NCBI GenBank assembly: GCA_003056265.1
Contig: NBVN01000004.1
Coordinates: forward strand, 210,001-242,000
Reading direction: 5' to 3'
Source of the DNA: Zestosphaera tikiterensis
GTDB taxonomy: Archaea > Thermoproteota > Thermoprotei_A > Sulfolobales > NBVN01
DNA: 32,000 nt
Shown here in pieces: positions 1-32,000 of the stretch (within the stretch, counting starts at the first letter, position 1; every line of letters starts with the position of its first letter). The notes below the pieces were generated by a model. That model saw only the letters and a program-made list of their open reading frames with translations. It was not told the origin of the DNA and ran no database searches. The position numbers were made by a program, and so were the translations under genes.

Positions 1-1
1 A

Positions 2-223
2 CATAGAATTCTTAAGCCTAAGCCGTTAGGCAGCAAGAAAAACTACTTCTCATTGGAAATCGATGAAGGTGCCTACATATCCTTATGTAGGACTAGATGC
101 TCAGGCAGCAGTGGTTTCCTAGACGTTAATTGTTATGTTTCATGTGTTGAAAACAATCGGAGGGATCTTATAGATATGTCCGTGAAAAGCCTTCAAACAA
201 ACACTAAATTCACTCAAGCTTAG
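2..223 (+). CDS. 3' end of an unidentified protein-coding gene (open at window edge)
   Basis: Frame 2 is open from base 2 to TAG 221-223 (73 codons, ...EIDEGAYISLCRTRCSGSSGFLDVNCYVSCVENNRRDL...). It is absent from the ORF track because it has no start in the window. An aggtg SD-like motif for the next gene follows at 235-239. No family recognised. Confidence 0.4.
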   Translation, partial: HRILKPKPLGSKKNYFSLEIDEGAYISLCRTRCSGSSGFLDVNCYVSCVENNRRDLIDMSVKSLQTNTKFTQA

Positions 224-247
224 CTACGTAACGTAGGTGCGACCGCT

Positions 248-598
248 TTGTTTAAGCAAGTTATACTCGTTAGGACAGATCTCAAGATGAGTAAAGGTAA
301 GTTAGCTGTTCAAGTAGCTCACGCGTCTGTCTGCGCCTTACTTGAAGCCCTTAAACATAAGCGTGATTGGGCAGATGAATGGTTGGCTTCAGGGCAGAAG
401 AAGGTTGTTTTAAAGGTTAACAGTGAGGAGGAACTCCGTAAGTATTATCAAGCAGCGCTTAAGTTTGGATTGCCCGCCGCAATAATTCAAGACGCAGGCC
501 TTACGGAACTTCCTGAAGGAACCACCACAACCGTAGGTATAGGTCCGGCGCCAGAGACGTATATAGATAAGGTAACCGGTCATTTAAAGCTTCTTTAA
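248..598 (+). CDS. pth2: peptidyl-tRNA hydrolase, archaeal/eukaryal Pth2 type
   Basis: 116 aa. The [26 protein letters not shown] and [10 protein letters not shown] blocks are typical of Pth2. TTG start preceded by aggtg. Confidence 0.9.
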
Positions 599-617
599 AA
601 CTTAACATCGCGTTAAG

Positions 618-1811
618 CTAAGCTAAAGCGTTTAACAAACCTATAATTAGCAGCAGAGCTAACGTCGATGAAGTAAGCGTTTGAATTGTGTAGTTAACTA
701 GTTTATACCTGCCGTCTTTTAAAATCTCGCTTAAGATCCTACCACCATCTGTTATGAAGACAGGCGTTGCGTTAACTAAGGCTAGCGAGAAGTTAACTAT
801 GTAAAACCAGTAGAGGGTTTTATAAGCGTTTAGAACAATTAACGATGTGTTCTCTGAGACGTACTCTGTTAAGTACACACCAAGTTTTGAATTGCTTGGC
901 TTGTATAGGTAGTACGTTCTCAACCCACCCGAAGGTTTAACTATGTCGCCCTCTATCTTAGCTTCAATTACTTTAAGCTCTATAACTACGGAATCGTTGC
1001 GTATTTTAAGTAAGAAAGCTGTAAAGTCTTGAATGCTGGAGATCCTAGTGTTATTAACCTCAACGATTATCGACGGCGTCGGTAATCCAGCTTTAACTGC
1101 TGGTAGGTCGGGATTCGACCTATCTAAGTCCACTATCACCGGCGTTAGGAGTATATGCGGCGTTAAAAACGACATTAACGCGGTGGCTAATATAGCAACT
1201 ATTAAATTGCCTAAGACCCCCGCACTCAATATAGAAAACTTAGAGAGTCTTCTAGCTTTATTGAAAACCTCCTCTACAGGCTTTACGTAAGCTAAGGGGA
1301 ATATAGCAAAGAGCCCTAAACCCCAAGACTCCACCTTCACACCTTCAATATATGAAGCTATAGCATGCATTAATTCATGAATAGCTACAGAGAAACCAAT
1401 CACTACAGCAAGTGTTGGTATAATATTTAAGCTTATCGTAACCCCCGGTATTATAGGAACTAGGGGGGATTGATACGTCTCCCTAGCTGAAAACGCTTTA
1501 ATTAAATCACCTACGGAGTTTACTAGTATTTGATACATAAGTGTTGCGGATATAGCCACGCTTAAAAGACCGGCTACTAACAACCCATACCTTAAAAGCT
1601 TACTATTGACTCGCGAGCTTAGCTTCTCAAGCTTTGAAGCCTTACCAACATCAATCAACAACATTAAAGGTGCTACTTCAATATTACGAGATCTTAAACC
1701 CTCTCTCACTTTAGGATTCACGTATGAAATCGTGTACAGAAGCAATTCAAATAAAACCACAGCTATTAAAGCGGCGTACGCAACTTCCAACGCCTCCACC
1801 ACCTCTAGCAA
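618..1811 (-). CDS. M50 (site-2 protease-like) membrane metalloprotease with internal PDZ domain
   Basis: 397 aa, polytopic. HExxH motif (AIHELMHAIA) and distal NATPVFITDGG (NxxPxxxxDG). PDZ-like AVKAGLPTPSIIVEVNNTRI lies between them. Confidence 0.85.
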   Translation of the reverse strand: MLEVVEALEVAYAALIAVVLFELLLYTISYVNPKVREGLRSRNIEVAPLMLLIDVGKASKLEKLSSRVNSKLLRYGLLVAGLLSVAISATLMYQILVNSVGDLIKAFSARETYQSPLVPIIPGVTISLNIIPTLAVVIGFSVAIHELMHAIASYIEGVKVESWGLGLFAIFPLAYVKPVEEVFNKARRLSKFSILSAGVLGNLIVAILATALMSFLTPHILLTPVIVDLDRSNPDLPAVKAGLPTPSIIVEVNNTRISSIQDFTAFLLKIRNDSVVIELKVIEAKIEGDIVKPSGGLRTYYLYKPSNSKLGVYLTEYVSENTSLIVLNAYKTLYWFYIVNFSLALVNATPVFITDGGRILSEILKDGRYKLVNYTIQTLTSSTLALLLIIGLLNALA

Positions 1812-1898
1812 TTTGTTTAGTGACTCATACTTAAATACCTTAGAAGAAGTATTAAATATAGGTGGGACGTCATTAAAAACCTTAGTTGAGGTGCTTTA

Positions 1899-2939
1899 AT
1901 GTCCGTTAATTCAATTAAGGTTTTTGAGGATTTTATTGACCTTCTAGATTTAATAGACTACAGCAGAATTCTCGTACTAGTTGACGTAAGCGGTTATGAA
2001 GAAGCTTTTTTTAAAATATTCGATGATAGGAAGGACTTAAAACTTGCTTACACGTCAAGACCTGAAGGGGTGAGTTACAAATCCCCCAACACTATAGTTT
2101 TTCCGTTACCGGAGCTTAAGTATAGTCTATGGACTACTTACTCAAGTGAATCACTAGATTTAAAATTAGAGGTTGTAGACTCGAATATAACGTATTCAAC
2201 AGAGCAAGTGTACATAGTTTCAAAGGTGAATCCTCTTAGTCTTTACGTAATGCATGAAGTCCTTAAAACACTTTCAAACTTTAAAGCTAGGGAGTTCCCC
2301 GTTAATTTATTCCTGCTTATTGAAGGTAATTTAACACCTATAGATAGGTTCAACTTACTTACGTTTTTAAGTGACGCCATAGAGAGCAGGTTCTTTAACA
2401 ATGCCTTTATAACAACCCTCAATTTAGAGAAGTATTTCGGCACTTTATACACGCGTGCCACATTAGCTTGGGGCTTGCTAGTTTTACTAACAAAGTTCAA
2501 AGATATACTTACCAGCAAAGGTCGGGAGGTGTTCTTCTTAACGTCATTTAAGTTGGAGAACCCGGATTTAATACTTAAGGATTTAAACGGTTTGGTGGAG
2601 GTAGGCAAGTATTCCGTATGGAATGACATCTTTAAAGCTGATAGTGGTTACGCCTACTTAGAAGGGCAGAGTGAGTATTTAAGTAATTTAATGGTTTCAG
2701 ACCTTATCAAAAGTAACGAATGGTTAGCCCAGAGGGTTTTAACCGAACCGGATGATAGAGCTCGCTATGTTAATCTACTACTGCTTGAATCAAGTAAGGA
2801 ATACTTAGCAACTATGTTGCGTGTACCGCAAGATGTGTTAAACGAGGTAAGCCAGAGTGAGAGGCTCAATAAGTTTTTAATTAAAGTAGTAGGTGTGGCT
2901 AAGGAATTCATAGATTGGTTAAGCGGGGGTGGTAAGTAG
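1899..2939 (+). CDS. hypothetical protein, 346 aa, no recognisable catalytic motif
   Basis: Long ORF with ATG start, gaggtg SD at 1886-1891 and ttaaatata TATA-like box about 45 nt upstream. Its stop lies 2 nt before the next ORF. No P-loop or other motif seen. Confidence 0.7.
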   Translation: MSVNSIKVFEDFIDLLDLIDYSRILVLVDVSGYEEAFFKIFDDRKDLKLAYTSRPEGVSYKSPNTIVFPLPELKYSLWTTYSSESLDLKLEVVDSNITYSTEQVYIVSKVNPLSLYVMHEVLKTLSNFKAREFPVNLFLLIEGNLTPIDRFNLLTFLSDAIESRFFNNAFITTLNLEKYFGTLYTRATLAWGLLVLLTKFKDILTSKGREVFFLTSFKLENPDLILKDLNGLVEVGKYSVWNDIFKADSGYAYLEGQSEYLSNLMVSDLIKSNEWLAQRVLTEPDDRARYVNLLLLESSKEYLATMLRVPQDVLNEVSQSERLNKFLIKVVGVAKEFIDWLSGGGK

Positions 2940-2941
2940 TT

Positions 2942-5143
2942 TTGAGTGAGGAACGACCTCCTCTCATAACGTATAAAAAGCTTGCGTCAATACCGGTAGC
3001 TATTTGGTTGTTAATCACTAGTTATGCTTTAGGAATTAATCAATATGTTGAAGGGTTGATAGTTACCGGCGCTTTAGTAGTTTCAGCTTTTGCGATACCT
3101 TTTCTATTTAGTGAAAGAGAGCCTTACTACGATGCCTTAGTGCTTTCGCCTATGTATATCGGGTATGTCTTAATGGTTAACGTAGCGTATTCGGTTGTGC
3201 CCGCACACATAGCGATATCGAGTAGTTTATACGTGGCTCTAATTACTTTGCTGTCAGCGGCCATACCTCTGGCTTGGAACTTCTCTTCAAAGTTAAGTTT
3301 GCTTGATTTAACGCCTCAAGTGCTTACCCTGTACTTCATTTCGTTTTCCACGTCGTATTTTAAGCCGTTAAACCTGTATTCAAACCTCTTCATACTTAGC
3401 TTATCGTTAACCTTCATAAAAAGCTTTAAGAGTTTGTTAGGTATGTTTATGGTTTTAAGCTTAACTTTACTACCGTTTTTAGGAGCTCCTTACATGATTA
3501 CAGACCTTAGCACGATACCTTACATAAACTTAGGTATTCCTGAGACGTCAGTTGATATATATGGTTACGCAATCTTAATAACGTACTTAACTTTACTCAC
3601 ATGTTCGATACCTGCGGGGTACGTGTCTTTGTTCCTTTCAAGGAAGTTTAGACGTCTTAATAACATATATGACGCTTTATGGAACGCAACGTTACTACTT
3701 ACCCCACCCCTAGTTTTTACGCTTCTATACTTTACTTTAATGTCCAGCATAACTCAGTTGTTTAAGTTAAGGTATTTATACCTTAATCTATTGTTAATTA
3801 CTTTACTTACCTTACCTAACTCACTTTTCAAGAGTTACCTAGAGGTTAGGGGTGGTTTAATAAGATCCACGAACGAGCTTAGAAGTCGATATATGAAATT
3901 ACGGGCTAGGGTTGAACGTTTAGGCAACACGTTATCTAAAACACGCTCCTCAGGTATGTGGGGTGAAGAACTGAATCCTTTAAATGAGCGTCTAGACTCG
4001 CTTGCTAAGGAGTTAGAATCCTTAAGTAATGTGTTTAAGAAGTCTATACTTAAAAACTACGAGATAAGCGACGTCTCGAAGAGATTAAACTTGATTGAAG
4101 ATGGGGTATCTTCAATCGAGGAGAGCCTAGTAAACATGTATAATGAAGCCATTAGGTTGGCCACGCAAGCTAAGGCTATTTTAACCGTTAGCTTTTCAAC
4201 TTCAAAGAAGTCTTTAGAGCCTTACACTCTAGAATTAAATGAAGTTAATGATATAAACAAAGTTGGAGAATTAGTTGAAGAAACGGCCTCGTACTTAAGT
4301 AGTTTATGTGATGAAATGTATGAGCTAGTGGAATATAACAAACACATAATGTCTGAAGCCTTAGGTATTTCACTAATTGATTTAAATACTATGAAGTGCG
4401 GTGAGTATCCGTCTAGGGTTAAAGCGTTAGAAAGCGTTTTAAATGTTTACGTTAGAATTGTTCGTATAGCTGGCGATGAAGTTAATAAAATATACGGCAA
4501 TCTACTAAAGATTAAAAACATAGCGACTAACTTAGTTAAGGCCTTCGAGACCTCAAGTAGGGAGGAGCTCCTTTCAGTAAATGCTGTTTTCGAGGTAGGT
4601 GAGATATTAAAGGAATTACCCGAGACTTTAGATAGGACGGCACGAATAGCTGGTTTAAGCGGGTTAATCACGCTTATCGAAAGACTTACTGAGGTTGTGG
4701 TTAACATACCCGAGGGTTTAAAGGCGGATCTTGAGAAAACGCTTGAATACCTTAACAAACGCTTACCCGGTAAGGTAGACATAGTTAGAAACGTATCTCA
4801 AAGGTATAGGAGAAGAATAAACAGTTTTATTTCGAAACTAGATTTAGAAGCTTTAACAACAGCTAGGAACTATGTAGTTAAAAGCGATGCGTTACTTAAG
4901 ATCTTTGAGGAAGGCACGCAAACCTTCATGACGTTGGTAAGGGATTTAACGTATCTTAGGAGCTTAGCACACGTAACTCCATTACTGCTGGACTACATAG
5001 ACTATAAGTTAAGGAGTAAAGGGTTTATAAACATTAACGAATTACCCTTTAAAGCTGAAGTTACAGCGTGGATTTTAAGGATTGTTATGTCCTTGAGGGA
5101 GGATATAGAGGTAGAGAACGATAAACTCATGCTTAAGAGGTAG
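2942..5143 (+). CDS. hypothetical polytopic membrane protein with a long C-terminal helical/coiled-coil domain, 733 aa
   Basis: TTG start 2 nt after the upstream stop, preceded by gggggtggt SD-like motif (translational coupling). The first ~300 aa are hydrophobic and multi-TM. The rest is charged and Leu/Glu/Lys-rich with a heptad-like appearance. Confidence 0.75.
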   Translation: MSEERPPLITYKKLASIPVAIWLLITSYALGINQYVEGLIVTGALVVSAFAIPFLFSEREPYYDALVLSPMYIGYVLMVNVAYSVVPAHIAISSSLYVALITLLSAAIPLAWNFSSKLSLLDLTPQVLTLYFISFSTSYFKPLNLYSNLFILSLSLTFIKSFKSLLGMFMVLSLTLLPFLGAPYMITDLSTIPYINLGIPETSVDIYGYAILITYLTLLTCSIPAGYVSLFLSRKFRRLNNIYDALWNATLLLTPPLVFTLLYFTLMSSITQLFKLRYLYLNLLLITLLTLPNSLFKSYLEVRGGLIRSTNELRSRYMKLRARVERLGNTLSKTRSSGMWGEELNPLNERLDSLAKELESLSNVFKKSILKNYEISDVSKRLNLIEDGVSSIEESLVNMYNEAIRLATQAKAILTVSFSTSKKSLEPYTLELNEVNDINKVGELVEETASYLSSLCDEMYELVEYNKHIMSEALGISLIDLNTMKCGEYPSRVKALESVLNVYVRIVRIAGDEVNKIYGNLLKIKNIATNLVKAFETSSREELLSVNAVFEVGEILKELPETLDRTARIAGLSGLITLIERLTEVVVNIPEGLKADLEKTLEYLNKRLPGKVDIVRNVSQRYRRRINSFISKLDLEALTTARNYVVKSDALLKIFEEGTQTFMTLVRDLTYLRSLAHVTPLLLDYIDYKLRSKGFININELPFKAEVTAWILRIVMSLREDIEVENDKLMLKR

Positions 5144-5150
5144 GTTTCCA

Positions 5151-5303
5151 TGCTGACGGCCCCTGTTGTTTATGGCAGGGGTTCTCCCCCTAGGGCTTGC
5201 ATTACTTCTCTGAAGCCCCTCACCGGGAGTGCATCACCCATCAGTTCCCGCCGTCAGCACCGGGAAGGTGTGGGTCTCATCCCTATTACGGTTGCCCACA
5301 CCC
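5151..5303 (-). ncRNA. unassigned GC-rich structured RNA candidate (10-bp closed three-hairpin cloverleaf plus adjacent 8-bp hairpin)
   Basis: ORF-free GC-rich island in AT-rich DNA. Perfect stems are 5151-5160/5250-5259, 5161-5165/5176-5180, 5193-5198/5213-5218, 5225-5228/5246-5249 and 5267-5274/5295-5302. The strand call rests only on a BRE/TATA-like box on the minus strand about 25 nt from 5310. The plus strand is not excluded. Confidence 0.45.
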
Positions 5304-5332
5304 AACCATGACTTAATTAATTAATCACAAAC

Positions 5333-5346
5333 TTATAAACATTTAC
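5333..5346 (-). promoter_or_regulatory. BRE/TATA-like box oriented toward the 5151-5303 RNA candidate
   Basis: The minus strand reads gtaaat-g-tttataa (RNWAAW-like BRE directly upstream of the TATA). A start about 25 nt downstream would fall near 5310, just outside the 8-bp hairpin. Confidence 0.35.
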
Positions 5347-5348
5347 TC

Positions 5349-5361
5349 TATATTTTAAAAA
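5349..5361 (+). promoter_or_regulatory. TATA box for the 5378 gene (leaderless-type spacing)
   Basis: tatattttaaaaa is centred about 25 nt upstream of the TTG/GTG start at 5378/5381. Confidence 0.4.
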
Positions 5362-5377
5362 GTGAGGTCTCAAAGGT

Positions 5378-6229
5378 TTGGTGACTAAATGTCTCGCAGA
5401 AGGTAAAATCTTCAGATGCAGTGTAAACTTAGAGAAGGGGTCTCTAGTTATTAAGAGGTTGGATGAAGATAGGCCGTTAGAGGTTAAGCTACCGTTCACT
5501 AACGTAAAGGATGTGTTATTGATTGGGGATAGAGTTAGGTTAATTTCTTCAGATGGGTTCGTAACTGAGGTATTCGTAAATGAAATCGTTAGAAAAGAAC
5601 TTAGTTTTACTGTCTTGATAGTTAAGTATTTAAAGGAAGGAGCCACGTTGAGAGAGAGGCTTGAGACCCTTATAGAGAGGTATGTGTCCCTAAACGGTTT
5701 AGCGTTGAAACTTATTACAAGCCTTGCGAAAAGCGCTATGCCTGATTGGGCCAAGGTAAGGGAGCTTTCTTTAAGGATAAACGACGTAGTCTCAGGGTTT
5801 CAAGACCTCGACGTGGAATACTTGAAGCTTACGTCAAGTAAGCTCTTGAGAGATGTAGAGATCAGAGATGTTACGCAAATATCAATGGACGTTAAGAACC
5901 TCGTAAGGTATGCGGTAAGTGCTTTTAAGGAGGCTATTAAAAAGATGGATTTAGGCGTCGACGCAACTCCCTTAATAGACTTAACGCTTCTAACCTTTGT
6001 ATACAGATACTCAAAAGATTTGGGGCTTGTTATTCAAGCTGAGAAAACTTTCAACATGTTTACAAGATCTGTTGAGGAATTTGCCGAAGGCTTGATAGGG
6101 TTTAACGAATCTCTGAAGTCAGGCTTCATAAATGGTTTCCTAGATAAGTTCAAAGCAGACGAGGACATACTTCAAACAAGTAAAGCCTATCTTAACTTAA
6201 TCGAGTCTACAGTAAGAGAGTTTCTCTGA
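5378..6229 (+). CDS. hypothetical protein, 283 aa (beta-rich N-terminal ~70 aa plus helical remainder)
   Basis: Long ORF with TTG (5378) or GTG (5381) start at leaderless distance from the TATA box. No motif recognised. Confidence 0.65.
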   Translation: MVTKCLAEGKIFRCSVNLEKGSLVIKRLDEDRPLEVKLPFTNVKDVLLIGDRVRLISSDGFVTEVFVNEIVRKELSFTVLIVKYLKEGATLRERLETLIERYVSLNGLALKLITSLAKSAMPDWAKVRELSLRINDVVSGFQDLDVEYLKLTSSKLLRDVEIRDVTQISMDVKNLVRYAVSAFKEAIKKMDLGVDATPLIDLTLLTFVYRYSKDLGLVIQAEKTFNMFTRSVEEFAEGLIGFNESLKSGFINGFLDKFKADEDILQTSKAYLNLIESTVREFL

Positions 6230-6274
6230 CGTAACCGTATTTAATAACGTGTGGAGATTGTGATCACGCTTCCT

Positions 6275-7228
6275 TCATTTCTTAAGCTCTCTTAACTCTA
6301 CTTCTAAACTCTCTCTAAACTTCTCAATTGATTCTACGCTGGGGAAGTTGTAGGGTTCTTTACCAGGTCGTTCGTTATAGTAAGGTCTATTACATCCAGG
6401 ACATCCTCTCGTTAGGAAGGCATTGTATGAGAAGTTAATCCGTTTAAGGACTTCACTCTTAACTCTGTAATCACCGTCAAAAACTAGGAACTCGCTGGGG
6501 TCTAAGCCTTTGAGAATTAGATCCACGGCTACCTGCACTAGCCGATAGTATTTTAGGGGTGGTGGCTGAAGTTTCTCAAGCGGTGTACCCTTCACAGGTG
6601 TGAAGGCAAACACAGATATTAAAGATTTAAGGTTTCTTAACTTGACTAAAGTATCCAGCAATTCCTCTAAGGTCTCGCCTAAACCTATTATTACGTGGGT
6701 TACTACATGCCAATCTCCTAAAACCTCAATAGAGTTTTTTATGAACTTCCAGTAAAGCCCCCAAGAATAGGGTTTCATCATCTCGTGAAATACTCTACTG
6801 GATGCTGCGTCTAAACCCACGCCGACGTAATCCACGCCTTCCACCTTAAATTTAAGTAATTCTGCCTTACTTACTGGAGTTATCGAGAGCGATATTTTAA
6901 CGCCTAACTTACCTAACTCCTCAACGATTTTATGAGCTTCAAGTAGAAACCCATCTTTAAGTATTGTCTGAAGGCAAACCCTCTCCACAAGGTTTTTCTC
7001 TAGGGCTTTAAGGAAATCATTAAACTCTACAGAGGGCCATAAAACCCTTGAAAGCAATTCTCTTGAACTTCTACTTGATAAGCTCTGACTACAGTATTGA
7101 CAAGCACCGTAACAACCTGAGTCGCTATACTGCATCACGTAAGCTATGTTTGGAGTTTCATCAACTTTAGCCTTTGTTAAGCCTAACTTAGCTAACGTAC
7201 CTAACGACACGCGTACCTTCATCTTCAC
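6275..7228 (-). CDS. radical SAM protein, biotin-synthase-related; candidate LipS-type lipoyl synthase component
   Basis: 317 aa. Cx3Cx2C cluster motif (CYGACQYC). Divergent from lplA. Family placement follows the two-component archaeal lipoyl synthase described in Thermococcus kodakarensis. Confidence 0.65.
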   Translation of the reverse strand: MKMKVRVSLGTLAKLGLTKAKVDETPNIAYVMQYSDSGCYGACQYCSQSLSSRSSRELLSRVLWPSVEFNDFLKALEKNLVERVCLQTILKDGFLLEAHKIVEELGKLGVKISLSITPVSKAELLKFKVEGVDYVGVGLDAASSRVFHEMMKPYSWGLYWKFIKNSIEVLGDWHVVTHVIIGLGETLEELLDTLVKLRNLKSLISVFAFTPVKGTPLEKLQPPPLKYYRLVQVAVDLILKGLDPSEFLVFDGDYRVKSEVLKRINFSYNAFLTRGCPGCNRPYYNERPGKEPYNFPSVESIEKFRESLEVELRELKK

Positions 7229-7371
7229 TAAACCTATAGAAGTTCATTCTACAGCAATTTTTAACTTAACGGTTACGTAGCGTTTCAAACACGTGGGTAA
7301 GGAACCTTTAAAGTTAGGATATCAGCTTAAATTCGTGGGAATGAACTAAAGTTAAAAGTTAGTTATGACGC

Positions 7372-7549
7372 CTGACTCCTCTCCGTCCTGAAGGACTTGG
7401 GGGTTATGGGTTGCTTTCATCAATCATCGACCTCTGAAGGCCTCAAAACATCGTGTAGGAGGTATTGGACTTCTAGAGGATGGTTTCGATATTGCTTGAG
7501 GCTTACCTTCAACACACTAAACATCATTACCGAAAATAAACTAAAACAA
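7372..7549 (+). repeat. copy A of a structured noncoding repeat element (short form)
   Basis: Alignable by eye over its whole length to the reverse complement of 30408-30695. The 34-nt core 7416-7449 is perfectly identical to the complement of 30516-30549. Contains hairpins 7385-7396, 7414-7440 and 7453-7515. Confidence 0.65.
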
Positions 7550-7571
7550 ATTACTTGTGAGTAAGTAATAT

Positions 7572-8333
7572 GTGGGGTTAACGTTGAAAGTTAGGTTAAT
7601 TATAGATGAGGGTTCCGGACCTTACAACATGGCATTGGATGAGGCACTTATGTACCTACATGGTTTAGGGTATTCACCCCCTACGTTAAGGCTTTACATG
7701 TTTAAACCATCAACTATAACTTTAGGTTATTTCCAGTCGGTAAGCGATAACGTTTCTGAAGAATGTTTAAGTAAAGTGCCTGTGGTTAGGAGGATTTCCG
7801 GCGGGGGAGCTGTTCTACATGATGAGTTTGGTGAGATAACGTATTCAATAGTTCTTAGGGAGAGTCAGGACTTGCGGAACCCCCTCCATTCGTTTAAGAT
7901 TTTAACTGAAGGCGTTGTAAGGGCTGCTAGATTTTTAGGAGCTCCAGCAGAGTTTGCTCCGTTAAACGATGGTATTATAGCTGGTAAGAAATTTTCTGGT
8001 CAAGCTCAAGCCCGTAAATTAGGTGTTATTTTACAGCATGGTACGTTTATGTATGCTACACGTGTTGAACTACTTGCCAAATGTTTAAAGGCTCCGACGG
8101 AGAAATTCGTAGGTAAGGGCACCACCTCTATATTAGATAGGGTTACAACGATATCTGCTTACTTAGGTAGGGAAGTAACTCGCGATGAAGCGGTAAACTC
8201 CTTAATTAAAGGATTTTCTGAGGCGTTGAAGCTAGACCTCTATGAGGGGACGTATAGCGAAGCAGAGTTAACACTTGCTAAGAGTATAGAATGGAAGTAC
8301 CGAAGTGTTGAATGGACGTATCTACGTCCCTGA
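7572..8333 (+). CDS. lplA: lipoate-protein ligase A, catalytic domain protein
   Basis: 253 aa. RRISGGGAVLHD and GKKFSGQAQ (lipoyl-AMP lysine region) motifs. N-terminal YNMALDEAL. Confidence 0.85.
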   Translation: MGLTLKVRLIIDEGSGPYNMALDEALMYLHGLGYSPPTLRLYMFKPSTITLGYFQSVSDNVSEECLSKVPVVRRISGGGAVLHDEFGEITYSIVLRESQDLRNPLHSFKILTEGVVRAARFLGAPAEFAPLNDGIIAGKKFSGQAQARKLGVILQHGTFMYATRVELLAKCLKAPTEKFVGKGTTSILDRVTTISAYLGREVTRDEAVNSLIKGFSEALKLDLYEGTYSEAELTLAKSIEWKYRSVEWTYLRP

Positions 8334-8342
8334 GGTGAGCCT

Positions 8343-8648
8343 GTGGAGATAGTTAAGATGTTTAAGAAACCTACTTCAAAGTTAATCATATTTAAGTTAA
8401 CGTTAAGCGATGATTGTTCGATAGTTAAGGCTTCGTTAGAAGGTGATTTCTTCGCTTATAGGCCGGAACTCGTTGATGAAAGTATTGATAGCCTTAAAGG
8501 GCTTAAACCGGATGCGTTGCTAGCTGAAGAATTACATAAAAAGTTAATGCGGTCATTCATTATAGGTGTTGAAGAATTAGATCTGCTGGCGTTTCTGAAG
8601 GAGGTCTTCGAAGAGAGCAGGGAGAAATGTGCGAAGAGCTTAAAGTAG
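8343..8648 (+). CDS. stand-alone LplA C-terminal accessory domain protein (LplB-like)
   Basis: 101 aa, immediately after lplA. EGDFFAYRPE resembles the GDFF block of the LplA C-terminal domain. A split LplA/LplB is known from Thermoplasma. Start uncertain (GTG 8343 or ATG 8358). Confidence 0.55.
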   Translation: MEIVKMFKKPTSKLIIFKLTLSDDCSIVKASLEGDFFAYRPELVDESIDSLKGLKPDALLAEELHKKLMRSFIIGVEELDLLAFLKEVFEESREKCAKSLK

Positions 8649-9307
8649 TTGTTTTTGATATGGACGGCGTTTTAATTAAGTGGAGGTCTTCCTGGCGTGT
8701 TCTACATCAGTACTTCAACTCGTTAGACATTGTAGAGGAGAGAAATGATGCGGAAAGGTTTCAACGAGGTGAGATTAGCTATAGGGAGTGGATGGCTAGA
8801 GACCTACAGGCCATACTGAAGGCTACAAATAAGCCCGTAACTAAAGAAGATCTTCTGAAAGTTTTTTCGAATTATGAGTTAGAGGAAGGCGTTGAAGAGT
8901 TAGTTAACGTAGTTAAGGGATACCACTTAAAAACGGCAATAGTAAGTGGAGGTATAGACTTACTGGCTGAGTTAATTCGAGAGAGGCTAGGCTTGGATAT
9001 GGCTTTAGCTAATAAACTTACCTTCAGTAGCGACGGGTATTTATTGCCTGAAGGCGTTGAAGTCGTGAACCCACTCCGGAAAAGTGAGGTGTTAACACGT
9101 ATTTCAAAGGAGTTGAACATACCGTTAAGTAAGTTTATGTTTATAGGGGATAGCCTGTGGGATCTGGAGGCGATGAACGTCGTAGGACATCCTGTCTTCG
9201 TCTTAAAAGATGAAGGCATAGACCTTAACATACTTAAAAACGTGTTTGTCGTGAAGTCGTTGCGCGAGTTAATTCCCTACATAAACAGAATATGTTCTAA
9301 AAAGTGA
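8627..9307 (+). CDS. HAD-superfamily phosphatase (phosphoserine phosphatase-like)
   Basis: 226 aa. Motif I VVFDMDGVL, motif II IVSGG, motif III K...FIGDSLWD. Overlaps the upstream gene by 22 nt. Confidence 0.75.
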   Translation: MCEELKVVVFDMDGVLIKWRSSWRVLHQYFNSLDIVEERNDAERFQRGEISYREWMARDLQAILKATNKPVTKEDLLKVFSNYELEEGVEELVNVVKGYHLKTAIVSGGIDLLAELIRERLGLDMALANKLTFSSDGYLLPEGVEVVNPLRKSEVLTRISKELNIPLSKFMFIGDSLWDLEAMNVVGHPVFVLKDEGIDLNILKNVFVVKSLRELIPYINRICSKK

Positions 9308-9311
9308 AACG

Positions 9312-10157
9312 TCACGTAAATAGGTGGAACTTATCTTTAGGTATGCTACAACAAGCGTTCACAACTTTAAGCTTAAAGGAGTCTATAACCTCCCGTTGAG
9401 GCATGACTATCCTATCCACTAAGCCATTACTTACCCAGAAAGAATCGTAGACCTTAAACTTAGGGCTTCTCATACAACCTAAGGCAACCTCGTTGAAGAG
9501 CCTCCTAGCTGTAGTTAAAACCTCCTTAACCCTGCTGAAGTCGTTTAAATCCGGAACTTTCATCTCAACTAACGCAACGAAAAGCCTAGGCTTAAGCATA
9601 GCTATCTTCCCAAGCACATTTAATTCATCCTCTAACGTGGATGTCCGTGAGTCTAAGATTAAATGAGGGACTGCGAAACCCTTATCCAACGTGAGGAGTT
9701 TCTCTAGAGTCCTAAGGTAATCATCAACCTTAAACCTTAGGTTACGGTAAGATTTAATGTAATCATCGCTTGGCGGTACTTCAAAATCTATGAAATCAAA
9801 TCCGGCGTTCCACACCTTCTCTACGAGAGTATCTGGGACCATACCTAAATGTATTGAAAACACTGATTCATGATTTCCTTTAAACTTCTTTATAACGCTT
9901 AACATCTCATCTGAAATCTTTAAATATCCATCTCGTGTAAACCCACCGCTAATTAGAAAGCCTTTAACGCCTTTAACGTAAAGGTGATTCAGTAAGTTTT
10001 CAAACTCTTCTGAAGTCCTAACTTGCAACATACTGCGTAGGTATCTAGCTTGGCAGTGTGGACACATTAATTCGCAATGTTGCCCTGTTATTGATATAGA
10101 TACGTATTTACGCCCAGGTATAAATGCGTAGGTCTCAACCATTTTAACATAGCCCAT
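9312..10157 (-). CDS. radical SAM protein, second biotin-synthase-related paralog; candidate LipS-type lipoyl synthase component
   Basis: CELMCPHC (Cx3Cx2C) motif. I prefer the ATG at 10157, which overlaps the iorB stop as TAATG, over the TTG at 10187 in the ORF track. Confidence 0.65.
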   Translation of the reverse strand: MGYVKMVETYAFIPGRKYVSISITGQHCELMCPHCQARYLRSMLQVRTSEEFENLLNHLYVKGVKGFLISGGFTRDGYLKISDEMLSVIKKFKGNHESVFSIHLGMVPDTLVEKVWNAGFDFIDFEVPPSDDYIKSYRNLRFKVDDYLRTLEKLLTLDKGFAVPHLILDSRTSTLEDELNVLGKIAMLKPRLFVALVEMKVPDLNDFSRVKEVLTTARRLFNEVALGCMRSPKFKVYDSFWVSNGLVDRIVMPQREVIDSFKLKVVNACCSIPKDKFHLFT

Positions 10158-10783
10158 TAAAAAGTTTTTAAATTTACTGAAGCCCAAGTTTTACCTTCGT
10201 AATAAGCCTTAAGCGAGGTTTCTAGAGCGTTTCCTTTAAATAAGTTCTTCAAAGCCTCCTCAACTATCTCATCTTTAAAGAGCTTAGACACATAATTAAA
10301 CACACCTAACAAAACCATGTTTGAAGCCCTAACAGAACCTGTTTTTAGGGCTATATCCCTAGCAGGAACTACAGCTAAGTTGTTGCCTAGGCAACCTTTA
10401 ATCTTCGAAACGAGTTCATCCTTAGGCGTAGGTTTGCTCCCAGATAAGCTGGCTGAAATAGGTGGTTTAACCTCATTAGACACTACGGCGTAACCTCCCT
10501 CACAACTCAAGTATTTTAAAGCCCTCACACATTCTATAAGTTCTAAACATATTAGGTAGTCAGCCTCTCCCAAACCGAAAAGAGGTGAATATACCTCTTC
10601 CTCAACACCCACTCTAACAAAACTTAAAACGCTGCCGAACCTTTGAGCCATACCTAAAGTCTCGCCAGTTCTTACAGAGTAGTTACTGAGTACGGACGCT
10701 ATAGCTAGCGTCCTCGACAACGTAAGTCCTCCTTGACCACCTACGGAAGCTATTAAAACGTTAACAACTCTATTACTTAACAT
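10157..10783 (-). CDS. iorB: indolepyruvate:ferredoxin oxidoreductase beta subunit
   Basis: 208 aa. N-terminal NVLIASVGGQGG. Starts 3 nt after iorA. Confidence 0.8.
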   Translation of the reverse strand: MLSNRVVNVLIASVGGQGGLTLSRTLAIASVLSNYSVRTGETLGMAQRFGSVLSFVRVGVEEEVYSPLFGLGEADYLICLELIECVRALKYLSCEGGYAVVSNEVKPPISASLSGSKPTPKDELVSKIKGCLGNNLAVVPARDIALKTGSVRASNMVLLGVFNYVSKLFKDEIVEEALKNLFKGNALETSLKAYYEGKTWASVNLKTF

Positions 10784-10786
10784 ACC

Positions 10787-12667
10787 CTACCTCACCTCAA
10801 CTATCGCCTTATATGGACAGAACCTAGCACATAAACCACATCCTAAACAGTCTTCGGTAATTATCCGTACCTTACCATCCTCACCTACGTATAGAGCTGG
10901 ACATCCCGTAACCCTTATACATGCTAGGCATCCAGTACATTTATCCAGCAAGACCTGATAACGTTTTTCAACTCCCCTTAACCTAGCGTTTAATAACGCG
11001 CAGGGCGCCTTAGCAATTAAAACATTAACGCCTGGTTCTTTAATAAACTCCCTAACCTTTTCAATCATCTCATCTATCCTATATGGATTAACTACTGAAA
11101 CCCTATCAACGCCTAACGCCTTCACAACTTCATATAGATCCACAGGCTTGGTATGCCGCCCGGTTTCCGTTCTATTCCAAGCAGGGGTTGATTGATGGCC
11201 GGTCATAGCCACAACTCCATTATCTAAGATAACTACCAACATATCAACTCTTTTGTTTACGGCCTCTATTAAGGGTTGAATGCCGGCGTGGTAGAAGGTT
11301 GAATCACCTATAGTTGCTATTACAGGTTTGTTAAACCCAGCTAGTTTTAAACCCATAGCCATTGAAATACTTGCACCCATGCTATGTTCAGTCCAGATAG
11401 CGCTTAACGGCGGATTAACGCTTAAAGCGTAACAACCTATATCACCAAATATAGGTATCTCATCTCTTTTATACCCAGCTTTAGCTAGACCAAGTAAAAT
11501 CGCTAAATAGGAATTCCTATGTGGGCAACCAGGACATAGAGGCGGGGGTCTCGCAGGCACTGCATACGTGGCAGGCTGTTTAACGACGTTTAACTGCCTT
11601 AGGTTCGAACCTAACAACTTACTTAAAGCGTTAGACACGAGATCCGTGTTTAACTCACCTTCAAGGGGTAAGTAGCCAGATAACTTACCGTATATTGGTA
11701 TGTTTAAGCCGACGTCAAAAGCTAGGTTTTTAACCCCCTCTTCTATGAAGGGATCCAGCTCCTCAATAACTAATACTTTACTGCAGTCACTTAAGTTTCT
11801 AATTAGAAATCTTTTAGGAAGTGGATGTATAAGGCCTAACTTAAGTATCTTAAGGCTCTTCAGGAGGTTATCGGGGGATCTACTCACGACTTCCTTAACG
11901 TATGCGTAGGTAACTCCTTCGGTAATTAAGCATATAGACCCCTCACCTTCAACTTTATTTAACCCATACTTCTCAATCACGTCTTCAACAAGCGTTAACT
12001 GCTTATTAAGCCATTTATGTCTTTCTAAATTCCAAGCCATCCCAGCACGTACGAACCTCGGTTGATCTTTCGTAAATGACATGAATTTCTTAGGGGGTGT
12101 TATGTCGCCAGTCACTACCTCAGCTACTGTGTGATTAACTCTAGTCGTAGTTCTTAAAATCACCGGGAGTTTAAGTTCCTCACTTATGTTTTGACCCGCT
12201 ACAACCATATCCTTAGCTTCCTGAGGTGTTGACGGCGTTATCATAGGTAGCTTAGCTAGCTTGCCGTACCATCTACTATCCTGCTCTGTTTGCGTGGTTA
12301 TGGGGCCTGGGTCATCCGCAACTAAAACTATTAAGCCGCCGTCAACGCCTGAATACGCTGCGGAGATAAGCGGGTCTGAAGCTACGTTAAGGCCTGGGCC
12401 CTTCATAGTGACTAAAGACCTAGCACCTCCTATGGAGGCCCCCAAACCAACCTCGAAAGCAACTCTCTCGTTAACTGCCCACTCAACATATATGTCTAAA
12501 TCTTCACTACATTCCTGTAAGGTCATTATAACCTCGCTTGACGGCGTTCCCGGATATCCCGTAACGACGTAAGTCCCCGACTCTATAACTCCCCTAGCTA
12601 TGGCTTCATTGCCCATTAAGGCGAGCTTAACCCCAGCTGGTGCTTTAGCTAAATTAACCTCACCCAT
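10787..12667 (-). CDS. iorA: indolepyruvate:ferredoxin oxidoreductase alpha subunit
   Basis: 626 aa. TPP-binding GDSTFYHAG and C-terminal double 4Fe-4S ferredoxin motifs (CTGCLAC...CLGCGLCARFCP). Confidence 0.9.
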   Translation of the reverse strand: MGEVNLAKAPAGVKLALMGNEAIARGVIESGTYVVTGYPGTPSSEVIMTLQECSEDLDIYVEWAVNERVAFEVGLGASIGGARSLVTMKGPGLNVASDPLISAAYSGVDGGLIVLVADDPGPITTQTEQDSRWYGKLAKLPMITPSTPQEAKDMVVAGQNISEELKLPVILRTTTRVNHTVAEVVTGDITPPKKFMSFTKDQPRFVRAGMAWNLERHKWLNKQLTLVEDVIEKYGLNKVEGEGSICLITEGVTYAYVKEVVSRSPDNLLKSLKILKLGLIHPLPKRFLIRNLSDCSKVLVIEELDPFIEEGVKNLAFDVGLNIPIYGKLSGYLPLEGELNTDLVSNALSKLLGSNLRQLNVVKQPATYAVPARPPPLCPGCPHRNSYLAILLGLAKAGYKRDEIPIFGDIGCYALSVNPPLSAIWTEHSMGASISMAMGLKLAGFNKPVIATIGDSTFYHAGIQPLIEAVNKRVDMLVVILDNGVVAMTGHQSTPAWNRTETGRHTKPVDLYEVVKALGVDRVSVVNPYRIDEMIEKVREFIKEPGVNVLIAKAPCALLNARLRGVEKRYQVLLDKCTGCLACIRVTGCPALYVGEDGKVRIITEDCLGCGLCARFCPYKAIVEVR

Positions 12668-12674
12668 CGCGTTA

Positions 12675-14024
12675 TCAACCCCACATACTGTTTAGAGCTG
12701 ATAAAGCCTTAGCTAAGTTGACGGAAGAAGTAACTACAGGCATAACCTTAGAAACCTCCTTAGTCACTTCGAAACTACCTTCGCCAGCAAAATACGATAC
12801 AGTCGGTACTTTAATTTCATTAAATCTCTTAATTAAAGCCGAGGAAAGCTTCTCAGGTTTTTCAGCGGCTGTAGGTACGTAAACAAGAACGGCTAAGTCG
12901 ACGTACTTGCTTAGCGAATCCGCTGTTAAAACATCAATGACTTCATCAATAGTTGAATCACCACCTAAATCTAACGGATTGGCAATATATGCTTTCCCAC
13001 CACTTCTAACCCCCTTCGGAAAATCCCCTGAGGGGAGAAGCGGCAGCTCTATACCAACCTCCTCCAAGCTAGACGCCGTTAAAACACCTAAACCTCCGGA
13101 GTTCGTCACTATGAAAACCCTCCTTGGCTTTAAAGACCTTAACCTCCTTAAAATCTCGCAAACTTCTATTGCGTCGTATATATCATCCGCTAAGTAAGCC
13201 TTCATGCTTTTAACCGCTACTTTAAAGACTTCGTAGTTTGTGGTTAACCCGCCTGTATGTGATTTCACGGCTTCAGAGCTTCGAACGCCCCTACCGCCCT
13301 TCAATATCACCAGAGGCTTACCAGACCTAACTAACTTACTACCCAAGTCTAGAAACCTTCGTCCATTCTTAACCCATTCAACATAAGCGATCACAGCCTC
13401 TGTTTCGCTATCCTCTAACGCGTACTCAAAAACCTCACTTAACTCTACGTCAACCATGTTACCTAAGCTTATGAAGAACGAAATGCCTGAGGAATACCTT
13501 CTTAACTCACTTATTATAACACCGCCTACCGCCCCGCTCTGAACCGCTAAACCCACCTTCCCCTTAGAAGGGCTTACCTCAATACTTGCGTGTAAATTAA
13601 GCTTAGTTAATGATATTCCTGCGGAGTTAGGTCCTATCACGCGTATTGAAGAACTTCTAACTACGTCAGCAAGCCTTTGCTGAGCTTCTTCATTTCCAAC
13701 CTCACTAAACCCTGAAGTTATAACTACCGCTAACTTAACACCTATAGTGCTTGCCTCCTCTAAAGTCTTAATTGCCTGTTCCGTAGGTACGGCGATAACT
13801 ACTAAGTCCGGCTTCAGAGGCAAATCACTTAACGATTTGTAAGATGGGACGCCGAGGACTTCACTATATTTGGGGTTGACAGCATATACGAGACCCTTAA
13901 ACCCATTCATTAAAACGTTCTTAAGTAGGACGTTACCTACCTTACCCTCAACGGGTGAAGCCCCAACCACCGCTATATGCTTCACATCACTTAACACGTT
14001 AGTTAGGGTGGGCTTCACCTTCAA
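12675..14024 (-). CDS. acdA: ADP-forming acyl/acetyl-CoA synthetase alpha subunit (CoA-binding plus SCS-like domain)
   Basis: 449 aa. N-terminal IAVVGASP..GKVG CoA-binding Rossmann motif. Ends 7 nt upstream of iorA, the classical arylacetyl-CoA to ATP pairing. Confidence 0.8.
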   Translation of the reverse strand: MKVKPTLTNVLSDVKHIAVVGASPVEGKVGNVLLKNVLMNGFKGLVYAVNPKYSEVLGVPSYKSLSDLPLKPDLVVIAVPTEQAIKTLEEASTIGVKLAVVITSGFSEVGNEEAQQRLADVVRSSSIRVIGPNSAGISLTKLNLHASIEVSPSKGKVGLAVQSGAVGGVIISELRRYSSGISFFISLGNMVDVELSEVFEYALEDSETEAVIAYVEWVKNGRRFLDLGSKLVRSGKPLVILKGGRGVRSSEAVKSHTGGLTTNYEVFKVAVKSMKAYLADDIYDAIEVCEILRRLRSLKPRRVFIVTNSGGLGVLTASSLEEVGIELPLLPSGDFPKGVRSGGKAYIANPLDLGGDSTIDEVIDVLTADSLSKYVDLAVLVYVPTAAEKPEKLSSALIKRFNEIKVPTVSYFAGEGSFEVTKEVSKVMPVVTSSVNLAKALSALNSMWG

Positions 14025-14076
14025 CCCTCACAATATTAAAAAATTTGCGACTAATATTAAAGTAAGAGTGGTATGC

Positions 14077-14652
14077 ATGGGTTTCCTAACGCCGTCTTGG
14101 AAGGAAATACATTTAGATGTTGTTAAATTAGCTCAAGCGATAACGGCAAACGGCTATACCCCGGAATCCGTTGTTGGCATATTACGGGGTGGTTACTTAA
14201 TAGCTAGGATGCTAACAGACATGCTAAACATTGAAGACATAGGTGTTGTTGAGGTTAAATTCTATAAAGGTATAGGTGAGAGAGCCGAAAGACCTATAAT
14301 AACGCAACCGCTAACCACAGACGTTAAAGGTAAAAACGTGTTGATAGTTGACGACGTAGCTGACTCAGGACGTACTTTAGAAGTTGTTTCCGAGCAGGTT
14401 AGACTTAGAGGTGCTAGAAGCGTTAAGTCCGCCGTCCTGTATTATAAGCCGAAATCCATTATAAAGCCGGACTTCATAATTCACGTAACGGAGGATTGGG
14501 TTATTTTCCCGTGGGAATGGTGTGAGTTTTTAAGATCTTTTAACTTCCTTAAAAAAGGCTTAAACCTCAGCGAGGTTAAACAAGAACTACATAAGATGAA
14601 CGTCTTAATAGACGATGACATTCTTCAGGAGGTCCTTAAGCTACATAAGTGA
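14077..14652 (+). CDS. hpt: hypoxanthine/guanine phosphoribosyltransferase
   Basis: PRPP loop VLIVDDVADSGRTL. I chose ATG 14077 (MGFLTPSWKEI...) because the longer ORF-track start runs antisense into acdA. An atattaaaaaattt box lies upstream. Confidence 0.8.
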   Translation: MGFLTPSWKEIHLDVVKLAQAITANGYTPESVVGILRGGYLIARMLTDMLNIEDIGVVEVKFYKGIGERAERPIITQPLTTDVKGKNVLIVDDVADSGRTLEVVSEQVRLRGARSVKSAVLYYKPKSIIKPDFIIHVTEDWVIFPWEWCEFLRSFNFLKKGLNLSEVKQELHKMNVLIDDDILQEVLKLHK

Positions 14653-14669
14653 AGATGTTGGATGTAAGT

Positions 14670-14693
14670 ACTTCCTGAAGGTTTTTAGGAAGT
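14670..14693. terminator. hairpin with a T5 loop between convergent genes
   Basis: acttcct-gaaggttttt-aggaagt, a 7-bp perfect stem between the hpt stop (14652) and the stop of the minus-strand gene (14697). Confidence 0.3.
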
Positions 14694-14696
14694 TTG

Positions 14697-15839
14697 TCAA
14701 CGCTCCTCGCCAGGCAGTAACTCAGTACCTGATGGTATCCTAGCCTTAGCTGAAATCATAGACCCTAACTTAAGGTACTCAACCCTTCTAGACCTTACCT
14801 TCATAGCTTTCACACCCTCGACTTCAGGCTTAATAAGCAGTTTAGTTTTCACATTCGGCTCCACTACGGCCTCCTCACCCACAACGCTAAACCCTATGAA
14901 AGACTCCCTACCTATCGATGCTTTCCTACCAACTAAAGACCAAACTACCTCAACGTAACTTCCTATAGAGGCTTCGGCTTCAACGTCTGTAAAAGGCCGT
15001 ATAAAGCTATATGCCCCTATAAAGCTACCCCTTCCTATGTAGGCAGGGCCCTTAATCAACGTATGATGATCTACCTCAGCACCCTCTTCTATTATTACAG
15101 GACCTTCGATAACCGTCGATGAAGCTATCTTAGCGTTACTCGATATCCTTGAAGTGTTTAAACCTTTAAGAACGTAGTATAAAGCCTTTAAAATGTCTAC
15201 AGGGGAGCCAATATCAACCCACCAATCACTCCATATAACTGCCTGTATCTTACCGCCAGACCTGACGTAGCTGTTCACACCTTCATCTATCCTACCAGCA
15301 CTTAATATAGAGTTGACTAACTCACGATTTAATATTGCTACACCTCCAAAAACGTAGGAAGTCTCAACGTATTTAGGTCTTTCAACAAACTTCTCAATAA
15401 ATCCTTGCTCATTTATGTAAATAGCTCCATACCTAGTTACGTCTTCGTCTGGTATTACCAATAGGGTCGGGAGACCCGATTCTTCATATGCTTCAATGAC
15501 TAGCTTGTAGGCTGAAGAAGGTATTAACGTATCCCCATAAACAAGTAGGGCTTTGCTAGATAACTTATCGACTGCTTCCTCGAGAGCCCCCAACACCTCC
15601 TCCTTCCTCTGAAGTCTAACGTCGAAGCTTAACTCACTACCTAACTTGGTGGTTACGTCTTCAAAAGCTTGCGGCCTATCAGTAACTAACGTTACGTTCC
15701 TCACACCCGCGTTTAATACATTCGTAAGAACCCACTCTATTATGGGTTTACCTAAAATCTCTATGAGTAGTTTCGACTTACCCATAGTTAATTTATGCAT
15801 GCCGGAACCCTTACCACCAGCTAAAACGACAGCCTCCAT
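14697..15839 (-). CDS. sugar-1-phosphate nucleotidyltransferase with C-terminal left-handed beta-helix (GlmU/ST0452-like)
   Basis: 380 aa. AVVLAGGKGSGM nucleotide-binding motif and a hexapeptide-repeat-like C-terminus. Lies directly downstream of glmS. Confidence 0.75.
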   Translation of the reverse strand: MEAVVLAGGKGSGMHKLTMGKSKLLIEILGKPIIEWVLTNVLNAGVRNVTLVTDRPQAFEDVTTKLGSELSFDVRLQRKEEVLGALEEAVDKLSSKALLVYGDTLIPSSAYKLVIEAYEESGLPTLLVIPDEDVTRYGAIYINEQGFIEKFVERPKYVETSYVFGGVAILNRELVNSILSAGRIDEGVNSYVRSGGKIQAVIWSDWWVDIGSPVDILKALYYVLKGLNTSRISSNAKIASSTVIEGPVIIEEGAEVDHHTLIKGPAYIGRGSFIGAYSFIRPFTDVEAEASIGSYVEVVWSLVGRKASIGRESFIGFSVVGEEAVVEPNVKTKLLIKPEVEGVKAMKVRSRRVEYLKLGSMISAKARIPSGTELLPGEER

Positions 15840-15850
15840 AAAACCTCACC

Positions 15851-17710
15851 TTAAAAAACCGTTACGGTCTTAGCTAGGTTTCGAGGTTTATCCGGGTCTA
15901 AACCTTTCTTTACGGAGGTGTAGTAAGCCAGCAGTTGATGGGGTACTATATACAGGGCTGACGCAGCAACGTCCTTCACCACAGGCATTTTAATAGGGGT
16001 TTTAACAAGCCTTGCTATATCCTCTAAGTTTTTAGGGAATACAGCTATAGTTAAAGAACCTCTAGCTCTCATCTCCTCAACATTACTTTTAATTAACTCA
16101 CCTTCATCGGCTGTAACGATGGTGAAGATCGTTGGGAAGCCCTCCTCCACTAAAGCTATAGGCCCATGTTTCGACTCACCCGCAGGATACGCTTCAGCAT
16201 GTATGTAAGCTATCTCCTTCAATTTTAAAGCCCCCTCCATAGATAGAGGGAGGCCTAAACCCCTACCTAAAAAGTATGCGTTAGGTCTATCCTTCATCTC
16301 CACAGCTAAGGAAGCCATCTTAGCTTCATAAGTGTTTATAGCGTGCCTAACTAGATTTGGAAGTTCACGTAAAGACTTGAAAGCTTCACTAGCTTCAGAC
16401 TCACTTAAAAAACCGTTGAGGACGCCTGTCCTAAGCGATAAATACCCAAGTAACGTTACTTGAGTTGTGAAGGTCTTCGTCGCAGCAACGCCTATTTCAG
16501 GACCTGCTTTAGTGTAAATAGCTATATCCGATTCCCTCGGTATAGCTGAGTCTATAACGTTGGATACCGCTACCGTTAAAGCACCCCTCTTCTTAGCCTC
16601 CCTAACTGCTTTTAAAGTATCTATAGTTTCTCCAGATTGACTAATGCCTAAAACTACGTCGCCTTCCTTGACCGTGCTTAACCACCACTGGGCTTCAGAA
16701 GAAACTACAGGCAACGCCCACAATCCAGCGTACTTCCTAAGGAGTAATGCCGCAACGTATGCGGCGTGGTAGGAGGTTCCAGCCCCAGCCAACAAGACTC
16801 TATCAACACGCGTTAAAATCTTAGCTAGCTTATCAACGCTCTCCGCTGCTGAAGCTATAGTTGAAGCTAAAGCGTAAGGCTGTTCGTGGATTTCCTTAAG
16901 CATAAAATGTTTAAAACCGCCTTTAGAAGCCATCTCAACAGTCCAGTCTATGTTCTTCACTCTACTCGTAAAATCCACAGCCACCCATACGGGCCTTCCC
17001 TCCCTAAACTCAAGTCTCTCCACAACCACTTCTTCGGGGGTTATGTACCCAACCTCACCGTCTCTTAAAGCCAACACCCTCCTAGTAAAGTTTAGGAAAG
17101 CTACCGCATCACTAGCTACGAAATTAGCCTTAACACCAAAACCTAAGACTAGCGGTGAGGTGTTTCGAGCGAAGAAAACTTTCCTAGGGTCGTTAACGTC
17201 TATAGCAACTATAGCGTAAGCACCTCTTAAAAGCTCAACGGCTTTTTTAAAAGCTTCATATGGCTTAAATCCTTTCTTCTCAAACTCCTCTATAAGGTGT
17301 GGGATGACCTCCGTATCTGTTTCAGATATGAAAGTATGTCCCTCATCGATTAAAGCCTCTTTTAACTCCATGTAATTCTCTATAATACCGTTATGCGCTA
17401 CCGCTATCTTCCCGCTGCAGTCGGTATGAGGATGTGAGTTAACGTCGCTTGGAGGTCCGTGCGTAGCCCATCTAGTATGTCCTATCCCCGTATAACCATC
17501 AAATAACTCGAAACCTACCTTAGCAGCTACAGCGTCTATCATACCCTTAGACTTCCTAACCACTAGACGCCCTGCCTTATCTATCAACGCAAAACCTACT
17601 GAGTCATAACCCCTATACTCCAACTTCTTAAGAGCTTCCTTCAACGAAACTCCTAAAGGCTTATCTAAAACATCCTCTGAAGACGTTATCCCAATAATGC
17701 CGCAAACCAT
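15851..17710 (-). CDS. glmS: glutamine--fructose-6-phosphate aminotransferase (isomerising)
   Basis: 619 aa. N-terminal CGIIGI Ntn nucleophile, two SIS domains, C-terminal NLAKTVTV. Confidence 0.95.
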   Translation of the reverse strand: MVCGIIGITSSEDVLDKPLGVSLKEALKKLEYRGYDSVGFALIDKAGRLVVRKSKGMIDAVAAKVGFELFDGYTGIGHTRWATHGPPSDVNSHPHTDCSGKIAVAHNGIIENYMELKEALIDEGHTFISETDTEVIPHLIEEFEKKGFKPYEAFKKAVELLRGAYAIVAIDVNDPRKVFFARNTSPLVLGFGVKANFVASDAVAFLNFTRRVLALRDGEVGYITPEEVVVERLEFREGRPVWVAVDFTSRVKNIDWTVEMASKGGFKHFMLKEIHEQPYALASTIASAAESVDKLAKILTRVDRVLLAGAGTSYHAAYVAALLLRKYAGLWALPVVSSEAQWWLSTVKEGDVVLGISQSGETIDTLKAVREAKKRGALTVAVSNVIDSAIPRESDIAIYTKAGPEIGVAATKTFTTQVTLLGYLSLRTGVLNGFLSESEASEAFKSLRELPNLVRHAINTYEAKMASLAVEMKDRPNAYFLGRGLGLPLSMEGALKLKEIAYIHAEAYPAGESKHGPIALVEEGFPTIFTIVTADEGELIKSNVEEMRARGSLTIAVFPKNLEDIARLVKTPIKMPVVKDVAASALYIVPHQLLAYYTSVKKGLDPDKPRNLAKTVTVF

Positions 17711-18031
17711 TGCGAACTCACCTAAGCATGTCTTAAATAGGTTATCAGCGACGTCACTCCTAACTTAAATATAATTACCCAACGTTAAATAATTAAATAA
17801 TTCAAGGCAACTTAAAACCAACAAAACACCATATAGGGGAAGTTCATAAACCTTTCCCATCCATTCTTTTTAAAGCGGGTGGTTTTCCGCTATAAAGCTT
17901 ATAAGCTCCTTTTATACGAGTTGTTTGGTGCGAGCAACGGATAATCAACCAATTTAAGTACGTAAACCCCAATGATAAGGGTGCCTCATCATAAAATGAG
18001 GTAAGACCTTTAAAGTCGGAGGTCTGAAGAG

Positions 18032-18343
18032 GTGGTTGGTATGGTGGTTGAAAAGGTTAAAGTGTTTGAATTGGGTTCCGGTAGGGTTTTAAGCTATAGG
18101 AGAGGTAGTAATACGCAATACGTTAATCAAGTGTTGATTAAGGTTACTGAATCCATAACTAAGAAGGTAGATAATTTAATAGGGGCTAAAGTTCTTGTCG
18201 TAGATCAGAAAAATAAGTACTACGGTAAGGTAGTTAAAGTCCATGCTAGAGGTAAGAACGGAGTTGTTGTAGCGGTTTTTAATAGGAATTTACCGGGTCA
18301 GTTGCTTGGGTCTAAAGCGGTGATATATAGAGTTAAGGCGTAG
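18032..18343 (+). CDS. rpl35ae: 50S ribosomal protein L35Ae (eL33)
   Basis: 103 aa. SYRRGSNTQ and KVHARGKNGVVVAVFNRNLPGQ blocks. Start is GTG 18032 or ATG 18041, with gaggtgg upstream. Confidence 0.85.
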   Translation: MVGMVVEKVKVFELGSGRVLSYRRGSNTQYVNQVLIKVTESITKKVDNLIGAKVLVVDQKNKYYGKVVKVHARGKNGVVVAVFNRNLPGQLLGSKAVIYRVKA

Positions 18344-20129
18344 GTGATTCCTCAACTTTCTTGAGTTGTCTCCTATACATTTCAAGCAGCTCATCGGTTG
18401 TCGTAGCGTCTTCAGGTTTTTTATCGGGTCTCCACTTAATGAATCGTGGGAACCTAATCGAGATACCGGCGTCTTTCTTCACAGCGCCTTTACAGCATGT
18501 GTGAAGTGGTGAAAGAGTTAACTCAGCTCCTAAAACCTCAGCTACGTACTGTGGGATAACCCAAATGTCAGGTTCTATGTCTGAATCCACCCTGGGATGT
18601 TTATGACTTAGCGTTATCGGTTTTAACATCTCCGTAATTTCCTCTAAATCCTTATCTGTGAAGCCTGTGCCCAGCTTACAAACAGTCTTAAACGTGTCGG
18701 TTTTCTTGTCGTAGGCAGCCATCAATAAAGTACCCCATTTACCGCCTCTCTTACCTCTACCGGCGAAAGCTCCTACAACAACTAAGTCCACTGTATCTAT
18801 CATTTCGCTTTTGTAGTCTCTCTTATATTTAATCCAGAGCCACCCCCTAGCCCCTGCTTGATATATTGCGTTGGAGTGAAGTGCCTTAACTACAACCCCC
18901 TCACCGCCGTTTTCAATGCAGTAAAGGAAGAATTTCTCAAGTTCTTGAGGGTCTTCAGTTATTATGTAGTCAGCTATTCGGAAGTCTTCACTTTCCTTAA
19001 CTACCTTCTTCAGGACTTCCCTCCTATAGGCTATCGGTTTTGTAGTCAGGTCCTCACCTTCATTGTAGAGTATGTCGAACAGAAAGACTTTAACGGGAAT
19101 TTCCTTGATGACCTCATGTATGTCGTATTTCCTCTTCCTATGCATTAACTCTTGGAAAGGCCTTAACTCACCGGTTTCTGGGTCTGTAGCTACGATCTCG
19201 CCTTCAAGTATGGCTTCATTGCTTAACACGTGAGTTCTAACCATCTCAACTACGTCTGGGTATTGATGCGTTATGTTCTCAAGACGTCTGGAGAATATGT
19301 AGACCGTATCGTCTTTCTTATGTATTTGCCCTCTCTCACCATCGTATTTAAACTCAACTAAGGCTTTACCACCGACCTTAGACAGTATTTCTTCAGGGTT
19401 GTCTAAACGTTCAGCTAACATAGGCTTTATAGGAATGCCTACCTCAGGCTTTATATTCTCTATAGATTTAATCCCTTCGTAAGCTATTAACCTAGCGATA
19501 GAGCCTAAATCCGCTCTTATGTTATATGCTCTCTCAACTATAGGTCTATACGCTTGCGAACCTCCGAAAACTATAGCTAGAGCATCTAATATCGTGGCTT
19601 CTCCTAACCCAAGCCTTAAACGACCTTCTAAAAACCTAACTATGAACTTAGCTTCCGAAGGTGTGGCTTCGGTAAGTAAGCCAGCTATTAGGTTTATCTT
19701 AAGGTCTCTACTGCCCTCACCTGTTGTTAAAGCTATCTTAGCTAACGTGTCATAAACCTTCTCAACAGTTAATCCGGCCCTACCTGTTGAGGAACTTAAA
19801 AACTTTGTTAACCCGCCGGCGGACTTCCTCATTTTAAGCATCTCCGCTGTTTTACCTAAATCACCGCTAGTTTTATACGTCTTCTCAACCTCCTCTTCAG
19901 AACTTCCCGTCGCTTTAGCTATTGCTTTAATCAGGTACTTCTCCCCAACCCCCAGTTCAGGTAACCCCTTCCAATCAGGCCATAAAACCCCTTGAAGTAA
20001 GTAAACAACTTTATCTACAATCTCCTTAGGCGTGTTTTTCAATACATTCACTACAACATTCGTTATCTGCGTTCTACTAGTGATCTTCTCTAACTGGTTG
20101 AAAGCCTCAACTAATATCTTAAGCTCCAT
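18333..20129 (-). CDS. lig: ATP-dependent DNA ligase
   Basis: Adenylation motif EFKYDGERGQIH and full OB/adenylation architecture. ATG 20129 (MELKILVEAFNQLEKI...) is preferred over the GTG at 20204. Confidence 0.95.
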   Translation of the reverse strand: MELKILVEAFNQLEKITSRTQITNVVVNVLKNTPKEIVDKVVYLLQGVLWPDWKGLPELGVGEKYLIKAIAKATGSSEEEVEKTYKTSGDLGKTAEMLKMRKSAGGLTKFLSSSTGRAGLTVEKVYDTLAKIALTTGEGSRDLKINLIAGLLTEATPSEAKFIVRFLEGRLRLGLGEATILDALAIVFGGSQAYRPIVERAYNIRADLGSIARLIAYEGIKSIENIKPEVGIPIKPMLAERLDNPEEILSKVGGKALVEFKYDGERGQIHKKDDTVYIFSRRLENITHQYPDVVEMVRTHVLSNEAILEGEIVATDPETGELRPFQELMHRKRKYDIHEVIKEIPVKVFLFDILYNEGEDLTTKPIAYRREVLKKVVKESEDFRIADYIITEDPQELEKFFLYCIENGGEGVVVKALHSNAIYQAGARGWLWIKYKRDYKSEMIDTVDLVVVGAFAGRGKRGGKWGTLLMAAYDKKTDTFKTVCKLGTGFTDKDLEEITEMLKPITLSHKHPRVDSDIEPDIWVIPQYVAEVLGAELTLSPLHTCCKGAVKKDAGISIRFPRFIKWRPDKKPEDATTTDELLEMYRRQLKKVEESPTP

Positions 20130-20363
20130 CACATACCCCAATAAATAAACGGCTTTTCGTAGGTAATATACATAAGTTTTAAAGACATCGCTTAAACACA
20201 ACACAATCTTTACCTTAACAATTCAACCGTTCCTAAAATCCCTGTTGAAGATGAAGCTTAACTGCTAAGTATAGAATCGTTAAAACGATCTAATGTTAGC
20301 TACTTAAACTCACGTAGGTATAGTTTATAATTGACGCCACAAACTTTATTTAGGTGTGACGGA

Positions 20364-20675
20364 ATGGGTGGCGGTAAGAAGAAGAAACCTATATCAGCTA
20401 TGGAGAAGGAAACTAAGAAGGAGGAGGTTAAGAAGCCCGAGAAACGTGAGAAGCAAGTAAGTGCGTTTTACGATGTTGACGAAGGTGTCTTGAAGAAGGC
20501 TCTATCCACAGTTAAAGGTGTTGACGTCGTTACTACGTATCAACTAGCTTCTAGCTTAGGTGTTAGGATGTCTACGGCTAGAAGGATACTTAAAGAGCTG
20601 AGTAGTAGGGGGGATGTGGAGGTTCTCGATAAGTTCAGGGCTTTAATAATAGCCGTACCTAAACAAAACGTTTAA
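20364..20675 (+). CDS. rps25e: 30S ribosomal protein S25e (eS25)
   Basis: Lys-rich N-terminus MGGGKKKK and a C-terminal winged-helix-like VTTYQLASSLGVRMSTARRILKEL. tttataa at 20324-20330 and aggtg at 20351-20355 support ATG 20364. Confidence 0.8.
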   Translation: MGGGKKKKPISAMEKETKKEEVKKPEKREKQVSAFYDVDEGVLKKALSTVKGVDVVTTYQLASSLGVRMSTARRILKELSSRGDVEVLDKFRALIIAVPKQNV

Positions 20676-20710
20676 CGGAAGTTAAAGTTTCTTAGCGTTG
20701 AAGAGGTGAG

Positions 20711-21355
20711 TTGTTGAGTAAGGAAAGTTTGTGGTTATCCATAGTTGAGGATATAAAGTCCTGTAAGTTATGTAGGTTAAGCTCGTATAGAACTAACGCA
20801 GTTCCTGGGGAGGGTCCTTTAAACGCTTCTATAGTTTTCGTTGGTGAAGCGCCTGGGAAGTCTGAAGACTTAGCTGGTAGGCCTTTCGTCGGTGCTGCTG
20901 GTAAACTCCTTACAGAACTTCTGGAGTCTAACGGAATTAGAAGGGAGGAGGTCTTCATAACTAACGTCGTTAAGTGTAGACCCCCCGACAATAGAGACCC
21001 TTTTGAGGATGAGGTAAGCGCTTGTTCCATACATACAAACAAGATAGTGGAGTTGATAAGGCCTTCTATGATTGTCACTTTAGGCAATCATTCAGGGAGG
21101 TACTTCTTCGAGGTCTTAGGCGGTATTAAATGGTATGGAGTTAAAAGAGCGAGGGGTAAGGTCTATAAGTTAAGGATCTTAGGCAATGACGTAGTTTTAA
21201 TCCCGACATACCATCCAGCAGCCGCGCTCTACAACCCTAAAGTTAGGGAGGAGTTGGAGGAGGATTTCAAGTTGATAGTGAATACCTATAATGAATTAAG
21301 TAAGCCGAAACCAACTCAGGAGAAACGTAAAACGTTATTAGATTTTATGAAGTGA
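20711..21355 (+). CDS. udg: family 4 uracil-DNA glycosylase (thermostable, Fe-S type)
   Basis: 214 aa. CKLCRL, VGEAPGKSEDLAGRPFVGAAGKLL, VVKCRPP and HPAAALY motifs. Confidence 0.9.
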   Translation: MLSKESLWLSIVEDIKSCKLCRLSSYRTNAVPGEGPLNASIVFVGEAPGKSEDLAGRPFVGAAGKLLTELLESNGIRREEVFITNVVKCRPPDNRDPFEDEVSACSIHTNKIVELIRPSMIVTLGNHSGRYFFEVLGGIKWYGVKRARGKVYKLRILGNDVVLIPTYHPAAALYNPKVREELEEDFKLIVNTYNELSKPKPTQEKRKTLLDFMK

Positions 21356-21362
21356 TAGCCTT

Positions 21363-21824
21363 ATGGATGAAGACACTGTAGAGGTAACCCACGAGGATCT
21401 CAGGAAGTACTTACGAAGTCGTATCGACGAGTTGAGGAGGGAGTTGAGGTATTTAGAGGAGTTGTTAGCTATAGTTGAGGGTAGGAAAAGCAAACCCGAG
21501 GTAGAACCTAAACCTACGAATATCGACGTCATAACTTTTGAAAACAGCATAGTAGCTAACGTAATCATGGGTGAGGGCTATCTAAAGATAGTTCTCACGG
21601 AGGCTTTCCCAGCGGATCATCCGCTGGTTACGTCTTTCCTCGTTAAAATCCTTGAGGAGAGGAAGGAGAAAGGCGATATAGACTACTATCGAGTCGGTGA
21701 GAAGAAAGGCTATATTTACGACGTCGAGATAAGGGGTAGGATATCCAACATAGTGTATAAAGAGCTTGAAACCGCACTTACGTATATCTGGAGGAACTTA
21801 CATGGGAAAAGTTCTTCAGACTAA
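21363..21824 (+). CDS. hypothetical protein, 153 aa (N-terminal coiled coil)
   Basis: ATG 8 nt after the UDG stop, same strand. No motif recognised. Confidence 0.55.
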   Translation: MDEDTVEVTHEDLRKYLRSRIDELRRELRYLEELLAIVEGRKSKPEVEPKPTNIDVITFENSIVANVIMGEGYLKIVLTEAFPADHPLVTSFLVKILEERKEKGDIDYYRVGEKKGYIYDVEIRGRISNIVYKELETALTYIWRNLHGKSSSD

Positions 21825-21871
21825 CCTCCTCAAATTTTAAGTATGAGGTAATCCAGTCGTTAAGTTATGTG

Positions 21872-21931
21872 TGGCTCAGCGTAACACTGACCAGGCATTT
21901 AAGACCTTCTTGCCGGGTTCTCATCACGGCC
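21872..21931 (-). ncRNA. possible C/D box sRNA (good C and D boxes, degenerate internal boxes)
   Basis: The minus strand reads ggc-c-GTGATGA-41 nt-CTGA-gcc. The C-to-D spacing fits archaeal sRNAs and there is a 3-bp terminal stem. No convincing D'/C' boxes. Confidence 0.35.
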
Positions 21932-22008
21932 AAATCTAATTCTTTAAGGGTTAATTAAGTTTAAGGTTTAAAGCGGTTAAGACAATTTAAAGCTTAAACA
22001 ACCTTTGT

Positions 22009-23118
22009 TTGGTTGATGGTGTGGGATCTAAAGTATGTGTGGTTGGTGGGGGACCTGCTGGACTACTCTCTAGCTATGTGTTAGTTAACTTAGGCTTTGA
22101 AGTTTCGATATTTGAAGAACATAGAGAGGTTGGGATACCTAGGCATTGTTCAGGTATGTTAAGTGATTACGTAGTAAGTAGCTTAAGCGGTTTCGTTAAG
22201 GACTGTGTAGTCGGTAGGTTCAGAAGCTACGCATTGATTTTAGATACGCACTCAAGTTTTAAGGAGGTTTCCACACTTACTTTCAACGAGTACGTATATG
22301 CTGTAGATAGGGAAAAACTGGAGAAGAACGTATATGAAGTTCTTACATCATCTGGTGTTGATGTAAGGCTTAAGAATAAAGTAATGGAAATCTCCTTTAA
22401 TCCTCTACGCATCACTTTAGAGTCTGGCAAGTATGAAACATGCGATTATGTAGTGGTAGGTGAGGGAGCTGTTAGAAGACTTAGTAAGTCTTTAGGCTTC
22501 TGTAAATCTGTGAAGAACGCCTTCGGTCTTCAAGCAGTAATTAAAACCTCTAAAACTTTAGAAGTTCCTTATGTGGTTTTAAGCAAGTTTTTCGATAAGG
22601 ACTCTTTTGGATGGGTTATACCTTTGGAAAATAAGGAAGCTCTTGTTGGCGTTATATCAAGGAATAATTTAAGGTTAAGACTCGCATATCTAATTAAGAA
22701 GTTCTTAAGGTATGAAGGGCTACGAGACCTCAACTTAATTAATGTGTTTGGTGGTTTAATACCTTTGGATACACCCTGCAGTACAGTCATTAAGGAACAT
22801 AACGTAATCGCCGTAGGTGATGCGGCATCCATGATTAAGCCAATATCTAAGGGTGGTCTCTACCCGATAACACTATCCATTCAAGCACTCAGGAAATCCG
22901 TCAGGAGGGGTGATATAGATCTTAAACTATATGTCGAGAATATGAAGTCAATCGTAAGTAAGTTAAGGACGCAGCATATCGTTAAGGACGTAGTCATGTT
23001 TTTTGGAGGGTATTATAACCTAGTTAAGTTATTGAACGAATTTAAGGTTAGGGAGGTAAAAGTACTTAAATATGATGACTTAGTTTTAAAAGGTATGTCA
23101 CTCATCTCTAAACGATGA
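22009..23118 (+). CDS. FAD-dependent oxidoreductase of the geranylgeranyl reductase family
   Basis: 369 aa. N-terminal VCVVGGGPAGLL dinucleotide-binding motif and GDAAS later. Start is TTG 22009 or GTG 22021. Confidence 0.7.
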   Translation: MVDGVGSKVCVVGGGPAGLLSSYVLVNLGFEVSIFEEHREVGIPRHCSGMLSDYVVSSLSGFVKDCVVGRFRSYALILDTHSSFKEVSTLTFNEYVYAVDREKLEKNVYEVLTSSGVDVRLKNKVMEISFNPLRITLESGKYETCDYVVVGEGAVRRLSKSLGFCKSVKNAFGLQAVIKTSKTLEVPYVVLSKFFDKDSFGWVIPLENKEALVGVISRNNLRLRLAYLIKKFLRYEGLRDLNLINVFGGLIPLDTPCSTVIKEHNVIAVGDAASMIKPISKGGLYPITLSIQALRKSVRRGDIDLKLYVENMKSIVSKLRTQHIVKDVVMFFGGYYNLVKLLNEFKVREVKVLKYDDLVLKGMSLISKR

Positions 23119-23119
23119 G

Positions 23120-24358
23120 TTACGAGTTTACTTTGTGGGTAAGTTCCCTCAAGAATACTGTGGCGTACGCCGAAGGATCTAACTCAAACTTTAACTTCAT
23201 TACGTTATTAAACTTCTCGTATTCGTAGCTAAAGTTCTTAACTGTAAACGCAACTTCCCTACTGGCTTTACTCATGAACTTAGCGAAAGATGATTTGCTG
23301 GCTTCCTTTAAGGTCTCTACCTCTTCATCTAAACCCTCTATAAATTCAGCAGAGCATCTATCGTCTAACCTAGCTTTAGGGTGGGGTAGCGGAGCTACCT
23401 CACACTTTTTTAGGAAGTTTTCAAGGCTTTCATGCCTTAATATACTCTTACTTAAGGCAACGTTGAAGAGGTATGACTGGTAAGATTCTACATATATCCT
23501 TAAGTACTGCGGGTCTAACGATTTAACAGCTCTTTCGTAAGTATATCCTTCAATCAACTTTCTAAGTAGAAACTTCTCAACACTAAGTGACTTGGGAAAT
23601 AGCTTAACCGCTTCTTCAAGTCTGCCCTCTTCGAAAGCTTTCCTAGCTGCTATAGTCCTCGGGTTTTCCTTCGGGTATGGATTTCCTAAAACCCACTTAA
23701 TAACTTCCTCAAAGTTCTCTCTCAATAAAGCCTTGCCTATTACGTGAGTAACGGGCCTTACGGAGCCGAATCTTTGATATCCGTAGTAGTTTGGAATGGG
23801 TGTTTCATGTATTTTACGTGCCATAGAATCCACCTTCAGAAGGACTTCCTCAGAAACGTTAAGTAACGATACTTCAAAGTAATTACCGCTTAAACACCCT
23901 CTCCTTAAAGGTTCGTAGACCACACCTGAAAACCACATTTTAATCTTACCTTTTAATAGCTCGTAATACCTTGAGTAAGACCTGCCCTCCACACACTTAA
24001 CAGTTATGTATTGACATGTATATCCTTCAGCGTCTTTCAACCCAGCGTAAGAAACCCTAGAGTTTAGAACCTTCCTCACAAGCTCAACAGCGTCTAACGT
24101 AGGTATGTTCTCCTTACATAACACATACCTTAGGAAAGACCCCTTCCAACACTTCACATTGTTGCCTACTACTTCATCAGTTTTAGGTCTAGCTATATCA
24201 CCCTCCAGTCCAATTTCAAAAACTTTAAACCCCATAACGTTTTTAACGAACTTCACCGTGGGACCAAGGTAAAACTCCGGTCTGGCATAGACATACATAC
24301 CTACACTTAAGTCCAGAGGCTCGGAACTCAGCAGCACAGCCTTCGAACCGTCACTCAT
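23120..24358 (-). CDS. truD: tRNA pseudouridine synthase TruD/Pus7 family
   Basis: YAGLKDAEG (catalytic Asp) and NYYGYQRFG motifs. ATG 24358 (MSDGSKAV...) has tttattaa about 25 nt upstream. The ORF-track start 24409 would abut the SRP RNA. Confidence 0.85.
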   Translation of the reverse strand: MSDGSKAVLLSSEPLDLSVGMYVYARPEFYLGPTVKFVKNVMGFKVFEIGLEGDIARPKTDEVVGNNVKCWKGSFLRYVLCKENIPTLDAVELVRKVLNSRVSYAGLKDAEGYTCQYITVKCVEGRSYSRYYELLKGKIKMWFSGVVYEPLRRGCLSGNYFEVSLLNVSEEVLLKVDSMARKIHETPIPNYYGYQRFGSVRPVTHVIGKALLRENFEEVIKWVLGNPYPKENPRTIAARKAFEEGRLEEAVKLFPKSLSVEKFLLRKLIEGYTYERAVKSLDPQYLRIYVESYQSYLFNVALSKSILRHESLENFLKKCEVAPLPHPKARLDDRCSAEFIEGLDEEVETLKEASKSSFAKFMSKASREVAFTVKNFSYEYEKFNNVMKLKFELDPSAYATVFLRELTHKVNS

Positions 24359-24430
24359 CGTACCTACCTCAACAACTAAGTTAATAAAGCTGAAACTAAG
24401 CTTAAGCATTCCCTCAACAGTTCAGTTAAA

Positions 24431-24737
24431 GGCGCGGCTCCCCTTACCACGTAGGGACAGACACTAACCGGCATTCAAGCCGTCCTCCACCCGGTGACCT
24501 GCGAACGTCGGCGTCGGAGGTTAGGTTGCTCCCTTCCGGGCCTGGCCAGGTTCCCCCCGCAAAGGCGGTTGACACCTCCCCTCCAGGAGGTGCTCCGCCA
24601 CCGCCGACCCCGCAGGGCGGGATTCATCGCTGGTCTTGAAGCGGTTAGTGCCTGCCCACTACGTGGTAAGGGGTTACTGGCCCCGCATTACGCCTTCGGC
24701 GAGGGGAGGTGGCGAGCCTCCCAGCCCTACCCGCGCC
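24431..24737 (-). ncRNA. ffs: signal recognition particle (7S) RNA
   Basis: 307-nt GC-rich island. The minus strand carries the helix-8 motif ggccaggcccggaagggagcaac (compare E. coli 4.5S GGUCCGGAAGGAAGCAGC). The ends ggcgcgg and ccgcgcc pair. Confidence 0.9.
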
Positions 24738-24757
24738 ATATACCTTACGTTTTAGAA

Positions 24758-24770
24758 CCTTTTAATCTTT
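24758..24770 (-). promoter_or_regulatory. TATA-like box for SRP RNA
   Basis: The minus strand reads aaagattaaaagg, centred about 25 nt upstream of the predicted 5' end at 24737. Confidence 0.35.
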
Positions 24771-24861
24771 AACCGATATGTGGAAAACGCAACCAGTCTT
24801 TAGGTGTTGTATTTTAAACCTGCTTTTAAAGATTACTTGCTTTAGTTATTGGGGGTGTGGC

Positions 24862-25107
24862 ATGGCTCGAAGAGCAGCCGTTAATGAAGGAAGTAAGTAC
24901 CTTCTGGGGGCTTTACTCTTAATTACGTTGATGGCGGTCTCGTTAGTTTTAGGTTGGTATGGGTTGTATATTGAGAGAGCTCAGCAAACAACTACTTCAA
25001 TACCTACGAGCACTACGGAGCAGGAGTTTATGAATGTTACGTCCACGTCAGTTACGGAAACATATACAACACAACCTACTAACACAACTACAACAGCATC
25101 GACTTAG
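24862..25107 (+). CDS. small membrane-anchored Thr-rich protein, 81 aa
   Basis: ATG 24862 preceded by gggggtgtgg. One TM segment (YLLGALLLITLMAVSLVLGWYGLYI) followed by a Thr/Ser-rich tail. The longer ORF-track start has no support. Confidence 0.5.
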   Translation: MARRAAVNEGSKYLLGALLLITLMAVSLVLGWYGLYIERAQQTTTSIPTSTTEQEFMNVTSTSVTETYTTQPTNTTTTAST

Positions 25108-25170
25108 CTTAATATCCATATTCCTCCCTTTAAAAGGTCGTCAAACTTCGTTAGTCTATTTTCCTTTCCT

Positions 25171-25872
25171 TTAAGGTGTGTAGCAGGGGTTAGGTATTAA
25201 CGGGACTTCCTTACTTAGTAGGTCTATGTAGTACTGAACGTTGATAACGAAGTCTCTGAAGGCGCTTATGGGAACTACGAAACAGCCTTTCCTAGGCTCT
25301 TTTAAAACCTCAGTTAACGTAACTATGACTGGCGTGAAATGCCTAGCTTTCTTAAGGGTTTTATACTTATTCCTTAAACTCCAACATTCCCTAGCTATGT
25401 ATTCCGTTTTAACTCTATGGTTTGAAGCTACGTATTCCAGCTTGCTTTTCTTGCTGTATCCTGGAGACCAATGCTTGCAGTCTATAACTAGACCAACACC
25501 CGTAGTATGGTTTACAGCTACTACGTCAATCTCGTATCGTTTACCGAAGGTCTTAAGTGAATGAATTACTTCATAATCCGCAAGGCTTAAGTAGTGAAGG
25601 ACTAGCTCTTCAAAATCTCTCCAATCTAAGGTTTCCGCAACGACGTAGGGATCGACACCATACTCTAAAGCTCTTAAAGCTATCGGGACTAAAGTCTTAA
25701 AGCATAGTACGTCTGCCTTATTTACTAACGTGTTGGGAACTTCAACGTAGTCTTTAAGTATTTGATCAAGCGTTGCGATCTTCTCTAACTCCTCCCTACT
25801 CACGCATTTATCGCGTCTAGTCAATTCCTTAAGAAGTAACGTATACGTGGTTAAGCCCACCTTACTAATCAA
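25171..25872 (-). CDS. Mrr-cat / PD-(D/E)xK restriction-endonuclease-like protein with an N-terminal helical (wHTH-like) region
   Basis: 233 aa. WRDFEELVLHYL...YEIDVVAV...GLVIDCKHW matches the FE..v...GiD-ii...vQcK pattern of the Mrr catalytic domain. TTG start. Confidence 0.65.
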   Translation of the reverse strand: MISKVGLTTYTLLLKELTRRDKCVSREELEKIATLDQILKDYVEVPNTLVNKADVLCFKTLVPIALRALEYGVDPYVVAETLDWRDFEELVLHYLSLADYEVIHSLKTFGKRYEIDVVAVNHTTGVGLVIDCKHWSPGYSKKSKLEYVASNHRVKTEYIARECWSLRNKYKTLKKARHFTPVIVTLTEVLKEPRKGCFVVPISAFRDFVINVQYYIDLLSKEVPLIPNPCYTP

Positions 25873-25884
25873 GTTGAGTTCACC

Positions 25885-25946
25885 TGAGGTTTCAGAATAC
25901 GGGGGCTCCTCACCTTTCAGCGATCATCTCCTTCATCACTGCCTCA
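25885..25946 (-). ncRNA. C/D box sRNA (2'-O-methylation guide)
   Basis: The minus strand reads tgagg-ca-GTGATGA-aggagatgatcg-CTGA-aag-GTGAGGA-gcccccgtatt-CTGA-aa-cctca. This is canonical C / 12 nt / D' / 3 nt / C' / 11 nt / D with a 5-bp terminal stem. Confidence 0.75.
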
Positions 25947-26010
25947 ATAACTACTTCATCAACGAAGTTAAAAACTCTTAAATTTAATAACAACGAATAT
26001 GTAGAGGGAA

Positions 26011-26613
26011 GTGGTGCAGGTATTCAAGGAGTCCTACAAGATGATTTCAAGGTTTGTGTTAAACGCGTTAGACGAGATTTCCCTTTCAGAACTCGAGAAA
26101 TTCGTAAATAAGTTAGTATCTATATATTACGATTCAAAAAAGATTTTAGTTATAGGTGCTGGACGCTCTGGCTTAATCGGCAGGGCTTTTGCGATGAGGC
26201 TAGCCCACCTAGGCTTTAACGTGTATGTCTTTGGGGAGACCATCACCCCCGCCTTAAGTGCGGGGGATGTGTTGATAGCTATCTCGGGCTCTGGAAGGAC
26301 GAAGTTAGTGGTTACAGCTGCTGAGGTAGGTAAGTCTATAGGAGCTTTAGTCATCGGCATAACTTCATATCCAGACTCCCCTTTAGGACAGCTCTCCGAC
26401 TTAATTGTTAAAGTTCCTGGCAGGACTAAAGTAAGCTTTGAAGACGATTACAACGTAAGGCAATTGAAGGGTATTTACGAGCCTTTAGCTCCTTTAGGAA
26501 CTTTATTCGAGATAACCGCTTTAGTGCTGCTTGACTCCGTGATTTCAGAACTTATGGTTAGGTTAGGTAAAACCGAGGAGGATCTGCGGATGAGGCACGC
26601 CAACATAGAGTGA
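26011..26613 (+). CDS. phi: 6-phospho-3-hexuloisomerase (SIS domain)
   Basis: 200 aa. GAGRSGLIGRAFAMRLAHLGF...GETITP...ISGSGRT closely parallels Methanocaldococcus PHI. Start is GTG 26011 or ATG 26041. Confidence 0.85.
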   Translation: MVQVFKESYKMISRFVLNALDEISLSELEKFVNKLVSIYYDSKKILVIGAGRSGLIGRAFAMRLAHLGFNVYVFGETITPALSAGDVLIAISGSGRTKLVVTAAEVGKSIGALVIGITSYPDSPLGQLSDLIVKVPGRTKVSFEDDYNVRQLKGIYEPLAPLGTLFEITALVLLDSVISELMVRLGKTEEDLRMRHANIE

Positions 26614-26627
26614 GTAGGCGGTGATGA

Positions 26628-27011
26628 TTGACGTCCTGTAAAGCAACGTCTTATAGTGAAGCTTTAAGGCATGTAAATATAGCGATTGACGCATTTAAGA
26701 AATACTTAAGCGGTGAAAACCATAGGGAAAACTTAACTATCGCGTTAACCAACATCTTAAAAAGCTTGATAATCTTAAAGAGCGGCTCATACATATCCGA
26801 TATGGACTTAACCAACATAGCTTCTATAGCGTTAGATAAAGGCATTATAGACGCTAAAACATATGCTGAGATAGTTACGGCGAATTTAATAATCAAGGGT
26901 TATTACGTAAACAACCTCCGCTATGTTGAGGACTTATTTAAGAAGTTATTAGATAAGGTCGTAGCTTTAGATCCATACGTTAATCAGCAGCTATCACTCT
27001 TTAGATATTAA
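26628..27011 (+). CDS. hypothetical helical protein, 127 aa
   Basis: TTG start 15 nt after the phi stop, with ggtga upstream. No motif recognised. Confidence 0.5.
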   Translation: MTSCKATSYSEALRHVNIAIDAFKKYLSGENHRENLTIALTNILKSLIILKSGSYISDMDLTNIASIALDKGIIDAKTYAEIVTANLIIKGYYVNNLRYVEDLFKKLLDKVVALDPYVNQQLSLFRY

Positions 27012-27308
27012 AGACCTCAGAAGGCCTCAGCAAATACGCTAACTACCTAGTTTTAGCAATGCTGGCTAAAGCTTACTTTCGCTTATATTTAACTCGGTAG
27101 TGGTCAACTGCGTTTAGAGCTAACGAGCATAAGTTCGTTGAAGTATGTTTTTAATTAGCATTCAAACACTTGGGGACGTCTAATATGTTAAAAAGCATCC
27201 AAAGCAGCTGAAAACTGTCATAACATTAATCGACAGTTAAGGCCGTCGTCACGTATTTTAAACACCGTTTATAAAGTACGTCCCCGCTATATATGATTAG
27301 GACTTCCG

Positions 27309-28073
27309 GTGTTGAGTTTGAAAAGTAGGGAAGCTTTTGAAGTGAATATGTCATGGATTAAGAAGGTGGCTATTATGTATTACATAGAGCGTGGGTTGCT
27401 TGAACTTATAGAGGATTTCGAATGCCCTGATGCGAGAGTGCGTATTGAGGAAGGCTGGAGGGGTGATGTGGTAAGACTTTGCTGCTGTGGTAGAGAGTTG
27501 GAAGCAGGGGCTTCAATACCTTCCTTAGATGAAGCGATTGACGAGGGCTTAATTGAGAAGTACTACGTTGAAAGCAGTTGCTGCGAGGGTTTAGACATAG
27601 CTGAGATTCAGTTTGAGTCTTACTCAACCATCGTTAAAAACTTCCACGATGTTTTAACGCCTTATGTAGGTTTAACACATAGGTCTGGTGTTGAATATCT
27701 GTTCGCGGTTTTCAAAGATGGTAGGGGATTAGTTTTAGAGGGTGAGGCGAACAAGGTATCCGTGCCTTTAAAGAATTCTTTATTTACAGTTCACACACAC
27801 CCAGGTAGTTGCCTACCATCACCGCATGACGTAAGAAGTATTATCAACTTATTGCTTGAGGGTGGGTTTGGTGGAGGTGTTCAGGGTGTTGGATGTTACT
27901 TCCTCATATTGCGTAAGGGTTTCTTCACAGAAGAGGATCTTATGGAGATCATAGAGTTTAAGAACGCTTTAAGCAGTGGGGACTACGACCGAGTTAATAC
28001 GTGGTTAAGACTCGGTAAGTTAAGTTCTAACCTCTACATACACACGAACTACTTAAGCATTTGTCAAGTATAA
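27309..28073 (+). CDS. JAMM/MPN+ metalloprotease domain protein with a Cys-rich N-terminal region
   Basis: 254 aa. GVEYLF (Glu) ... HTHPGSCLPSPHD approximates the JAMM E...HxHx6-7SxxD signature. The N-terminal ~110 aa contain CCC and CC clusters. Start is GTG 27309 or ATG 27348. Confidence 0.65.
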   Translation: MLSLKSREAFEVNMSWIKKVAIMYYIERGLLELIEDFECPDARVRIEEGWRGDVVRLCCCGRELEAGASIPSLDEAIDEGLIEKYYVESSCCEGLDIAEIQFESYSTIVKNFHDVLTPYVGLTHRSGVEYLFAVFKDGRGLVLEGEANKVSVPLKNSLFTVHTHPGSCLPSPHDVRSIINLLLEGGFGGGVQGVGCYFLILRKGFFTEEDLMEIIEFKNALSSGDYDRVNTWLRLGKLSSNLYIHTNYLSICQV

Positions 28074-28776
28074 GCTTAACTAACTCTAGGTAGGCCTCTT
28101 TATTACCTCCTTTGTATGACTTAAGGAGTTCACGTGTTGAGCCCTCCTCAGCAGATAATGACGGGCAGCAAAGCTTGACTTTAGGTATTCTAATAAAATA
28201 CCCTGAAAAAACTCGACATAAGTTACGCCCAGGTTTTAAACTACTTGACTCGAAATCTACTATCCGTATCCTTCCCGAAGCCTCTATAAGCACGTGATCC
28301 TTAAGGACGGATAGTTCATGGTGATCCACACCAACATCATCTAAATACTTACCTACCGCGAGTATCTTAAGACCTAATAGAATTAGCTCATCACACGCAC
28401 TTAACGTTTTTAGGTATTCCTCTAAATTAACGCCGTTAATAAACTCCATCACTACGTACTCGTCTCCGCATGAATATATTTTAGGAGCTATTGGTTGAGC
28501 TTGCTTCATCGCCTTACATTCCTGCTTAAGTGAATCTCTTTTAGAATCGGTCCTTAAAACCTTCACAGCAACTATGCCGAATTCTTTATGCTTGCTTAAA
28601 AACACGACTGAAGAATGGCCCTTACCTAACAACTTAACTTCGGTGGCCCCCCTTTCGTCAACTTCTAACCCTACGTCACGTAAGCTTTTAAGCCTCTTAA
28701 AAGCTACTTCCTCATTAAATTTCGGGAAGCTCAACACCTCAAGTAGCCTGTATTCCATCCTATAGCAGACCCTCAT
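28027..28776 (-). CDS. small atypical (RIO/Bud32-like) protein kinase
   Basis: 249 aa. LLGKGHSSVVF glycine loop, VAVKV lysine, HHELSVLKDHVLI catalytic-loop-like segment and IVDFE (DFG-like). Confidence 0.65.
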   Translation of the reverse strand: MRVCYRMEYRLLEVLSFPKFNEEVAFKRLKSLRDVGLEVDERGATEVKLLGKGHSSVVFLSKHKEFGIVAVKVLRTDSKRDSLKQECKAMKQAQPIAPKIYSCGDEYVVMEFINGVNLEEYLKTLSACDELILLGLKILAVGKYLDDVGVDHHELSVLKDHVLIEASGRIRIVDFESSSLKPGRNLCRVFSGYFIRIPKVKLCCPSLSAEEGSTRELLKSYKGGNKEAYLELVKLILDKCLSSSCVCRG

Positions 28777-28901
28777 GCTATAAGTCGTTAGAAGGATTAA
28801 AACTGATGTTTATATGTGTTAAAACATGGTTTACATTATTTAGACGTATTAAAGTAAAGTATTTAAAGGTTTAAACATTCTTACTAAGGTGGTAAAACAA
28901 A

Positions 28902-30170
28902 ATGTCTTCGTATCTTGAGTGGTTATTAGGAGTTTTAAAGAATTCAGTGGAGCTTGCGGGACTTCCTCAAGAGGTTTACGACTATTTAAGCAAGCCGGAT
29001 AGGGTCTTAATGGTTAAGATACCTGTAAGGATGGATGATGGAAGGCTAATGATCTTCGAAGGCTATAGAGTTCAGCACAATAATGCGTTAGGTCCTTACA
29101 AAGGAGGTATTAGATACCATCCGGAAGTTACTTTAGAGACTGACATAGCGTTGGCCTTAGGCATGACTTTAAAGAACTCTCTAGCCGGTATTCCCTACGG
29201 TGGAGGTAAAGGAGCTGTTAAATGCGATCCTAAGAAGATGAGTATGAGGGAGCTTGAGCAGTTAAGTAGGGGTTATGCTAGAGCTATAGCTCCGTTAATC
29301 GGCGATCAGATAGACATCCCAGCACCAGACGTTAATACTAACCCGCAGATTATGGCTTGGATGGTTGACGAGTACAGCAAACTCAAAGGCTATAACGTGC
29401 CTGGGGTATTCACGGCGAAGCCTCCGGAGCTTTGGGGTAATCCAGTTAGGATATACTCAACAGGGTTCGGCACAATAATAGCTGCTAAAGCAGCTGCTGA
29501 AAGATGGATGGGTGGGTTTGAAGGTAAGACGGTAGCGGTTCACGGATTTGGGAATGTTGCTCAATATGCGGCTTATTGGGCAAGTAAGTTAGGTGCTAAA
29601 GTATTAGCGGTGAGCGACACTTCAGGAACTGTTTACGACCCTAACGGCTTAGACGTTGAGTTAGCTATGAAGGTTAAGAACGAAACTGGTAAAGTGATTA
29701 ACTACCCGAAGGGAAGTAAAATACCTGATCCGAACGCTTCACTATATGTTGAGGCAGACATTCTAATTCCTGCGGCTTTAGAGAACATCATAACTCACGA
29801 GAACGCGGGTAAGGTGAAGGCTAAGCTTATAGCTGAAGGAGCTAACGGTCCTACAACGCCTGAAGCCGAGAAGATACTTTACAGTAGGAAGGACTTCATA
29901 GCTGTCGTACCTGACATCTTAGCTAACGCTGGAGGAGTTATAATGTCTTACTTAGAATGGGTTGAGAACCTTCAGTGGTGGTTCTGGGACGAAGAGGAAA
30001 CTAGAGAGAGGCTTGCTTCAATAATGACGAAGAACTTTAAGAGAACCGCTGATAGGTGGGAGCAACTAAAGAGCGATAGGAAGGATAGATTAGTAACCAT
30101 GCGTGACGCAGCGTTCGTGTTAGCTGTGGAGAGAGTATATAAGGCAATGAAGGTTAGGGGTTGGATTTAA
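28902..30170 (+). CDS. gdhA: glutamate dehydrogenase
   Basis: 422 aa. [15 protein letters not shown] and VHGFGNV motifs. tatttaaa box and aaggtgg SD upstream. Confidence 0.95.
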
Positions 30171-30267
30171 AACCAAACATATTTTCAGATATGGGTAGGG
30201 TATCGTTTAAGGACTGATGATGTAAAGCTTTTTCCCTTCAACATAACATAATTTTTCGGGTGTGTAA

Positions 30268-31072
30268 ATGTTAGCTAAGCTCGCTAGGCTTATCGCCGAA
30301 TACTGCGTTAATGTAAAGCAGGGGATGAGGTTCTCATCAACGCTTCCTTAGAGGCTTACAACCGAAAGCCTCGCCTCTTTAGGGTGGGGATGAAGGTTTA
30401 TAAGCTGTTGTTTCTAGTTCATTTTTGGTGATGATGTTTAATGTGTGTGGGAGGCAAACCTCAAACAAATCAATCAAAGCATACACGTAACCCATACCAT
30501 GCCCTCCCACATGAAGTTTTGAGGCCTTCAGAGGTCGATGATTGATGAAGGTATTCCATAACCCCAAGTCCCCGAGGGGGGATAGGGGTAATGGGCTGGA
30601 GGCCCGGCCCGGAGGTGAATGAAGAAAGATGTACCTCCAAACCAATGAACCGCCCGAAGAGGGACCCCGCCCTTCAGGACGGGGAGGAGGTCAGCCAGCC
30701 ATATGGCGTGGTGTGGAGGTTAGGAACGTTAGGTTAGTCTTTAAGAAGGGTGTGGTTGTTGAAGCTAAAGCTGAAAGCGGTGAGGATTACTTAAGGAAAA
30801 TGCTTGAGACTGATGAAGGTGCTAGGAGGGTTGGTGAGGTTGCTTTCGGTCTGAATTACGACATAACTAAGCAAACTAGGGAGATTTTATTCGATGAGAA
30901 GATAGGCGGTACAATACATATAGCTTTAGGCTCCTCCTACGTTAAAACCGGCGGTAAGAACGTTTCAGCCATTCACTGGGACTTAGTGAAGGGTATGAAG
31001 AACGGTAGGGTTTTCGCGGATGGTGATCTAATATATGAGAACGGCAAGTTCTTAGATGAGGTGTTTAAATGA
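30268..31072 (+). pseudogene. decayed M29-family (AmpS/PepS-type) aminopeptidase; frameshifted N-terminus, central part replaced by a repeat element
   Basis: 30268-30324 encodes MLAKLARLIAEYCVNVKQG. The family-like continuation DEVLINASLEAYN needs a -1 shift at the G-run 30321-30324. From about 30698 a third frame encodes ...[17 protein letters not shown]...AIHWDLV (M29 C-terminal metal-binding blocks). Roughly 200 codons expected in between are missing. Confidence 0.7.
30408..30695 (-). repeat. copy B of the structured noncoding repeat element (long form with a ~100-nt hairpin extension)
   Basis: The reverse complement aligns to 7372-7549. The extra GC-rich segment at about 30571-30671 sits exactly in the loop of the hairpin that is gtcc-tgaa-ggac in copy A. 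Confidence 0.65.
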
Positions 31073-31545
31073 GTATTAAAGTAGGTATTGTTGACACGAC
31101 GTTCGCGAGGGTTGATATGGGTTCCGTAGCTGAGAAAACTCTTAAAGAGATCGCTCCCAACGCCTTAATCTATAGATATACAGTACCTGGGATTAAAGAC
31201 ATACCGGTGGCTGCCAAGAAGCTAATCGAGGAGAAAGGTTGCGACGGTGTTATAACTCTTGGTTGGGTTGGTTCAACACTTACGGACAAACTCTCCTACG
31301 TTGTAGCCAGCCTAGCACTGCAGTTAGTACAGCTTAAGACGAATAAACACATAATAGACGTTACGGTTCATGAAGATGAAGCGGAAAAACCTGAAGAGTT
31401 GGTTAAGATAGCTTTAGATAGGACGGTAAAGCACTGTAGGAACTTAGTAACGCTCGTAACTCAAGGAGGGGAGGGTCTTAGGAGATACGCTGGTAAGGGA
31501 TTAAGGCAGGGTAGGGAGGACGTAGGTCCTTTAACGAAGACGTAA
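31069..31545 (+). CDS. ribC: archaeal-type riboflavin synthase
   Basis: 158 aa. [42 protein letters not shown] and [14 protein letters not shown] match the Methanocaldococcus enzyme. ATGA overlap with the upstream stop. Confidence 0.9.
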
Positions 31546-31580
31546 TTTAAAAAGAGTGTAAAGACGTAGTTAACAAAGCT

Positions 31581-31622
31581 GTTTCACGCCGTTTCACGGC
31601 GTTTCTACGTGGATTTCACGGT
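31581..31622 (+). promoter_or_regulatory. four tandem imperfect ~10-nt repeats (GTTTCACGSC-like) upstream of a TATA box
   Basis: gtttcacgcc gtttcacggc gtttctacgtg gatttcacggt, followed by ttaattaaatatag and ATG 31671. Confidence 0.4.
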
Positions 31623-31670
31623 ATTGTTAATTAAATATAGCGTTGAGTTTGTAAGTGAGGTGTGTTAAAG

Positions 31671-32000
31671 ATGGCCGTGTTAGGGAGTAAACTTGGTAAA
31701 GGTGTTGCGTTGGCTTTACTAGCTTTGTTGCTAGCTTCAATAACCCCAACAACTAGCTTAACGGCCTTAGCCCAGCAACAGACAACCACTTCAACACGAC
31801 CTTCAACGCCGGCAAACACTTCAGTCCCTGTAAGGAGAGGTCCGGAACACGCGGTTCAAGTGCTTATTGATAGGACGGAGTTACTGATTGCTAGGATTAA
31901 AGACTTCACAAAGAAGTATAACATAACGTTACCTGAAAATTTAAGTACCTTATTAAGTACGGCTGAGGAGTTGGTGAATGAGGCGAAGAACTTACTGCCT
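31671..32000 (+). CDS. 5' part of a secreted/surface Thr-rich protein (runs off the window)
   Basis: ATG 31671 is open for 110 codons to the window end. Signal-peptide-like MAVLGSKLGKGVALALLALLLASITP, then QQQTTTSTRPSTPANTS. Missing from the ORF track because there is no stop in the window. Confidence 0.6.
   Translation, partial: MAVLGSKLGKGVALALLALLLASITPTTSLTALAQQQTTTSTRPSTPANTSVPVRRGPEHAVQVLIDRTELLIARIKDFTKKYNITLPENLSTLLSTAEELVNEAKNLLP

Follow-up and report, generated by a model that had tools for sequence, protein, structure and literature searches.

An orphan GC-rich RNA candidate of Zestosphaera tikiterensis is probably part of a gene-less, multi-copy PATE-like element

PATEs (palindrome-associated transposable elements) derive from IS200/IS605 (IS1341-type) elements and have no genes of their own; many encode omega-RNAs (PMC4615843; PMC10055086), which TnpB uses in trans (PMC10055086). 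In the IS200/IS605 layout, the TAM adjoins the left end and the TEM is located at the right end, and the cutting of excised sites by TnpB retains the element (Meers et al., PMC10055086). The sotRNAs derive from the 3' ends of IS1341-type tnpB genes (Gomes-Filho et al., PMC4615843), and HgcC and a PATE-derived RNA have the UUCA tetraloop of the sotRNAs as well (PMC4615843). Among TnpB proteins, AmaTnpB uses TCAC as its TAM (PMC10278001). HgcC (RF00062) and sot0042 (RF02656) are IS1341/TnpB-associated sotRNAs (omega-RNAs), and archaeal TnpB is an active RNA-guided nuclease. The TAM of IS608 is TTAC.

We analysed a 32,000-nt stretch of DNA, hereafter the window, from Z. tikiterensis, a member of the Desulfurococcaceae. 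An original prediction had placed a GC-rich RNA, folded as a cloverleaf plus a hairpin, between two genes encoding proteins of 733 and 283 aa. The GC-rich island was confirmed, with a GC content of 0.58-0.59 at about 5150-5299 vs 0.42 for the whole window, and all five predicted stems were found in place, including ccctg/caggg, gggctt/aagccc, ggga/tccc and the stem between 5267-5274 and 5295-5302. The feature is, however, not a unique host RNA gene; it consists of the body and right end of a multi-copy 228-bp mobile insertion, and the cloverleaf plus hairpin are best read as the GC-rich body and the right-end hairpin of that element. We consider it probable (about 0.72) that positions 5153-5380 are one copy of a gene-less, multi-copy, PATE-like element of the IS200/IS605 kind carrying an omega-RNA-like scaffold. 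The features of the locus are given below, with labels of the form L002 denoting the contigs compared with the window.

5153-5380, minus strand (the top strand of the element is the minus strand of the window): whole inserted element, PATE-like, 228 bp, delimited by the empty site and homologous copies
5381-5384, minus strand: TAM-like host target motif TCAC, immediately 5' of the left end
5306-5380, minus strand: AT-rich left-end (LE) arm, aligning with the LE of L018, L019a and element B (30360-30455)
5332-5347, minus strand: BRE/TATA-like promoter, AGTAAATGTTTATAAG, with a predicted start at about 5309-5312
5267-5302, minus strand: 5' hairpin H1, GGUGUGGG / CCCACACC, with the conserved loop motif GGGAUGAGA
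5225-5249, minus strand: GGGA/UCCC hairpin, whose loop holds the K-loop-like CUGA-N3-4-UGAUG (minus strand, from 5244 to 5232)
5193-5218, minus strand: GGGCUU/AAGCCC hairpin with a variable loop, holding 5 of the 11 differences between the window and L002
5160-5181, minus strand: right-end subterminal hairpin, CCCCUG...CAGGGG
5153-5160, minus strand: right-end terminus, ...GCCGUCAG, with a TEM-like GTCAG; 3' strand of the closing stem, pairing with 5250-5257
5133-5152, minus strand: host 3' tail of the would-be read-through transcript, CAUGGAAACCUACCUCUUAA, placed from the element geometry and the model of PMC10055086
5364-5380, plus strand: GAGGT (5364-5368) and TTG start codon (5378-5380), supplied by the element and heading the 283-aa gene
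5150-5311, plus strand: ORF of 53 codons that begins with the former ATG of the 283-aa gene and is regarded as a by-product

The 733-aa protein corresponds to PUA32338.1, and the adjoining genes are tagged consecutively (B7O98_06675 and 06680). No Pfam domain was found in either the 733-aa or the 283-aa flanking protein, and the relatives of each fall into two clusters among 5.8 billion proteins. The element is present in strain-level relatives at 98% amino-acid identity (L002 and others). In two sister-species contigs, L001 and L008, which show 64-66% amino-acid identity to the window and 98% to each other, synteny is kept, the element is absent, and the gap between the 733-aa and 283-aa genes is 6 nt. 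The empty site in L001 and L008 reads ...CTTCAATG^GTAACTAAATG (a caret marks the junction; ...AGGTAAGCTTCAATG^GTAACTAAATGT in a longer view), and the filled site in the window reads ...TTTCCATG^(228 nt)^GTGACTAAATG (...AGGTAGGTTTCCATG^(228 nt)^GTGACTAAATGT in a longer view). This comparison of the empty and filled sites indicates that 228 bp, at 5153-5380, were inserted directly after the ATG of the 283-aa gene and ahead of its codon 2; the boundary is ambiguous by 1 nt, and there is no target duplication. The predicted 10-bp stem between 5151-5160 and 5250-5259 exists as a set of base pairs, but only 8 bp belong to the element, because t5151 and g5152 are part of the old ATG of the host; two of its 10 pairs are mismatched in the 98%-identical strain L002.

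At 5150-5152, the start codon that the 283-aa gene had before the insertion persists, and it now heads the 53-codon ORF. The 283-aa gene itself starts with TTG GTG ACT AAA TGT (MVTKC) in the window and with ATG GTA ACT AAA TGT (MVTKC) in L001 and L008, and gene calls gave either 283 aa from the TTG or 282 aa from the GTG. The gene survived the insertion because the end of the element supplies both a GAGGT and a TTG start, which makes this locus a natural case of a gene surviving insertion between its start codon and codon 2. We also considered, and rejected, an mRNA intron whose removal would restore ATG-GTG, as the junctions lack a bulge-helix-bulge motif and the insertion is AT-rich over its right third.

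Besides the copy in the window, at least four more full or partial copies were found in hot-spring contigs, in unrelated contexts. Homologous copies are located at 8965-9187 in L002 and 974-1200 in L018, and L019 carries two, L019a (8220-8385 plus left end) and L019b (10019-10176, with a truncated left side). The copy at 8220-8385 of L019 was found with a covariance model built from four sequences of the body, and covariance-model searches with the body recovered five full-length copies at four loci (145-204 bits). A search with the translated 53-aa frame yielded short ORFs of 65-84% identity with unrelated N- and C-terminal flanks, among them five further ORF-level copies in JGI hot-spring contigs; the flanks differ in each of the matches P0012-P0018 from the translated-ORF search. 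The multi-copy count, four loci at the DNA level plus the five ORF-level copies, is a count over JGI hot-spring contigs. Blastn of the element found no second copy in the window, L001 or L002, and only chance AT-rich matches in phage and plasmid collections. Exact-word scans of viral, genome and metagenome contigs returned chance bacterial matches only, and the copies of the window and L002 themselves were likewise unrecovered, so that nothing can be read from the lack of further matches.

The original prediction had suggested that the RNA may belong to the flanking operon, a link that fails because the sister species have the same genes with empty sites and because the other copies lie in unrelated contexts. 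The same evidence bears on the possibility of a unique structured RNA, or a plus-strand cis-acting mRNA structure, of the 346/733/283-aa gene cluster. The position between two co-oriented ORFan genes and the plus-strand fold (z = -3.7) would agree with such a role; the occurrence of the same cluster without the element in L001 and L008, where the empty sites contradict it, the unrelated genes adjoining the copies, and the loss of 11 kcal/mol by the plus-strand fold in L002 make it very improbable.

The ends of the copies further show a common junction pattern. On the top strand, TCAC^ precedes the left end at three independent loci (AGTCAC^ in the window, GTTCAC^ in L018 and AATCAC^ in L019a), and the empty site of the sister species reads AGTTAC^CAT on the minus strand. 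The target motif on the plus strand of the window is GTGA, whose first three bases are codon 2 (GTG) of the 283-aa gene and whose A opens codon 3. The junctions are AGTCAC^CAAACCTTTGAG ... CAGGGGCCGTCAG^CATGG in the window (minus strand), GTTCAC^CACATGCTTGAGG ... GGGGCCGTCAG^CCTCT in L018 and AATCAC^TCCATATCTGAGG ... AAGTCGTCAG^CATAA in L019a, the right junction of L019b is GCCACCAG^CTCCG, and the flanks past the junctions are unrelated among the copies. The right-end (RE) termini read GCCGTCAG^C in the window and L018, GTCGTCAG^C in L019a, CCACCAG^C in L019b, GGAGGTCAG^C in element B and GGAGTCAG^G in copy A, so that GTCAG^ terminates 4 of the 5 copies as well as elements A and B, and a GC-rich hairpin sits 2-7 nt upstream of the right terminus. 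No terminal inverted repeats were found, the ends being CTGACGG... and ...GGTTTG. The combination of T(C/T)AC and GTCAG with neither inverted repeats nor a target duplication is the signature of IS200/IS605 peel-and-paste elements.

Like PATEs, the element is short, gene-less and multi-copy, has neither terminal inverted repeats nor a target duplication, sits on the 3' side of a constant 4-nt motif, ends in a fixed terminus just after a GC-rich hairpin on the right, and has a structured RNA that would point out through the right end. A TAM beside the left end and a related motif (TEM) at the right end are also the arrangement of IS608-, ISDra2- and AmaTnpB-type elements; unlike these, which carry tnpA and/or tnpB, the element is gene-less, and its host is a Desulfurococcaceae archaeon. 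It also differs from PATEs, in that no cognate TnpA or TnpB was found in the window or related contigs, the body lacks sequence or covariance-model similarity to omega-RNA and sotRNA families, the promoter lies in a left arm common to a second element type, and the LE and RE hairpins are not obviously alike.

The second element type is represented by element B, a second GC island of the window (30360-30697, 338 nt). The M29 peptidase gene is intact at this position in strain L016, and 633 nt of this gene are replaced by the 338-nt element B in the window. The left junction reads GGCTTAC^AACCG and the right junction GGAGGTCAG^CCAGCC, where L016 has GATTAC^CCAGCC, and both junctions follow TTAC in the intact L016 gene. 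The body of element B matches sot0042 with 38 bits (E = 1.7e-8) and HgcC with 31 bits (E = 1.9e-5), both below the gathering cut-offs, and the match takes in the hairpin CCCCGCCC-UUCA-GGACGGGG followed by GAGGAGGUCAGC; the HgcC consensus likewise ends in ...GGAGGUCAGC, after which the sequence varies. Over its first ~100 nt, element B aligns with the left arms of the window element, L018 and L019a, and the aligned LE blocks are, in order, T(C/T)AC^, GAGGCC.CGC.T.TT.A, GRRTRAA.GTTTATAAGCT and TG.GTGTGGG. Because of this LE alignment and the match of the junctions, we conclude from sequence comparison that there are two element types with a common left arm (including the BRE/TATA), target and terminus and with different RNA bodies. 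A shortened third copy, copy A, is located at about 7360-7549 on the minus strand, and its intergenic region was too diverged from the sister species for boundaries to be drawn.

The common left arm also contains the promoter candidate. The proposed minus-strand BRE/TATA, AGTAAATG-TTTATAA at 5347-5333, lies at promoter distance from about 5310 as predicted, and it gains credibility as the best-conserved block of the AT-rich arm in the window copy, L018 and element B. The block reads GTAAATGTTTATAAG in the window and L002, GTAAAAGTTTATAAG in L018 and ATGAAGGTTTATAAG in element B, and is degenerate in L019a. The spacing of this candidate promoter resembles that of the SRP RNA promoter of the window. 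Next to this arm, the 5' arm of H1 is homologous to UGUGUGGGAGG of element B, and H1 is disrupted in the truncated copy L019b.

With HgcC and sot0042 the element shares a high-GC RNA in an AT-rich hyperthermophile, with a terminal hairpin and ...GUCAG(C) followed by non-conserved sequence, and the link is strengthened by element B, which matches both families below the cut-offs and has the left end and junction motifs of the window element. Unlike these families, the body of the window copy itself scores nothing with their models, and L019b shows a faint HgcC match only, on the top strand (14 bits, E = 0.58). The window copy lacks the UUCA tetraloop, which L019a has. The right-end hairpin is GCCA-UUCA-UGGC in L019a, compared with the UUCA hairpin of element B, and CCCCGC...GCGGGG in L019b, where two compensated pairs appear by eye after a 2-nt realignment. 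The left end of L018 has CCGCTTTTTAAAGCGG, and that of the window has no clear hairpin; LE and RE hairpins that are not clearly alike, unlike canonical IS200/IS605 ends, may count against the PATE-like reading.

The dissimilar left and right hairpins are also among the observations that would suit a mobile or dispersed small element of another kind, such as a MITE of another IS family, an IS607- or IS91-like derivative, or an sRNA gene copied by recombination, whose body would be cargo or decaying sequence with no omega-RNA role. No transposase was found in the window or related contigs, the body has no omega-RNA match, and the element diverges between strains like unconstrained intergenic DNA, all of which favour such an origin. 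We nevertheless regard it as unlikely, since peel-and-paste Y1 elements are the best match for a 4-nt target and a fixed right terminus that come with neither inverted repeats nor a duplication, and since the left end is held in common with element B, whose body matches the IS1341-linked HgcC and sot0042. No TnpA or TnpB gene was found in the window plus about 110 kb of related contigs (roughly 140 kb). Likewise, no overlap with or adjacency to a tnpB was seen, and the top-strand frames of the body are, by eye, short and interrupted by stops. The geometry would suit an omega-RNA that runs out across the right end, as the candidate promoter in the left end faces the right end and the scaffold abuts the terminus.

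The predicted fold of the body exceeds dinucleotide shuffles in stability on both strands, with -67.4 kcal/mol (z = -3.7) on the plus strand and -71.0 kcal/mol (z = -2.9) on the minus strand; with the 20-nt tail added, the z-score falls to -1.6, which counts against the proposed scaffold with its tail. The element had been left unassigned in the original prediction, and no Rfam family matches it at threshold; the Rfam search over the window returned the SRP RNA only. A scan of 5050-5420 at E<=10 gave only junk C/D and H/ACA matches below 14 bits, and neither the window copy nor the L019a body matched an omega-RNA family at E<=10. It was also correct that the feature is not a tRNA: ARAGORN reported none, RF00005 gave no match at E<=10, and there is no GTTCRA T-loop. 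Split or intron-containing tRNA and RNase P were rejected by hand inspection, which found no T-loop and no BHB motif. An H/ACA sRNA was rejected as well, as there is no ANA after either closing stem on either strand and HgcG and PyrR205 scored 8.6 and 11.8 bits.

Across five copies, 86.8% of helix cells are paired vs 86.1% in shuffles, with only two double changes, and covariation is therefore not significant; the tRNA-like cloverleaf gains no backing from it. RNAalifold retains the closing stem, H1, the GGGA/UCCC hairpin and the GGGGCUU/AAGCCCU hairpin. The evidence on the strand is mixed and leans to minus. Hints for the minus strand are the BRE-like RTRAA upstream of the TATA on the top strand, the excess of G over C on the minus strand, the faint top-strand HgcC match of L019b, and pair 60-158, which goes from AU through GU to GC on the minus strand; the substitutions in L002 cost 2.7 kcal/mol on the minus strand vs 11.3 on the plus strand. 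Pairing kept only on the plus strand at 5213 (L002) and at column 61-157 (L019b) hints the other way.

The motif CUGA-N3-4-UGAUG in the loop of the GGGA/UCCC hairpin is kept in all five copies with a varying spacer (CUGAUGGGUGAUG, CUGAUAGAUGAUG, CUGAUAGUGAUG), and occurs once in the 32-kb window, where 0.42 occurrences are expected. Because the motif resembles a C'/D' K-loop, binding by L7Ae may be taken as a lead. The loop of the GGGCUU/AAGCCC hairpin reads CAGA-GCG-GUGAUG in L002 and L018, UAGA-GGC-GUGGUG in L019 and CAGA-GAA-GUAAUG in the window, so that a second K-loop-like motif is present in L002 and L018 and degenerate in the window copy. Such a motif in a hairpin loop is what archaeal box C/D sRNAs have as the D'/C' K-loop; unlike them, the element has no terminal C/D pair and no 10-12-nt guides, and its Rfam scores are far below the cut-offs. 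A box C/D sRNA was accordingly rejected, with a C'/D'-like K-loop only, Rfam C/D scores of 9-13 bits vs cut-offs of 39-55, and wrong box spacings.

A broader form of this idea is a duplicated, host-beneficial L7Ae-binding sRNA, C/D-like or another K-turn RNP, for example an antisense regulator of the end of the 733-aa gene or the start of the 283-aa gene. It would account for the K-loop-like hairpin motif kept in all copies, for an element with its own conserved promoter, for an RNA running antisense to the operon junction, and for the weak C/D matches. Yet those matches, at 9-13 bits, fall short of the cut-offs of 39-55, their box spacings are wrong and their guides measure <10 nt, the sister species do without the element, the window copy has only a degenerate form of the second K-loop-like motif, and the structural covariation is not significant, so that we hold this explanation to be quite improbable.

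Divergence between the window and L002 amounts to 1.8% overall and to about 3% at third codon positions. Within the element, 11 differences occur over 162 nt, and divergence is comparably high in other intergenic stretches; the element is no better conserved than these. Stems contain about 4 of the 11 differences, all of them uncompensated. Hypervariable loops arising by diversifying selection or a DGR were rejected, because L002 and L018 have the same loop CAGAGCGGUGAUGG; the loop of the window is the diverged state. Contigs from three metagenomes break in or around the element. A repeat signal was not read from these breaks, as coexisting strains, which differ most densely here, explain them at least as well.

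The island had been described as ORF-free, and this does not hold, as an ATG ORF of 53 codons covers 5150-5311. A real 53-aa protein on the plus strand would be in line with an open frame with ATG and upstream GAGGT and with the similar ORFs called in other copies. In L002, a 1-nt indel shifts the C-terminus of the ORF and nearly all changes are non-synonymous, which disfavours a protein gene. The starts and stops also differ among the other copies in which gene callers called such ORFs, there is no Pfam match, and the ATG is the displaced start of the 283-aa gene. We give this explanation almost no credence.

We propose that the PATE-like element was inserted on the 3' side of a host T(C/T)AC, separating the ATG from codon 2 and causing no target duplication. 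The LE promoter would transcribe the GC-rich body from 5310 to 5153, and the transcript would continue past the right end (...GCCGUCAG^) into the host sequence. Most probably, this RNA would serve as an omega-RNA-like scaffold for a TnpB-type nuclease that is encoded at another locus and uses it in trans. The 3' read-through CAUGGAAACCUACC..., which matches the DNA after TCAC in the empty site, would act as the guide, and the tail at 5133-5152 may thus be guide-like under the omega-RNA reading; it is antisense to the stop and Shine-Dalgarno region of the 733-aa gene. The element would be mobilised in trans by a Y1 TnpA, and a TnpB elsewhere in the genome would cut excised sites and restore the element, keeping it in place. 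The cognate TnpB would be expected to use TCAC or TTAC as the TAM and CATGGAAACCTACCTC as the target.

A more far-reaching and decidedly speculative possibility is a modular archaeal PATE chassis, with a common left arm and GTCAG terminus, interchangeable bodies, and a new two-K-loop body giving an L7Ae-assembled RNA. The bodies would be of the HgcC/sot0042 type in element B and of the new two-K-loop type in the window element. The new body would then be a guide or scaffold RNA that either serves a divergent TnpB-like nuclease in trans or acts independently of such a nuclease, for example in an antisense or regulatory role. If true, this would be an undescribed class of transposon-borne archaeal RNP.

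On the PATE-like reading, the orphan GC-rich island is explained as transposon cargo and not as a host structural RNA, the usual interpretation of such islands in AT-rich hyperthermophile genomes; this calls for caution in screens that use GC-rich islands to find RNAs. A family of elements in the Desulfurococcaceae would join the PATE and omega-RNA world, with a scaffold that Rfam misses, a promoter arm in common with HgcC-like elements and a candidate K-loop. If the RNA guides a TnpB, the TCAC TAM and the scaffold would define a thermostable system.

Comparison with a strain contig that carries an intact Peptidase_M29 gene (L016, 366 aa) showed that 633 nt of this gene were replaced by a second gene-less element, element B, which has a shortened relative elsewhere in the window.

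Element B and its shortened copy in the window
30360-30697 (+): element B, whose body scores 38 bits with sot0042 and 31 bits with HgcC, in each case under the gathering cut-off
7360-7549 (-), approximate: shortened copy of element B, with the central ~105 nt missing and the terminus GGAGTCAG

The Peptidase_M29 remnant in the window is only a C-terminal ORF of 147 aa (30629-31072). Both junctions of element B come after a TTAC, and a UUCA-tetraloop hairpin is present in its body. Within the shortened copy, positions 7401-7500 were a hot spot of divergence, with 11 differences between the window and L002, the contig of a 98%-identical strain. In L002 this patch is similar to the window's other copy (GTATTTCATAACC versus GTATTCCATAACC), a resemblance that suggests gene conversion between the element copies.

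Further copies of the 228-bp element (5153-5380, minus strand) were observed on contig L019, in inverted orientation and about 1.6 kb apart.

Features on L019
8220-8385 (+): element copy
10011-10176 (-): element copy
8177-9892 (-): gene call for a 571-aa PMT_2-like protein, flanked by the two copies, with its 3' end extending into one of them
10166-10219 (-): box C/D sRNA-like sequence (match to sR5 at 21.3 bits, under the cut-off of 40; E = 0.0065)

The sR5-like sequence lies at the exact point where the homology of the truncated copy L019b to the left arm stops.

Genome and metagenome contig collections were also scanned with exact 19-20-mers from the 228-bp element. These scans returned neither the window's own genome nor L002, L018 (another contig with a copy) or L019. 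The records of all four are therefore absent or masked in these collections, where negative scans are unusable as evidence of absence.

Other features of the window
1899-6229 (+): genes of 346, 733 and 283 aa
24431-24737 (-): archaeal SRP RNA, full length (175 bits)
25171-25872 (-): ORF of 233 aa adjoining the SRP RNA region, whose product has nuclease domains of the NERD and Mrr_cat types

Pfam gave no match for the products of the first three genes, and the relatives that searches found for the 733- and 283-aa products all came from Z. tikiterensis or its sister species. The 733-aa protein appears to cross the membrane several times in its N-terminal part and to continue as a long helical region. 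Upstream of the SRP RNA, ATTAAAA is located at promoter distance, and this RNA served as the local promoter reference.

Contig ends or starts from three independent metagenome assemblies fell in or around the 228-bp element.

Contig limits mapped to the window
5196: end of L009
5148: end of L010
5313: start of L011
5291: start of L012
5339: start of L007

The contigs probably break around this element because co-existing strains differ most densely there.
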